Source: an uncultured candidate division Zixibacteria bacterium (lineage in GTDB: Bacteria > Zixibacteria > MSB-5A5 > GN15 > FEB-12). From it: DNA of 64,000 nucleotides. Below, piece after piece: positions 1 to 64,000 of this stretch (position 1 is the first letter of the stretch; every line of letters begins with the position of its first letter). Below the pieces are notes generated by a model. That model searched no databases. It saw only the letters and a list, made by a program, of their open reading frames with translations, and had not been told where the DNA came from. The DNA lies in contig CAVTJJ010000003.1 in NCBI GenBank assembly GCA_963735035.1, forward strand, positions 352,001 through 416,000, given 5' to 3'. Position numbers and translations under genes: made by a program.

Positions 1-1
1 A

Positions 2-1261
2 GTCGGAGTAGTCGCCGGATTGTCAGTCAATATAGGCGTCGGCGGCGACGACGCGTCCGTGTCGTGGATTGTGCGACAAATCACCGAACCGGTCGGGGCG
101 CTTTTCCTAAGGCTACTGCTGATGCTGGTGGTTCCGCTCGTGTTCTCGTCCCTGGTAGTCGGGGTGGCCGGGATCGGCGACCTTCGCAAGCTCGGACGGG
201 TAGGACTCAAGACTTTCTTATATACTGCTGTCATCTCCGCTATCTCGGTCGTGATCGGTCTGACCCTCGCCAACACGATCAAACCGGGCAAACATATCGA
301 TCCCGACACGGCGCAACGTCTCGAACAACGCTACGGCACCGAAGCCACCAAGCGGATCGAATCCGCGGCCGCGTCCAACAACGAGTCGCCCATGATGCGA
401 CTGGTCAAGACCGTCATGCCGTCGAACCCGATCGCCGCCGTATCGAGCGAAACGCCCAACATGCTCCATCTGATGTTCTTCGCTCTTGCCCTCGGGATCG
501 CCTGTACGCTGGTGCCTGAGAAAGTGAGCGGACCATTCGTACGAGTAATGGATGCGCTGTTTGCTCTTTCGGCGAAATTGATCGATATCGTCATGTACAT
601 CGCCCCGTATGCGGTCGCGTGTTTGTTGTTTACCAACATCGCCCAGTTCGGGATCGATCTTCTGCAGGCGCTCGGCTGGTTTATCGTGACCGTGCTGCTG
701 GGACTGTCGCTGCACATGTTCGGTGTCTATTCGCTTTCGGTCTGGCTGTTGTCGCGAATCAACCCTCTCGATTTCTTCAGGCGGATCAAAACCGTCATGC
801 TGACTGCGTTTTCGACCTCGTCATCGAATGCCACCCTCCCCACCGCGTTGGCGGAGACCGAACGCAACCTGGGTGTGCCGCGCGAGATCAATTCGTTCGT
901 GCTGACTATCGGCGCGACCGCCAACCAGAATGGCACCGCGCTCTACGAAGGCGTAACCGTGCTCTTCCTCGCGCAACTATCGGGAGTCGATTTGAGCCTG
1001 GGTCAACAGATCGTGGTCGCCTACCTGGCGATCCTTGGCGGGATCGGGACAGCGGGGGTGCCGTCGGGATCGATCCCGTTCATCATCGTCGTCCTGACGA
1101 CTATCGGGGTCAACCCGGCGTTGATTGCGATTATTCTCGGCGTGGATCGGATTCTCGACATGTGCCGCACGACCTTGAACGTGACTGGCGACATCACGGC
1201 CGCGACTTATATCGCCCGCTCCGAAGGGCAGTTGGTGCTGCCCAAGCGGGGGACGTTCTAG
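2..1261 (+). CDS. Dicarboxylate/amino acid:cation symporter (GltP/DctA, SDF family), 5'-truncated by the window edge
   Basis: Motifs TAFSTSSSNATLP, GATANQNGTALY and GVDRILDMCRTTLNVTGD; many TM segments; the frame is open back to base 2. Confidence 0.93.
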   Translation, partial: VGVVAGLSVNIGVGGDDASVSWIVRQITEPVGALFLRLLLMLVVPLVFSSLVVGVAGIGDLRKLGRVGLKTFLYTAVISAISVVIGLTLANTIKPGKHIDPDTAQRLEQRYGTEATKRIESAAASNNESPMMRLVKTVMPSNPIAAVSSETPNMLHLMFFALALGIACTLVPEKVSGPFVRVMDALFALSAKLIDIVMYIAPYAVACLLFTNIAQFGIDLLQALGWFIVTVLLGLSLHMFGVYSLSVWLLSRINPLDFFRRIKTVMLTAFSTSSSNATLPTALAETERNLGVPREINSFVLTIGATANQNGTALYEGVTVLFLAQLSGVDLSLGQQIVVAYLAILGGIGTAGVPSGSIPFIIVVLTTIGVNPALIAIILGVDRILDMCRTTLNVTGDITAATYIARSEGQLVLPKRGTF

Positions 1262-1280
1262 ACATCATATCTATTCTTAT

Positions 1281-1353
1281 GTAGGGCGGGTCCGCTTCGA
1301 ACCCGCCAATTGTCTCAACTTCCAACGCACCCACAGCAGAGCTGTGGGCTACC
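1281..1353. repeat. REP-like doublet (GTAG-ended palindromes in opposite orientation)
   Basis: GTAGGGCGGGTCCGCTTCGAACCCGCC on + at 1281 and GGTAGCCCACAGCTCTGCTGTGGGT on - at 1329-1353; the latter recurs exactly at about 57960 on +. Confidence 0.8.
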
Positions 1354-2194
1354 GTGCAAGAATCTTCGAACATGGTGCGCTAGCGGAAAAGATCAATTCG
1401 CCCGTTGTAGCATCGATCACGTTGCTCCACGCACGATACGCTGCGCCTTCAGATCCGATTCCAACCGCCGGAAAGCCGCTTGTTTCTATCACCCAGGCCG
1501 GTCCCGCCGAATCGCCCCAGCATAAGTATGACTTGAGGTACAGGCCAATTACAACTGTAGCCTGATTTGGGCCGCCGAGGTCGAGGCCATCGAGTGCTTC
1601 CATGAACGGCACTCTTGGCCGTTCGATTGGCACCCGGTATTTTCCGGTTAGTGCTTGCTGCAGCCTGGCGAAGCTGAGCTGACTCCAATAGGCAACGCTG
1701 TCATTTTCGGAGCAGTCGCTGCATACACCGATTACGCAGAATGGAACGGACCCTGAAGAGTCACAAAAGATCGTGAACCGTTTTCGTCTTGCGTCCACAT
1801 CTTTCCAGTTGTTCAGATCCAGCATCACCGGGCCAGTTTCCACCTTCCACACATCAACACCGAAGAGGGCTTCAGGCAGTTCAGGGGTACTCGACGCTGA
1901 TGCTTTCAGAAGTACCGGCTCAGAAAGCAGCACTTTATCGGATCTATCCCGAAGTCCGATTACGCTTGAAATCAATTGCTGCATCCGAGACGATGTCACA
2001 CTGTTAGTGGAATCCATTGTGGCCGCAGGATGATCGTTATTCTCGGCCAAGGAACTACTCACTATCACCACAAATAGGGCGGCGACCACAAATACCCCGC
2101 CAGCCACACACTTGCCAGTGTGCTTGCAAACTTCACCGTAATGCCCCGCACCTTGAACTCGCATAACACTATGATAGTGTCGTTGTCTAACCAC
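1349..2194 (-). CDS. Hypothetical exported protein with PepSY-like C-terminus; start uncertain
   Basis: Hydrophobic N-terminal segment (VFVVAALFVVIVSSSLA); C-terminal AWVIE...VIDATTGELI resembles a PepSY motif. Confidence 0.55.
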   Translation of the reverse strand: MVRQRHYHSVMRVQGAGHYGEVCKHTGKCVAGGVFVVAALFVVIVSSSLAENNDHPAATMDSTNSVTSSRMQQLISSVIGLRDRSDKVLLSEPVLLKASASSTPELPEALFGVDVWKVETGPVMLDLNNWKDVDARRKRFTIFCDSSGSVPFCVIGVCSDCSENDSVAYWSQLSFARLQQALTGKYRVPIERPRVPFMEALDGLDLGGPNQATVVIGLYLKSYLCWGDSAGPAWVIETSGFPAVGIGSEGAAYRAWSNVIDATTGELIFSASAPCSKILAR

Positions 2195-2207
2195 GTCAAT
2201 TACAATT

Positions 2208-2313
2208 GTGTTGCCGGGCAGAGACGCCCGGTAGCACGAAAATGGCTGGTTCCCGCCCCGGCGGGCAGGCGAAGACGGACCCGCCTTACTATTGTTGCAG
2301 AGCTGCGGGCTAC
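2208..2313. repeat. REP-like palindrome cluster
   Basis: Hairpin GTGTTGCCGGGCAGAGACGCCCGGTAGCAC (2208-2237); an inverted relative of the 1281 REP at 2260-2289; a partial GTAGCCCGCAGCTCTGC on -. Confidence 0.75.
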
Positions 2314-3017
2314 TAGACCGTCTTCCTCTTCACTCCTACAATCACGAGCCAGAGCATTATCGAAAGTTCGCCTATCATCATCGGCGCCATTATGATTCTT
2401 TGGACAGCATCTACATGAGCCGGGAATAGCAAAGAAGCGCAGCTAAGAACGAGGTAACTGAATCCGTTTATTATCAGCAGAATACCAAGAATCCTGGGAA
2501 TGAATCTCGACTTGATCACGAGAAGGCCAAAGGGAAATAGCCATAGACCCCAGAATAACTCCCCGGTAAAGGTAAATTGCTGATCCAAATTGAGAAAGAA
2601 CATGGCCGCGGCGTGCAATTGAGACGGTGAGAAAACAGACAAATATTCGGCGCCGCTCAAGAGCACCAATGGGGCTACCGAATTAAGTATGGATAGAAAC
2701 GCGATTGGTACCGAAGCCAGCACTAGTGCCACCATAAGCCGCGCATATCTCAGGTTAACATCTTTGAACAGACGGTATAGATACAATGCCGTGACTACGA
2801 ATACGCTCTGACTTATCAGGTTAACCAGAATGCCGATACGATACAGCATCTCATTAGCCAAGATGTTACTGGCTGTCGCTTCGGCGTTGCCTGTTACCAT
2901 TATCTTCTTTGGGAGATACAGCAGGCAGAAGACACCGGTTATGGTCATGGCGAGATACCAGAACCCGGCAGTTCTGGCTGTCTTGCGCAATTGTGAATCT
3001 GCCAATTGGTTTGTCAT
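2313..3017 (-). CDS. DUF4386-family membrane protein
   Basis: ARTAGFWYL, ATASNILANEMLYRIG, FWGLWLFPFGLLVIKSRFIPRILG and GELSIMLWL are typical of the family; GGAGG SD precedes the ATG at 3017. Confidence 0.8.
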   Translation of the reverse strand: MTNQLADSQLRKTARTAGFWYLAMTITGVFCLLYLPKKIMVTGNAEATASNILANEMLYRIGILVNLISQSVFVVTALYLYRLFKDVNLRYARLMVALVLASVPIAFLSILNSVAPLVLLSGAEYLSVFSPSQLHAAAMFFLNLDQQFTFTGELFWGLWLFPFGLLVIKSRFIPRILGILLIINGFSYLVLSCASLLFPAHVDAVQRIIMAPMMIGELSIMLWLVIVGVKRKTV

Positions 3018-3018
3018 G

Positions 3019-3474
3019 TTAGTTCCTCCTGTCTCGGCTCCGTAGCGATAGCGCCAGGCCAACAATCGTCAAAGCGAAGAGTACAAGGTTCATGGCAGGT
3101 CCCGGTACTGTCCCCGTACGCACAATTGGAATGAAATAGAGAACCAGTTGCCTGGCCAGATAATCGAATCCGAGCAGTGCAAACATGAAGGGGATCGCGC
3201 TGCGATATCGTACCAGCGCCAATACGCCCAGCAAAGACAGGATCAGGCGGGCAAGACCTGAGATCGCGAAAAGAGCCAGGATTGTCTGCGCGGCTCCGGG
3301 CGAGTAGGTGTCAAGAGGGATGCCGTCGGCTGATACCGCGATAGACGGGCCGTTGAAGATGACCATCACACCCTGGAGGATCTTCACGGACGCGATCAGG
3401 GCGAAGAGCCAAAGCGCAAGCCGGTAACCGTGATATGTATTGTCCATGCGCTCCGGAAGAAGCCGATTGGTCAT
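3019..3474 (-). CDS. Hypothetical 4-TM membrane protein
   Basis: Four hydrophobic segments; AAGAAGGA SD before the ATG at 3474; ends 1 nt from the DUF4386 start. Confidence 0.75.
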   Translation of the reverse strand: MTNRLLPERMDNTYHGYRLALWLFALIASVKILQGVMVIFNGPSIAVSADGIPLDTYSPGAAQTILALFAISGLARLILSLLGVLALVRYRSAIPFMFALLGFDYLARQLVLYFIPIVRTGTVPGPAMNLVLFALTIVGLALSLRSRDRRN

Positions 3475-3675
3475 GAAAGTTTCCTTCTTGGTTAAGGGCG
3501 GTATCGAGGCGCCGATTACAGGCATGATAAGTTATCGGGGCCCACTATACGACAACAACGCGCATCCAGATGTTGCATGTAGAAGACATAAAATCGCCTC
3601 CATAGGATTGACCACCCAGCCTTTGAAAATGATCGGCAGGGTTCTATCCCTGCCGTCGTGCTGACGGCAGGCACA

Positions 3676-3917
3676 GAGGCCTGCCGATCATATTTGCGGG
3701 TACCACGGTCAAGCCGGGGCAAAACGGACACGGGGTGGTAGTTGTACGAGCCGGCAGATGTGGACATCTGCCGGGCACGTGAAGTGCTTCCGGCAGGCTC
3801 GGAGGCCTGCCGATCATATTTGCGGGTGCCACGGTCAAGCCGGGGCAAGACAGACACGGGGTGGTAGTTGTACGAGCCGGCAGATGTGGATCCGCCGCAG
3901 CGGACCGGGCACGTGAA
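3676..3917. repeat. Two tandem copies (126-bp period) of a composite REP/BIME-like unit
   Basis: GAGGCCTGCCGATCATATTTGCGGGT...GTTGTACGAGCCGGCAGATGTGGA starts at 3676 and again at 3802; each unit holds several hairpins. Confidence 0.9.
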
Positions 3918-3944
3918 TCTAACAACCCTTGGGTGCCCCCCTAA

Positions 3945-4973
3945 GTTCACAAACGAAGTGCAACACCTGTTAAAGGTGTTGTCATGGAACGAAGATATGC
4001 ACAGATCAATCTTGAAGAGCGGTGTGAGATTGCCCGCTTACACACCAACGGGCGGTCGCTCCGGCAAATCGCGGCAGCTCTGGATCGCGCGCCATCGACC
4101 ATTGCTCGGGAGATAAGGCGAAATCGCAGCCGACAAAGCGGTTACCTGCCCGCCTATGCCAACGACCAGAGCCGTGCCCGGCGTTGGACCGGCTCCAAAT
4201 TGGATCGCCGTCCAGAACTGCGCGACATGGTAGTGATGGGACTAGCTAATGGTTTGTCTCCGGAGTTGGTCGCGGGAAGGCTGGCCGTGGAGATGGGCCG
4301 GAAGGTGATTTCCTACGAAACGATCTACCGGTTTATCTACGCGCAGATCGCCCGTACTAAGGATTACACTTGGCGGTACTTACTGATCCGTGGCCGAGCC
4401 AGACGTAGCTGGCGAGGGTGCAAGAGAGGTCGGTCGACGTCGTCTATAGCCCTGCGGTGCCCTATCTCCGCGCGGCCGAAGAGCGCCAAGAGCCGGAAAA
4501 CACCAGGACACTGGGAAGGTGATCTCATGAACTTCCGAAAACCCGATCAGAGCGTCCTCGTCCTTCATGAGCGACACTCACGCCTGATGATGGGGGTTAA
4601 GCTACCCGCCAAAGATGCCGCCTCGGTTGCTAAGGCCATGTGCACTCTCCTGGCACCCTTGCCGCCCGCCTGGCGACAGACCATCACCTTCGATAACGGT
4701 CCCGAGTTCGGCCAGCACTACCGACTCCATGACCACGACATCGAGACCTACTTCTGTAACACCTACTCACCCTGGCAGAAAGGCGGCGTCGAAAATGGAA
4801 TCGGTCGCCTCCGACGCCGACTCCCTCGGTCAACCGACTTGACCAAACTCTCGCCGAGACGGTTCGCAGACTTCTTTCAAATCTACAATAACACGCCTCG
4901 AAAATGCCTGGACTTCCTCACTCCAGCAGAGTTCTTTTGGCTCGAACTGTTGCACTTCAAATGTGAATCCAGC
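3945..4973 (+). mobile_element. IS30-family insertion sequence (left boundary uncertain by a few bases)
   Basis: Inverted repeats TTCACAAACGAAGTGCAACA (3946-3965) and TGTTGCACTTCAAATGTGAA (4948-4967); direct repeat CCCCCCTAA at 3936-3944 and 4974-4982. Confidence 0.85.
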
Positions 4974-4982
4974 CCCCCCTAA
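3984..4982 (+). CDS. IS30-family DDE transposase
   Basis: N-terminal HTH (SLRQIAAALDRAPSTIAREIRRN); catalytic motifs GHWEGDL, TITFDNGPEF and SPWQKGGVEN; YNNTPRKCL. Confidence 0.95.
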   Translation: MERRYAQINLEERCEIARLHTNGRSLRQIAAALDRAPSTIAREIRRNRSRQSGYLPAYANDQSRARRWTGSKLDRRPELRDMVVMGLANGLSPELVAGRLAVEMGRKVISYETIYRFIYAQIARTKDYTWRYLLIRGRARRSWRGCKRGRSTSSIALRCPISARPKSAKSRKTPGHWEGDLMNFRKPDQSVLVLHERHSRLMMGVKLPAKDAASVAKAMCTLLAPLPPAWRQTITFDNGPEFGQHYRLHDHDIETYFCNTYSPWQKGGVENGIGRLRRRLPRSTDLTKLSPRRFADFFQIYNNTPRKCLDFLTPAEFFWLELLHFKCESSPP

Positions 4983-5063
4983 AGCGGGGCAAGACAGACA
5001 GGGGCGCGGGGCTAAACAGAATTGCGATAGCGATTGACCATGTCGGGTTTGCCGCCCGACAAA

Positions 5064-5579
5064 TCAACGCGGCGAACCCGACCTACTAGGATCGCTCTTG
5101 TACTGCGCAATGATCTTGTTGAGCTCGTCCGGGTCGGACGGTGGGTTCTTCACCCATTCGGGAGGATCCATCTTAGGTGGGAATATGCCGATGTAGCGCT
5201 GATACCATTTCCAGTTTCGTTTCTCGAGTTTGTACCACGCTTTGATTGCTTTCTCTTTCTGCTTTGCGATGGCATCATAGGCTTCAATCTTCTGCAGCAA
5301 TATCTCCACACTCTGGCGTTTCTCCAGCGCGCGATAGAATGTCGCATACTCCTGCGGATTGAACACCACCTGAGCCATCGGCTCGAAAAAGATCATTGCC
5401 TGCGAAATGAGAAAATTGGCCGGCTTCACCGACTCGCCGATCATGATCCCGGCAATCGTCCCCGCCGCGCCCCATTTGACAAACCACTTGGCAGCCTTCT
5501 CCAGCACCGCCATCTCTTCCTCGGGAAGCGGCTGAAACGACGGATCATCGATGGATGGTTCACCGCCAAACAAAGGCAT
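5064..5579 (-). CDS. Conserved hypothetical protein
   Basis: Last ORF of a tightly packed minus-strand run; protein-like composition; start overlaps the upstream stop. Confidence 0.75.
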   Translation of the reverse strand: MPLFGGEPSIDDPSFQPLPEEEMAVLEKAAKWFVKWGAAGTIAGIMIGESVKPANFLISQAMIFFEPMAQVVFNPQEYATFYRALEKRQSVEILLQKIEAYDAIAKQKEKAIKAWYKLEKRNWKWYQRYIGIFPPKMDPPEWVKNPPSDPDELNKIIAQYKSDPSRSGSPR

Positions 5580-6070
5580 CAGGACTTATCCCCTTCGGTC
5601 ATAACAGCACCGTTTTGTAGAGCGTGGGCAATACGCTCGCGCACGAAAGCGGTCACGGCTTCGTTGTTATTCTCGAACATAATGTAGAGACCGCGAAAGT
5701 TTTCCAGCCGCGTCGGAGTCGCAAATGGCGAGAGCAGGATCCCTTTCTTGTCGGGATAACAACTGCGATAGAGTTTCCACTCTTTAACCAGAGTCTGCGT
5801 GGTCGTCTTGACCGTGACGCTCTGGCCGGTCATTCTGTAACGGGTCGGAAAATAGAACTTGGCCAGCGAGCCTAGCATGATCAGCAGAGCCAAAATTGTG
5901 AACAGGTGCGATTCCATCCAACTATAGACGCACACCGCCACCAGAATAACAAACAGACTTACCGCCACCGACACCCACGGTTTGCGTTTGACCGGGTGGA
6001 CAGTCCATTCAAGTACCGGGCCATGATCCGGCGCAGTCGTTTCTGTTTGGCTCTGTTGCTGGTCGGACAT
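5579..6070 (-). CDS. Hypothetical membrane protein (2 TM plus soluble domain)
   Basis: Two TM helices followed by a soluble region; operon-like packing. Confidence 0.75.
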   Translation of the reverse strand: MSDQQQSQTETTAPDHGPVLEWTVHPVKRKPWVSVAVSLFVILVAVCVYSWMESHLFTILALLIMLGSLAKFYFPTRYRMTGQSVTVKTTTQTLVKEWKLYRSCYPDKKGILLSPFATPTRLENFRGLYIMFENNNEAVTAFVRERIAHALQNGAVMTEGDKS

Positions 6071-6077
6071 GGCGTGA

Positions 6078-6284
6078 CTACTTCTTCTCCGGCTGACGGT
6101 ATCGTTCCTTCTTGACCGTTTCCATCATCTCGATCAATTCTTTCGGCTCGAACAATTTCTTCGTTATCAGAAGTCGCACCAGCGCTTCCTGCGCGAGGTT
6201 GTTTGACAGGGCGAGCTCCTCAAAGGAGACATCGATCTCCTTGCCGTTCACGATCATCTTAAGGGCAACGTTTTTGTCAGCCAT
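6078..6284 (-). CDS. Small hypothetical protein (68 aa)
   Basis: GGAG SD; amphipathic helices (EELALSNNLAQEALVRLL...ELIEMMETVK); operon packing. Confidence 0.7.
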   Translation of the reverse strand: MADKNVALKMIVNGKEIDVSFEELALSNNLAQEALVRLLITKKLFEPKELIEMMETVKKERYRQPEKK

Positions 6285-6376
6285 CGGTTACTCCGCTTCT
6301 ATCCGGGACAGAGGTTGTACGTTCGGGGATAATATAAGATATCAAGAGTTCAGAAGAAAGAGCAGTGCGCAGCCGG

Positions 6377-8165
6377 TTACTCGGCCTTAGCGCCGGTCGA
6401 GTCGGCCGTTTTGCCGAGAAGAGTCGGCACACCACGGAGCAATTGATACATCGGCAGTTCGACATTTTCCCGGTGCTCGCCAAAAGTGATCGGAGCCGCC
6501 GCGCCGGAGTAATTTCGCACCCGGCTTAGTTTGGTCACGAGATCCTGTCGCGTGGCTGCGCCGGCCATCAGAGCCTGCGCGATAAGCTTGACCGCATCGT
6601 AACCCAGCCCAGCCAGCCGATGCGGCTGCTCACCGTAGCGGGCGTCGTAAAGCGACGCGAACTTGACATACTCCTGGCTGCGCTCCTGTTCGAGGAACGG
6701 CGACGGGAACACTGCCTGCCGGGTGACATCATCACCGAGAGCATAGACGGCATTGTCGCCCCAACCGTCAGAACCGAGGTAGAACGTCTCGATGCTGTAG
6801 AATTTCAACTGTGGCAGCAGCAGCCGAAGTTGTTCTGCTGATCCCGGAAGGTAAAGGCAGTCGATACTAGCCGGGACGGCCTCGATATCGAGCGTGTCGC
6901 CCCTGTCATTTACATAAGCCGCCGAGTCCGGCTGACCACCCAACAGCACCATCTTGAGATCGCGGACATACTGCCCAAAATCGCGGTCGCGCGAGCGGTA
7001 GTATTCAGTTGCCACAACTTTACCGCCGAGGGCTTCAAACCGTTCCTCGAAAGCCTGGGCCATGCGAAGTTGATCGGTGGTAGTCGGCGTGATTATCGCG
7101 GCGGAGTCGGCGCCCCGCTTGAGCACGGCATACTCGGCGGCACGCACACCCTGCAGCTCAATATTGGGCGAAAGTTGGAATGAACTCTCCGAAAGCAGCG
7201 TCAGTCCGGCCTGAGTAGCCGCCGGTATTATCAGCGGCAGGAAATCACAACTAAGCGCAGCAGCCGTCACCGCAGTCTCCTCACTGGTGAGAGGACCGAT
7301 GACAGCATCGGTGCCGGTATGTACCAGTTCCCGGGCGAGCCGGGCAGCATCGATCGGATTCCCCTTCGTATCGTACGGAGTCAGTCGCAACTGACGGCCG
7401 GAGTCGCGACGGAACTGTTCGGCGCCTATTGTTGCGCCGCGATAGATCGCCTCACCGAACGATTGCATATCACCTGACAGCGGCAACAATAACGCCAGTT
7501 CCAAATCGGAACTCAGAGACAGGACCGCGGAACTGTCTGCTCGCAGCGCGACGGCCGGTACAGACGGCTCGTAAGCGCAGGGCCTGAGTCGTGTCGGCCC
7601 GCTTCTCGAGCGCTACCGCGACCGGTTCTATCAGTTGACAACGGCGGACCGGATCAAGCGAACCGAAATCGGCATCTCCGAGAGTAACGACTTCTGCCTG
7701 TGCAACCGCCTCGACGACGGAGTTGATGATCAGATCATCCAGCCTTATGTCATTCGACAAACGAAAAGCATCGATATAAGCCGCCACCGCCTGGCTCTGT
7801 TGAGCTTTCAGATAATAGGAGTTTCCCTCAAAGAAATAAGCGTGGGCGATCAGAGGCGAGTTGGGAAAGCGATTGATGAAATCACCGAAACCCTCGAGCG
7901 CGTCGGATCGATTGCCGAAATACAATTCCGCTTTGGCGTGATTGAGAATGAAGAGATCGAGATTCCTGGAGTCGGGATAGTGTTCGGCCAACTGGGTGAA
8001 CTGACGGGAAGCTTCGAGGAAGTGACCATCGCGCAGCAACCGCCTAGCCTTCGCATAGTCCGAGAGTATTTCCGGTCGATCATCGAGCAGTTCGACGGCG
8101 GATACACCCACAGCGGCCCCGCAGAGCAGAGCCACAAGCAACATCAGCCGAAATCGGGACCGCAT
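6377..8165 (-). CDS. TPR plus periplasmic-binding-fold protein (LpoA/LppC-like), split by a frameshift near 7510-7560
   Basis: ORF 7470-8165 has a signal peptide and TPR-like repeats; ORF 6377-7504 has ALLLPLSG, VIGPL, LGSDGW and GYDAV of LppC/LivJ-type domains. Confidence 0.8.
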
Positions 8166-8669
8166 CTACAGATTGTATTTCCCAAAATCTTCGGGATTAA
8201 TCTTCTTGAGCCTCTCGCGCAACGACTCTCGATCGGTCGGCATGGGAGGCGACTCCTGGTCCTGGTCGCTCTTGGTGCGCGGCTCAAACAACTCGGCGTT
8301 GACAAAGATCGGGCAGCCGGTCTTGAGAGCGAGCGCGATCGAATCCGAAGGCCGGGCATCGAGTTGCCGCCCGTCGCCGTTACGAGTCAGATGCACCACC
8401 GCATAGAAGGTCTGCTCCCGAAGCTCGGTGATTTCGACTCGCGCGACCTTCGCTTCCAGAGCCTCGATGGCCTGTTTCATCAGGTCGTGAGTGAGAGGGC
8501 GCTTGGCTGCGACGCCGGACAACTCCATAGCGATGGCCCATGCCTCGGCATGGCCGATCCAGATCGGCAAGACTTTGTCATCCTCCTCTGCTGGTGACAA
8601 AATGACCACCGGGGTATTAGTGGTCATGTCGAGCGCCAGTCCCTCGAGTTTGACCTGTACCATTTTCAT
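8166..8669 (-). CDS. Bifunctional nuclease family protein (DUF151)
   Basis: LPIWIGHAEAWAI, RPLTHDL and DARPSDSIALAL. Confidence 0.92.
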   Translation of the reverse strand: MKMVQVKLEGLALDMTTNTPVVILSPAEEDDKVLPIWIGHAEAWAIAMELSGVAAKRPLTHDLMKQAIEALEAKVARVEITELREQTFYAVVHLTRNGDGRQLDARPSDSIALALKTGCPIFVNAELFEPRTKSDQDQESPPMPTDRESLRERLKKINPEDFGKYNL

Positions 8670-8673
8670 GGCT

Positions 8674-9120
8674 CTATATTTTCTTGACGACCCAGACCTT
8701 GCAATTGGCCGTCACTTCCTTGTCGACCTTGATCGGAACCGTATAGACGCCGAGCGCCTTGATCGGTTCTTCGAGGATCAACGTGCGCTTCTCGGCCGTA
8801 ATACCCTGCTGCTGCAGCATGGTAACGATATCCTGAGAGGTCACGGATCCGTACATCTTGTCTTCCTCGCCGACCAACACTTCGATCGAGAGTTCGATCT
8901 TTTCGATACGGTCCTTGAGAATCTCCGCCGTGCGCTTGCGCTTGCGATCACGCACCGCCGACTGTTTGGCGATCTCACCGATCGATTTTAGATTGGCCCG
9001 AGTCGCGGCAATCGCCAGATTCCTCGGAATGAGGTAGTTGCGACCGAATCCGGCCTTGACGTCAATCGTCTGACCCGAGTGGCCGACATCGGGAACGTCT
9101 TCTCGCAGAATCACTTTCAT
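8674..9120 (-). CDS. rplI: 50S ribosomal protein L9
   Basis: MKVILREDV...VKAGFGRNYLIP; MYGSVT; PIKALG. Confidence 0.97.
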   Translation of the reverse strand: MKVILREDVPDVGHSGQTIDVKAGFGRNYLIPRNLAIAATRANLKSIGEIAKQSAVRDRKRKRTAEILKDRIEKIELSIEVLVGEEDKMYGSVTSQDIVTMLQQQGITAEKRTLILEEPIKALGVYTVPIKVDKEVTANCKVWVVKKI

Positions 9121-9149
9121 AAGAACCTCGCGGTAATTATAACCAAATA

Positions 9150-10196
9150 TTAACTCTTGTCCAACTCAATTGATTGGGCGGAAAGTTTCCGCCAATCGGT
9201 AAAACTATCGATAAAACCGAGGAGCACCACCAGCATAAACCCGATCAACCCGGTCAGAATCATGGCTATATAGAAAAGAATCTTGACTCCGAGGGGAAGT
9301 TTCAGGCGAATGAGAAAGTGCGCCATAAGCGCCAGCCCACCGACACAATAGAAGAGGGCCAGCACTAGAAACAGATTGTCGGCTACCAGCGCAATCGCTT
9401 CGCCGCCGACCAGACGCCCCAGCGCCGCGGCAATCACCAGACCGATCATCGCAAACGGCACCCGCCAGCGCGTGAACGGGGCAAGCAAGGTCGCCTGACG
9501 CTCTGCCGAAACACCGAGCATCAGAAACCAGACGAACCCGACCGCGAACTGCGCTATCAAATTGATGATAGTTGCGGCCGGCACCAATCGAGCCATGACT
9601 CTAACGATAGTCTCCAACTCGCGGGAGTAAGCCTGCGCCGCCTCCGGATGATATCCGAACGCGGTCAGATTTCCTGAGAAAGAATCGATAGCCTCGCGAC
9701 CGGCGGCTTCGAACATCGTCATCAGCGGGCCCCATTGTTGGGCGTACATGATGATGCCACCCAGGACGACCACCGACGTTCCCAGCAGGAATGCCTTGAG
9801 CCCGGAATCTCCGGCGCGCAGACGCACTCCTACCAAAGCGCCGGTACCCGCAAGCATGGTGGTCTCGCTAATCATCATAACTCTTTGCATAGGGTGGCAG
9901 ACCGTCCATCCGGCGACCAGCGCCATTGCGCCGGCGGCCAGAATCGGCCAGAGACCACCATGGTAAACCGCGTCACTGATGGCTCGGAAGAGATAGATAA
10001 CCAATACATAGGTCACCACAATCGTCACGAGGGTCAGAACTGAGAGGGGCAGTCGGAACGCCACGCCGTATTTCAACAGCGGGAAAAGAACCAGGACTGC
10101 TGCGGCCAGCCACACCTTGATGCCGGGTGTGACCGTGGCAGGGCTTCCCCCGACAGTCACCGCCGCATCAGGCTCAGCGGAATGATTCACTCTCAA
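9150..10196 (-). CDS. DUF2232/YybS-family membrane protein; start uncertain
   Basis: Multi-TM protein ending [12 protein letters not shown]; canonical position between rpsR and rplI. Confidence 0.8.
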
Positions 10197-10410
10197 ACGC
10201 CAGGATCGCCATGTGCCGGCTGCGCTTGATAGCCGTCGTCAGCTTGCGCTGGTGACGGGCGCAGTTACCAGAAATTCGGCGCGGCACGATTTTGCCCCGC
10301 TCCGTCACGAAACGGCGCAGCAGGCGTTCATCTTTGAAATCTATGAAGCTGATCTTGTTTTCGCAGAAGCGACAAACCTTTTTTCTCTTTTTGAGACCGT
10401 AATCTGACAT
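10174..10410 (-). CDS. rpsR: 30S ribosomal protein S18 (Zn-binding form)
   Basis: [28 protein letters not shown]. Confidence 0.97.
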
Positions 10411-10424
10411 CGTTGTGCCTTTCC

Positions 10425-10913
10425 CTATCGCCCTTCATTCGATCCGCCGCCGGATCCATCGCGACGTCCATGGTAACCGCCGCGATCCGAGTCCTGCGAA
10501 CCACCGAAGCGTCCGCGAGAATGATAACCGCCTCCACCGCCGCCGTAACGCGGACGATCATAGGAAGAATCACCTTCGGACCGATCTGACGATTCATCGA
10601 AAAGACCGTGTGACTCGGCGTTAGGATCGCCGTCGAATTTCACCGTAAGGAACCGCACATAAGGTTCCTCGAGCTTGTAATGCCGGTCCAGTTTCGGCAG
10701 AACAATCGGCTCGGATTCAAAAATGATGCTCGTGTAGTACCCCTGAGTCAGATTGGCCACAGGATAGGCCAGCCTACGGGTACCCATACGGTTTTCACGG
10801 AGGATCTGTCCCCCATCGTTCTTGATGATATCCAGTACCGCCGTTACCTGGCGATCAATGGTAGCATCATCGGCCTGGGGGTTGACAACAAAAGTAGTTT
10901 CGTAGCGTCTCAA
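10425..10913 (-). CDS. rpsF: 30S ribosomal protein S6 with a long Gly/Arg-rich C-terminal tail
   Basis: [33 protein letters not shown] before a TTG start. Confidence 0.95.
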
Positions 10914-10968
10914 GAGTACCTCCCTTCGGACGTTAAACTACATTCTCAGTTCAAACGGCCTTGCCGGG

Positions 10969-11568
10969 CTACTCTGGTTCCGGCAAAGCAGGGTTTCTAT
11001 TAAATTGTGACATCGCCTTTTCAAAGCGATGCAAGACGGCAAATATAACAGCTTCCGCCGCCAGCGCAACCATTCTTTCGACTTTTTTTCGCTCCGCCTT
11101 CTTGAACTTGCTCAGAACGTAGTCGGCTACGTCCGCGCCTTCGGGCGGTTGGCCCACGCCCAGACGCAACCTCGGAAACTGCTGGGTCCCAAGCTGTTCG
11201 ATTATGGAAGTGAGGCCATTGTGGCCACCGTCGGAGCCCTCAGATCGAAATCTCAGCGCCCCCAAAGGTAGATTGAAATCGTCGACCACCACGAGAATCT
11301 CGTCCGGAGTGAGAGCCAATTCGTCGATTAGCTCTTTGACAGCCTCACCAGAGAGGTTCATAAACGTGGTTGGCCAGGCCAGGATGAGATTTGAGTCAGT
11401 TTCGCGGTCAGGCAGCGTTGCTTCGGCGGCCTCATAGGTTGCTCGACCGGGCAGCTTTATTGCCTCAAGCGTTGCGGCGACGCGGCTGACCACTTCAAAG
11501 CCGAGGTTATGGCGGGTCCCCACGTATTTCTTACCGATATTTCCGAGACCGACAATCGCCTTAATCAC
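10969..11568 (-). CDS. pth: Aminoacyl-tRNA hydrolase (peptidyl-tRNA hydrolase)
   Basis: IVGLGN, TRHNLGF, PTTFMNLSG, GGHNGL and RLRLGVG. Confidence 0.97.
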   Translation of the reverse strand: MIKAIVGLGNIGKKYVGTRHNLGFEVVSRVAATLEAIKLPGRATYEAAEATLPDRETDSNLILAWPTTFMNLSGEAVKELIDELALTPDEILVVVDDFNLPLGALRFRSEGSDGGHNGLTSIIEQLGTQQFPRLRLGVGQPPEGADVADYVLSKFKKAERKKVERMVALAAEAVIFAVLHRFEKAMSQFNRNPALPEPE

Positions 11569-11577
11569 GGGAGTGGC

Positions 11578-12297
11578 CTAACGAGAGGATTCGCCGGACT
11601 TCTTAGTTTCCGAGTAGCGATAACCTACCCCACGGATGGTCTCGAAATAGACCGGTTCCTTCGGGTCGTCTTCGAAAATCTTCCGAAGCTTCATCACGAA
11701 GTTGTCAACCGTCCGGTTGGTAGGAAAGGCGCGATATCCCCAGACCGCATCGAGAAGCTGATCGCGACTGACTACTTGCCCCGGCCGCTCGATCAGGTAC
11801 TTGGCTACCATACATTCGCGGCGGGTAAGGGCGAACTTGCCACCCGGCCCTTCGGCTTCGAAAGTTCTGAAATTGATTCGCCGTCCTTCGAAGACGTACT
11901 CGCCTGAGGATTGTCTGTCACCTTCGCTCAACCAGGCCAGTCGCCTGAAAACACCGGCCACTCGGGCCAACAGTTCTTTCAGAGCGAAAGGCTTGGCGAT
12001 ATAATCGTCACCGCCGGCAATCAGTCCTTCGATTCGCTCATCGGTCTGACCCCGGGCCGTGATAAACATGATCGGGACCGTCTCCCCCTGCTCGCGAAGT
12101 TTTCGACAGATCGTTAAGCCGTCCATCCCGGGAAGCATGATGTCGAGCAGGATGAGATCTATATTGCCGTCCTGGAACGCTTCTATCGCCTGGGGGCCTT
12201 CGGCCACGTGGACGACCTGATACCCCTCACCTTCCAGATTCATAATGAGCCCGTCGGCCAGGCTGGTGTCATCTTCGACCAACAGAATGGTTTTCAT
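11578..12297 (-). CDS. OmpR/PhoB-family response regulator
   Basis: Receiver domain (LLVEDD, LDIMLPGMDG, DDYIAKPF) plus winged helix (RTVDNFV, ETIRGVGYR). Confidence 0.95.
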   Translation of the reverse strand: MKTILLVEDDTSLADGLIMNLEGEGYQVVHVAEGPQAIEAFQDGNIDLILLDIMLPGMDGLTICRKLREQGETVPIMFITARGQTDERIEGLIAGGDDYIAKPFALKELLARVAGVFRRLAWLSEGDRQSSGEYVFEGRRINFRTFEAEGPGGKFALTRRECMVAKYLIERPGQVVSRDQLLDAVWGYRAFPTNRTVDNFVMKLRKIFEDDPKEPVYFETIRGVGYRYSETKKSGESSR

Positions 12298-13274
12298 GCG
12301 TCTTGCCCCAGCGGAAGGGTTATGGTGAATTCTGAACCGTGCCCGATTCCCTCGGAATGAGCCGTCACCTTGCCGCCGTGGGCGCGGATCATTTCGCGAC
12401 AGAGAAACAATCCGAGACCTGTCCCGCGACTGGCCCTGGTAAGTTCGTGACCCACCCGATAGAAACGATCAAAAATCAGCTCGAGTTCACCTTTTTCGAT
12501 GCCTATGCCCTTGTCGGCGATGACGATTTCGGCACTGTGATTGGTCCGGCGCAAACTGAGCATGAGATGGGGTTGTTGGCCTCCGGCGTACTTGACCGCG
12601 TTGTCCAGAATCGCGCCGAGCGCTCGACCCAAGACGGCGGAGTCGGCAACAATGCTAATACCCGGTTCGATCTTGCGAGACATATTAATTGCCCCACCGT
12701 CGGCTCTTTGCACCAGTCCATCGGCGAGCCCTTTAAGCAGTCCACTTAGATCGATCGACTGAAGGTTCAATCTCGACTCGCCGCTCTCGAACCGACCCGC
12801 TTCCAGAATGTCCTCAATCAACTGCTCGAGACGGTGAAGGTCGCCGCGCATCCGGGGAATCACCTGGAGTTTCTTCTCGGTCGGAATCTTCTCGGACTGG
12901 AGGGTGTCGACGTAAATGCCAATCGACGCGACCGGCGTCTTCAATTCATGCGTTACAGCCATGACGAAATTCTCCTGACGGCGCCTCAATCGGTCGGCCT
13001 GAATCAGGGAACGATAGATGAGCCAGACCCCGAGCAGGACGAGCAACAGGAACACCACACCTTCGGAGCCGACCATGATCTGACGCATAATTTCCTGGTG
13101 ATGCAGATTTTCCAGGAACGCCTCGTCGGCGCCAAGGCTGTGGGCGATATCGACCTTCTCACGGGTCAACCGAGCCATGAAGATGATCCACCAGGTCGCC
13201 ATAGCGAGCACAAAGACAACTATCGCTACAAAGGTGATTAGGGCGGCGCGTGGTGAAAGATTGCGTACACTCAT
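12294..13274 (-). CDS. Membrane sensor histidine kinase
   Basis: Two TM segments; H-box VTHELKTP; N/G1/F/G2 boxes (DNAVKY, DKGIG, FDRFYR, GTGLGL); 4-nt overlap with the regulator. Confidence 0.93.
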   Translation of the reverse strand: MSVRNLSPRAALITFVAIVVFVLAMATWWIIFMARLTREKVDIAHSLGADEAFLENLHHQEIMRQIMVGSEGVVFLLLVLLGVWLIYRSLIQADRLRRRQENFVMAVTHELKTPVASIGIYVDTLQSEKIPTEKKLQVIPRMRGDLHRLEQLIEDILEAGRFESGESRLNLQSIDLSGLLKGLADGLVQRADGGAINMSRKIEPGISIVADSAVLGRALGAILDNAVKYAGGQQPHLMLSLRRTNHSAEIVIADKGIGIEKGELELIFDRFYRVGHELTRASRGTGLGLFLCREMIRAHGGKVTAHSEGIGHGSEFTITLPLGQDA

Positions 13275-13415
13275 ACTTGGCTTCCCGGAGTACCGGTCAA
13301 GGCCAAAATATACGCACGATAGAGAGGGAGACTAAGTAGAAAATAAAAAGACAAAGACCGATATCACCCCCGGCTGGGTAGGTTACAAACGTTCGCCGGG
13401 AGCATCCGGAGACGG

Positions 13416-14369
13416 TCAGTCGAGCGGGACGGTAGCCAGTTCTTCCTGTTCCTGCGGTTGGCGGGCCCAGATTTCGTCCGGGACCTTTTCGCCTCGCATA
13501 AGGAGATCGGCGGCCTCGAGCAACTGATTGAGATTCAGTTTCGTGATGTGGGCATCGACGTCAAGGAACTTGGCCCGCGCCTTCATGCCGACGTCGCCGA
13601 TCGAAGAATAGACCAACACGGGGGTACGGGGACGGTCGGATTGACGAATTTTCAGAGTGAGCGCCAGACCATCCATCCGGGGCATTTCGACATCGGAAAT
13701 GACCAGATCGAAGGATCCCTTCTCAAACGCCTCCCAGGCGCTGACACCGTCGTTGGTCTCGACCACTTCGAAACCAAGGTCGGACATCTCCGACGCGAGC
13801 ATGGCGCGTACCGCGGGCGAATCCTCGGCCACCAGCACCCGACGGCCCTTGAAATCGGCGCTGCCTTGATACGAAGTTACATTTCGCATCTGAAGGTGCG
13901 GGGAAAGATCGAGCAGGATTGTCTCGTAGTCGAGCATCTGGACCATGCGATCTTCGGTCGGCTTGACTATGCCTATAGTGTACCGATGAGCCAGGCTTCC
14001 GAACACACCGGCCGCGTCGATAACATCTTCCCAGAGGAAGTGGTGGATCCAATCGACCCGGTCGACCCAGAAGCCGATGTGCATGCCGAAGAATTCGGTT
14101 TCGAGCAACTTGTGCGGACGGCTGTCGGCCGGCCGCTCGATGCCCAGGATAAGCGCCAGATCGATTACCGGCACAACACGATTCATGTCGCGAAAGATTC
14201 CGGCTATGGCCGGATGAGAATCGGGCATATGAGTGAAATTGGTCAGCGTGTTTACGATCTTACTGACCTTGAGGATATTGATGCCAAAAGACATATCAGT
14301 GACACGATACTCCAGCACCCTGAGCTCATTGGAGCCGGTCTTCAAATATGATTCAGCTTCCATCTTCAT
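13416..14369 (-). CDS. cheV: Chemotaxis protein CheV (CheW plus receiver domain)
   Basis: LKTGSNELRVLEY, FGINILKV and VPVIDL (CheW-like), then VAEDS and SDVEMPRMDG (receiver). Confidence 0.88.
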   Translation of the reverse strand: MKMEAESYLKTGSNELRVLEYRVTDMSFGINILKVSKIVNTLTNFTHMPDSHPAIAGIFRDMNRVVPVIDLALILGIERPADSRPHKLLETEFFGMHIGFWVDRVDWIHHFLWEDVIDAAGVFGSLAHRYTIGIVKPTEDRMVQMLDYETILLDLSPHLQMRNVTSYQGSADFKGRRVLVAEDSPAVRAMLASEMSDLGFEVVETNDGVSAWEAFEKGSFDLVISDVEMPRMDGLALTLKIRQSDRPRTPVLVYSSIGDVGMKARAKFLDVDAHITKLNLNQLLEAADLLMRGEKVPDEIWARQPQEQEELATVPLD

Positions 14370-14373
14370 CTAA

Positions 14374-15132
14374 TCATCCCTCAGCTTTCATGAGCTTGAT
14401 AGTAAACACTGCCCCCCCCTTGGGGTGATCATCGGCCAGCACGGTACCACCCATCCCCGTGGCCGCCAGCCGACAGAAGTAGAGCCCTAGCCCGACCCCG
14501 CGATGCTTCCCCTGAGATCGATGCATCACCTGCCGGTACTTTTCGAACAGCGTCTCGGGATCAATATCTCCCAAACCATCGCCGGAATCCTTCACATGAA
14601 TGAAAAGGCATTTCTGGCCTGGCTCAGTATAGATCGAAATCTGTCCCCCCTTTGGCGTATGTCGCAGGGCGTTATAGAGCAGATTGTCGAGAACGCGCTT
14701 CAAAAGTTTGGGATCAGCCTTCACCGGAATGTCGCCGGAATTGTTCGTGAAATTCAAAGTGACGCCGGATTCTTCGCAGGAGCCCGCCACCAGTTCAATC
14801 GCTTCCTCAATTATGGCGGTCGGCACCAGGTTGGTCATTTCGACCGGCAAGCCGATCTTTCCGGCGCGCGCCACAGCCATAATGTCGTAGAGGATCGATT
14901 CCGCCCGGGTCAACGCTATACGCGAAGATTTCACCAATCGCTTATGACCCGGCTTGTTCGGATCATACCGCCCCGATTCCAATAAATTGAGCAGGTACTT
15001 GGTTGAAGCCAGCGGCGATTCCAAATCATGGATAAATAAGGAGAATATCTCCAGCCAGCCGTCCGGTACCGCCGACTCTCCGGAAAGCTCTGGAGCGTCG
15101 TGCACGGGCACTTTTTCAAAAGTCTTTATCAT
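14374..15132 (-). CDS. Soluble histidine kinase without an obvious sensor domain
   Basis: HDLESPL H-box near the N-terminus; NLLYNALRH, DSGDG and GVGLGL. Confidence 0.85.
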   Translation of the reverse strand: MIKTFEKVPVHDAPELSGESAVPDGWLEIFSLFIHDLESPLASTKYLLNLLESGRYDPNKPGHKRLVKSSRIALTRAESILYDIMAVARAGKIGLPVEMTNLVPTAIIEEAIELVAGSCEESGVTLNFTNNSGDIPVKADPKLLKRVLDNLLYNALRHTPKGGQISIYTEPGQKCLFIHVKDSGDGLGDIDPETLFEKYRQVMHRSQGKHRGVGLGLYFCRLAATGMGGTVLADDHPKGGAVFTIKLMKAEG

Positions 15133-15181
15133 AGATTCATGCTTTACAGCCGCGAAGAGTTAGCCCCCTCCATAGGAGTTA

Positions 15182-15208
15182 TTATCGACCGGGACGACGC
15201 TATATTAA
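15182..15208 (-). promoter_or_regulatory. Putative sigma28 (FliA/SigD) promoter for the kinase-cheV pair
   Basis: TTAA-N15-GTCGATAA on the minus strand versus consensus TAAA-N15-GCCGATAA. Confidence 0.55.
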
Positions 15209-15251
15209 CCGAATGATTTCAGCCCGGCGTATTATCCCGGAAAACGGTGAT

Positions 15252-17457
15252 TTAGAGGGCGACTCGACTGAGCCGTAGCGAGTTGGTAATAACGAAAACC
15301 GATGACAGGCTCATGGCGAGCGCAGCCAGCACGGGCGACATGGTCAGCCCCGATACCGGAAACAGCAGCCCGGCGGCGATTGGAATAGCGATAACATTAT
15401 AGAAGAAGGCCCAAAAGAGGTTCTGGCGAATAGTCTTCATAGCCACGCGAGCCAGTTGAAACATTCGAGGAACACCGACCAACTGGGAACGAACGAGGAC
15501 AACATCGGCCGCTTCAATCGCCACCTGGGTTCCCGAACCGATGGCCACGCCGACCGAAGCAGCCGCCAGCGCCGGGGCGTCGTTGATACCGTCGCCGATC
15601 ATCGCCACGCGTTGACCGGCCCGACGATACGATTCCACAATATCCTTCTTCTGTTCGGGACGGATCTCGGCCTCGAATTCGGTCAATCCCAACGAATGGG
15701 CAACCCCGCCCGCCGTAGCTCGATTGTCTCCAGACAACATAATGACCCGTAGTCCGTCGCGCCGAAGCCTCTCGATCACTTCGCGAGCATCGTGACGGGT
15801 TTCATCGGCCAAAGAAATCAACCCGACTACCTGGCCATCCTGGGCGACAAAAACCACTGTTCGCCCGGATTCCATCTCTTTCTCGCCCTGAAGCAGACTC
15901 GGCCCGAAATTGATCTTCTCTTGTTCGAGAAGGTTGCGGCTGCCTATTACTAAATGGCGATCGTCGCATTCACCTACAACCCCAAAGCCTGGCCTGGCAG
16001 CTACGTTGCGGACTACCGCCGGCTGCAATTGCCTTTCTTTCATATAGCGCATCAGTGCTTTCGCCACCGGGTGCTCTGATTGGCTTTCGATTGATCCCAC
16101 CAGACGGATCAGATTCTGCTCCGCGACCGGCCCGAAAGTACGAACAGTTACTACTTCTAGTTGACCGGTGGTAAGCGTTCCGGTCTTGTCGAAGATCACC
16201 GTATCGATGGTCGAGAGTGTTTCGAGAACATCCCCACCCTTGATGATAATGCCTTCCCGGGCGCCACGACCGGTACCCACTAGAATAGCCGCGGGCGTAG
16301 CCAGACCCAGAGCGCACGGACACGCGATGATCAAAACGGAAATGACCGAACGGACCGCCATGCCGCTTTCGGGCGCGAGAAAATACCAGAGCAATCCGGT
16401 TGTTGCTGCCAATACCAGTACTATGGGGACGAAGACCGCCGCCACCCGGTCGGCCAGATTCTGCACGGGAGCCTTCCGCGCCTGTGCCTCGGAGACCAGC
16501 CTGATAACGCCTGCTACAAAGCAATCTTCGCCGGTCGCTTCGGCTCTCATCTGGAACGGCGTATTGCCGTTGACCGAACCGCCTATAACCGCGCCGCCGA
16601 CTCTTCGCTCAACCGGTAGCGACTCACCGGTCAGAAGCGATTCATCGAGAACAGCTTCTCCCTCAATAATTACGCCATCGGCGGGAACCCGATCACCGGG
16701 GCGGACCAGCAATACCATGCCGGGCTGAAGGGCGCTGGAGTCGATTTCGACCTGGACGTTATTAATGATCGCGGTCGCCATTGTCGGACGAAGCTTGACC
16801 AGTTCTTCAATAGCTCGTCCGGCTCGACGCTTGGCGCGCGCTTCAAGAAAACGACCCAGCAGAATCAGAGTGATGATCATGCCGGCCGATTCGAAATACA
16901 AATCGTGATGCCCGTGCTCACCGGCGCTCAGAAGAACAAATAGGCTCCAGCCAAAAGCGGTGAGCGTCCCCAGGGCGATGAGGGAGTTCATATTCAACCG
17001 AAGGTGACGGAGCTGCAGGGCAGCATCTTTAAGAATCGGCCAGCCTGGCCATACCTAGAATCAGAGCGGTAAGGACAGCCTGGGCGATAGCGTCTGTGCC
17101 GACCGAAAACCAAGGTCTCCCGAGGAGCATCCCGCCCATCGCCAATAGCATCAATGGGGCAGCAAATACCACCACCAGCAGTAAACGTCGCCGGGCGGAA
17201 GATTCCTCTTCGATATTGCCAGATAAGACATCAGGAGTCCCGGGCAAGGCCTGATAGCCGAGAGTCTTGATTCGCTCAATAATTGCGGCAGCATCCAAAA
17301 TATCGCGGTCAAAGACCACCAGGCCCGATCGGGTTGCTAGATTCACCCGACACTCCGAAATACCGGACATCCCACGCAACTCCCTCTCAATGGTGGTTGC
17401 ACAGTTGGCGCAATGCATCCCGGAGATACTCAGGTTCAGTTTCTCCATAGCGGCCAT
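15252..17457 (-). CDS. copA: Copper-translocating P1B-type ATPase, split by a frameshift near 17045
   Basis: HMA motif GMHCANC in the upstream ORF; TGES, CPCALG, DKTGT, SEHP, GDGIND, YN and MSLSS in the downstream ORF. Confidence 0.9.
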
Positions 17458-17511
17458 AAGGGAAATATAGGTGGTCAAACGCCATCCGAACAGAGGCAAA
17501 CGGGTATCCGG

Positions 17512-18144
17512 CTACCGGATACCCAACAGAAACAATAGATGAGGACAGCGCCTCAACAGCTCTTTACGGACCCGCGAACGAGCCCGATGCAGATACCACC
17601 GTACGGTCGCCTCTGGCATGTCGAGGATCCCAGCGACATCGTCGACCTTGCGCTGGCCCAAATCGCGAAGGACGAAAGTCGAGCGCTGCTTGGGATTCAG
17701 CTTATGAGTGGCAACCTGAATTTCCTTCCGAAGCCGCTGCCGAAGATAGGTCAACTCGGGGCCCAGGTCCGGACGGTCTTCGAGATCGGTAAGATTTTCC
17801 AGCGATTCGTGGTGATGGCGTTGATTGCGGCGGATGTGGTCGATGCTCGCGTTGACCGTGATCCGGTAAAGCCAGGTATAGAACTTCCTGGCGGGGTCAT
17901 ACCGGTCGATATTCTTCGCCATCTTGACGAAAACATCCTGCGCAATATCGGCCGCTTCGTCATAATCGCGAACCATACGGTAGGCCAGGGCAGTCACCGG
18001 ACTGCGATAACGCGTCACAATCTTGGCGTAAGCTCGTTGATCACCTTCACGAAAAGCGGCTACGAGACGGCGAATCTCTCGTTCGTCTTCGGGCGACGCT
18101 TCTGGCGCCGCCAACGGTACTTGTTTGGTTTCTACTTTGGCCAT
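17512..18144 (-). CDS. ECF-family RNA polymerase sigma factor
   Basis: Region 2 (DIAQDVF, FYTWLYRITVN) and region 4 (VAGILDMPEATVRWYLHRAR); AGGAG SD before the ATG at 18144. Confidence 0.9.
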   Translation of the reverse strand: MAKVETKQVPLAAPEASPEDEREIRRLVAAFREGDQRAYAKIVTRYRSPVTALAYRMVRDYDEAADIAQDVFVKMAKNIDRYDPARKFYTWLYRITVNASIDHIRRNQRHHHESLENLTDLEDRPDLGPELTYLRQRLRKEIQVATHKLNPKQRSTFVLRDLGQRKVDDVAGILDMPEATVRWYLHRARSRVRKELLRRCPHLLFLLGIR

Positions 18145-18268
18145 ATCGCTCCTACTCGGCCCGTCCACATCATACTGAAACCAACCGAACCTTGATAAAG
18201 TTAACGCTACGACCGCAATCAAACAAGGATAAAAATGATCTTCTTTCGATTAGTTGGGAACCGGTCAC

Positions 18269-18293
18269 AAAAAAGCCCCGCCGGAGCGGGGCT
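18269..18293 (-). terminator. Intrinsic terminator after the M23 gene
   Basis: AGCCCCGC-TCCG-GCGGGGCT followed by a T-run on the minus strand. Confidence 0.8.
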
Positions 18294-18320
18294 ATCTCGT
18301 TATCAAATTTGTAATTAGGC

Positions 18321-19223
18321 CTACATGTCGCCGATGATATAATCGGCCGGGTTGAGGCACTTTCCGTTCAACCAGACTTCGTAGTGAAGGTGCGGGCCGG
18401 TCGAATAGCCGGTGGAACCCATCAGACCGATGGTCTCGCCACGCTCGACCATCTGGCCGCGCTGGACATTGACCGCCGAAAGGTGGCCGTAACGGGTCAC
18501 AAACCCATACCCGTGATCGATTTCGATAAACTTACCAAGTTCACGGTCGATGAGGACAGTCTTCACACGCCCGGACGCCGGGGCGACAATTGGCGTTCCG
18601 ATATTGTTGGAAATATCAAGACCACGGTGCAGACGGCGATACCCGGTAAACGGGTCGTTCTGCATACCGTAGCCGCGCGACAACCAGCCTCTTACCGGCC
18701 AAACTGACGGAGTGTGATCCAGGCGATCCTTCAGATCGGCCAGACCGGTCTCCAATTCGGCGTATTTCTCCAATTCGAAATTGGACAGGCGCAACAGGCG
18801 ATCGATTTGAGCTTCGCTCGTAACCGCCATCTGTACAGTCTGATCAACCACCGGGGGAACGAATTCATTCGGGCCACCGACGCCCAACTGTCGTTCCTGA
18901 GTGTTGATTTCCGGCAGGCCGAAAGCGTTACGTATCGCTATCTCTTTCTGCACCAACTCGCTATAACGAGCGTCGGCCTTGTCCAGATCTCCCCTGAGTT
19001 CCTGGTACTTACCAGCCAGATCCTGATTTTCAGCCTGAAGGCGAGCCAGTTCGGCTTGGTCCACAGCACCGGTCAGGTAGGCCGAGGCAAAGAACAGCGT
19101 GAGCAACAGCAGAGCGGCGATTCCTATCAAGCCGCCCCACAGATACCACACACGGACAGTAAGTTGTCGAGACAACCTACTTGAGTCCGGTACGACGATA
19201 AATGTCAATATTCTGCTAAACAT
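18321..19223 (-). CDS. M23-family metallopeptidase with N-terminal TM and coiled coil
   Basis: HRGLD, TRYGHL and GYSTGPHLHYEV. Confidence 0.92.
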   Translation of the reverse strand: MFSRILTFIVVPDSSRLSRQLTVRVWYLWGGLIGIAALLLLTLFFASAYLTGAVDQAELARLQAENQDLAGKYQELRGDLDKADARYSELVQKEIAIRNAFGLPEINTQERQLGVGGPNEFVPPVVDQTVQMAVTSEAQIDRLLRLSNFELEKYAELETGLADLKDRLDHTPSVWPVRGWLSRGYGMQNDPFTGYRRLHRGLDISNNIGTPIVAPASGRVKTVLIDRELGKFIEIDHGYGFVTRYGHLSAVNVQRGQMVERGETIGLMGSTGYSTGPHLHYEVWLNGKCLNPADYIIGDM

Positions 19224-19354
19224 CCGTTATTCAACAGCTTTGTGCCTTAAATCAGTATGTCACTATTATGATCTGACAGTACGATCCAGCACGTGTAAGG
19301 AACGTTGAACCTAGGCCGCACGCGATACTTAGTCAAGCAAAAATGTGCGGGAGT

Positions 19355-19504
19355 TTATTTGATCAGGACATATTCCTGATTCAGCACCTTGTTCACGATC
19401 TCGGTCAGCTTGTGAGCTTGAAGGCTCTGCAAGCTGTACAGGTGCCAATAGCGCTTCGGGGGTCGCACTACTCGGGTATCCTTCTTGATGGACTTACCTG
19501 CCAT
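19355..19504 (-). CDS. Small basic hypothetical protein (49 aa)
   Basis: AAGGAG SD upstream of the ATG at 19504 (MAGKSIKKD...); preceded by promoter-like motifs. Confidence 0.5.
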   Translation of the reverse strand: MAGKSIKKDTRVVRPPKRYWHLYSLQSLQAHKLTEIVNKVLNQEYVLIK

Positions 19505-19568
19505 TGCCAACTCCTTCGGAACAACCCCCGCCCGAGAGGTGTTGGCTCTTCGCCATACCTTGTACATT

Positions 19569-19633
19569 ATATCGGGCGAACGGCTGAGTTAGTTTATCAA
19601 TGTCCACGCTACGGATTTGCATTTGGCGTGCCG
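19569..19633 (-). promoter_or_regulatory. Putative sigma54 (-24/-12) and sigma28 promoters
   Basis: CGGCACGCCAAATGCA (GG-N10-GC) at 19618-19633; TAAA-N16-CCCGATAT at 19569-19596. Confidence 0.5.
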
Positions 19634-19925
19634 CTTTAGCTATTTCCTGGTCCAAATCCCCACCCAAGGCGCGGTTCGTTGAATAACAATGGCTTACGTA
19701 AGTTATTGCGTTATAACAGGCTGAAATGCTGTTCAGAATCTGAACACTTGGAGCCGTCTGGGGCAGGAGAAAAAGGCCGCCTGCTCAAAAAACGCTGTGC
19801 AAAATCTGAAAATCCGCAATTCTCTGCTCACTGCCCAGCAGGCCCAAACGCTCTGCCAGTCAACAAGTCCGGCCGCTTCTATCGTCTTTGCGAGTGGAGC
19901 TGCCCGCTGTCAGGCGGGGTTTTTT

Positions 19926-20140
19926 GTGGGCGGCACACGTCCCCGTGTGCCCCGCTTCAAGGGGCAGACCAGGAGGTCTGCCGCCCACTGAAGGCCGTTG
20001 ATCCGCCGCGGCGGACCGGGCACTTGACTAAACGGCGAGCCGGGCACTTTAGTAACGTCGTTGCAGCGGAGCCTGCCCCCGGCTTGACCGGGGGTCTTGC
20101 CCCCCGCCGCGGGGCGTGTGACCTGCCGCTCGCAGAGAAC
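19926..20140. repeat. Mosaic REP-like palindrome cluster
   Basis: TGCCCCGCTTCAAGGGGCA, TCCGCCGCGGCGGA-CCGGGCAC and CCCCCGGCTTGACCGGGGG hairpins related to other clusters in the window. Confidence 0.75.
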
Positions 20141-20159
20141 TCCTTTTCAACTGTCCTAT

Positions 20160-20188
20160 TTGACACTCGCCCGACTTCGTCCTACATT
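20160..20188 (+). promoter_or_regulatory. sigma70-type promoter of the SDR gene
   Basis: TTGACA-N17-TACATT. Confidence 0.65.
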
Positions 20189-20227
20189 GGCTCCCATTCC
20201 AAGCGAAGGTACTTAGAAGGACAAAAG

Positions 20228-20986
20228 ATGAATCTAACCGACAGAATCGTACTGGTAACCGGCGCATCGTCCGGCATCGGCCGGGCTACCGCCGTCAAAT
20301 TCCACGAACTCGGCGCCCGCGTAATCCTGACCGCCCGGCGCGAAGATCGCCTCAAAGAACTGGCCAAGGAGCTCAAAGACCGGGTGCACGTCGCCAAGTT
20401 GAACGTCCGCAACCGCACCGAAGTCGACGCCTTTATCGCCGGACTGCCGCGCGAATGGCAGGCAATCGATATCCTGGTCAACAATGCCGGCCTCAGCCGG
20501 GATATGAGCAAACTCCACGAAGGCCGTCACGATTCCTGGGAAGACATGATTGATACAAATGTCAAGGGGCTGCTCTGGGTCAGCCGGGCGGTGATTCCGG
20601 GGATGATTACCCGTGGCCGGGGGCATGTGATCAATGTCGGCTCGATTGCCGGTCACGAGGTCTACCCCGGCGGCAACGTCTATTGCGCGACCAAGTTTGC
20701 GGTCGACGCCCTGACCAAGGGGATGCGAATCGATCTGGTGGATACCCCGGTTCGGGTGACGACGGTCGATCCGGGGATGGTCGAAACCGAGTTCTCGGAA
20801 GTTCGGTTTTACGGCGACAAAGAACGGGCTAAGAAGACTTATGCCGGGATAACCCCTTTGACGGGTGACGACGTGGCCGATTCGGTGGTTTGGGCAGCGA
20901 CCCGGCCAGAGAATGTCCAGATCGCCCAGATCGTGATTTTGCCGAAAGCCCAGGCCTCCGTGATGGTGAATTATAGGAAGCCGTGA
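20228..20986 (+). CDS. NADP-dependent short-chain dehydrogenase/reductase (YdfG-like)
   Basis: TGASSGIG, NNAG, YCATK and DPGMVETEFS; the start is the ATG at 20228 (AGAAGGA SD), not 19679. Confidence 0.93.
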   Translation: MNLTDRIVLVTGASSGIGRATAVKFHELGARVILTARREDRLKELAKELKDRVHVAKLNVRNRTEVDAFIAGLPREWQAIDILVNNAGLSRDMSKLHEGRHDSWEDMIDTNVKGLLWVSRAVIPGMITRGRGHVINVGSIAGHEVYPGGNVYCATKFAVDALTKGMRIDLVDTPVRVTTVDPGMVETEFSEVRFYGDKERAKKTYAGITPLTGDDVADSVVWAATRPENVQIAQIVILPKAQASVMVNYRKP

Positions 20987-20994
20987 CGGGTTTG

Positions 20995-21150
20995 GTGCCC
21001 CAGGGCTTGCCCTGGGATTCTTGTAGGTCGGCGTTTCCGAAGTTCGAGCGAAGCGAGAACTGAGAAAACCCGAGGTGTCCCGTGCGCACAGAGTAATCGG
21101 ATATCACCCGGCAAGCGGCTGGGCCACCCGGGCCGTAGGGCAGGACCGCA
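20995..21150. repeat. REP-like cluster between convergent genes
   Basis: CCCAGGGCTTGCCCTGGG hairpin and a GGGCCACCC unit. Confidence 0.6.
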
Positions 21151-21152
21151 GA

Positions 21153-21608
21153 CTAACGAGTTGCATCTTGTCGAGACGTTTCGTCAGATGCCACACGCCT
21201 TGCTTTGAGTACTAGCTTGTTAATATTCTCAGGGAGCACCGCCAGCAAGAACTCAATTTCTGGCGGGAAGCGGCCAGATTGCTTCTCCTTCTCAAAGTGC
21301 TCGATCATTGAATTCTCTGTGAAAATCATGAAGCGTTGCTCGACTCCCCTCACGTTCAGAAGATACAGAGCGTCAGCCTTCAGTTTTAGAATCTTCCCGA
21401 TAGCGGCATTGCCGGTAGCTGTACGAGCAGCACTTGTGGAGATTAGGCCAACAATCTTTCCGTCTTCACTCACAGCGTCAAACGCGAATTGGCCTCCCCA
21501 CTTCAGGGTGAGCTTCCTGCCTGAGAATGATTTGCCCGCAAAGTGGTCGGCAAGATAATGCGATACAATCCATTCTTCGGCGACGTGCTGTGCTGATGTG
21601 TCGGCCAT
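21153..21608 (-). CDS. Hypothetical protein, possible PD-(D/E)xK-like nuclease fold
   Basis: Helix with AEE followed by a FAFDAVSEDGKIVGLIST strand-turn-strand pattern; adjacent to a TA pair. Confidence 0.55.
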   Translation of the reverse strand: MADTSAQHVAEEWIVSHYLADHFAGKSFSGRKLTLKWGGQFAFDAVSEDGKIVGLISTSAARTATGNAAIGKILKLKADALYLLNVRGVEQRFMIFTENSMIEHFEKEKQSGRFPPEIEFLLAVLPENINKLVLKARRVASDETSRQDATR

Positions 21609-21781
21609 GAAGGGTAACCCTACAATCTGCTGAGGTTTGTATCTAGCTCATGATTTTCTGTATCATCGCCCCGCGCATCCGGATTGCATGATGGAATATA
21701 GTCTCGGCGATCAGTCGGCGTCAATCAGAATACAGCAGTCGGGCTGTGTGTGTGAAGGGTGTTACGGTCAACAAATAAATC

Positions 21782-21819
21782 TTGACGCTGTCACAAAAAC
21801 TACCTATTATTCGTGACAG
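21782..21819 (+). promoter_or_regulatory. sigma70 promoter of abiE overlapped by an inverted-repeat operator
   Basis: TTGACG-N17-TATTAT; CTGTCAC (21788-21794) and GTGACAG (21813-21819). Confidence 0.7.
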
Positions 21820-21835
21820 ACAAGGTGCCAACATA

Positions 21836-22435
21836 ATGCCGCAAGATATTATACGACAAATACTTGCAAGGATATACGGCTACGGTAGGGGTAACGTCTT
21901 TACTCCAAATAGTTTTCTCGACCTAACGAGCCATGAAACTGCAAGACAAGCGCTTTCGCGTCTGACCAAGCAAGGCACTATCCGCCGGCTCATGAGAGGG
22001 GTCTACGAGTACCCTGCCTATAGCAAACTGCTCAAAGCTCCGGCTAGCCCGGACCCGGACGCCATCGCCAGAGCCATTGCCAGAGCTCACGGATGGACGA
22101 TTCTGCCTTCCGGCAATACCGCGTTGAACCTCCTCGGTCTGTCCACGCAAGTTCCTGCGAAGTGGGAGTATTTCAGCGACGGCCCGACCAAGACCTACAA
22201 ATGGAGTGGTGGGACTGTCGCCTTCAAACGTCGAGCCAACAAAGAGACAACCATCCTCTCACCCAAGACCGCTCTGCTAGTCCAGGCGCTCAAAACCCTC
22301 GGGGAGAGCAACGTCGATCGGTCAACTATGACTACGCTACGAAAGAGACTGAGCGAGAAGGAGCGGAAATGGGCCGTTAGAGAGGCGCGGTTTGTCACTT
22401 CGTGGGTCTATGAGAGAATCAAACAACTGGCCTAA
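21836..22435 (+). CDS. Type IV TA antitoxin, AbiEi-like (DUF6088)
   Basis: VFTPNSFLDL, ALSRLTKQGTIRRLMRGVY, ALNLLGLSTQVP and SDGP. Confidence 0.85.
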   Translation: MPQDIIRQILARIYGYGRGNVFTPNSFLDLTSHETARQALSRLTKQGTIRRLMRGVYEYPAYSKLLKAPASPDPDAIARAIARAHGWTILPSGNTALNLLGLSTQVPAKWEYFSDGPTKTYKWSGGTVAFKRRANKETTILSPKTALLVQALKTLGESNVDRSTMTTLRKRLSEKERKWAVREARFVTSWVYERIKQLA

Positions 22436-22453
22436 AGGGATTGGGGGATCTGT

Positions 22454-23458
22454 TTGCGTAACGTAGCCCTCCTTCCTGAAAACGACCGTAAAGAACTTCT
22501 TCGGGGCACAGCCCAACAGATGCAAGTGCATGAGGCCATCATCGAGAAAGATTTCTGGGTCTGCTGGATTCTTGACTACCTGTTTCATGACAGCCCGTGG
22601 AAAGATAGTCTCGCATTCAAGGGCGGGACTAGTCTCTCCAAGGCCTACAGTGCCATTGAGAGATTCTCCGAGGATATTGACCTGATCCTGGATTGGAAAC
22701 TGCTCGGCTATACCGAAAACGAGCCTTGGGAAGACCGCAGCGCAACGAAACAGGACACATTCGGCAAGGAAGCCAATCGCCGGACGGCGCAGTTTCTTGC
22801 GAAGGAACTTGCGCCAAAACTAAGCACCGATCTGAAAACCCGGGTCGGCAAAGAAATTGGCACAGAGGCGGCGGGTCAGGTAGTGCTCATAAATTATCCG
22901 AAGACGTTTTCTCTGGAGGCGATACAGCCACAGATAAGACTCGAAATTGGACCATTAGCTGAATCGGTGCCAAATGAACAGCGCGAGATTCTTTCTCTTG
23001 CTGCCGTGAAGTTTCCAGAGCTTTTCAAACGGCCATCGACCACCGTTACAACCGTTCTGGCGGAGCGAACCTTCTGGGAAAAAGCAACCATCCTGCATCA
23101 GGAAGCACACCGGGGTAAGGACAAGACGCTACCTCCCCGCTATTCAAGGCACTACTATGACCTTTATCGTCTGAGCCGTATGTCGATTAGAACTGCCGCG
23201 CTGACCAATTTCATGCTATTGCATGAAGTAGCGCGGTTCAAGATGAAGTTCTATCGGTGCCCCTGGGCGAGATACGAGGAAGCGAAACCTGGCACACTGA
23301 AGCTACTTCCACCGAGTCATCATGTTGCTGACTTGAGGAAGGATTATAACTCCATGCAGACGATGCTTTTTGGACACATACCGACATTCGATGCGATCAT
23401 GGAGGGGCTCGCTGCACTGGAAGCTGAAATCAATGACCAAGGTCACATTCGCCAGTGA
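22454..23458 (+). CDS. abiEii: Type IV TA toxin, AbiEii/AbiGii nucleotidyltransferase
   Basis: IEKDFWV, FKGGTSLSK, RFSEDID, RTFWEK and SRHYYD. Confidence 0.9.
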   Translation: MRNVALLPENDRKELLRGTAQQMQVHEAIIEKDFWVCWILDYLFHDSPWKDSLAFKGGTSLSKAYSAIERFSEDIDLILDWKLLGYTENEPWEDRSATKQDTFGKEANRRTAQFLAKELAPKLSTDLKTRVGKEIGTEAAGQVVLINYPKTFSLEAIQPQIRLEIGPLAESVPNEQREILSLAAVKFPELFKRPSTTVTTVLAERTFWEKATILHQEAHRGKDKTLPPRYSRHYYDLYRLSRMSIRTAALTNFMLLHEVARFKMKFYRCPWARYEEAKPGTLKLLPPSHHVADLRKDYNSMQTMLFGHIPTFDAIMEGLAALEAEINDQGHIRQ

Positions 23459-23476
23459 TGCTGTGGTTTGAACTCA

Positions 23477-23645
23477 GCGAGCTGTGGGGTACCCCTTCTC
23501 GGGGGCAGACGAGGACCCCGGATCAAGTCCGGGGCAGGCTTTGCCGCCCACAAATAAATGGTGGGCCACCTGACATTCCCACCCTTAGGGTGGGCCACCA
23601 GACATTCCCCACCATAAGTGGTTGACCACCCGAACCACCCGACTC
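23477..23645. repeat. REP-like array with GGTGGGCCACC units (about 29-bp period)
   Basis: GGTGGGCCACC-TGACATT-CCCACCC-TTA-GGGTGGGCCACC-AGACATT-CCCCACCATAAGTGG; also CCCCGGATCAAGTCCGGGG. Confidence 0.8.
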
Positions 23646-23647
23646 AA

Positions 23648-24667
23648 TCAGAAATTCCAGACGAAGTCTATATAGGGTATGAAGTCGGTCTCGTCGTCGG
23701 AGTCGTCCGTGTACTGTGGATCGAGCGAGTCATCGCGGTTGTTGCTTGATGATGAGGTGGCAACTCCAAAGTCAAACGTCATCTCCTTGCTGAGGAATCT
23801 CAATCCGCCCAATAACAGCATCCCGTTCTCGTTTTCACCGGGGACGAACCAGCCCTCGCCCACGACCGATAAGCGTGCTGCCAACCGGTATTCCCCGCCC
23901 AGGGTGCCGGCCGGTTTCTTCATCATGCCATGTTCGCTCCAGGCCAGACCTAGTCCACCGGTCAGACTGGCATCTTCGGTGCCGAAGGTCATGTTGCCCA
24001 GACCAAAATAGAGCGTTTCATTCCATATTCTGAAAATCATCAAGCTGGCTGCCAGATCGACCTGGTCGCTTGCCGCGAACCCGACTTTCGGAATGAAATA
24101 GAAGAATTGATTGTCGATGCCGGGGATGATTGATATTCCTCCAGAGACCGAAATGTTGTCGGTTATGCCGTACGCCAGTCCCGGAAAGAATATCCACAGG
24201 TCGAAGAAGTACCCCTTGCCCGCTTTCAGTGGCCTCGCATTGGGCGCAATTAGCAAACGAGTGCTGTTGGGGTTGGGAAACCAGCCGGGATGGCTCGACT
24301 CGGCAGCGGCCGGCTCATCTTTGGCTTTTGCTACCACCTTGACTTCCTCGACCGGTTTGGCAACCTCGACTTTCTTGGTTTCCTCGACCGGCTTGACTTC
24401 CTTGACCTCCTTAGACTCACTTACATCGGCGATCTTTTCGATCAAGATAGACATCAGTCCAAATTGGGTCTGGAACTCGATCTTTTCAGCGGTGATCATG
24501 GTTGTCTTGCCCACGAGCTTGGAGCCGTCGGTGAGCGTGACGGTCTGTGTGACACCCTCGGGGGGAATCCGAAGCGTCCCGGTATAAGCCAGAGCGCCGG
24601 CGGTCATGATAAAGACAAGGCCTGTCGCTATTGTCGCAAACAACATCATTCTCAGCATCTGTTGCAT
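23648..24667 (-). CDS. Hypothetical exported protein, probable outer-membrane beta-barrel
   Basis: Signal peptide, Lys/Glu/Val repeat linker, alternating beta-strands and C-terminal YIDFVWNF. Confidence 0.7.
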   Translation of the reverse strand: MQQMLRMMLFATIATGLVFIMTAGALAYTGTLRIPPEGVTQTVTLTDGSKLVGKTTMITAEKIEFQTQFGLMSILIEKIADVSESKEVKEVKPVEETKKVEVAKPVEEVKVVAKAKDEPAAAESSHPGWFPNPNSTRLLIAPNARPLKAGKGYFFDLWIFFPGLAYGITDNISVSGGISIIPGIDNQFFYFIPKVGFAASDQVDLAASLMIFRIWNETLYFGLGNMTFGTEDASLTGGLGLAWSEHGMMKKPAGTLGGEYRLAARLSVVGEGWFVPGENENGMLLLGGLRFLSKEMTFDFGVATSSSSNNRDDSLDPQYTDDSDDETDFIPYIDFVWNF

Positions 24668-24965
24668 AGATTCCTCACTTTATGGAACTGACAATATGAG
24701 TTCACTAGTGCCATTCGGTTGGCCAAAATTACTGTGACGACTTTCTCAGTGAATCCTGATAGACCAAAGAATGCCTGCTTGCACCGGATGTCAACAGATT
24801 TGCAAAAACCGAACAATACGTGTCCTGATTGTTGTACGAAGTCATTAGTCTTGACATCGCGTTGCTGTGGGGTTCATCCTATAGAACAACAAGTCACTCA
24901 ATTTCAGATTTTTTTGACATGCAGAAACGCGCGTTATAGGACAATCTTCGAACGAGGTTCGCATT

Positions 24966-25784
24966 ATGAAACCAGCGATCCGTGTCATGGCAGTCGTTTT
25001 CCTTTCGGCATTGCTTTTGGGACTTCTCCCGGCTTCGATCCGCGCCGAGCAGATTGGTCCGAGCTTTCAGAGCATAAGTACCTCGCCCGGTCTGTCGCTT
25101 CATAAGGACATGTTCATGCTCCCGATAACTTACTCCGAGGCATACGACGGTGAGCAAGTCGAGGCGGTGTTTCAGATAAGCGCCAAGCACCGTCTGTTCG
25201 ACACAAGATTATACTTCGCATACACCCAGATATCGTTCTGGCAGGCGTACGACCACAACAACTCGGCTCCATTTCGAGAAACCAATTACAATCCGGAGAT
25301 ATTCTATCGTTCCAAGTACTATCCGTTTTCGTCCGGTCAGGTCGGCGCAGATATCGGGGCCGAGCATGAGTCCAACGGGCAGAAGCCGCCGATCTCACGA
25401 AGTTGGAATCTTCTCTATTTTGCGCCGTATTACTTTCATTCGAATGTCCTTATCCACCTGAAGTTCCGCTACCGGATTCACGAAAAAGCCAAGCCGTTCC
25501 CCGGAGCGATGGAGGGCGACGACAACCCCGACATCACCGACTACCTGGGCTACAACGACCTGAACGTCTATTTCAGGTTCTGGACCAACCACATGCTGCA
25601 TCTCAAGGTCCGTGGCAATGTTAGTACGGGTAAGGGCAGCCTGGGGCTGAGCTTAAGCATCCCTGTCCCCAAGAGCCAGAGGAGCTGCTTTAGCATCAGG
25701 CTTACCCACGGTTATGGCGAGAGTCTTGTTGATTACAAGCGGCAGTTGACGCGCGTCGGCTTTGGTATCATGTTTGTCAGTTAG
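24966..25784 (+). CDS. pldA: Outer-membrane phospholipase A
   Basis: FQISAK, AYTQISFWQ, PFRETNYNPE, catalytic HESNG, SRSWN and GYGESLVDY. Confidence 0.92.
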   Translation: MKPAIRVMAVVFLSALLLGLLPASIRAEQIGPSFQSISTSPGLSLHKDMFMLPITYSEAYDGEQVEAVFQISAKHRLFDTRLYFAYTQISFWQAYDHNNSAPFRETNYNPEIFYRSKYYPFSSGQVGADIGAEHESNGQKPPISRSWNLLYFAPYYFHSNVLIHLKFRYRIHEKAKPFPGAMEGDDNPDITDYLGYNDLNVYFRFWTNHMLHLKVRGNVSTGKGSLGLSLSIPVPKSQRSCFSIRLTHGYGESLVDYKRQLTRVGFGIMFVS

Positions 25785-25874
25785 GTTGTGCTATCCCGAC
25801 ATGGTTATTATCGGGCGCTCGCACCAGCGAGCAGGCGTAACAGGCTGTCAAACGAGTGCATCCCTTTTGCCACC

Positions 25875-26023
25875 CTACCCACAGCAAGCTGTGGAGTACC
25901 AGATTGGCCGGCGTCATGCTTCGACAGGCTCAGCATGACGGTTCAGGAGCCTTTCCCACCCACCGGGCGAGCCACCTGATCTCCCCACCATAAATGGTGG
26001 GCCACCAGACACTCCCACCCATA
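25875..26023. repeat. REP-like cluster that is the target of IS1182 copy 1
   Basis: CCACAGCAAGCTGTGG, GTCATGCTTCGACAGGCTCAGCATGAC and CCCACCATAAATGGTGGG hairpins. Confidence 0.75.
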
Positions 26024-27436
26024 GAGCCTGTTGAAAAAGCCAAGTTTTCGGGTGGTCATCATGCATCTTGTCTGATGACTGTGTAAGGTGCGATAAATGG
26101 TCTCAGAAACCGTAGAAGCCGTTCTATGAGTGTCCGTAGACGTCTCCAGAGCCAGTTGAACCCCGGCAGAGTGACAAAATGCGCCGCCAGGCGCTTCGAA
26201 TTGAGAACCGTGGCGACCAACAAGCACTGCACCTTCATCTTGGACAGACCACGCCGCCACGCCCGACTCAAGCCGTGCCATTGTTTGCTCTCCGCAAACA
26301 CCCCCTCGATCACCGGCGCCCGGGAACGATACAGCTTCTTGAAACTCTCCGTTTTGCTGTCGGCCCGAAGGCGAAGCAGTGAACTATGGTGTCTGGTAAC
26401 CTTGAGATGCCGGCGATCCGATATCGTGCACTGTGACTTCAACGGACAGCTCTGACAATCCGACCGTCGCGCTCGATATTCCCAACGTCCCCGCTGCTTC
26501 TCCGTTCGCACATACCGCAACACTTGTCCCGCCGGACACGTGAACTCATCATGCTCCTCGTCGTAGGTGAATTGCTCGATCGTAAAATAACCTTCCCCGG
26601 CACGGGTCGTCGCCTTCTGCGGCGGCGACACCAAACGGACACCGCGCGTCTCCATCTCATAGGCATTAAACCCACTCCCGTACGCCCCGTCCGCACACAC
26701 CGCTTCCGGTGACTCCCGCAGACGCGCCAACGCTCGGTCAACCAACCCCACCGCCTCGTCGTGCTCCGACACGTTCGCCGCCGTCACCGATACATCCAAC
26801 ACCACCCGCTTCTTGCCGTCCGCCACCGTGTGCTGCTTGTACCCCGGACGCAACTTCCCATCCGGAAACCGACCAAACCGCGCATCCGGATCGGGACTGT
26901 CAACCTGGTTGACACGGTCGGCAGACAGGTCCGCCCGGATCGTCGTAGCGTCGATATGTAGCACCTTCCCCTCAATCAACCCGCTCGCTTGACACTGACT
27001 CACACTCCGAGCGAACAACTCGTTGAACACCGCATCACCAAACCGATCCAACGCCTTCGACAACGTCGAATGATCCGGAAGCGACTCGTCCAGCCCGTAG
27101 CCGATGAACCAACGATAGGCCAGGTTAACCTGCACCTGACGCATTAACTCCCGCACGTGAGCGATCCCGTCCATCGCCTGGATCAAAAACAGCCGGATCA
27201 CCACCTCCGGATCGACCGACGGTCGACCGTTGTCTTGGCTGTATTTGTCCCGAACTACCTCGTGGACAAAACCCAGGTCCAAAACCCGATTCAACTTACG
27301 AAGATAGTGATCCTCGGGGATGAACGTCTCCAATGCCGGGAGAAGCATCATCTCATGTTGACTTCTCTCTCGCTTACTCTGCATCCCCTGCTTTAATACA
27401 ACTACCCCCAAAACTCAAGACTTTTTCAACAGGCCC
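26024..27436 (-). mobile_element. IS1182-family insertion sequence, copy 1 (1413 bp)
   Basis: Terminal IRs GAGCCTGTTGAAAAAG and CTTTTTCAACAGGCCC; 4-bp duplication CATA at 26020-26023 and 27437-27440. Confidence 0.92.
26059..27384 (-). CDS. IS1182-family transposase
   Basis: IPEDHYLR, GRPSVDP, PDHSTLS, IDATTI, ADGAY, CPAG...CQSCPLKSQC and IEGVFAESK. Confidence 0.92.
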   Translation of the reverse strand: MQSKRERSQHEMMLLPALETFIPEDHYLRKLNRVLDLGFVHEVVRDKYSQDNGRPSVDPEVVIRLFLIQAMDGIAHVRELMRQVQVNLAYRWFIGYGLDESLPDHSTLSKALDRFGDAVFNELFARSVSQCQASGLIEGKVLHIDATTIRADLSADRVNQVDSPDPDARFGRFPDGKLRPGYKQHTVADGKKRVVLDVSVTAANVSEHDEAVGLVDRALARLRESPEAVCADGAYGSGFNAYEMETRGVRLVSPPQKATTRAGEGYFTIEQFTYDEEHDEFTCPAGQVLRYVRTEKQRGRWEYRARRSDCQSCPLKSQCTISDRRHLKVTRHHSSLLRLRADSKTESFKKLYRSRAPVIEGVFAESKQWHGLSRAWRRGLSKMKVQCLLVATVLNSKRLAAHFVTLPGFNWLWRRLRTLIERLLRFLRPFIAPYTVIRQDA

Positions 27437-27507
27437 CATAGGGTGGGCCACCCAATCTACAAAACTCGACTCAGCCCATAAGTTGGGCCACCCGATCGCA
27501 CTTTTTC

Positions 27508-27534
27508 TGTCACAAAACCGTAGCTGGGCAGTCT
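27508..27534 (+). promoter_or_regulatory. Possible autoregulatory ECF promoter
   Basis: TGTCAC-N17-GTCT upstream of the ECF sigma gene. Confidence 0.4.
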
Positions 27535-27574
27535 TGTACAACAGAGTAGTCAGTATTTCGGCCGACAACAAAAG

Positions 27575-28063
27575 ATGTTTGAGACTACATACCGAGAACA
27601 TTATGCCGCGGTCTATCGGTTCTGCTATCGCTTGATCGGCAGCGCCGAGGAGGCTCGCGATTTGACGCAGGAGACATTCGTGCGGTTCTATGATTCCGTC
27701 CGGCGCAACGAGAACCTCGATCATCCGGTGGCCTGGCTCTACCGGGTGGCGGGCAATCTGTGCATCAGCGGTCTGAGACAGAATCGGCGGCGGGCGGAGA
27801 TATTGCAAAGTCAGGCGATTGAGGTCGAGACCGGAGGGCATCCAGAGCTTGACTATGAGCGGCAGGAAACACTGAGACGAATTCGGAAGGCTATGTCGAA
27901 ACTCCCAGCTCGTGATCAGGTGCTACTGAATCTTTATATGGAGCGGCGACCTTACGAGGAGATGGCGGAAGTTATCGGAGTAAGTCGAAGCTCGGTGGGG
28001 ACACTGCTGTCCCGCGCTTTGTCCCAACTCAGGTCATCCGAAAATACCGGGGTGAAGAAATGA
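27575..28063 (+). CDS. ECF-family RNA polymerase sigma factor
   Basis: ARDLTQETF, WLYRVAGN and YEEMAEVIGVSRSSVGTLLSRA. Confidence 0.9.
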   Translation: MFETTYREHYAAVYRFCYRLIGSAEEARDLTQETFVRFYDSVRRNENLDHPVAWLYRVAGNLCISGLRQNRRRAEILQSQAIEVETGGHPELDYERQETLRRIRKAMSKLPARDQVLLNLYMERRPYEEMAEVIGVSRSSVGTLLSRALSQLRSSENTGVKK

Positions 28064-28632
28064 ACTGTTTGAAAGCAAGCACGCTTCAGGCTTTTCTCGA
28101 CGGGGAGCTGTCTCCCGATGAGAAATCGGCGGTCGACCGGCATCTGGCTGAATGCGAAATCTGTGCTTCACGATGTCGCCGGTTGCAGAAAGCAATTGCC
28201 GCGTTTCGAACAGACTTCTCGAAACTCGATCCTGAGACGGTTGAAATCCCGGAGTGTTCTGCAATTCTCGTTGAAAGGCAGCGCACGTCACGAGCTAACC
28301 ACCGACCGGGCAGCGCTCATATCACCTGGCTCCAGGGGCTGGTTGGTGTCGCAGCGGCGGCGGCGATTGCCTTCGCGTTTTGGCCTTCGCACAGACAATC
28401 TCCGACAATGGATCCCGGATTGAACTACTTACTGGCCCAGCTTCCGCCGATCGGCGAAGATCCTCAGCGCATGTGGCGGGAGCAGAGTTTGATTATCACG
28501 GTCGTAGACAACACCGACGGATCGGTAAAGCGGTTCATTACTTCCGTCGCCAACGACCGTGTCCAGTGCGAATCTCTCAGACCGGGCCATAGCAAGATTG
28601 ACGATTCATCCAAACTGAGAAAAGGAATCTGA
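28060..28632 (+). CDS. Zinc-binding anti-sigma factor (zf-HC2) with a TM helix
   Basis: C...LQAFLDGEL...HLAECEIC; TM segment GLVGVAAAAAIAFAF; 4-nt overlap with the sigma gene. Confidence 0.88.
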   Translation: MNCLKASTLQAFLDGELSPDEKSAVDRHLAECEICASRCRRLQKAIAAFRTDFSKLDPETVEIPECSAILVERQRTSRANHRPGSAHITWLQGLVGVAAAAAIAFAFWPSHRQSPTMDPGLNYLLAQLPPIGEDPQRMWREQSLIITVVDNTDGSVKRFITSVANDRVQCESLRPGHSKIDDSSKLRKGI

Positions 28633-28633
28633 C

Positions 28634-29833
28634 ATGAAGTATCTCGCAACTTTGATCATGCTGCTGATCGTCATCAGCGGCGTCTCAGCTCAGAACGCGG
28701 CGGACGCATACCGGAGCGGCACGGTCGTCCTTCAGGAAGACGGCATCTTTGGCGCAGGTATTGATTGGAAACAAGTGTTCAATATTCCGGTGGTACAGGA
28801 CGAAGGTTCGTCGGTAGAACCGCGCAAGAGCATAGCGGTTGCTGACGACGGTTCGATTTTCGTAGCGAACTATGACAGCTACACGATCCAGAAACTCGAC
28901 CCGTCGGGCAGACCGGTAAAGACATTCGGGCAGGAAGGTTCGGCTGATGGACAGTTCCGCAATCGCCCAATTGTGCGTGGAGTGTTAGACAATCGATACG
29001 TATTCACCAGCGAGCACAACGGGCGACTGACCTTCTTCGATCTCAACGGTCAGTTCGTCAAGACGCTTACGCTCGACTACATGCCACTGCAATGCATACC
29101 CCTGCGCGACGGAAAGATCGCCATCGTCGGTTTTGTAGCCTGGTCCGAGGACAAGACGCGGCATGTCGTGGTTATCAAAGACATCGACACCGGCAAAGAA
29201 AACATAGTAGGCTCCAAGATTACGACTTCAGTGGCGTACGAAACGATATCTCTCAAGACCAATAAAGGCCAGATATCCCTGGCAACCAGCGCCAATAAGG
29301 GAAGTGGCTGGATGATCGCCCGGTCGTCTGAGGGCAACCTGATCATCAACTACTCGGACGATCCAACTATCGAGACATTCTCACCCGACGGACAACGCTT
29401 GAGCCAATTCAAAATGGCTGTTGAACGCGTTAAGTACCCCGAGAAAGAACGGGCTCAGTACGGAGTCAAGCTTCGCGACGTCGTTGCCAAGTTGGGAGTA
29501 TCCGAGCAGGATCTGCAAAAAGCGATCGACAGTATCAAACATCCGGAATTTCTGCCGTACTCGTACAATGTCATTGTCGATTCCGACAAGAATCTGCTCG
29601 TATTCACCTACACCGACAACGAGGCCGGTCATCAGTTCCAGGCCTACAAGATTTCGCCGGCAGGTCAGTTGATTGGCAAAGTCGATCTGGTGTCGGACAA
29701 ATATGACCTGAATCTCAATCCGAACGTTTGTGCGGTGCAGTTCGCGGGCGGGTATATCTATGCGATAGTGACGCCCAAAGATGCTCCCGACGGCCCGGTG
29801 CGGTTGATTCGCGGCAAGTTGGTGGCGAAGTAG
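28634..29833 (+). CDS. Secreted 6-bladed beta-propeller / NHL-repeat protein
   Basis: Signal peptide; IAVADDGSIFVAN, FGQEGSADGQF and FFDLNGQFVKT blades. Confidence 0.75.
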   Translation: MKYLATLIMLLIVISGVSAQNAADAYRSGTVVLQEDGIFGAGIDWKQVFNIPVVQDEGSSVEPRKSIAVADDGSIFVANYDSYTIQKLDPSGRPVKTFGQEGSADGQFRNRPIVRGVLDNRYVFTSEHNGRLTFFDLNGQFVKTLTLDYMPLQCIPLRDGKIAIVGFVAWSEDKTRHVVVIKDIDTGKENIVGSKITTSVAYETISLKTNKGQISLATSANKGSGWMIARSSEGNLIINYSDDPTIETFSPDGQRLSQFKMAVERVKYPEKERAQYGVKLRDVVAKLGVSEQDLQKAIDSIKHPEFLPYSYNVIVDSDKNLLVFTYTDNEAGHQFQAYKISPAGQLIGKVDLVSDKYDLNLNPNVCAVQFAGGYIYAIVTPKDAPDGPVRLIRGKLVAK

Positions 29834-29849
29834 AAGTCGATCTCGTAGG

Positions 29850-29910
29850 TCCGGTGACCCACCCAACGGGTGGGTCGCCACACCCCCGATATTCTTGAAG
29901 GTCGGGGTGC
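29850..29910. repeat. REP-like hairpins between convergent genes
   Basis: GTGACCCACCC-AAC-GGGTGGGTCGC and CACCCC...GGGGTG. Confidence 0.65.
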
Positions 29911-29988
29911 TTGTCATCCCGACTTTGCGGATCCCCCCCGCAAGTTCTTTCCCCTTGACACGGAGCAAAGTGAAGGGTTACCGGCTGC

Positions 29989-31464
29989 CTACTTCGTAAA
30001 GGCTCCCACGCTCAGCCTCACTGAAGCCGAGAATCCACCCCAGGTTCTTCTTCCGCCGCCCTCATCAGACGGCACTCCGGTTCCTGGGCCAACCGATCCC
30101 GACGGTTTCTCTTGCTTGCGAACACTCACGGGGATCCATTGCGAAACATCGAACGCCACTAAGAACTCCCTGATTCTCACCGACGGCATCAAACGAAGCC
30201 GCACCAGATCGGCCCGAACCAGGTCGAGCCGGTCGCTCTTCAGATCATCGATCGAAATTCCAAACACCGCCGGCCGCCATGTCTTCAACGTAGCTTCCGG
30301 TTGCAGTCGCAGCCAGTCCACTGCCGCCTCCAGATTGAACCATCGCCCGGTCACCATTGGACCACACAGCGCCGCCTCTTTCCACCTCAGCGTTCCTTCA
30401 ACGACAATCTGTCGCCGTTCGCCGAGCAGCCGCAACAGACCTGTGGCAAAGGGCCACACTTCCACACTTCCCATCAGGGCGCCTTCCCCCGACCCTGACC
30501 CAACTGAAAAACTAGAGCGGCGGTACTGTATCCCTACCGACTGGCGGTCAAAGTACGCGTGCACGATCCCGAAATGAGCGAAACGCTCACCACCATCGTA
30601 GCCCATGAGTCGAGCGTCGAGTCGGACATGGCGGGCATTTGCCCAGCCACGCCAGTTCGGGGTCAGGGTGTACTCGATCGCTGCCGTGCCGTCGCAAGCT
30701 GTCCCGCTCAGTGCCAGCCGGTAGTTCCCCGATGGTTCGCCGGACATTGTAGGTGAAGTCGGTGTCATGTCCGCATCACGGATCTTCGAGCTCAGGCTCA
30801 GACCCTGGGCAGGGTTGACCGCTATCTCTACCTCTGTTAGCCATGTCGGAATCGACCAGTCCAGCGTTCCGCCCACCCGATCAAATTCGCCGTTGAGGTC
30901 AGTAAAGTCATAGTAGAGTTCACTGGCCGCGGGTTCCGGATGAACGTGACCGCGCCGAATCCCGGCCGTAAGGAAGTCGGTCGGTCTCAAACGCACCCCA
31001 GCCATCAAGCCGATCAGATCATCGGTTCGAACTCGACTTTCGATTTCAAGGGCTGCCCGATCATGCCACAGTCCGGCTCTCAGCCTACTAGAGATCGAAG
31101 GCTCAAATAACACCAGCTTCCCCCTGAAACGGTTAGTGCTTCCGGTTTGCTCAGCCCAATTCCATTGGTCAGGAAGGCCAAACCGCAGGTCGCCTGTCGG
31201 GTACGTGTAGGTGAAATGAAGCTGCCAGGCGATCCCGCGCGCGTCCATTGACAGGTGCCCGTCGTTCCGCGAAGCTCCCATCGTCCAGTGGTCGCCCTGG
31301 CCGCTGGAGAAGACCGTGGTCGTGCGATAATCGGAGGACGAACTGCCAACGTGTACTTCGGCTTCTGACACGCTGAAACCGAGAGCAAGCAGAGCCATGA
31401 TAGGAATCACCCAGCACCGGGCCGGGTGATTCCTATCGTGTCTAAATATCGTGCGCATCACCAC
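29989..31464 (-). CDS. Hypothetical exported protein, probable outer-membrane beta-barrel
   Basis: Signal-like N-terminus; amphipathic beta-strands through to GFSASVRLSVGAF; follows the lipoprotein gene by 9 nt. Confidence 0.65.
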   Translation of the reverse strand: MVMRTIFRHDRNHPARCWVIPIMALLALGFSVSEAEVHVGSSSSDYRTTTVFSSGQGDHWTMGASRNDGHLSMDARGIAWQLHFTYTYPTGDLRFGLPDQWNWAEQTGSTNRFRGKLVLFEPSISSRLRAGLWHDRAALEIESRVRTDDLIGLMAGVRLRPTDFLTAGIRRGHVHPEPAASELYYDFTDLNGEFDRVGGTLDWSIPTWLTEVEIAVNPAQGLSLSSKIRDADMTPTSPTMSGEPSGNYRLALSGTACDGTAAIEYTLTPNWRGWANARHVRLDARLMGYDGGERFAHFGIVHAYFDRQSVGIQYRRSSFSVGSGSGEGALMGSVEVWPFATGLLRLLGERRQIVVEGTLRWKEAALCGPMVTGRWFNLEAAVDWLRLQPEATLKTWRPAVFGISIDDLKSDRLDLVRADLVRLRLMPSVRIREFLVAFDVSQWIPVSVRKQEKPSGSVGPGTGVPSDEGGGRRTWGGFSASVRLSVGAFTK

Positions 31465-31473
31465 TGCACATCT

Positions 31474-33204
31474 TTACCAGAAGTTTTCATGACTGACTGT
31501 ATCACAGTCGGATTTGAACCACCCCATGTGATTATCATTCGCCCAGATATCCTTCAGTTCCTGTGATGTCATCTCTGGAAGTAATCCGTTCAGAGTAGCG
31601 TTGGGAAAATACCAGTCGTCGAACGTGGCGGCGTCCCATTCATAGCAGGCTACGATCTGATCCTGGTCGTACCAGTAGTCGCTATAATGCGAACCGTTGG
31701 ATGACCAATAGCACCAAGGATCGGTGGCCCCGGGTTCGCAGTAGTTATAGACATCATCCCAACCGAACATCATCTGCACGTATGACGGGTACTCAGCCAG
31801 CAGGCGATAGAACTCAGCGGTGTTCTCGTCCGGAAGGTGGTCAGCAAAGTAGGGCGTATCGTTCGGATATGTGAGTCCGAAGATAGAATCCATCGCCGCC
31901 CAGTATCGGTCACGGCTGAAGTGGTTCTGGGCAAAGGTTATATGGAGATCGTTAACGGATTCAACCGTTGCCGTATAGTCAGGAATGAAGTCCTTGAAGT
32001 TGCTCATCGCACTATCGAAGAACTTGCTGATATCGACTGTCAGCGAGACCGTGTCCTCTACAACATAGTGGTTCCAGCTGTCGCCGTTCCATGACCAATA
32101 TGAGCCCGTCTCCCAGATTATATTCATCTGCCGAGGGCCGTCGAAATACGTAAGAATTGAAGTAACCGAGTCGCGGAGTCTATGAAGATCATCGAGATCA
32201 CTAGAGTAGACCTTAATCAGATCGTCTGCCTGTGACGTCCCAATCTCTCCTTCCAGAAAGACAGTCGTCTGCTTGATCCCATTAAGGCAGCCGAGCACCC
32301 GCGTTTTCGCCTCGGCCATGTGTGCCGCACCGACCCCACCTTCTTTGAGGCTCAAGAAGTTCGACCCCTTGCGCAGTGCCTCCTGGACGCCCTCTATGTT
32401 ATAGGCGGACAGGTCAAGATCGCGCGCAAAGAAAACTTGTAGCCCGGCCTCAACGGCCTCAGTCATCGTAAGAAACAACTGGAAATCCGGTCGATCGATG
32501 ACAATCGGGCTGGCTCCGGGATTTCCCTGCATTTCCGGAGTGATAACGAATGTGTAAGCGGAATCATTCACCAACGCCGCGAGATGCAGCCGTGCGTCCT
32601 GTAGCCGGGGGAGCAGCGACGTCTCGAGAATGTCCTGAATATGAGACATCGATGGCTCGACCATGGCCAGCTTCGATATCGCGAGATCGAGTTCCAAGGG
32701 TGACGGAATTACATCATTGAGCCCCCCCGCACTTAGCGGCACGCTTTCGATTAGCATGCTACCGCCAAAATCGATCTTCGGCGCCATCGTCCAAGTTCGA
32801 AACGGATTGATCTCAAGAGTGTCATAGAGATGCTTGAAATCATCGACCAGATCGTTGAAGTCCGGGTCGGCCATAACTACCAGCAGACCGGTAAACGCCA
32901 CGCCAAAACGAGCATCCTTGCAGTTCGGATCGACACTCAGCGCACTTCGATACGTAGTATTGACGTCGGTAAAGTCGATATCGCGCGGACGAAACGACGA
33001 ATCAGCGTGATCAAGAGTAGTATTGATTACGGAATCCATGAGATCGGCCAGAGAAGTCGATGCTTGATCAGCTATCTGCTGAGCCTTCGCGGTATCAATA
33101 GGAGGCGGGTCGGTGCCCTTTTCTTCACTACAGCCACATACCCACAAAACCACTGCTATGATTAACAGCGATCTTAGCCACATCAAATGCCTTGCTGGAA
33201 TCAC
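31474..33204 (-). CDS. Hypothetical acidic lipoprotein
   Basis: GGAGG SD 7 nt before a GTG at 33204; lipobox-like LWVCG-C; Trp/Tyr/Asp-rich C-terminus. Confidence 0.75.
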   Translation of the reverse strand: MIPARHLMWLRSLLIIAVVLWVCGCSEEKGTDPPPIDTAKAQQIADQASTSLADLMDSVINTTLDHADSSFRPRDIDFTDVNTTYRSALSVDPNCKDARFGVAFTGLLVVMADPDFNDLVDDFKHLYDTLEINPFRTWTMAPKIDFGGSMLIESVPLSAGGLNDVIPSPLELDLAISKLAMVEPSMSHIQDILETSLLPRLQDARLHLAALVNDSAYTFVITPEMQGNPGASPIVIDRPDFQLFLTMTEAVEAGLQVFFARDLDLSAYNIEGVQEALRKGSNFLSLKEGGVGAAHMAEAKTRVLGCLNGIKQTTVFLEGEIGTSQADDLIKVYSSDLDDLHRLRDSVTSILTYFDGPRQMNIIWETGSYWSWNGDSWNHYVVEDTVSLTVDISKFFDSAMSNFKDFIPDYTATVESVNDLHITFAQNHFSRDRYWAAMDSIFGLTYPNDTPYFADHLPDENTAEFYRLLAEYPSYVQMMFGWDDVYNYCEPGATDPWCYWSSNGSHYSDYWYDQDQIVACYEWDAATFDDWYFPNATLNGLLPEMTSQELKDIWANDNHMGWFKSDCDTVSHENFW

Positions 33205-33438
33205 GTGATATCCTCCTGTCAAAGAAGTATGATCAGAAATCTTCATGTCGCGTTTCAAAGTCCGGATGCAACTCTCTCCTCAAGCAGGGGAAGCCCGGCT
33301 AGGTCAAGGTTGCTCACCGCAGAGAACTGGACGGGTTCCCAGAGCCACTACCGAATGAAGTCTTTGTCGGTTATAGCGCAACTTCGGTCGGGTTTAAGCA
33401 TAAGTTTCGGCTTCCCAGACGTCACGATGGCTCGACGT

Positions 33439-33468
33439 ATTATAGCACATGAGACCCGTCGGTGTCAA
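33439..33468 (-). promoter_or_regulatory. Near-consensus sigma70 promoter of the lipoprotein/beta-barrel pair
   Basis: TTGACA-N18-TATAAT with a TGn extended -10. Confidence 0.7.
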
Positions 33469-33529
33469 TGAGAATGAGTCCTTACCGAGCCCCACCCAGT
33501 TCATAGAAAGCTGCGTGGCATCCGAAAAA

Positions 33530-33602
33530 CCCACCCGCATGCGGGTGGGCCACCAGACCATCCCCACCATAAATGGTGGGCCATCAGACACTCCCACCCA
33601 TA
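33530..33602. repeat. REP-like array that is the target of IS1182 copy 2
   Basis: CCCACCCGCATGCGGGTGGG, CCCACCATAAATGGTGGG and CCCACCC-ATA interrupted by the IS, continuing at 35020 with GGGTGGGCCACCC. Confidence 0.8.
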
Positions 33603-35015
33603 GAGCCTGTTGAAAAAGCCAAGTTTTCGGGTGGTCATCATGCATCTTGTCTGATGACTGTGTAAGGTGCGATAAATGGTCTCAGAAACCGTAGAAGCCG
33701 TTCTATGAGTGTCCGTAGACGTCTCCAGAGCCAGTTGAACCCCGGCAGAGTGACAAAATGCGCCGCCAGGCGCTTCGAATTGAGAACCGTGGCGACCAAC
33801 AAGCACTGCACCTTCATCTTGGACAGACCACGCCGCCACGCCCGACTCAAGCCGTGCCATTGTTTGCTCTCCGCAAACACCCCCTCGATCACCGGCGCCC
33901 GGGAACGATACAGCTTCTTGAAACTCTCCGTTTTGCTGTCGGCCCGAAGGCGAAGCAGTGAACTATGGTGTCTGGTAACCTTGAGATGCCGGCGATCCGA
34001 TATCGTGCACTGTGACTTCAACGGACAGCTCTGACAATCCGACCGTCGCGCTCGATATTCCCAACGTCCCCGCTGCTTCTCCGTTCGCACATACCGCAAC
34101 ACTTGTCCCGCCGGACACGTGAACTCATCATGCTCCTCGTCGTAGGTGAATTGCTCGATCGTAAAATAACCTTCCCCGGCACGGGTCGTCGCCTTCTGCG
34201 GCGGCGACACCAAACGGACACCGCGCGTCTCCATCTCATAGGCATTAAACCCACTCCCGTACGCCCCGTCCGCACACACCGCTTCCGGTGACTCCCGCAG
34301 ACGCGCCAACGCTCGGTCAACCAACCCCACCGCCTCGTCGTGCTCCGACACGTTCGCCGCCGTCACCGATACATCCAACACCACCCGCTTCTTGCCGTCC
34401 GCCACCGTGTGCTGCTTGTACCCCGGACGCAACTTCCCATCCGGAAACCGACCAAACCGCGCATCCGGATCGGGACTGTCAACCTGGTTGACACGGTCGG
34501 CAGACAGGTCCGCCCGGATCGTCGTAGCGTCGATATGTAGCACCTTCCCCTCAATCAACCCGCTCGCTTGACACTGACTCACACTCCGAGCGAACAACTC
34601 GTTGAACACCGCATCACCAAACCGATCCAACGCCTTCGACAACGTCGAATGATCCGGAAGCGACTCGTCCAGCTCGTAGCCGATGAACCAACGATAGGCC
34701 AGGTTAACCTGCACCTGACGCATTAACTCCCGCACGTGAGCGATCCCGTCCATCGCCTGGATCAAAAACAGCCGGATCACCACCTCCGGATCGACCGACG
34801 GTCGACCGTTGTCTTGGCTGTATTTGTCCCGAACTACCTCGTGGACAAAACCCAGGTCCAAAACCCGATTCAACTTACGAAGATAGTGATCCTCGGGGAT
34901 GAACGTCTCCAATGCCGGGAGAAGCATCATCTCATGTTGACTTCTCTCTCGCTTACTCTGCATCCCCTGCTTTAATACAACTACCCCCAAAACTCAAGAC
35001 TTTTTCAACAGGCCC
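33603..35015 (-). mobile_element. IS1182-family insertion sequence, copy 2 (1413 bp)
   Basis: Same IRs and CATA duplication (33599-33602 and 35016-35019); near-identical to copy 1. Confidence 0.92.
33638..34963 (-). CDS. IS1182-family transposase
   Basis: Same protein as copy 1 except GYELDE versus GYGLDE. Confidence 0.92.
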   Translation of the reverse strand: MQSKRERSQHEMMLLPALETFIPEDHYLRKLNRVLDLGFVHEVVRDKYSQDNGRPSVDPEVVIRLFLIQAMDGIAHVRELMRQVQVNLAYRWFIGYELDESLPDHSTLSKALDRFGDAVFNELFARSVSQCQASGLIEGKVLHIDATTIRADLSADRVNQVDSPDPDARFGRFPDGKLRPGYKQHTVADGKKRVVLDVSVTAANVSEHDEAVGLVDRALARLRESPEAVCADGAYGSGFNAYEMETRGVRLVSPPQKATTRAGEGYFTIEQFTYDEEHDEFTCPAGQVLRYVRTEKQRGRWEYRARRSDCQSCPLKSQCTISDRRHLKVTRHHSSLLRLRADSKTESFKKLYRSRAPVIEGVFAESKQWHGLSRAWRRGLSKMKVQCLLVATVLNSKRLAAHFVTLPGFNWLWRRLRTLIERLLRFLRPFIAPYTVIRQDA

Positions 35016-35038
35016 CATAGGGTGGGCCACCCGATGTA

Positions 35039-36452
35039 TCACACGCCGTAGTAAATCTCGAACTCATAGGGCGTAGGCCGGATGCGAATTTCTGAGACTT
35101 CCTTACGCTTGATCTTCACCCAATTTTCAATAAGATCTTCGGTGAACGCGCCACCTTCGAACAAGTAGGTGTGGTCTTTTTCGAGACTATCGAGCGCCCG
35201 GTTCAGTGAAGTGGGCAGTTGATGAATCTGTGCTAGCTCAGCCGGCTTAAGTTCGTCGAGGTTTCGGTCGAACGGTAATCCCGGGTCGATCTTGTTGCGG
35301 ATGCCGTCGAGACCGGCCATCAGCATGGCCGCATACGCCAGATACGGATTCATGGTGCCGTCGCCCGGTCGGAACTCGAACCGCATCGTTTCAGGTTCGC
35401 GCTGATATCCGGGGATACGAATACAGGCTGTGCGATTACCGACAGAATACGTTCCAGCGACCGGCGCCTCAAACCCAGGGACTAGACGCTTGAATGAATT
35501 GGTAGAGGGATTCGAGAAGGCCAGGATAGAATCGACATGTTTCAGGATGCCGCCGATGTAGTATCGTCCCAACTGCGAAAATTGCGCCGGACCTTTGGCG
35601 TCGTAGAACATCGAACCTTTATCATTGGCCAGATACTGATGCACATGGAGACCCGAGCCGGGTTCGTTGAATAAGGGCTTGGGCATGAAACGTGGCCGAT
35701 TTGCGATGGCGGAAGGCCTCATTCTTGACCATGTACTTGACCAACATCGATTTGTCCGCCATAGACAGAAGCGGCGCGAACTTGACTTCGATTTCATGCT
35801 GTCCGCCGCCACCGACTTCATGGTGGTGATACTTCAGCTCGATCCCGACATCCTTCAGAAGTGAGCAGATCCCATTGCGCAGGTTGTAGGTGCGGTCCTG
35901 CGGCGGCGCGACATGGTATCCCTTTTTGTAGGGAATCTTGAAACCGAGATTCTCTTCGTCGTCGGACGCCTGCCACGGCGCCTCGGCCGCATCGAGCGTG
36001 TAGAACGCAGAGTCGGGACCCTGATGGAAATTGACCTTGTCGAAGATATAGAATTCGAACTCTGGTCCCAAAATCGCCTGCACCCCAGCGAACATCTTCC
36101 CGAGCAACCGCTCGGCGTCGCGAGCCACCCGTCTGGGATCACGGCTGTAGGGTACCACTGTCTCTTCCGACAGCATGAAGTCGCCTATCAGCGACAGCGT
36201 GGGGCGTTCGAAGAACGGATCGATGAAGGCCGTGGTCGGGTCCGGCAGCATGATCATATCGCCGCGCTCGATGGACGAGAATCCCGCCATCGAGGAACCG
36301 TCGACACCGACCCCGGAGCGGAACAATTCGTCCTTGAGGGCGGATATCGGAATGGTCAAATGATGCCAACTGCCGAGCAGATCACAGAATTTCAGATCAA
36401 CAAATTCTACCTGATGTTGCTGGGCCATTTTTGACAGAGCGTCAAGATTCAT
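35039..36452 (-). CDS. glnA: Type I glutamine synthetase, split by a frameshift near 35690
   Basis: VDLKFCD, DGSS, GPEFEFY, HHHEV, FMPKP, GSGLHVH, KRLVPGFEAP, NRTACIRIP and RFEFR. Confidence 0.93.
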
Positions 36453-36495
36453 AAGTCGTTACCTCAAAGTTGCCTACATGCTTCAAAGCGCGAAC

Positions 36496-36524
36496 ATGAT
36501 AGGCGACTAACTCCCCATTGTCAA
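36496..36524 (-). promoter_or_regulatory. sigma70 promoter of glnA
   Basis: TTGACA-N17-TATCAT. Confidence 0.7.
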
Positions 36525-36604
36525 GACGCCGCCCTCCTGAAAAAGCTTTACCTGGCGCTCGCCCGAACATTGTTTGCCCCTGGCATAACTTGAGTGGAGA
36601 AAAT

Positions 36605-38515
36605 ATGAAGCATTTGTATCTGGTATTAGGGTTCGCATTGATAGCCGGGGCAGTATCGGCCCAGGCACCGCAAAATGATCTTGAACTCGTTGACTCGGCG
36701 TTGGCGCAAGTGGGGTTGACCATGCGCGACGTCCGCTTTGATGCCGACGAGGTCGCGACTTATAAGGGCGATCTCTGGCAGTTGAGTACCTTCACGTTAT
36801 ATCACCACAATCCATTCAAGCTCCCTCAGCATGCCAATCTGGACCTGGAGACTTACCGGACGGCGGCGAATAATATTACTTCGTTGATGGCGAAGGCCAG
36901 CGGGCTGATCGATCATCCGATTCGGCGCAGCCTTGTCGGTGATCCCCTTGAGCCGTACCTCGTAGCGCACGATACTGTCCCGCTTCAGTCGATGACCCGA
37001 AGCCGGAATTATCTCGCGGGCCCGGAGTTCGACCGACTTAAAGACGGAATCGATCTGATATATCGAATGGTTGACGATGACAAGTTCCTGTTCAAGCACG
37101 GCCTCGATGAAGTCAACAAGGCCAAGTATCGCGAGAAGCTGTTCGATTATTTCATAAACGACAAGGAAGAGAATCAGGATATTATCTACGAGATTGATCG
37201 AAAGATCGACTACGATTACATGCTCGCCGGGGCTCAGGACTTTGCCGAGGCGGTGCGCCGCCTTTGTCTTGCCGCCGATTCACTTCAGTTCCCCAAAGAG
37301 AAGCGAGAATTGAAAACCAACCGGGGATTGATCGTGGTCGGTTCCAGCGGTGACGATGTGTACCAGTATTTCGTTCCGCCACTCATGATCATCGACGGGG
37401 GCGGTAACGATCGGTATGAGTTCGGCGGCTACCCCGAAGATTACCCGCTTTCAATCATAATAGATTTCAAAGGTGACGACCAATACCTCTCCCCCGACAC
37501 TACCAAGCCGGGCCTGGGTGGCGCGGTTCTCGGTATGTCTATCCTGGTCGATCTCGCCGGCAACGACCGTTACGTGGGAGCTAATGTCACGCAAGGGGCA
37601 GGCATATTCGGAGTCGGGCTCGTCTACGACAAGAACGGCGACGACGTCTACACCGGCCGCAGGCTGACTCAGGGAGCGGCAACTTTCGGAGTCGGCATCC
37701 TTAGCGACAGTACCGGGGCAGACTCGCTATTCTGTCTCGACCAGTCGCAGGGATACGGCTATACGAAGGGGTGTGGGTTGCTGATCAATTTCGAGGGGAG
37801 TGATCGCTATGTCGCCGATGACGCCAACATCATTCTTCCATCGGCGCAGACCAAGGAACACAATACGTCGATGGCACAGGGTGTCGGATGCGGCAGGCGG
37901 GCCGACATCTCGGACGGTCACAGTTGGGCGGGCGGGGTCGGCGTGCTTTGTGATCTCGCCGGGGATGATATTTACTCAGCGGGGTTGTTTGCTCAGGGAT
38001 GCGCCTACTGGCATGCTCTCGGGATGCTTCTCGAAGGGGGCGGCAACGATTCATATAGCGGCGTTTGGTATGTTCAGGGTTCCGGGGCTCATTTCGGAGT
38101 TGGATACCTGGATGATTTTGGCGGCAATGACAAGTATAACGCTACCCTCAACATGGCGATTGGGGCCGGACATGATTTCACGATCGGGTATCTGAATGAA
38201 CGATCCGGCAACGACGTCTACACCGCGCCAAATCTATCGCTCGGGGGCGGCAATGACGCCGGGATTGGTATTTTCCACGATCATGCGGGAGACGATACCT
38301 ATAACACCAAGGGCGGCACTACGCTGGGACGGGCCAATCCGAGCAGCATAGGAGCCCGACGGTTCCTTCGCTGCTTCGGGATCTTTGTCGACGGCGGCGG
38401 GCAGGATACTTACATCGAGAACTGGGCGGGCAACGGTAGTCGCTGGATTGGTCCGGCGACCGACCCTGCCAACCCCAGCCCGTATACGATTGGTGTAGGC
38501 ATCGACCGGCAGTAA
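36605..38515 (+). CDS. Secreted protein with repeated DxxGxDxY motifs
   Basis: GGAG SD and signal peptide MKHLYLVLGFALIAGAVSA; about 13 Gly/Asp repeats in the C-terminal half. Confidence 0.8.
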   Translation: MKHLYLVLGFALIAGAVSAQAPQNDLELVDSALAQVGLTMRDVRFDADEVATYKGDLWQLSTFTLYHHNPFKLPQHANLDLETYRTAANNITSLMAKASGLIDHPIRRSLVGDPLEPYLVAHDTVPLQSMTRSRNYLAGPEFDRLKDGIDLIYRMVDDDKFLFKHGLDEVNKAKYREKLFDYFINDKEENQDIIYEIDRKIDYDYMLAGAQDFAEAVRRLCLAADSLQFPKEKRELKTNRGLIVVGSSGDDVYQYFVPPLMIIDGGGNDRYEFGGYPEDYPLSIIIDFKGDDQYLSPDTTKPGLGGAVLGMSILVDLAGNDRYVGANVTQGAGIFGVGLVYDKNGDDVYTGRRLTQGAATFGVGILSDSTGADSLFCLDQSQGYGYTKGCGLLINFEGSDRYVADDANIILPSAQTKEHNTSMAQGVGCGRRADISDGHSWAGGVGVLCDLAGDDIYSAGLFAQGCAYWHALGMLLEGGGNDSYSGVWYVQGSGAHFGVGYLDDFGGNDKYNATLNMAIGAGHDFTIGYLNERSGNDVYTAPNLSLGGGNDAGIGIFHDHAGDDTYNTKGGTTLGRANPSSIGARRFLRCFGIFVDGGGQDTYIENWAGNGSRWIGPATDPANPSPYTIGVGIDRQ

Positions 38516-38533
38516 TTGAACTTCTCACACACC

Positions 38534-38688
38534 CGTGCCCGGCACGCCGCGGCGGGTCCACATCTGCCGACTCTGGTGCAGAGACGGCCGACGGCATTCC
38601 GATAATCAAGTTACTTGTATACGTGCCCGGCCCGCCGCGGCGGGCCCACATCTGCCGACTTTGGGGCAGAGACGCCCGACGGCACCCT
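38534..38688. repeat. Two tandem composite REP-like units
   Basis: GTGCCCGG-[C(A/C)CGCCGCGGCGGG]-(T/C)CCACATCTGCCGACT...GCAGAGACG(G/C)CCGACGGCA occurs twice. Confidence 0.85.
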
Positions 38689-38704
38689 TAAACAGACCCC
38701 GACT

Positions 38705-39560
38705 CTATTTCCTCACCACCAGCAAAACCCCGCCCAGGATGAGTCCTGATCCGATAACCTCCAGCAGCGTAAGTGATTCCTCGGCCAGAAAGACTCCTAT
38801 GAGAATGGCCACCAGGGGCGTTATGAAAGCGACAAGCGCTACAACAGTCAGTCGCATGTGTCGCAACAGCCAATAGTAGCCCAAGAACGCAATCACGGTA
38901 CCGGCCAGCGCCAAGTATATGATTGACCCAACAGCCGCAGTGGTGACGTGAAAATCCGACCATTTCTCGGTGAGCAGTGCCCCAATCACGAGAAATATGC
39001 CACCAAAGATCATCTGGACGTTCGCGGCAACCACGATGTCCACCTGGCTGAACTTATGTTTGTGAATCACTCCACCATACGCGGCAGCCAGGGCTGCGCC
39101 AACTACGAGAACGGTACCGAAGAATATGTCCGGAGAAGCCTGAAATGAATCGTAAGAGATCAGCACGACTCCGGCAAACCCGATCGCCATGCCAAGCCAC
39201 GCAATTGGACCCAATCTCTCCGTGCGGTATTTCAACCAGGATAAGACGGCGACAAAGAACGGGTACGCGGCGAACAAGACCGCGCATGTAGCCGAATCGA
39301 TGTACTGTTCGCCCAGATACACCAGCGCATAGCTTAGGAAAGTACATGTGGAAGCCGGGGTAGGCCAACGAGATGAGAGACTTGAAGTCGGTGGGATAGC
39401 GGCTCTTTCTGACGAGACCGATCAATGAAAGCACGGCCGTGGCCAGAATAAACCGGAGCGCCGCGGTCGTGAACGGCGGGGCTTCCGACAAACCGACTTT
39501 GATCGCCAGCCAGGTCGAACCCCAGATCAGGCAGAGAATGATGTATACAAAGGTATTCAC
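38705..39560 (-). CDS. EamA/DMT-family transporter, split by a frameshift near 39340
   Basis: CLIWGSTWLAIK, PPFTTAALRF; second half YLALAGTVIAF and ITPLVAILIG. Confidence 0.88.
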
Positions 39561-39731
39561 AGTAAGATCAATTAGATCCGATTAACCCGGCTTGTCAATC
39601 ACCAACCAGACATAGCAGGGCAATCATCGAAAGCTTGCAGAAAAATACGATATCGGATGATAAAATAGTTGAAAGTGTGTTGACGACCTGTACATTCGCC
39701 TTCAACAGGCTAGCAACAGGGAGTTAGTGCC

Positions 39732-40208
39732 TTGAATTACAGTGAAGGAATCATTAGAAACACCGAGTTTTTCACAACCTCGGAACTCGCCGACAAATTG
39801 AAGATGAACGTGCAGGTGATTACCCGCAAGGTTCAGGCCGGCGAAATCAAAGCGTACAAGATCGGCAAGGAATGGCGGATACCGGAGCCGTCGGTTTTCG
39901 AGTGGCTCGAGTCCAACGTCAACAAGCCGGGAACGCATGCGTCACCTAAGAACGGCGCCAATGGCCATGCGCGTCCGGACCATCCTGGCGCGGTAGCGAC
40001 GATGCCCGAGAACCATCGGCATCTGCTCGAATATATCCTCGCCCAGCTCGAACCGAATCGGCTGTACACGGAGAAAGACCTTGATCGGGTTATAGGTCGA
40101 CACGCCGACGATTGCGCCGGCGTGCGACGGGAATTTATCGACCGCAAGATGATGGAACTGATCAACGGCTCGTACCGCCGTCGCAACGGTTACCGTCTGG
40201 CTGACTGA
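39732..40208 (+). CDS. Excisionase/HTH_17-type DNA-binding domain fused to a DUF2087-like domain
   Basis: FFTTSELADKLKM...GEIKAYKIGKEWRI; C-terminal LEPNRLYTEKDLDRVI...DCAGVRREFIDRKMM. Confidence 0.75.
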   Translation: MNYSEGIIRNTEFFTTSELADKLKMNVQVITRKVQAGEIKAYKIGKEWRIPEPSVFEWLESNVNKPGTHASPKNGANGHARPDHPGAVATMPENHRHLLEYILAQLEPNRLYTEKDLDRVIGRHADDCAGVRREFIDRKMMELINGSYRRRNGYRLAD

Positions 40209-40232
40209 CGGTAGCCATTCAGGCTTTCTTTA

Positions 40233-43113
40233 TTAGGATCCCCCCGCGCCCAGAAGTGACTGCAAAAGCGGGTCGCTCATGTTGCGTTCATAACGGGCGT
40301 ACTGCCGTGCGGCCTGGATTACTTCGCCGCGCAAGGTCCGCCTGACCGAGGGCGCTTATCAGTTTCCGGAAGGCCAGGCCACTGTTCATATCGACTGCCC
40401 AACCCTCGCGGAGCAATTTCAAGCCGTCTTCCTTCAGCTTGGCATCATTCTTGAGAATACCCAGTTCGAATTTGGCTGACCCCAGGTCCTGCAGATAGAA
40501 TTGACTGCCGGGATTGGTGGACAGGAAACTGGTCAACGTATCATTAAGCTGCTGATACCAAGCGATGGCTTTCGGTATGTCTTTCCGTATCTGGGCCAGC
40601 TCGGCCAGAGTCTGGTAGGGCTGCCAGAATTCCGGAATGACTTTGGTCAGATGGACCATGATAGCTTCGGCGCGCGTCGTGTCACCGGCTTTGAGAAGTT
40701 CATCGACCAGACGCAGAGTAGAAATCGCCACGCCGCCCATGACACCGCTCGCGTTTTCGTCGCGGAAGATCTTCGAATTCTCCATACCGTCGAACTTGTA
40801 GACGTTCATGAACAGATCGTAGCTGTGTTCTATATCCACCAGCTTGGGATCGGGCTCACGTTCCAGACGATACAACTGGCCGTCAACAACCGCATGGTCG
40901 CGGAGCTTGAGGGGTGATTCGCCGTACGGCGGAGACGAAAAGTAGATCGGATCTTTCCATTTGTTCTCGATCACGATCTCGTCGACCATCATGTCCTGAA
41001 CGGCCACCTGGGAGAACTGCTGGTGCAGATAGGTCATCCGCTTGCGAGGCCGGTCGGCAAACGGCTTATCCGGACGCTGGGTCCATTGTCCCCCCGGCAG
41101 CTGATAAGGCTTCCAGAGGATTTGGTCATCGGTGAGAGAAATCGGCACGCCGTAGAAGTGCTTCATCTGCCAGACATACCAGTCGGTGTTCAACAGCGAC
41201 AGATTGACAACGCGAACATCCTTGCGATAGTTGTACGCTTCCTGCAGACACCAGGTCGGGAAGGTATCGTTGTCGCCGACCGTAAAGAGGATGGCGTTCG
41301 GCGCACAAGTGTCGAGCAGACCTTTCGCATAGTTGATCGGGAAATAAGCCCCGGAGCGGTCGTTGGGATGATAGTTGTAGTTGAGCCCCACGAGCGGCAT
41401 CAGGACCAGCACCGAAGCAACCGAGACACCCAGATGATCACGGCCGGACGGCGCGAGAGACTCGCGAACCATACTTATGATCGCACCTATACCAACCCCG
41501 ATGGCAATGCCGAAAAAGACAAAGGCGGGTGTAAAGAAGTAATCGCGGTTGCGAACTTCCATGTAAGCGTCACCCGTCGAGGCATTGTAGTGTATGCCGT
41601 CGGCGAAGTTCATATAGAGCACCAGGCCAATCGAACCAAGTATGATGAGTGTCAGAAACGGCAGACCGACCTCCACCCGTTTTCGGATGGCGACTACCGC
41701 GCCCAGCATCCCCAGGACAAAGAACGGCGCGAAGGCCCAGCCGGCGGGGCTATATTGCTGCTCGAAATAGGACCAGAAACCCATGTTGGCGTGGCGACCG
41801 AACTGATTCGACCAGTCGCCGCGGCGCTCGAACATGCGGTCCACCATCGACATCTGCCCGTATTGTTTGCGGTCCAGGAAACTTACAAACTGATTCCAGT
41901 CCCTGGCCGGGTGATTCTCGTCGATGCGTGGATTCAGGCTGGACCGAATCGGCACGTAGTAGTGCACCGAGAAACCGATAAACCCAACAACCAGAATCGT
42001 TACCGCCAGAACCCATTGAGCATCCCGGGATTTCTTCAATGTTAGATATGAAAGTACGGCCATGATGCACATACCTATCGGCAGAGCCCAGTAGTACAAA
42101 TCTTCGTAGAACAGGTACACGGCTCCAATCGAAAGACTGATTACAGCCACGGCCACGATTAAGCCCGATGGCAGCAACTCTCCGGCTGAGCGACGGGCCA
42201 GGTAGGCCAAAACTAGGATCGACAGCACCGCTAGCGGCAGTACCAGAAAATAGAGATTGTAACTTATCATCAGCGAACTGGTAGCGGCAATCGCCAGAAG
42301 AACTCCCCAGCGAATTTTACTGTAAAGCATGACCACAATAATCAAGCCGAGAATCACCGAAACCAGCTTGAACACTTCCGGGCCACCGCGTCCGTTGGCA
42401 AACACGATAATCAACAGAAGTTCGATCAAAGCAAAGAGGCAGATCAGAGCGTAGTCTTTCGGCTCGGCTTCGTGGTTCAGGATGAAGAAAATGGCGCAGA
42501 CCGGAATCACCAGGAAGACCGTCAAGTGAAGTCCAATACCAAGCAGCGCCAAATAGAGCGCGAGAATCATTATCCTGGTGGCGCCCGGTTCGGTGCGGCG
42601 CTCATGATAGCGCAGAGTTAGCCAGAATATGGAGGTACAGAGGGCCATGGCTCCGGCGAAAGTCTCGGTTTCAACCGAATTCCCCCAGTTGGTCGATGAA
42701 AACGCGACCATGAACCCGCCGGCAATGCCACCAACATAGGCGGCGACCCGGCTTAGAAATTCGTAACGGCTCTCCCCTTGCACCATTTGAATCAGACGGA
42801 CGGCGATCAAATAGCTGAATAGCGCTGTCAGCGACGACGAAACTACCGAAACGTAATTGATGCGGTAGGACACGTCTTCGACAAACGGGATAGCCATGAA
42901 GAAGCGACTAATCAATTCGAGGAGCGGGTAGCCGGGCGGATGAGAGATGCCCCCGACCGCGCAGGCGGCGATAAACTCACCGCAGTCCCAGAACGAAAAA
43001 GTCCTCTGGACTGTCATGGCGTAGACTATGAAAGCCCCAAGAAACACCAATCCGCCGAAATAGGCGTTTACTCGATCGAATCCCTGCGGCTTGTCCGCGT
43101 TCATACCAATCAA
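40233..43113 (-). CDS. DUF2723/TMEM260-like GT-C membrane glycosyltransferase; probable frameshift near 40334 extends the C-terminus to 40233
   Basis: FWDCGEF, HPPGYPL, RNRDYFF, GDNDTFP and VRVVNLSLLNT; the alternate frame gives LRGEVIQAARQYARYERNMSDPLLQSLLGAGGS*. Confidence 0.85.
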
Positions 43114-43271
43114 AATGTCCTCCTAAAACCAGTCGCCGTAATAGCCGACAATAGCATAGGATAACAGCTTTACCGGCTAGAGTTCAAGCTCAAAGCTGTT
43201 TTCCCAAAAACAGTCGCTACGGATTGTACCGGGCCTTTACGATCCGGATTAATCAAACCCGGAGGTAGAAG

Positions 43272-43520
43272 ATGTTGATCTGGTCGGCTTTATTGTTCTT
43301 TCTCGGAGTAATGGCGTTTCTGGACTCGGTTTTCAACATGGGCGAAATTTTCCGCCAGGCGAACTCGGTCGTATTTCTGCTAGTTTCTTTGGCGCTTCTG
43401 ATCCGTACCAGCACCAAGAAGCGGGAGCAAAGGGCCGAAAGACTCCAGGGCAAGGTATTCAACCTGGAACGCGAAGTCTCCCAGTTGAAAGAAGAGCAGA
43501 AGAAACTGGTCGAGTTCTAG
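43272..43520 (+). CDS. Small membrane protein (2 TM plus coiled coil)
   Basis: GGAGG SD, two hydrophobic segments and a heptad-like tail. Confidence 0.7.
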   Translation: MLIWSALLFFLGVMAFLDSVFNMGEIFRQANSVVFLLVSLALLIRTSTKKREQRAERLQGKVFNLEREVSQLKEEQKKLVEF

Positions 43521-45373
43521 CTGGCCGGCACAAGGGAATCGAGATCCCGAAGCTTGCCACGGACTTCCCGAACAAACGGATATTCTGAATACTTCTCAAG
43601 CAGGATCCGGTAGAGATCGGCAGCCTGCTTCAGATCGTGGCCGGATCGCGCCAAAACATCGGCTTTCAACTTAATACCCAGGGGTCGGTAGTAGGAATCG
43701 GGATATTCCTTATCCAGCCGGTCGATAAATACGATGGCCGCGGCTGAATCTGCCCGGTTGAGCTCAAGTTTGGTCAGGTCATAGAGCGCCAGGTCACCCA
43801 TTACCGGTGGCTGGCCGTCTGCGAGAGCGAGAAGACAAATTCGGGCCGAGTCCAAGGCCCCCCGGAAAGTGGCAAAACATGAACTCGAATACTCATCGAG
43901 AGTCGGGCGGGCGTCTTTGGCGTCGCCGATAGCCAAGACCAGATTAAGGGCGTCATTGACAAAGAAACCCTTGGGGTAGTCAACCATCAGCTTGCGAAAG
44001 ATGATTTCGGCTGTGTCGTACTTCTTGTCAAAAAACTCCACCAGACCGGACATATAAGCGATCTCTTCCCGAAGATCGTCCGGCAACCGGCCTTTTGAGA
44101 GTTCAGCCAGCGACGCGCGGGCCTCCAAGATATGACCCAGACGAAGGTGACAGACAGGGATCGATTTCCGGGACATAAAATACTGCTGACCCCGGGGATA
44201 GTACTGGACGACTGAATCGAAGTAGATCAGCGCCGAGGCATAATCGTGAAGATACTCCGAAGAAAGCACCCCCAGACCGTAGATGGCGTTGCCCCGAACC
44301 TGGGCGTTCTGCGATTGATCCGCCAGCCCGCGGTATACTTCGGCCGCCTCCTGTGGGCGCTGCAGCTCAGCTAGAGCCCTGGCTTTCTGTAGGGAAGCAT
44401 CGGCTGAGAACGCCGCCTCCGGATGCTGTTGCAGAATTATGTCAGTCACTCGGACAACCTGATCCCAGAGATGTCGCTCCTGGCAACTTCGGGCGAACGA
44501 GGCCAGCGGTAGACCGGAACGGCCTTCAAGCGAATCCTGCCTCAGACAATAGGCAAACGCCTGGCTGTAATCTCCGGTCTTCATGTAGTGATCCGACAAT
44601 ATCCCCATAATGCCAATGTTCGACGTGCTGTCGGCCGCGGCTTTGAGAATCTGTTCGGCCTGTGAAGATGACCCCTCGAAATCCAGCAGAGCCAGGAGAC
44701 GTGACTCGGCCTGTGGGGCACCGAGGCTGCTATCGATCAGGAGCGGGCGAAGATACTCCCGGACCGCCTCGGGATACTGCTGATGCTTTTCGTAAATGCT
44801 GCCGCGTTCGGCGGCAAAAAGGACGGGATCGCCCAGTCGGGTTCTGGCTTGATCGATACGGGCCAGAGCGACACTGTCGAGATCACAATTGACCAGACTG
44901 TGGACGAGATTGCGCAGGTACCCGATTGCCTCGATCTTGCCTGCTCGGTCGAAGGCTGCGGATGCGGTATCATACTCGGCAAGAGCTTCGGGTACTCGGG
45001 TCATTCTGACTAACAACTCCGCCAGATAGAGTCGCAGGTTAGAATCACCGGGATGGCTTTCGAGCATTCGCCGAGCCAGGATCTCCGCTTTCGAATACTG
45101 CTTGGACTGGTCGTAACAAGCTCGAAGTAGATTCTGGATTTGGTCGTTGTCCGGGCTGTTCTGGTAGAGAGTTTCGAGTATGTCCGCCGCCTCTTGATAG
45201 CGTTGGCTGGAAATCAACCTTCGGGCCAGTTGAAGCTTTTCCCCTTCGGAGGGACCGAATCCGACAACCTTCTTGCCTTCAAAGGGCGACTGCCCCTCCT
45301 GGGCAAGTACCTGCCCGGCTCCAGCAAGAATCATCAGGATGAGGAGAAGCAGACCCCTGCGAACCGACTTCAC
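43517..45373 (-). CDS. Exported tetratricopeptide-repeat protein
   Basis: Signal peptide and many TPR-like helix pairs with YP turns. Confidence 0.85.
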   Translation of the reverse strand: MKSVRRGLLLLILMILAGAGQVLAQEGQSPFEGKKVVGFGPSEGEKLQLARRLISSQRYQEAADILETLYQNSPDNDQIQNLLRACYDQSKQYSKAEILARRMLESHPGDSNLRLYLAELLVRMTRVPEALAEYDTASAAFDRAGKIEAIGYLRNLVHSLVNCDLDSVALARIDQARTRLGDPVLFAAERGSIYEKHQQYPEAVREYLRPLLIDSSLGAPQAESRLLALLDFEGSSSQAEQILKAAADSTSNIGIMGILSDHYMKTGDYSQAFAYCLRQDSLEGRSGLPLASFARSCQERHLWDQVVRVTDIILQQHPEAAFSADASLQKARALAELQRPQEAAEVYRGLADQSQNAQVRGNAIYGLGVLSSEYLHDYASALIYFDSVVQYYPRGQQYFMSRKSIPVCHLRLGHILEARASLAELSKGRLPDDLREEIAYMSGLVEFFDKKYDTAEIIFRKLMVDYPKGFFVNDALNLVLAIGDAKDARPTLDEYSSSCFATFRGALDSARICLLALADGQPPVMGDLALYDLTKLELNRADSAAAIVFIDRLDKEYPDSYYRPLGIKLKADVLARSGHDLKQAADLYRILLEKYSEYPFVREVRGKLRDLDSLVPAS

Positions 45374-48300
45374 TGACCTACCTCATTTCCAGATGGTTGC
45401 CGGCGCTGATCCGCTTCGGCCTTCAAGAGAGCTCTGAAATAAGCTTTGATCTGCTCTTCGTATTGCGGCGGGTAGTTTTCTCCGAGGAATCGCTGCAGAC
45501 GGTCCTCGATTTCCAGACGGTCGTCCAAAAGTCCGGCCGGGAGATCACGCGGCACGAGTACCGGCTGCTGGGTGGCCGTGGTGGCCTGGCGCTGTTCGGT
45601 GAAGTCCTTGCGTTGAAGCGACCGGGTCGCCTCGAGCATCCGCGAGAATATCTTCAGTTGTCGCTCGGTTGTCTGAGGTCCGGCGGTGCCGTTCTGGAGT
45701 TCCTCTTCGACATCTTTCATTTCCTTGGCGATGTCGTCCAATCGACCCAGTATCTGGCGGGAACCACCGAATTCCTGGTCGAGCTGCTGCATCGATTTGC
45801 GGATAGAGCCTTGCTCGGCCGCCAGACGCTGCATCCCGCGACGTAGCTCTTCGCCCTGCGGGCTTTGGCTGGGGGTTCCACCCTGACCGGGGTTATTGCA
45901 CATGCCCTGAGACGTCTGGTTCAGTTGGTTTTGCTTATTGCAGAGTGACTCCATCTTGGCCATACCCTTGTCGCATTTGGAGCCGTTTTCACACTGATTC
46001 AACTGGTCCATCGACTCCATCAGCCGGGTGGCGGCCCGGTTCAATGTGGCCATTGCTTCGGTCTGATACTGCACTCCCTCGGCCGCCCGCTTATCAGACA
46101 ATGCCGAGGTTGCCATATCCATGTTCTGGATGGCGTTACCGACGAGGCTCTGGATTTCGGCCGCCACAAACGGAGAAAGTTTGCCAAGCTCCGCTACCGT
46201 ACGGTTTAGTCCAGCGCTCGCTTGGGCCAGGTCTTTCTCGGCCGGGGCCAGGTCACGCAGGGTCATTGCACCGGGAGCAATCTCCTGAGCCTTGCGGATT
46301 TCCGCTTCCTGATCTTCGGAAAGATTAGAGGCATGATCAATCGCCAGCCTCATCCGCTTCTTGATCTCTTCGCTATCGTTCTGATTCATGGCCATCTGAG
46401 CCTGACGCATCTGATCGAGCATCTTGGCCAGTTTGGAGCTCGACTGTTTGCCCGATGAACTAGCCCTGGGCTTATCCTGATTTTGAAGCGACTGTGACAT
46501 CTCAGCCATGTTCTGGTCGGCGTCGGTCTTCTCCACCGCGTCGGCGAATTTCTGCGCATCGGTGGACTGCTCCAACTGAGCATCCTTCATCATCTCGCGA
46601 AGCTTGTCTGTCTCGGTCTTCAGACTCTTGAGGGCGTCCTCGTTCTCTTTCTCGGACTTGCTGAGATCAGCCAAGGACTCCTTGGAGGTCGAGTCGGTCT
46701 TCTCGTTGACCTTGTCCTGCTTGCGGAGAAGTTCTTCGGCCTGCCGCACCATGGCCTCCATCTTGGCCTGAACCTGCATCTTCTTGAGCAAGGCGAGGGT
46801 TCGTTCCAGGCGCTGGAGCAGCTCGTCCTGCGAAAGCTCGAAATCCTTCATAGCCTGCTGAAGCTGCTGCTGATCCATATCCTTGAGCATCTCCATCATC
46901 TTTTTCTGAGCTTCCTTCATCTCGGGAGTAGCCACTTCCTCGAACAGCTTCTGGATTTCGCGAAGTTTCTCGACGATCTCGCGCGACATGAGGGAGTTGT
47001 CTTCCATCTTGTCGAGCGATTTATCCATCTGGTCGGCCAGCTTCTGGACCTGGTCGGTCATATCGAGATTCTGCTGCGCGATCTGCTCCAACTCTTTCTG
47101 CTGCTGCCAGTCGGCCGTCTGGTTGGTATTGGTCTGCGATTCCAATTTGCGGGCAGCTTCCTTGAGTCGCCGCGAAAGATCTTTGCCGGACTTGATCAGG
47201 TTTTCGACGTTTTCAACCCGCTTGATCGACTCCTGTTCAGTCTGGGCGACAATTTCTTCAAGTGAAGGAAGCCGGGCGATGTAATGGCGGGAGCGGCCGA
47301 TTTTCGGACCCGAAATGTTGTCGTTGTCGGCTACTTCGAAATAGTAATTCACATAGTCGCCGGGAAAGAGCGCCAGCGCGTCCAGGGCCCAATTGAAATC
47401 GATATCTCCCTCGGTCTTGATCTTGTCGGAGAAATGCAGGACCGCGACATTTTCATCCGACGCCTTCCCGCCGCTGACCTGGACGTATTTCATCACCAGG
47501 GACGTAAATCCGTAGTCGTCGAAGATTCTGACCTTGAGAGGCAGCACCATGTCATCGTTCAGATTGACATCGAACCCCGGCTGGATAACGTCAACCGTGG
47601 GATATTGGTCCGGGACAGCGGTTACATAGTACTCGATCGGGTCGGGGTTCTTCTCCCCCAGATGGTCGAGCAGTTCGATATGGAAACCTATCGACTTGTC
47701 GACCTTGAGCGAGGTCTCGGCAGTCCTTTGATCGACTGTCATCGCCTGACGGCTGGAATCATCGTAAACCATCTCGGCCGACGAGACCGGGAGGTTGGTT
47801 TCAATCTTCATGTTCACACGGCTGCCAACCACAGCCGAGAACGAGCCGTTGTTCTCGTTGATTGTGACCGGCGGCAGTCCGGTATAGCTCGGATAGAAGA
47901 TCGACAGGCTCAGGCCGGTGATGCGGGGTCGGTCGACCACGTCGACATGGTATACTTCGCTCCTGAGATCACCGGCTTCGACATAGTAATCGAACGAACG
48001 GTCGGCCTGGCGGAAAGTCGTGCCAAAAATAACCGAGTCGCCGGTTGCTGTGACTGTGCGGGGCAAAGTGGTCACATCATATTCGGTCTTCTGCCAGCTT
48101 CCGCCGGCCAGACGATGATGCAGGCTGGCCTTGCCAGGGAAACGTTCACCGAGCAGCACGCCGCTGACCGTGATGTCACGGTATTTCACCCATTCGGTTG
48201 AACCGGGGACCGCTTTCAAGAGATAACCGACCGGAGGCGCCACGCGGGTAGTCGGGTTGGAATAGACCTCGAACGCGTACCCAAAGAAACCCGGCGCAAC

Positions 48301-48804
48301 AACTAGTAGCAGTACCGCCACCAGACCGGCGATGACGAAATCGCGCCCAGCCCGAAGCAGCGGGTGAAGGGTCACCACCCGGCCAAAATCGATTTGGTCG
48401 GTTTCTCCAAGCACCTGAGCTTCGACCGCCTTTACCAGATCTGGGGAGTATCCTTCGGGCAATTTCATCCGGGAAAACTGGACGGCAGCAATCAGGCGAC
48501 CTTTGAGTCCGGGATGGGCGGCCTCCAAAGCGAGCGCGGTCGAATCGATATTGCCATAGAAGAGCCGACGGATAGCCTTGCGGTAGAGCAGCCAGGCAGT
48601 GGCCAGCCCGGATATCGATAAGAAGCTGATTTTTAGCCAAACCGGCAAGACCCAGACCTGGGCGATGACCGCAAGTATCAGGGCCACACCAACAAGCACC
48701 GCCGCGACCGCCATCAGACCGGCGGCAAAGAACACCAGCCGCTGGCGCAATAGCTCCGACTTGAGCTTCCTGATCAGATCGTTGGTTGACTGTATGCGTG
48801 TCAT
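45370..48804 (-). CDS. DUF4175-family membrane-anchored coiled-coil protein
   Basis: Three N-terminal TMs, YPSYTGLP, DDYG, EVADNDNISGPK, Gln/Met-rich coiled coils and PPQYEEQIKAYFRAL. Confidence 0.8.
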   Translation of the reverse strand: MTRIQSTNDLIRKLKSELLRQRLVFFAAGLMAVAAVLVGVALILAVIAQVWVLPVWLKISFLSISGLATAWLLYRKAIRRLFYGNIDSTALALEAAHPGLKGRLIAAVQFSRMKLPEGYSPDLVKAVEAQVLGETDQIDFGRVVTLHPLLRAGRDFVIAGLVAVLLLVVAPGFFGYAFEVYSNPTTRVAPPVGYLLKAVPGSTEWVKYRDITVSGVLLGERFPGKASLHHRLAGGSWQKTEYDVTTLPRTVTATGDSVIFGTTFRQADRSFDYYVEAGDLRSEVYHVDVVDRPRITGLSLSIFYPSYTGLPPVTINENNGSFSAVVGSRVNMKIETNLPVSSAEMVYDDSSRQAMTVDQRTAETSLKVDKSIGFHIELLDHLGEKNPDPIEYYVTAVPDQYPTVDVIQPGFDVNLNDDMVLPLKVRIFDDYGFTSLVMKYVQVSGGKASDENVAVLHFSDKIKTEGDIDFNWALDALALFPGDYVNYYFEVADNDNISGPKIGRSRHYIARLPSLEEIVAQTEQESIKRVENVENLIKSGKDLSRRLKEAARKLESQTNTNQTADWQQQKELEQIAQQNLDMTDQVQKLADQMDKSLDKMEDNSLMSREIVEKLREIQKLFEEVATPEMKEAQKKMMEMLKDMDQQQLQQAMKDFELSQDELLQRLERTLALLKKMQVQAKMEAMVRQAEELLRKQDKVNEKTDSTSKESLADLSKSEKENEDALKSLKTETDKLREMMKDAQLEQSTDAQKFADAVEKTDADQNMAEMSQSLQNQDKPRASSSGKQSSSKLAKMLDQMRQAQMAMNQNDSEEIKKRMRLAIDHASNLSEDQEAEIRKAQEIAPGAMTLRDLAPAEKDLAQASAGLNRTVAELGKLSPFVAAEIQSLVGNAIQNMDMATSALSDKRAAEGVQYQTEAMATLNRAATRLMESMDQLNQCENGSKCDKGMAKMESLCNKQNQLNQTSQGMCNNPGQGGTPSQSPQGEELRRGMQRLAAEQGSIRKSMQQLDQEFGGSRQILGRLDDIAKEMKDVEEELQNGTAGPQTTERQLKIFSRMLEATRSLQRKDFTEQRQATTATQQPVLVPRDLPAGLLDDRLEIEDRLQRFLGENYPPQYEEQIKAYFRALLKAEADQRRQPSGNEVGQ

Positions 48805-48926
48805 GGTGTCGCTCCGGCTTCTAATGAGCGCGTTTGCTACAAGTATCGGCGGACAGGCCGCCTTTGAATCGTGCCGTCTGTATCTAAGACGCGGCCACGA
48901 CCGGGCCCGTTGGGCCTTTCAGCAAG

Positions 48927-49661
48927 CTAATACAACAAAGCGTAAGTCAGCAGGTTCAGCCCCATCTCGAACGCCTGCTGCCGTTTCTCCGGCGGGTCGT
49001 TGTGCACCTGCGGGTCTTCCCATCCGTCCCCGATATCCGATTCCACCAGGAAGTACATCACCACTCGGCCATTTATGATAATCGCGTACCCGCGCGGCGG
49101 GAGCCCGTCATGCTCGTGTATTTTCGGCGGTCCGTTCGGGAAATCGTAGAAACAATGGTATATCGGATGGGTAAACGGCACTTCGACTATTTCCCGCTCT
49201 GGGAAGAGGCTGGCCATCTCTTTTCGGAAAGTCTGATCGACGCCGTAGGAATCGTTGACGAACAAAAATCCGCCCGCCACGAGATATTGTCTGAGTCGTT
49301 CGCGTTCTTCGGGGGTGAAGCTTATGACTCCGTGCCCGGTGGCAAACAGAAAGGGGTATTGGTATAGTTCGGGGTCGGTAATCCGGACCTGGCGTTCGAT
49401 CGTATCCACCGGCATGTCAGTATTGTCGCGGATGTAATCAAGAAAGTTCGGGATTGAGGAACTCCCCCAGTACCAGTCGCCGCCGCCGGAGTAATGCAGC
49501 CGGGCGACTTTGATAGCTGACGGATGAGGATTATAGCGACCGATGGCGTAGTCGCGGACCGCGGCGGTATCGACAGTCGGGAACGGTGCCTGAGCGGACA
49601 CCGGTACAACCAGGCCGATCAGACAAAGTCCAGCGCCGAGAATGGTAAGTCGCGATGCCAT
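48927..49661 (-). CDS. DUF4159 domain protein
   Basis: ARLHYSGGGDWY, YPFLFATGHG, GGFL, HPIYH, PKIHEHDG, DIGDGWE and MGLN. Confidence 0.88.
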   Translation of the reverse strand: MASRLTILGAGLCLIGLVVPVSAQAPFPTVDTAAVRDYAIGRYNPHPSAIKVARLHYSGGGDWYWGSSSIPNFLDYIRDNTDMPVDTIERQVRITDPELYQYPFLFATGHGVISFTPEERERLRQYLVAGGFLFVNDSYGVDQTFRKEMASLFPEREIVEVPFTHPIYHCFYDFPNGPPKIHEHDGLPPRGYAIIINGRVVMYFLVESDIGDGWEDPQVHNDPPEKRQQAFEMGLNLLTYALLY

Positions 49662-49788
49662 AATCTAATATACAACTGAAAGGGGGTTGGGGGTTCGCTT
49701 TTTCGCGGGCAGGACTTCGCGACCGATGGCCTTAGATAGCAGAACTTCTAAGGGGTTCGCGCTGCAACAACTTCCCTCGAACACTGTC

Positions 49789-50484
49789 TTATTGATCCGA
49801 TTGGTTCAGTATCCGGGTATCAGAAACACGATTCCGCCAGAAACCGGACTCCCAACGATTCCTGAATTGGTGCTCTGTCGGTGTGGAACTTGAGTCTGAA
49901 CCTGTGACTCCGGCATGCTGGGCGGCAAACTCGGCTATCCGGTCATCTCTCTCGGTCCAAAAAGACAGATAGTAATAAATGGTAAAACGAGGTCTTTTGC
50001 TCACGGTTGTCAGAGTCGTACACATCTTGGAATACGAAATGCTGTCCAACCTGCCGGACGAGTAGTCCTTTCGCAGACGAACATCCGTTTCGGCAATTAT
50101 TCTGTCCATTCGAGTGTGAAAGCTGTCGTCTTCTTTTTGAACATCTTCTATTAGAGTAAGAATGTTGTTGAAGCAGAGATAATGAGATTCGGGATGAATA
50201 ACAAGCATCACTGACATCCCTCGTGGATGTTCACGACACTCATCAATGATTTTCCGACGAAGAGACTGGTAGTCCGGTATGTACACATTCGAAGTACCGC
50301 CTAACGTCAAATTCGGTACTAGTCGAGGTAGATTATCGAGAGTAGCTTGATGTCGGTGCCACCAAAGTCTACCGGAAGCATCAATTCGGAGAATTAGCGA
50401 GGGACTGATGGGACTCGATGAATTCACTGTGGACCGTGAAACCATGAACGCTAAAACTGCGATGATCAGAATCCGAGTCTTCAC
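49789..50484 (-). CDS. Hypothetical protein with a weak ExbD/TolR-like periplasmic domain
   Basis: N-terminal hydrophobic stretch; LILRIDASGRLWW...VMLVIHPESHYLCFNNILTLI pattern; visibly lower GC than the neighbours. Confidence 0.5.
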   Translation of the reverse strand: MKTRILIIAVLAFMVSRSTVNSSSPISPSLILRIDASGRLWWHRHQATLDNLPRLVPNLTLGGTSNVYIPDYQSLRRKIIDECREHPRGMSVMLVIHPESHYLCFNNILTLIEDVQKEDDSFHTRMDRIIAETDVRLRKDYSSGRLDSISYSKMCTTLTTVSKRPRFTIYYYLSFWTERDDRIAEFAAQHAGVTGSDSSSTPTEHQFRNRWESGFWRNRVSDTRILNQSDQ

Positions 50485-50699
50485 GATAGTCTTCCCCGGT
50501 ACAAATCATCCTCCGCCAGCGAAAATAACCCTCTTGCGCGTGGGACACAGCACCATACGGCAACGCCCCACGTAGTGAACTCGCATGAGAGTATGATAGT
50601 CCAGCAATCAATTTACGTCAATCACTCTCTTGCTCCACTATTGAACAGACGTTCTGTACCAGGTTTTTGTTCGCAGCACGGTGAACCCGCCAGAAGGTT

Positions 50700-50925
50700 A
50701 AGGCACCCAACTCTCAACCCTTGGGTGCCGCGGTCAAACCGGGGCACGACAAAATGGGCGCCGGGGCTGACAAAGTAGGAGGTCACCAACAAAAAACCGG
50801 CAGGGCCGGAGCCCTGCCGATTGGATAATTGCGATTGCACCCAAATAGAAAGTGCCGTCAGGCAGCCCGCCGCGGCGGGTCCTGACGGCACTCAATCTTC
50901 TCCCACCGCAAGCGGTGGGGCACCA
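50700..50925. repeat. REP-like cluster including a probable secF terminator
   Basis: GGGTGCCGCGGTCAAACCGGGGCAC; GTGCCGTCAGG..CCCGCCGCGGCGGG..CCTGACGGCAC; CGGCAGGGCTCCGGCCCTGCCG plus T-run on - at 50791-50819. Confidence 0.75.
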
Positions 50926-50934
50926 GAAGTCAGA

Positions 50935-51862
50935 CTATTTGAAGCGGCTCGGGCGGCGAGCTTCCCATTCGACTACGATCGGGCTGGCGACGAAAATGGA
51001 ACTGTACGTTCCAATGATCACACCCAGAATCATCGCGAATGAGAAACCGCGCAGCACTTCGCCTCCGAAGAGGAACAATATCACCACCACAATCATAACG
51101 GTCATCGAGGTGTTGATCGTCCGCGACAACACCTCGTTGATCGACCGATTGACCGAGTGCACGAATTCACCACGGCCTGCGGTACTTCTTCAGGTTCTCA
51201 CGAATACGGTCGAACACCACCACCGTATCGGTCAGCGAATATCCGGCCAAAGTCAGCAGCGCCGTTATGATCAACTGATTGAACTCGACCCCGAGCACGT
51301 AACAGATGCCGAGCACCGCCAGTACGTCGTGGAAAGTCGCAATCGTCGCGGCCATGCCGAAGCGGAAATCGAATCTGACCCAGATGTAGAGCAGAATTCC
51401 GATCAGCGAGATGATGACCGCCCAGGTGGCGTCGCGGCGAAGATTCTCTCCGACCGCCGGGCCGATAACGTGTTCGGAAACAATCGTGAATTCATTACCG
51501 GCGAATTTCTGCGTCAGCAGATTCTTGAGCGTGGTCGCCTCCTCACGATTAGCCGCTTCCGACCCCGGTTGCTTCGTCTTGATAAGGAAGGCGTTGGGGA
51601 TGTGGAAATCGGTCAGGCTGGTCACGGCGGCGTCCGGGAAAGTGCCGGACAGGGCGCCGCGGAGCTCGTCGATCGCCACCGGTTTCTGGAAATGACCCTG
51701 AAGCATCACACCGCCGGCGAAATCGATGCCCATATTGGCTTTGCCCATGGCGGTCATAATGAAGGCAAAAAGGCCTACGGTCACCAGCAAGGCGGATATC
51801 CCGAAAGCGACTTTGCGCTCGCCGATGAAATTGATATTGGTATCAGGTAATATTCTAAACAT
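50935..51862 (-). CDS. secF: Protein translocase subunit SecF, split by a frameshift near 51178
   Basis: GIDFAGG, IGPAVG, HDV, GYSLTDTVVVFDRIREN; second part VLSRTINTS and GTYSSIFVASP. Confidence 0.95.
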
Positions 51863-51881
51863 GTTGTTGTCGTCCTTTCAC

Positions 51882-53576
51882 CTATATACTCAGGGTTTGA
51901 TAGGCCTTGCGGACATCGAAGATCGCCTTCGTAATCACATAGGCCGTGTACAGGGAAATAGTCACACCCCAGAACAGGGTGATGGCGAACCCGCGCACCG
52001 CACCGGATCCGAAGATGAACAGCGCCAGGGCTGTGATAAGCGTGGTCACGTGCGAGTCAAGAATAGTCAGGAAAGCCCGCTCGTAACCGGCATCGATCGA
52101 AGCTCGAACCGTCTTGCCGGTTCGCAACTCCTCTCTGATGCGCTCGAAAATCAGAATATTCGAGTCGACCGAGATACCGATGGTCAGGATGATACCGGCG
52201 ATACCGGGCATCGTCAGCGTGGAATGAAGTCCGGCCATAATCGCCAGCAGGAAAAAGATGTTGAAGAGCAGACCGATATCGGCGATCACTCCGGAGATTC
52301 GGTAATAGATGCCGATGTACAGCAACACGATGATGAGCCCGACCATCGACGAGTAGAACCCTTTGCTGATCGAGTCGGCTCCGAGCGAGGCGCCGACCAC
52401 GTTCTTTTCGATGATCTCCACCGGCGCCGGAAGCGCACCGGCTTCAAGAACGATCTTCATGTTCACGGCGTCGTCAATCGAGGCCGAGCCGCCCATCGTG
52501 ATAGTGCCGCTGCCGCGAATCTTGGAATTGATGAACGGGGCGGACTCGACTTTGCCGTCGAGCACTACCGCCAGCGGCTTGTTGATGTTGGCGCCGGTCA
52601 ACTGGGCGAAGCGAGCGTTGCCATCGGAAGTGATCCGGAAGTCAACTTCGTGACCGCCCATCTGACCACGACGGAGCGAGATGTTTTCGAGATACTTGCC
52701 GACAAATTGAACTTTGCGCTTGAGCAAATAGAGGTCCCAGACATCGCGACCGTTTCGACTCTCGGTCCGAGTGGACCAGGCGAACTGGAGATCAACGGGG
52801 ATCAACCGCTGAACTTCGGGCATGGCGAGCCAGGCCTCCATAGCGGGCCGATCGGTCTTGTTGACCGCCCAGCCGGGCCAGTATTCGCGGGTCTGACTGC
52901 CACTCATCCATTGATCGAGACGGCTTGAGAAGGGATTGACTTCTTCCGATGTGCCCTGCTTCTCGTCAAAAGCAAACGCCGAGGTGTCCTTGGCGGAATC
53001 TTTGCCCATAAGGTCGGCCATGACATCGCTCTCACCGGTCTTGGCAGTATCGGTCTTGGCCGTCGGAGTCGTGCCGGACTTGGCCAATTCGGAGGCGTGC
53101 ACCACCGAGTCGATCTTCCGGACGATCAACGAAGCGTTGTCGTTGTTTTCGAGCAGCTTGAATTCGAGCACTGCCATCTGGCCGATAAGTTCTTCGGCAC
53201 GATTGGCGTCGGTGTAACCGGGAAGATCGATGATGATCTGATCGGTCCCCTGCTTCTGTACGTTCGGTTCGGCCACTCCGAGACCGTCAATACGAGTGCG
53301 GATGACCTGCATGGCCCTGTCAACCGCCCCGGTCGTTGCATCTTTACCCAGTTCCTCGGTCTTGACCCGGAGTACCACGTGGATACCACCCTGAAGATCG
53401 AGACCCAGGCGAATAGCTTTCTGTTGCAGGGCGAGCAAATCACCCGGCTGTTTCTCCTGCATAATCTGACGGGCAGTGGGTTCCATCGTCCACAGCTTGA
53501 ACGTGTCCCAGAAGGCCAGCAGGCCGACCACGACCAGCACGGCGGTAATGAGAATGCGCCATTTCTGTCCTGACAT
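51882..53576 (-). CDS. secD: Protein translocase subunit SecD
   Basis: LGLDLQGG, RIDGLGVAEP, AGALPAP, LTMPGIAG, DSNILIFERIREE and ILDSHVTT. Confidence 0.97.
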   Translation of the reverse strand: MSGQKWRILITAVLVVVGLLAFWDTFKLWTMEPTARQIMQEKQPGDLLALQQKAIRLGLDLQGGIHVVLRVKTEELGKDATTGAVDRAMQVIRTRIDGLGVAEPNVQKQGTDQIIIDLPGYTDANRAEELIGQMAVLEFKLLENNDNASLIVRKIDSVVHASELAKSGTTPTAKTDTAKTGESDVMADLMGKDSAKDTSAFAFDEKQGTSEEVNPFSSRLDQWMSGSQTREYWPGWAVNKTDRPAMEAWLAMPEVQRLIPVDLQFAWSTRTESRNGRDVWDLYLLKRKVQFVGKYLENISLRRGQMGGHEVDFRITSDGNARFAQLTGANINKPLAVVLDGKVESAPFINSKIRGSGTITMGGSASIDDAVNMKIVLEAGALPAPVEIIEKNVVGASLGADSISKGFYSSMVGLIIVLLYIGIYYRISGVIADIGLLFNIFFLLAIMAGLHSTLTMPGIAGIILTIGISVDSNILIFERIREELRTGKTVRASIDAGYERAFLTILDSHVTTLITALALFIFGSGAVRGFAITLFWGVTISLYTAYVITKAIFDVRKAYQTLSI

Positions 53577-53704
53577 TGGGAATCCTTTCTAAAATATCTT
53601 GTGCTACTTATTTCGCAAAATAGTGACACCAGCCCGGCGTAATACCGCCCGCTGGATGTTACCGAACCGTTCACGGTTCAGTCTGACAGAGAATTGACGA
53701 GGAG

Positions 53705-54142
53705 TTAGCTGGTGCCCGAAGGGCGAGCGCCAACGAGCGTGAAGCGATGCCCGATCTGAGAGGCGACCAGACTCACGGATTGATAAACGGCGCTGTGCGC
53801 GTTAAGTCCGTGGCTGGGGCTGATCTCGACGGTCGAGGGCGAGAAGATCAGGCGGTGGGAAAAGCTGCCACCCGCCGGAAGACCCGGATTCCCTTGCATC
53901 AAGAAGCACTGCTCAGTGCTCGGATGACTGCCGGGGGCCATGCCGCCGGTAGCTTCCTTGGGATCGGGCTTTTGGTCAAAGGCTGCGGCGACCGAAGTTG
54001 ATTCGGCCGGGCTGGGAGACATTTGCTCGGTGAACAGACGATGCGCCGCGCCGGCGCCGGTTATCATCAGAGCCAGTAGCGCTCCGACAACCACGGCGAC
54101 ACGTAAACCGGTCAAAGTAATGTGGGCGAATCGTCTCAACAT
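53705..54142 (-). CDS. Membrane-targeted upstream ORF of secDF, candidate translation-arrest monitoring peptide
   Basis: Basic N-terminus plus hydrophobic segment, Ser/Pro-rich linker, C-terminus RFTLVGARPSGTS*, 128 nt upstream of secD on the same strand. Confidence 0.6.
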   Translation of the reverse strand: MLRRFAHITLTGLRVAVVVGALLALMITGAGAAHRLFTEQMSPSPAESTSVAAAFDQKPDPKEATGGMAPGSHPSTEQCFLMQGNPGLPAGGSFSHRLIFSPSTVEISPSHGLNAHSAVYQSVSLVASQIGHRFTLVGARPSGTS

Positions 54143-54197
54143 AGCCTTTCAATATATCGTCGGATTTTCGTTAGTCAACGCAAATCGCTCGCCTCGC

Positions 54198-54226
54198 TTG
54201 ACATCGCCAGTCGACCCACGTAGTTT
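54198..54226 (+). promoter_or_regulatory. sigma70 promoter of the M16 peptidase gene
   Basis: TTGACA-N17-TAGTTT. Confidence 0.55.
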
Positions 54227-54294
54227 AACCCGTTGCCGTGAAGATAGTTATTTCACCGGCTCAACTTTTGAACAGTTCTCAAGAGGTCCTGGCT

Positions 54295-57054
54295 ATGAGA
54301 TTCCTGGTGTCCTTTCCCACAAGACTCTTTCTGGTTGTGTCCGTCTTTGCCGCCCTGGCAGTCACCGAACCGATTCAGGCCGCAGGTCAGCCCGACAAGC
54401 TCGACAACGGCATGCAGACGATCCTGATAGAAAACCACAGTTCCCCGATGATCGCCTGTGTCATTTTTGTGCGCTCCGGAAGCAAATACGAATCGGAATA
54501 TGAAAACGGTATCACCCACTTTCTGGAGCACCTACTTTTCGACGGCACAACTCACCTTACGCGGGAAGAACTCAGCAACTCCATCCGTGACCTCGGCGGC
54601 TACATAAACGCCTTCACGCGAGAGGACCTGACGGCCTACATGGTGCTCCTGCCCAAGCAGTATATCGAGTATGGCATGACGACCGAAGTCGATATGCTTT
54701 TCAACTCGGTCTTTCCGGAGAATGAACTGACGAAAGAACGTCAGGTGGTAATCGAAGAAATCCGTCGCGACACCGACGACCCGGGCGCCCCGGCCAACGC
54801 GTTCTTCATGAAGCAGGCTTACGGCGACACCGACTACGGGCGTCCGGTCCTGGGATATGAGCCGTTCATCGCCAATATCCCCCGGGGGGCCATCATTCAG
54901 TACTGGAAGACCCACTACACGCCCGACAAGATGACCGCGCTGGTAATCGGTGATTTTGATACCAAGGCTATGAAAGCGACACTGGAGCGCATATTCGGCC
55001 GCATCCCGAAGAATAACAACGCGGAAGCTTCCAAGGCTACGGAGTTGCACCGGAAGCTGGCCGAAACGAAGCAGCGGAACGGCACAATTGTCGGACAGAA
55101 GCGATACGATACAACAGCAGCGGTGACATCGGCGTATGTGAATTTCTCGCTCGCGGCACCGTCGTTGAATTCAGCGGACTATCTCCCGTTCGACCTGCTG
55201 AGCCAGTACCTGTCTCTGGACGAAATTTCTCCCCTTTCCAAGGCTCTGAAGAACGGGGATCATCCGCTGGCCAGCGAAGTAACCGTATCGCTGAATACGC
55301 GGGCTGAATTCGCCCGGATGGATATTTCGGTGCTTACCGAAACGCCTCAGAATTGCGACAGCATCGTGAATACGGTTCTATCGACACTGTCCGGAATGGC
55401 GACTCAAACGGCTGATCCGGGCGATCTCAAAGGGATCAAGACCGGCATCCGTTGTGACGCCATCTACAACGCCGAGAAGCTCCACTACTACGCATTTCAA
55501 ATTGCCCCGATGATGATGTCAGCAACCTGGAGTTGGATTCAGAGCTACCCGGATCGCCTGGACAGCGTCAAGTGGGAGCAGTGTAAGAAGGCCGCTGACC
55601 GTTGGTTGAGTAAACCGAATTATATAGCCACGGTCGTCCGTCCGGCCGACTCGAGCCAGACTGGATTCAAACCGTCATCCCTCACCGCTGAACAGGTAAT
55701 AGCCCATTTCGATTCGACCAGTTTTCCTGCCTACGATCTGACCAAAGGGTACGAGTTGAAATATCCACAGACTGATTCGGTCGTCCTTGATCTAACTGAC
55801 AAGGCGGTCTATTGTCGAGAAATACTGCCGAACGGACTTACAGTACTGGTCAAATCGAGCCGCGACAGTCGCGTTTTCGCGATCAATATTCTCGGGAAGA
55901 ACCGCTCGGCCTGCGAACCGGACGACAAAGCGGGCATCACCGATTTCGTGAATCGGTGTCTGGCCAAGGGGACGCCAACCAGAAACGCCCAGCAAGTCAG
56001 CCGCGACCTGGCATCGATCGGAGCCAATCTGACCTTGAATGACAATCCGTGGATTCCATATGATGATCGCTATACTACACGGGGTTTTTCGTTCATAAAG
56101 TTCGAAACCATCGAGCCGTTCGCCAAAGAAGGGTTCGACCTTCTGGCCGATCTGGTACAGCACCCGGCGTTCGATTCCACTGAAGTTGAAAACGTCCGCA
56201 CCGAAATGCTGGGGACCATAAGCCGAAACGCCAGTTCGCCTTCGCAAGTAGCCCGCGATTTGTTCTACGCCCAGTTGTTCGCCGGACATCCCTTCGCCAA
56301 GAGCATCATGGGAAATGCGGCAACAATCGGATCAATTATTACCACCGACCTGCGAAATCACCATCTCAGATTCTACGCGCCGGGTAACATGATTCTGTCT
56401 GTCGTGACCAGTCGCGACACCTCGGAAGTGATGTCGTGGGTGCGAAGCAGTTTCGGAGCACCCTCAATCGAGCAGCAAGTCTGCCCGTCACCCGGCGTTC
56501 CTGCAATTGCTTCCGGGCAGCTTCATCAAGAGCTGGCCAAAGAACAGATTGCGATCTATGCAGGCGGGCTGCTTCCCGGGGCTGATTCGTCGGATGCCCT
56601 GCAGGCTCAAGTGGCCGTTTCAATTCTCTCTTCCCGCTTGGGTGAAATTCTTAGGGAGCGGCAAGGACTGGCGTACTCCACCGGGGCCGGGTCGGATTTC
56701 CAGCGCAATTTCGGATGGTACCTCGTGAGTATCGCTACCGGCAGCCAGAATTATCAGACGGCGCTCGACGGCCTGAGTCTTCAGACCGAGAAGCTGGCTT
56801 TGGACGGCCCGTGGGATACCGAAGTTAAGGGAGCCAAGAATCAGATGTGGGGACAGCTCATGAGCGCCAAGCTTTCACGTATCAACCAGGCGTACTATCT
56901 GGGGTTGGATGAATTCATGGGACGTGGTATAGGATATGATAAGCGTCTGCTGACCGCCCTGTCGAAGATCACGGTGTTGACGGTGCGTGATGCCGCCGGG
57001 AAGTATCTTCGCCCCGAAGAGTGGGTGATCGCGACCGCCGGCAAGAAGCCCTAG
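54295..57054 (+). CDS. M16 (pitrilysin/insulinase) zinc peptidase with a tandem two-half architecture
   Basis: Signal peptide, HFLEH, NAFT, ERQVVIEE; second half LPNGL and LRERQGLAYS. Confidence 0.92.
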   Translation: MRFLVSFPTRLFLVVSVFAALAVTEPIQAAGQPDKLDNGMQTILIENHSSPMIACVIFVRSGSKYESEYENGITHFLEHLLFDGTTHLTREELSNSIRDLGGYINAFTREDLTAYMVLLPKQYIEYGMTTEVDMLFNSVFPENELTKERQVVIEEIRRDTDDPGAPANAFFMKQAYGDTDYGRPVLGYEPFIANIPRGAIIQYWKTHYTPDKMTALVIGDFDTKAMKATLERIFGRIPKNNNAEASKATELHRKLAETKQRNGTIVGQKRYDTTAAVTSAYVNFSLAAPSLNSADYLPFDLLSQYLSLDEISPLSKALKNGDHPLASEVTVSLNTRAEFARMDISVLTETPQNCDSIVNTVLSTLSGMATQTADPGDLKGIKTGIRCDAIYNAEKLHYYAFQIAPMMMSATWSWIQSYPDRLDSVKWEQCKKAADRWLSKPNYIATVVRPADSSQTGFKPSSLTAEQVIAHFDSTSFPAYDLTKGYELKYPQTDSVVLDLTDKAVYCREILPNGLTVLVKSSRDSRVFAINILGKNRSACEPDDKAGITDFVNRCLAKGTPTRNAQQVSRDLASIGANLTLNDNPWIPYDDRYTTRGFSFIKFETIEPFAKEGFDLLADLVQHPAFDSTEVENVRTEMLGTISRNASSPSQVARDLFYAQLFAGHPFAKSIMGNAATIGSIITTDLRNHHLRFYAPGNMILSVVTSRDTSEVMSWVRSSFGAPSIEQQVCPSPGVPAIASGQLHQELAKEQIAIYAGGLLPGADSSDALQAQVAVSILSSRLGEILRERQGLAYSTGAGSDFQRNFGWYLVSIATGSQNYQTALDGLSLQTEKLALDGPWDTEVKGAKNQMWGQLMSAKLSRINQAYYLGLDEFMGRGIGYDKRLLTALSKITVLTVRDAAGKYLRPEEWVIATAGKKP

Positions 57055-57128
57055 GGGTGTGATCTCAAGTCTACGAAGCCAAGTGACATGCATCGTGGCA
57101 CGACGTGCAGTCCTTTGGTATTGCGAAG

Positions 57129-57761
57129 TCAGTCTACTACCTTAGGCTTACTCTCAGAGAACTCGCTGCTTAGTTTCTCGCGCACCAAACTGAAATTGCA
57201 TAAGAACCAGGGCCCACCGACAATACACGAGAGAATCAGCGAAATCTCGCCTGCCGTGAGACAGCGCAGACATCCACTGTCGAATAGAACCTTTGTAATC
57301 ACGGCCACAATTGCGTACATAATCATTGGAATCCAGATTCTCTTTGGTAGTTCCCCGGGGTACTCGCGTTCAAAGAAAAGACAGTATAGCAGTGTAAGTA
57401 CACAGTAAGTCGTGAACCATTCGAGAAACGTTGAAAGGTCGTTGGAGTATACAAAGAGAATGAAGACAATGACGGGGAACACTATATCCAGTACTAGTCT
57501 GAGCGCGTCTCTGTACAGCCTGTCGACAACTATCAGATGGTAAATTACCCAATCCGATAGACCGATGACGAAAGACAGGACCACAAGCGGCAGCAGAACC
57601 GGCAATTTGTTGGAATCGAACCGTCCTATCTTTGGAATTGTATACTCCAAACCGGTTGCCAGAGCAAGACCGTAGAACAGATCAATCAGCAAACCAAATT
57701 TCTTGCTGAGCGGCTCCGGCTTGCATTGCTTCAACAGAGTTGTCTCGTCACTCTGAGTCAC
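57129..57761 (-). CDS. Hypothetical polytopic membrane protein, lower GC
   Basis: AGGAGG SD before GTG; about six hydrophobic segments. Confidence 0.65.
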   Translation of the reverse strand: MTQSDETTLLKQCKPEPLSKKFGLLIDLFYGLALATGLEYTIPKIGRFDSNKLPVLLPLVVLSFVIGLSDWVIYHLIVVDRLYRDALRLVLDIVFPVIVFILFVYSNDLSTFLEWFTTYCVLTLLYCLFFEREYPGELPKRIWIPMIMYAIVAVITKVLFDSGCLRCLTAGEISLILSCIVGGPWFLCNFSLVREKLSSEFSESKPKVVD

Positions 57762-57959
57762 TATGGACCTCCTATTCTATGAAGAATGGGCGCAGGACTG
57801 TACCTCTACTTTGGTCTTCTTTCGACTACATGTCGATTGCGGCGTCACTATCATCCTACCCATTACCATTGATTATGGAATTCAATTTGTCTGACGATAA
57901 TTGATTCTGACTATGTTGTCACCAACAATCAGCGTCTTACGCTGGTGCCTCCGAAGACC

Positions 57960-58347
57960 GGTAGCCCACAGCTCTGCTGTGGGTTTTTATGCTCAGAGCT
58001 ACCAGCGACTGATTATCGTTGTGAGCATGTCGGGTTTCTCGGCTCGTCCGTTTCCAGCGGCCGAACCTCGGAACGCCGACCTACTTTCTGCACATAAGCC
58101 GGCAGATGTGGACATCTGCCGGGCACGATTCAGAAGCTATTGTGCGGTCAGGCGTCCCTGCCTGACCGCGGCAGATATCATAGCAACCGTCGGGCAGAGA
58201 CGCCCGACGGCACACTAAAACGCGTCAGGTCACACGCCGCCTTTGGCAGCGCAGGACCTGACGCAACAACATTCGGGGAGTTGTTCCACAGCTCGCAAGC
58301 GGTGGAGCACTATCAAATTGTCAGGAGCCTAAGGGCTCCTGACCTAC
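57960..58347. repeat. Multi-family REP-like cluster
   Basis: GGTAGCCCACAGCTCTGCTGTGGG, CCGGCAGATGTGGACATCTGCCGG, GTCGGGCAGAGACGCCCGAC and GTCAGGAGCCTAAGGGCTCCTGAC. Confidence 0.85.
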
Positions 58348-59552
58348 TTCTTTCCTAGTTTCAGTCCGAGTCCAGTCATGGCGGTCGGCCAGAGATGTTT
58401 GCGGTGTAAGATGTGGTAGACTATCGCCAGGATGACGTATATCAGGGCTACTTCCATGCGGATCTGTTCCACAACTAGCTGCGCGGTAAAGAGTGCCACC
58501 AGGAGAACGCCTTCGATACGGCTCAATCTCAAATTCACCAGCACGGCCACGGCGAAGATTGACTGGGCCGCCGTCAGATATAGTTCATGATCCTGCAAAG
58601 TATCCAGTTGGAAGTTTTTGATCGTGCCGCCGGAAATGGCATACACCAGAGGAATGGTACCGACCAGCAGCGTCCACTGATTTACTTTGGACGATATCAG
58701 CGCCTTGATAGCCGATTGAGCGTTTCCACGAAGCGCCCAGGTTACGGCGATAATAAACTCAGGTGATTCCGAAGCGATCGGCGCGAGCCATTGGACCAGC
58801 AGGAACTGGCTCACACCCAGTCGGGTGCCGGTTTCGACGAGCGATTCCGCGAACGGCTCGGCGACAAAGAAAATGGTCGCGCCCGAGAAGAGAAAGAACA
58901 GCGCGGTCATGATTCGTCGGGGAACATCTTTCATGTTCGCCAGAATCTTCACCGGACCGACCAACTCGGGTTCTTTCACTTCCATCTGAGAAGCCCGTCG
59001 GGTATAGAGAATGAATAGCGTGACGAGAATGGCGGTGTCCAGCAGGCTGAGATGACCTTTGAGCGGAATCGTGAACGAATACAGCGTGGCCATCGCCAGG
59101 TAGAAGATTTCGCATCGCTGCGATTCGTCAAGCACCAGTTCCTTCTTCTTCTTGGCGATGATGAAGACGAACAGAACCACCGGCCAGCCGATTCCTACCA
59201 GCAGTCGGTTGGCCCCGGTCATATTGGCGATGGCGAAATGCGCTTGCGACGGGTCATGGGCCGACTTCCAGGTAAAGACGAAGTCCACGGCATATTCTGG
59301 CAAGACAGCTACCAGTGCAAGTAGCGCCACGGCCAAAGACTCAGAAATATCAATCTCGGCCGCCTCGGCCGCCCACGAGAGCATGAACGCCGCCCCAAAG
59401 ACGGCCATGCCAAAGATAATCGCGCCAATGATAGGCGAAATCGAATCGTGGGAGATTCCGTAAAATAGTCCGGGGATAGTCAAGAGCATGGCTACGGCGA
59501 GAAGAACATAATCGCCGGTCTTGACGTGAAGCTTCTCTCGGTGGTGGCTCAT
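58344..59552 (-). CDS. Ca2+/cation antiporter (CaCA, Na_Ca_ex family)
   Basis: Alpha repeats AVLPEY...ANMTGAN and PIASESPEF...SSKVNQ. Confidence 0.88.
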   Translation of the reverse strand: MSHHREKLHVKTGDYVLLAVAMLLTIPGLFYGISHDSISPIIGAIIFGMAVFGAAFMLSWAAEAAEIDISESLAVALLALVAVLPEYAVDFVFTWKSAHDPSQAHFAIANMTGANRLLVGIGWPVVLFVFIIAKKKKELVLDESQRCEIFYLAMATLYSFTIPLKGHLSLLDTAILVTLFILYTRRASQMEVKEPELVGPVKILANMKDVPRRIMTALFFLFSGATIFFVAEPFAESLVETGTRLGVSQFLLVQWLAPIASESPEFIIAVTWALRGNAQSAIKALISSKVNQWTLLVGTIPLVYAISGGTIKNFQLDTLQDHELYLTAAQSIFAVAVLVNLRLSRIEGVLLVALFTAQLVVEQIRMEVALIYVILAIVYHILHRKHLWPTAMTGLGLKLGKK

Positions 59553-59580
59553 CCGTAGTTTCCAATCCGGGTGAACAGGT

Positions 59581-60486
59581 TCAACCGCGAATCACCATGT
59601 TGACGATATCTTTTCTAAGCAGGACACCCACCAGGGTATCACCGGAAGTGACGAACACGCGTCGCACATCTTTGAAAATCATCATCGCAGCGACTTCGAC
59701 AATCCGGGTGTCCGGGCTTACTACCTCGAAGTCCTGGCGATAGAGCTGGGCGACCTTGATTGTGTCTTCCCGCTTAAACAGTTCTTCGAACGGTTCTACG
59801 TCCATAGTGTAGTTGAGATTTGATACCAGGGCCTTATAGTTGGGCAAGGCGGCTTTGATAAGATCGCGATCGTCGATCACACCCAGCAATCGATCACTCG
59901 GATCAACCACCGCCAGCGCCGAGAGGCGAAAGCGAAACATCCGATTCGCCACTTCCTTCAACGTGTCCTCCGGTGACACTTTGGCCACGTTGTGACGCAT
60001 TACGTCTTTGACCATAAGTTCTTTGTCTACGGTGACACCGGTATCCCCTATCAGCTTCACCAGATCGGCCTTGGTGGGAGCATCGAGGATGCGTTGCAGA
60101 GTGCCTTCGGTACGGGCGAAAGCGGCCAGACCGGACAATGTCTGCAGATAGAGCTTGGCGATAGTCGAGGGAGTAAGCAGCAGGCAAATGACATGGACAG
60201 GAACGTTGTCGTTTGTCTTGTCCATCAACCCCCGCCGGGAAATACCAAGCAGGATGTACATCTCAGAAACCGCGTCGGTACGAGCATGTGGGAATGCAAA
60301 CCCCCGACCATAGGATGTGCTTTCGATCTCTTCCCGCTCGCGAATCGACTGGAGCACGGTAACGAGGTCGACACTGATGCCTTCCGAGGTAATCAACTCC
60401 AGCAGTTCAATTACGGCTTCGTCTTTGGTGCGGGCGCGCAAGTCGAGTTTGATGCGCCTTTCCATGAGCAGATGGGCCAGTTTCAT
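59581..60486 (-). CDS. PTS EIIA (Ntr/Fru type) domain fused to a CBS pair
   Basis: REREEIEST...FAFPHAR with the phospho-acceptor His; then VKDVM and LLGVIDDRDL...VGVLLRKDI. Confidence 0.88.
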   Translation of the reverse strand: MKLAHLLMERRIKLDLRARTKDEAVIELLELITSEGISVDLVTVLQSIREREEIESTSYGRGFAFPHARTDAVSEMYILLGISRRGLMDKTNDNVPVHVICLLLTPSTIAKLYLQTLSGLAAFARTEGTLQRILDAPTKADLVKLIGDTGVTVDKELMVKDVMRHNVAKVSPEDTLKEVANRMFRFRLSALAVVDPSDRLLGVIDDRDLIKAALPNYKALVSNLNYTMDVEPFEELFKREDTIKVAQLYRQDFEVVSPDTRIVEVAAMMIFKDVRRVFVTSGDTLVGVLLRKDIVNMVIRG

Positions 60487-61136
60487 ATGCCGTCTCCCGC
60501 GGCCGGGACTCCCGCTGTCTTAATACGATTTCTAAGAATTTCCGGCGAGACAACACCGCCAGAAACGAAGAATTTCACACCCTCTTCAATTGTCATGTCA
60601 ATCGGCGTGACCCCTTCGGCGGGCACAACAACAGTCATGCCGGTAACCGGTGTGGGGGTCGAGGGGACAAAACAAGTGCAGTATTCCTTCTCGACGCCGT
60701 TGATCGATATCCGATTGCGTTTGGATACGAAGCAAAGGCTGTAGAGACCCTGGCGCGGGTATTCGATCAGGGCGACCTCATGGAACGACCCGGCATTGGG
60801 TCGAGCCAGCGATTCTAGGAGTTGCTTGCTGCCGGAATAGATTGGCCGGATGAGGGGAACCCGCGCAGCGAGACGGTCTCCCAGGCGGTAAAGCTGGGCG
60901 CCAAGCAGATTGCGTGTGAGCACACCGGCCAGAACGATAATCAACAGGGTCGTCAGCAGTCCCAGCCCCGTCTGATAATAGCCCAGCAGATGATTTAGGG
61001 CGGGTCTGAGAATACCGTCGACGGTCTCAAAGAGGAACCTGAGAACAAGGAAGGTGATGATAAACGGCACCACTATCAGCACACCGCTGAGGAAATACCG
61101 CTTCAAATGTTGCCAAAAGGTCAAACTCTCGGACAT
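60483..61136 (-). CDS. DUF502 family membrane protein
   Basis: YFLSGVLIVVP, PLIRPIY, EYPR, FVPSTPTPVTG and SGG. Confidence 0.88.
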   Translation of the reverse strand: MSESLTFWQHLKRYFLSGVLIVVPFIITFLVLRFLFETVDGILRPALNHLLGYYQTGLGLLTTLLIIVLAGVLTRNLLGAQLYRLGDRLAARVPLIRPIYSGSKQLLESLARPNAGSFHEVALIEYPRQGLYSLCFVSKRNRISINGVEKEYCTCFVPSTPTPVTGMTVVVPAEGVTPIDMTIEEGVKFFVSGGVVSPEILRNRIKTAGVPAAGDGI

Positions 61137-61213
61137 ACTTCTTCCCTGCCTGTCGGGGCGACGCCTCGCGGGGGCGCTTTCCCGGCCAAACAAAACACTT
61201 TTTGAAGCTCAGG

Positions 61214-62722
61214 TCAAGGAGCGATGAGGCCGGAGGAAGAAGAGATCTTGGACGCGAAGTCCATCACCGAGGCCGGGAACAGTCCGAACAGAATCACACC
61301 CACCAGACCGATGGCGATGACCAGCAGGGCGGGTGAATTATACGCCATGGTAATCGGCTCGGCCCGTTTGCCGAAATACATGACCTTGATCACATTGGCA
61401 TAGTAGTAAAGCGAGAAAACGGAAGTCAGCAGACCAAGCCCGACCAGCCAGTAGAGCCATTGGAGCCCCGGCTGACCGGCCTGTTTGATCGCCGCCGCAA
61501 AGACGTAGAACTTACCCACAAACCCGGCCAGAGGCGGGATACCGGTCAATGACAGCAGAAATACGGTCATGGCCCCGGCTGTAAACGGCGAAGTTCGGGC
61601 GAGTCCGTCATAGTCGTTTATCTCACAGCTCCCGGTCTGGTCCTCAAACAGAGTGACTATGGCGAAAGCGCCCATGTTGGTGAACAGGTAGGCGAACATG
61701 TAGAAAGCGACCGAAGCCAGTCCTAATTCGTTGAGGGCGAGCATACCGATCATTATATACCCGGCGTGGGCGATCGAGGAATAGGCCAGCATGCGCTTTA
61801 TGTTGGTCTGGCGGATAGCCACGGTGTTGCCAATTATCAATGCGGCCGCAGCCAGCACCCCGACCAGAACGCCCCAGTCGTTCGGGGCCATCAGCGGCTC
61901 ATAGAAGGAGAACAGACCGATTACTACGACGTTTATGAACGCCACTATTCCGGCCGCTTTGGAGCCGACCGACAGGAAGGCAGTCACCGGCGTCGGAGCG
62001 CCCTCGTACACGTCGGGGACCCATTGGTGAAACGGCGGCAGAGCCAGTTTGAAGCCGAGACCGGCGAGAATCGATATGATGGCCAGCAAGAGCATCGCAC
62101 CCATCTGTCCCTGGGTGTAGAGCTGTTTGCTCGCCAGGGCCATCCGCATCTGCATAATATCAGTCGTGCCGCTTAGTCCGTACAGGAACGAGATGCCGTA
62201 GAGCAGCAGCGCCGAGGAGAATGCCCCGACAATCAGGTACTTGATACCCGCTTCGACCGATTTCTTGTCATCCTTGAAGAACGCCGCCAGAACAAACAAC
62301 GGAATGGTGGTCAGTTCCAGGCCAACATACAGCGAAAGCAACTCGCGCGATGACGCCAGGAACATCATGCCGACGGTCGAGAACATGATCAGCCCGAAGA
62401 ATTCGCCGCGATGATTGACAATTTTCGTTTTGGTGATGCCAAACGAACTGCCGATGGTCATGAACGCCGCGCCGAGGAAGATCACTTTGAAGAAGATCGC
62501 CAGCGGGCTGTTGAAGAACATGTTGCCGAAACCGCGTCCGTAGTCCGTAAACGCCAGCACCACTCCGGCCAGAGCGACGGCCGCCATGGCAAGATAGCCG
62601 ACCAGGTTGCCGTTCTTCCGGTGAGTGATGACATCAAACGCCAGCACCACCAGAGCGCCGAGGAATAGAACGATCTCGGGCGCCATCATCACCAGATTGT
62701 ACTCGGGCAGTTGGAACTCCAT
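61214..62722 (-). CDS. nuoN: NADH-quinone oxidoreductase subunit N
   Basis: EAGIKY, FKLALPPFHQWVPDVYEGAP, KRMLAYSSIAHAGY and GIPPLAGF. Confidence 0.95.
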   Translation of the reverse strand: MEFQLPEYNLVMMAPEIVLFLGALVVLAFDVITHRKNGNLVGYLAMAAVALAGVVLAFTDYGRGFGNMFFNSPLAIFFKVIFLGAAFMTIGSSFGITKTKIVNHRGEFFGLIMFSTVGMMFLASSRELLSLYVGLELTTIPLFVLAAFFKDDKKSVEAGIKYLIVGAFSSALLLYGISFLYGLSGTTDIMQMRMALASKQLYTQGQMGAMLLLAIISILAGLGFKLALPPFHQWVPDVYEGAPTPVTAFLSVGSKAAGIVAFINVVVIGLFSFYEPLMAPNDWGVLVGVLAAAALIIGNTVAIRQTNIKRMLAYSSIAHAGYIMIGMLALNELGLASVAFYMFAYLFTNMGAFAIVTLFEDQTGSCEINDYDGLARTSPFTAGAMTVFLLSLTGIPPLAGFVGKFYVFAAAIKQAGQPGLQWLYWLVGLGLLTSVFSLYYYANVIKVMYFGKRAEPITMAYNSPALLVIAIGLVGVILFGLFPASVMDFASKISSSSGLIAP

Positions 62723-62726
62723 CGTC

Positions 62727-64000
62727 TTACCTGGACATCAATGAAATCAGGTTCTGCAAAGTGCTGGTCATGAGCATCGAAAACGGTTTCGGATACATCC
62801 CGATCCAGAGTGTCAACAGCATCAGCGGGGCCACCGTGAGTATTTCTCTCAGATTGATATCGGTCAGGCCGCCCCATTTGGCCTCATCGAACGGGCCAAG
62901 GAATACGCGCTGCACCATTCGCAACAGGTAGGCCGCGCCGAGTAATACGCCCAGAACCGCGCCGCCGACAATCCACTTCTGCGACATCACACTGAACGAA
63001 CCGACGAATATCATGAACTCGGACACGAATCCGGACATACCCGGCAATCCGAGCGAGCCCATCGCGAAAAACACCATCATGGCAGTATAGACCGGCAGCT
63101 TGGCGCCAAGACCACCGAAGGCGGCGATTTCACGCGTGTGGGCGCGGTCATAGAGGACGCCCACCAAAAGGAACAGCGCACCCGTGAGCAGGCCGTGCGA
63201 AATCATCTGGAACATGCATCCTGCAATAGCCTGCTCGGAATTGTAGGCGGCCAAAGCGACCATGCAGAAGCCCATGTGCGAAACCGATGAATACGCCACC
63301 AGCTTCTTGAGGTCCTTCTGCGCCATCGACACCAAGCGCACCGTAGATAATTCCAATCAGACCGAGCAGACCAACGTAGAAAGCCGCGTCGTGCAGGGCC
63401 GCGGGGAACATCGGCCAACTGATGCGCAGCATCGCGTAAGTTCCCATCTTCAACAGTACGCCGGCCAGGATGACCGACACGGCGGTCGGCGCTTCCACGT
63501 GGGCGTCAGGCAACCAGGTGTGGAACGGCCAGACCGGGACTTTGATCGCGAAGGCGATAAAGAAGAAGATGAAGCAGATCATCTGCAGCGTATAGGGCAA
63601 GCATCGAGCCGCGTTGAATGTGCTCGAGGATATTCAGCGTGTGCGGCTCGGTGTAGAAGTACAGAATCAGAATCGAGACCAGCATGAAGATCGAGCCGAA
63701 CAGCGTATAGAGGAAGAACTTGATCGCGGCGTATTCTTTTCGCGGACCGCCCCAGACGCCGATCAGGAAATACATCGGCACCAGCATGATCTCCCAGAAC
63801 ACGTAGAAGAGGAAGAAATCGAGCGCCGACGAATACGCCCATCATGCCGGCTTCGAGCAGCAGGAAGAACGCGAAATACTCTTTTATCCGGTTTTCGATG
63901 TTGAACGAGGCCACGACCGAGATGAGTGACAAGAGTCCGGTGAGCGCCAACAGCGGCACCGAGATGCCGTCGACACCGAGGAAGTACTGCACGTTGAGCG
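62727..64000 (-). CDS. nuoM: NADH-quinone oxidoreductase subunit M, 5'-truncated, about three frameshifts
   Basis: [43 protein letters not shown] and LPGMSGF are spread over four ORF fragments. Confidence 0.93.

Follow-up and report, generated by a model that had tools for sequence, protein, structure and literature searches.

The window, by which we mean the whole 64,000-nucleotide stretch of DNA analysed here, carries on its minus strand a small ORF directly upstream of secD and secF (Table 1). An earlier note on this DNA had described a 145-aa ORF with given N- and C-terminal sequences, lying on the same strand 5' of secD-secF; both the ORF and its placement hold, with a gap of 128 nt (53577..53704) between it and secD. 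The secD-secF pair downstream is the sole secD/secF locus of the genome, and across the family secD starts 75-148 nt downstream of the ORF, on the same strand, in all 49 loci that reach that far. Compared with the two same-genus genomes, in which secF is an uninterrupted frame of 316 and 313 aa, the secF of the window contains a single additional base near 51175. Replacement of YajC by the ORF was considered and rejected: the ORF has no match to PF02699 or to any other Pfam family, and a bona fide YajC (99 bits) is encoded elsewhere, at G000:C3:350263-350496, just beyond the window.

Table 1. Features of the secDF locus and of the ORF upstream of it, in coordinates of the window.
Feature	Position	Strand	Description
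Small ORF, candidate Sec-monitoring leader peptide	53705..54142	-	145 aa plus TAA stop, ATG start
N-terminal segment, residues 1-33	54044..54142	-	Basic N-terminus and hydrophobic core, ending small-x-small (GAGAA)
Second conserved motif, residues 58-78	53909..53971	-	P-D-P-x-E-A-x-G-x-M-A-x-x-G-x-x-P-x-T-E-Q
C-terminal module, proposed arrest sequence, residues 122-145	53708..53779	-	S-x-S-L-V-x-S-x-L-G-[RH]-[QR]-F-T-L-V-G-A-[KR]-P-S-G-T-[SGM]; logo of 171 proteins
Stop codon	53705..53707	-	Directly after the motif; codon table of 50 loci
Sigma-70-type promoter TTGACT-N16-TATATT	54151..54178	-	10/12 matches; -10 ends 8 nt before the ATG
Pyrimidine-rich C>G tract	53685..53704	-	First 20 nt past the stop; ctcctcgtcaattctctgtc
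Two gap hairpins	53622..53679	-	GAACCG/CGGTTC at +26..+41; a longer one at +42..+83, then a weak T-run
secD Shine-Dalgarno (SD)	53583..53590	-	AGAAAGGA; 6 nt before the secD ATG
secD	51882..53576	-	564 aa; Pfam SecD_1st, SecDF_P1_head, SecD_SecF_C
secF	50935..51862	-	Two frames in the assembly: 51167..51862 and 50935..51162

Local GC content at the ORF is 0.62-0.64, above that of the flanks, and long frames run opposite it on the plus strand (53747..54001 and 53940..54503), as would suit a chance frame in GC-rich DNA or a conservation imposed by an RNA element or by the opposite-strand frames. Against these explanations, 253 protein clusters match the ORF profile end to end at E <= 0.001 and at the same length. 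The reading frame is kept as protein in 27/27 of the relatives' loci first examined, and a profile search of the phylum found the family in 133 of 285 Zixibacteria genomes, with the frame open in every match (0 internal stops). Two families carry it, in 103/107 and 29/33 of their genomes, and it is found in 0 of the 145 genomes of the other 18 Zixibacteria families. In this search the ORF is single-copy and stands upstream of secD only; the apparent second copy in one relative's genome (G105), an 88% identical near-duplicate beside a run of N, was set aside as an assembly artefact and not a paralogue. The ORF has no match in Pfam or NCBIfam, a profile search of PDB chains with the family returned one non-significant match (E 0.3), and a search of the ESM Atlas gave no usable match.

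The C-terminal tail is where the family is most uniform. Numbered back from the last residue, Gly-8, Pro-5 and Gly-3 are present in 171/171 proteins, followed by Leu-10 (170), Thr-2 (168), Thr-11 (166) and Ser-4 (165), and the residue before Pro-5 is Lys in 112, Arg in 49, His in 5, Val in 3 and Ile in 2. The ORF ends exactly two residues past the invariant Gly in all 171, most often as PSGTS (127), PSGTG (25) or PSGTM (8), with 11 other endings. F-T-L-x-G-A-[RK]-P-S-G, which had been put forward as the ending to look for in secD-upstream ORFs despite a variable middle, is shared by 50/50 distinct loci, and their middle is indeed variable. The length of the module, about 24 residues, is close to the capacity of the ribosomal exit tunnel. 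At the nucleotide level the same 50 loci use all four codons at Thr-11, Gly-8, Pro-5, Gly-3 and Thr-2, six Leu codons at position -10 and the four TCN codons at Ser-4, while the stop codon is TAA in 30, TAG in 15 and TGA in 5; variation across loci extends to third codon positions, to the stop codon and to the sequence downstream. Judged by these alignments, selection is on the peptide rather than on the RNA. An Rfam search of 53300..54400 at E <= 1 gave no match. The protein clusters, the phylum-wide search and the use of all synonymous codons for invariant residues refute the chance-frame, RNA-element and opposite-strand explanations, to which we assign practically no probability.

The first 33 residues have the features of an export signal, putatively cleaved, or of an N-in anchor. 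Among the 149 full-length family proteins, Lys or Arg is found within the first 14 aa in 147, a hydrophobic 15-residue window in 149 and a small-x-small pattern after that window in 140. AF2 models residues 2-41 as a helix with pLDDT above 90 and predicts no folded domain in the remainder of the ORF, where pLDDT is 48-66; the middle of family proteins is variable and predicted to be disordered. Residues 41-50 and 101-120 have a majority-residue fraction of 0.11-0.16, and the last 15 residues one of 0.79-0.95. A second conserved motif, at residues 58-78, has Met68 in 137/149 and Pro74 in 127/149 proteins, and the stretch between it and the tail is 15-32% conserved. The distance from the Pro74 equivalent to the C-terminus is 72 residues in 101 of 127 proteins, 71 in 19, 73 in 5 and 70 in 2. 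SD-like acidic codons upstream of Met68 prompted us to consider an internal start there, which we dropped because position 68 varies across the family: it is Val, Thr, Ile, Leu or Gln in 12/149 members, and Trp in one locus.

The spacer from the localisation signal to the conserved C-terminal end has a median length of 118 residues (range 110-127, IQR 117-120; 149 proteins). Most secA/secDF leader families show wide spacer variation within a family (Fujiwara et al., PMC10987492), and the tight spacing seen here counts against the arrest-peptide reading that we favour below. It would also fit a protein whose two motifs contact a single partner at a set distance from each other. In that case the ORF could encode a small exported or membrane-anchored accessory protein, for instance a tether or adaptor for SecDF or for another periplasmic export factor, in which residues 58-78 and the last 24 residues would be short linear binding motifs and co-transcription with secDF would reflect a shared function. 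Strict synteny with secDF, a high-confidence predicted N-terminal helix, and two linear motifs 70-73 residues apart in a chain of narrow total length, such as a two-point binder could need, are all in keeping with this. The pattern of conservation is not: it peaks at the last residues, with an end fixed in 171/171 proteins, which is typical of peptides that act in the tunnel or at the peptidyl-transferase centre and not of binding tails, whereas the remaining chain is poorly conserved and predicted disordered. A structural subunit would also not be expected to be missing from 18 of the 20 families of the phylum when these 18 keep secDF, and the presence of YajC elsewhere in the genome likewise tells against an accessory role. 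A structure prediction of SecD together with ORF residues 34-145 scored 0.00 and is evidence neither way.

The arrangement of the promoter bears on the same question. The earlier note had reported a TTGACT-N16-TATATT motif ending 8 nt before the ATG, and it lies there, at 54178..54151. Within 53300..54500 this is the one promoter-like site found, versus 0.5 +/- 0.7 in shuffles, and TTGACN-N16-TATAWT recurs in 47/50 distinct loci, ending 8-30 nt before the ATG and at <=16 nt in 41 of the 47. Such a position implies that the ORF mRNA would be leaderless or near-leaderless, with the transcription start placed from the promoter. A promoter of secD's own in the gap, which would have spoken for independent transcription, was sought and rejected as a conserved feature: a consensus promoter is present in 0/49 gaps, and lenient promoter-like sites in 6/49 gaps versus 4.8 +/- 2.1 in shuffles. 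Sister families that lack the ORF have TTGACA-N16-TATATT directly upstream of secD (3/3 examined); there the promoter adjoins secD, and the ORF therefore sits between promoter and secD. That secD has its promoter directly upstream in these three ORF-less genomes is a further point against an accessory protein.

Past the stop codon, nucleotides +1 to +20 are pyrimidine-rich and contain more C than G (C 0.36-0.38, G 0.16-0.18 across 50 loci), and at least 14 of these 20 nt are pyrimidines in 27/50 loci versus 115/1891 proxy genes of the genome. This composition hints at a rut-like function, and rho is present in the genome. Of the two hairpins that follow in the window, the GAACC/GGTTC stem is again present in two same-genus relatives. 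The mean MFE z-score of the gap is -0.92, with values below -2 in 9/49 gaps, and no family-wide RNA structure is conserved among the 49 gaps. A conserved RNA element was likewise rejected, as the only conserved items in genus-level gap alignments are the SD and a short hairpin, the latter in one genus each. Terminator-like gap hairpins are found in a few loci, for example L059, and an intrinsic terminator was dismissed as a family feature, hairpin and T-run being combined in only a handful of loci.

A stem that sequesters the SD of the downstream gene is the usual device by which SecM, MifM and VemP couple arrest to expression; the earlier note had not invoked one for the ORF. In the ORF family secD has a strong SD of its own, and a GAAAGG-type SD precedes secD in nearly all loci. 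We folded the region from 60 nt before the stop to 30 nt past the secD ATG, with and without a ribosome footprint, by thermodynamic prediction. Over 26 loci the mean predicted pairing probability of the secD SD is 0.52 for free RNA and 0.48 once a ribosome is placed at the stop, and this SD is predicted to pair with the stop-proximal region in only 4-6/49 loci. SD unmasking was thus rejected as the coupling device, the footprint being without general effect on the predicted folds. The lack of a predicted SD-sequestering switch is what an accessory protein would leave behind; with the evidence on both sides taken together, we consider the accessory-protein explanation unlikely.

Fujiwara et al. 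2024 (PMC10987492, section 6) give four sequence criteria for candidate arrest peptides, and against these we find a small unannotated ORF directly upstream of and co-oriented with secDF, an N-terminal secretion signal or TM segment (the AF2 helix and the sequence features of 149 proteins), a conserved C-terminus (the logo of 171 proteins) and a spacer of >30 residues before the conserved C-terminal end. The architecture of targeted uORF arrest peptides that the earlier note had claimed for the ORF is therefore borne out on all four counts. The note had also not recognised the C-terminus as any described motif, and the motif is absent from the classes listed in PMC10987492. By comparison of motifs, the tail matches none of the described arrest motifs. 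We favour the reading, and think it reasonably probable, that the ORF is the founding example of a lineage-specific family of Sec-monitoring arrest peptides that control the sole secDF of these Zixibacteria, probably by stalling at or next to the stop codon. The arrest-peptide role of the family is a prediction from sequence. Precedent gives no ground for assuming that the motif can stall the ribosome, as it resembles none of the validated arrest sequences; also on the opposing side, the canonical coupling device is missing and the gap has no family-wide structure.

The arrest-peptide reading would work as follows. The strong promoter would start the mRNA at, or a few bases from, the ATG, and the N-terminal signal or anchor would target the nascent chain to SecYEG. 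The tail of about 24 residues, lying in the exit tunnel, would then block the peptidyl-transferase centre. Since the ORF stops at precisely this point throughout the family, the block would most likely come at termination, while the A site holds the stop codon. By analogy with VemP, the second motif, about 72 residues upstream, would at that moment be at the place of VemP's translocon-contacting segment and could serve as a handle or brake for export force, so that SecDF-driven translocation would pull the chain and free the stall. When export is slow, the ribosome would stay at the end of the ORF and secDF expression would be raised. How the stall might raise expression is suggested only by base composition, by the few terminator-like hairpins and by the presence of rho: our preferred guess is that the stalled ribosome lies over the C-rich tract, or over the base of the first hairpin past the stop, and so prevents Rho loading or terminator formation, as in TnaC. 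In its most specific form, that of a new class of secretion monitor which, unlike the textbook ones, stalls at termination through T-L-V-G-A-[KR]-P-S-G-T-[SGM]-stop, uses the spacing of about 72 residues as a ruler and, on a leaderless mRNA, passes the stall on to secDF through anti-termination of transcription (occlusion of Rho or of a hairpin) rather than SD unmasking, the proposal is a tentative one that we would sooner doubt than adopt. With such a ruler, the arrival of the ribosome at the stop would coincide exactly with the second motif lying within the translocon or a little past it, and release would then depend specifically on the periplasmic SecDF motor.

Several of these features could also belong to a cis-acting leader that stalls or slows at the stop and senses something other than export, such as a metabolite, an antibiotic or translation status, or that sets the secDF level constitutively. 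A motif at the stop codon followed by a C-rich tract, as in TnaC, an apparently leaderless mRNA and the lack of a predicted SD switch would all be at home in such a leader. However, 147-149 of 149 members keep the export signal, a second motif at a fixed distance would be difficult to account for if the exported chain had no role, and the downstream genes are export genes. We find a leader for another signal quite improbable.

As natural probes of the ribosomal tunnel and the peptidyl-transferase centre, arrest peptides have so far revealed, with each unrelated motif, a different way of silencing the ribosome. The concept is not in itself new, as many lineage-specific arrest families have been described. 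What the ORF family offers is a sharply defined candidate motif, with about 12 near-invariant positions across 253 protein clusters of an uncultured phylum. If the prediction is true, a motif that abuts the stop and a second element fixed to within 1-3 residues would make a clean system for studying pulling force, chain geometry and links to release factors. Feedback regulation of Sec would then reach the Zixibacteria, and, with no SD-masking stem, the family may reveal another route from a stalled ribosome to the genes downstream.

Among known systems, VemP of Vibrio, the leader of secD2-secF2, is similar in being a small exported protein (159 aa; the ORF has 145) with an N-terminal signal, whose gene lies immediately before secDF. 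Each of the two proteins has a conserved C-terminal module of about 19-26 residues, which ends <=3 codons from the stop, and each carries another conserved element some 70-80 residues ahead of the actual or proposed point of arrest. According to PMC7793623 and PMC5449182, VemP Arg-85 lies 71 residues before the arrest residue Q156, and residues 74-86 touch the translocon in the arrested state. No sequence similarity to VemP was indicated for the ORF, which matched no curated Pfam or NCBIfam family and gave a single, non-significant PDB-chain match (E 0.3). VemP stalls in elongation, with Q156 in the P site and Phe157 in the A site, whereas the ORF motif abuts the stop. VemP also unmasks a sequestered RBS, while such a stem is not predicted in most ORF loci, and it precedes a second secDF paralogue where the ORF precedes the only one.

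Like the Zixibacteria, the Bacteroidota are part of the FCB superphylum. Bacteroidota have the uDF_NAP-stop leaders, which are among the stop-dependent secDF/secA leader peptides, with a motif at the extreme C-terminus and an arrest that needs the stop codon in the A site (PMC10987492). The ORF family resembles these peptides in that its conserved motif reaches the end of the protein, directly before the stop (171 proteins), and by this analogy its stalling may depend on the stop codon as well. The motifs are unrelated (N-A-P, N-S-P and D-G-M-K in the stop-dependent leaders, P-S-G-T-[SGM] in the ORF family), and the last residue is Pro or Lys there and Ser, Gly or Met here. The RAPP-like (RQH) peptides, including SecM (RAGP), ApcA (RAPG) and ApdA/ApdP (RAPP), share the architecture and the genomic position, and their basic residue followed by a short Pro/Gly-rich stretch recalls [KR]-P-S-G. 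The ORF motif is nonetheless not R/Q/H-[AG]-P-P, R-A-G-P or R-A-P-G: Pro follows the basic residue directly, Ser-Gly-Thr is invariant, and the Lys found in 112/171 proteins falls outside the RQH definition.

LudP of Lacrimispora, a 147-aa signal-bearing leader directly upstream of secDF in one lineage, was found by the same criteria. It can arrest at termination too, and it shows that arrest can be species-specific (bioRxiv 10.64898/2026.10.26.761930). Its motif, I-H-[DN]-S-D-G-[EK]-K-[GE], differs from that of the ORF family and lies about 10 residues before the C-terminus, and LudP is experimentally validated where the ORF family is known from sequence alone. A last parallel is with the TnaC-tnaA system of E. 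coli. TnaC is a tryptophan sensor of 24 aa that is not exported, unlike the signal-bearing 145-aa ORF, and it stalls while the stop codon occupies the A site; the stalled ribosome hides the Rho-loading site beside the stop, and transcription enters the downstream genes. The C-rich tract past the stop and the rho gene of this genome lead us to favour the same coupling model for the ORF, with the part played by Rho a guess.

The small ORF is a genuine gene, conserved and linked to secD. Its sequence in the window is identical to that in the earlier note, and secF follows secD in the layout tabulated here, the secD/secF locus being the only one in a genome that also encodes Rho and carries a YajC gene elsewhere. 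The ORF has no match in Pfam, NCBIfam or the ESM Atlas and one hit, at E 0.3, among PDB sequences, and nothing in Rfam matched across the region 53300..54400.

Features around the small ORF (window positions)
Feature	Position	Strand	Remarks
secF, two frames of 231 aa + 75 aa	50935..51862	-	break near 51163..51177
secD	51882..53576	-	Pfam SecD_1st, SecDF_P1_head, SecD_SecF_C
gap	53577..53704	-	128 nt between small ORF and secD
small ORF	53705..54142	-	ATG start, 145 codons
TTGACT-N16-TATATT	54178..54151	-	sigma-70-like
M16 (insulinase-type) peptidase gene, divergent	54238..57054	+	two M16/M16_C pairs; other side of small ORF

The genome's only secF reads in two frames. Compared with the two same-genus genomes, in which secF stays open for 316 and 313 aa, the window carries one additional base in CGCAGGCCG, either through an indel of the assembly or as a genuine frameshift. 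For the M16 peptidase, the listed GTG probably lies ahead of the true start, since the reading from an ATG at about 54296, MRFLVSFPTRLFLVVSVFAALAV, resembles a signal peptide.

A word-indexed protein search returned 27 proteins of 144-169 aa, the window's own included, three of which have as source name a hypothetical protein of Zixibacteria MAGs, and a six-frame search with the single protein matched 24 of 24 same-family genomes. All 27 fetched loci have one ORF ending in [TRA]-L-[VLI]-G-x-x-P-S-G-T-x-stop, with secD starting 77-148 nt downstream on the same strand. Fetched loci and those from a pattern search together make 50 distinct loci, and in each of the 49 that reach far enough to show it, secD lies 75-148 nt downstream. 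Of 285 genomes, 120 contain a match to a degenerate DNA pattern for T-L-x-G-x-x-P-S-G-T-x-stop, once each with one exception (the reversed pattern, as a control, gave 2 matches in total). A profile built from 49 family members for a search of the phylum found the small ORF in 133 of the 285, with matches in 103 of 107 genomes of the window's family, 29 of 33 in one further family from the same order, and 0 of 145 among the other 18 families. Against 1.84 billion cluster representatives it returned 253 proteins at E <= 0.001, 195 of them at E <= 1e-10, and among the 150 matches listed nearly all align through the protein's last residue.

A third family holds a variant (L062, genome G025), a 178-aa ORF that ends about 169 nt upstream of secD with T-L-L-G-H-K-P-S-G-V-S, Val at -2 replacing an otherwise near-invariant Thr. 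Neither the pattern search nor the profile search (E <= 1e-5) picked it up, and the small-ORF family may therefore be wider than counted. Only genome G105 has two copies, and its second (L065, G105:C1:2800900-2806000) comprises the small ORF and the first 55 secD codons, is 88% identical to the main locus and ends in a run of N. We rejected this near-duplicate as a true extra copy and regard it as an assembly artefact, probably a piece of a strain variant that was joined to the scaffold.

The earlier note had expected a conserved C-terminal motif upstream of secD despite a variable middle, and 50 loci and 171 proteins bear this out. The C-terminal end falls at the same point in all 171 proteins.

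Residue counts in the C-terminal module of 171 proteins (-1, last residue)
Position	Residues
-24	S/T 163
-20	V/I 166
-16	L 139
-15	G 129
-12	F 131
-11	T 166
-10	L 170
-9	V 157
-8	G 171
-7	A 131
-6	K 112, R 49
-5	P 171
-4	S 165
-3	G 171
-2	T 168
-1	S 133, G 28, M 8, I 2

Selection evidently acts on the peptide. Over 50 loci the invariant Pro is written CCC 16, CCT 14, CCG 11 and CCA 9 times, the invariant Gly, Thr and Leu are likewise written with every synonymous codon, all three stop codons occur (TAA in 30, TAG in 15 and TGA in 5), and the bases after the stop show no conservation. The serines have their own codon habits: Ser -4 is TCN in 50/50 loci and Ser -1 is AGY in 38 of 39 cases; the codons that replace it at -1 (Gly GGY, Met ATG, Ile) can be reached from AGY in one or two steps.

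At the N-terminus, the 149 full-length-like members (138-160 aa) show K/R within the first 14 residues in 147, a hydrophobic 15-residue window inside the first 50 residues in all 149 and a small-x-small pattern after it in 140. Given an alignment of 49 rows, AF2 models residues 2-41 as a helix with pLDDT above 90 and no other folded part, the remaining 10-residue blocks lying at pLDDT 48-66 with a short helix at 128-133. The middle is weakly conserved (majority-residue fraction 0.11-0.16 at residues 41-50 and 101-120), and the hydrophobic core lies a median of 118 residues from the C-terminus (IQR 117-120). Residues 58-78 of the window's ORF form a moderately conserved second motif, P-D-P-x-E-A-x-G-x-M-A-x-x-G-x-x-P-x-T-E-Q (Met in 137/149, Pro in 127/149). 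The distance from its Pro to the C-terminus is nearly fixed, at 72 residues in 101 of 127, 71 in 19, 73 in 5 and 70 in 2, and the stretch before the motif is more variable, at 67 to 84 residues. The main rival reading, in which a small accessory protein is exported and binds through two motifs, seems to us unlikely. On balance, the sequences suggest that the small ORF probably represents a new family of arrest peptides, restricted to this lineage, that would monitor Sec from upstream of secDF and would most likely act at termination.

The promoter proposed in the earlier note, ending 8 nt before the ATG, is present; with 10/12 matches it is the only such site in 53300..54500 (0.5 +/- 0.7 in shuffles). 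TTGACN-N16-TATAWT occurs in 47 of 50 loci, 8-30 nt before the ATG and at most 16 nt in 41 of the 47; the remaining three carry variants close to the consensus or have a longer leader. Because most loci have no room for a Shine-Dalgarno sequence (SD), the mRNA should be leaderless or nearly so if its start site is as we infer. The window's genome has 66 perfect TTGACN-N16/17-TATAWT sites, only 7 of them with an ATG 4-20 nt on that opens at least 60 codons, so a promoter-abutting ATG is not the rule. Those 7 genes, the small ORF among them, are candidate leaderless genes. In three genomes of families without the small ORF (L061, G026; L063, G029; L064, G041), TTGACA-N16-TATATT immediately precedes secD and leaves a leader of some 50-75 nt; the same promoter type thus adjoins secD there, and in the ORF-bearing families the small ORF lies between promoter and secD.

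For the gap, the earlier note had predicted no promoter of secD's own, and this too holds, with consensus sites in 0 of 49 gaps and lenient ones in 6, near the shuffle level of 4.8 +/- 2.1. The secD SD is strong (AGAAAGGA in the window, GAAAGG in most loci), with A/T-rich sequence before it. Partition-function folding was used to test a masking model in which the stalled ribosome opens an SD-hiding stem. Over 26 loci the mean pairing probability of SD bases was 0.52, compared with 0.48 when 31 nt around the stop were held single-stranded and 0.53 when that block was moved 30 nt upstream. Across 49 loci the predicted SD partner mostly lies over 50 nt beyond the stop (0.20) or within secD (0.10). 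Pairing with the presumed ribosome footprint is predicted in 4/49 loci and with nt +1..+30 after the stop in 6/49, and the classical unmasking switch was rejected as a family feature, which argues against a plain replica of the SecM, MifM or VemP design.

The conserved trait of the gap is its base composition. In the 20 nt that follow the stop, pyrimidines abound and C exceeds G (C 0.36-0.38, G 0.16-0.18), and at least 14 of the 20 are pyrimidines in 27/50 loci versus 115 of 1891 proxy genes of the window's genome. In most gaps a stable hairpin begins somewhere from +1 to +42; the MFE z-score averages -0.92 family-wide and is below -2 in 9/49. Few hairpins are followed by a T-run, most loci lacking one. 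The clearest, in L059 (G094; +4..+41, -21 kcal/mol, T7), looks like a textbook intrinsic terminator whose 5' arm would be under a ribosome held at the stop. Our guess is that such a ribosome might cover either a tract on which Rho loads or the base of a hairpin that causes termination or pausing, for which TnaC is the precedent.

Full-text literature searches on Zixibacteria arrest peptides, PSGTS and secDF monitoring substrates from 2024 did not find the small-ORF family in print. The small ORF agrees with all four candidate criteria that Fujiwara et al. 2024 (PMC10987492) applied to 30,175 GTDB genomes; in its main text and nine supplementary files, two of them taken in part, 'Zixibacteria' appears only in the list of screened genomes and 'PSGTS' nowhere. 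LudP, a 147-aa secDF leader, has the motif I-H-N-S-D-G-E-K-E, and its preprint (10.64898/2026.10.26.761930), in the part covered, states that further candidates exist in that dataset. The small-ORF family is a candidate addition to a well-known type of system and of real interest for the arrest-peptide field, and it would embody a new principle only if the ruler (the fixed second-motif distance) and the non-SD coupling are borne out. By analogy, its closest functional counterpart is VemP, which, in the parts of the sources covered, arrests three codons ahead of its stop, Q156 occupying the P site (PMC5449182), and which, once arrested, touches SecYEG through residues 74-86 (PMC7793623). The conserved Arg-85 of VemP, 71 residues upstream of the arrest point and outside the ribosome, retards translocation, and release thereby depends on PpiD and SecDF (PMC7793623); the second motif lies at the same distance from its own putative arrest point, and we infer a parallel between the two.
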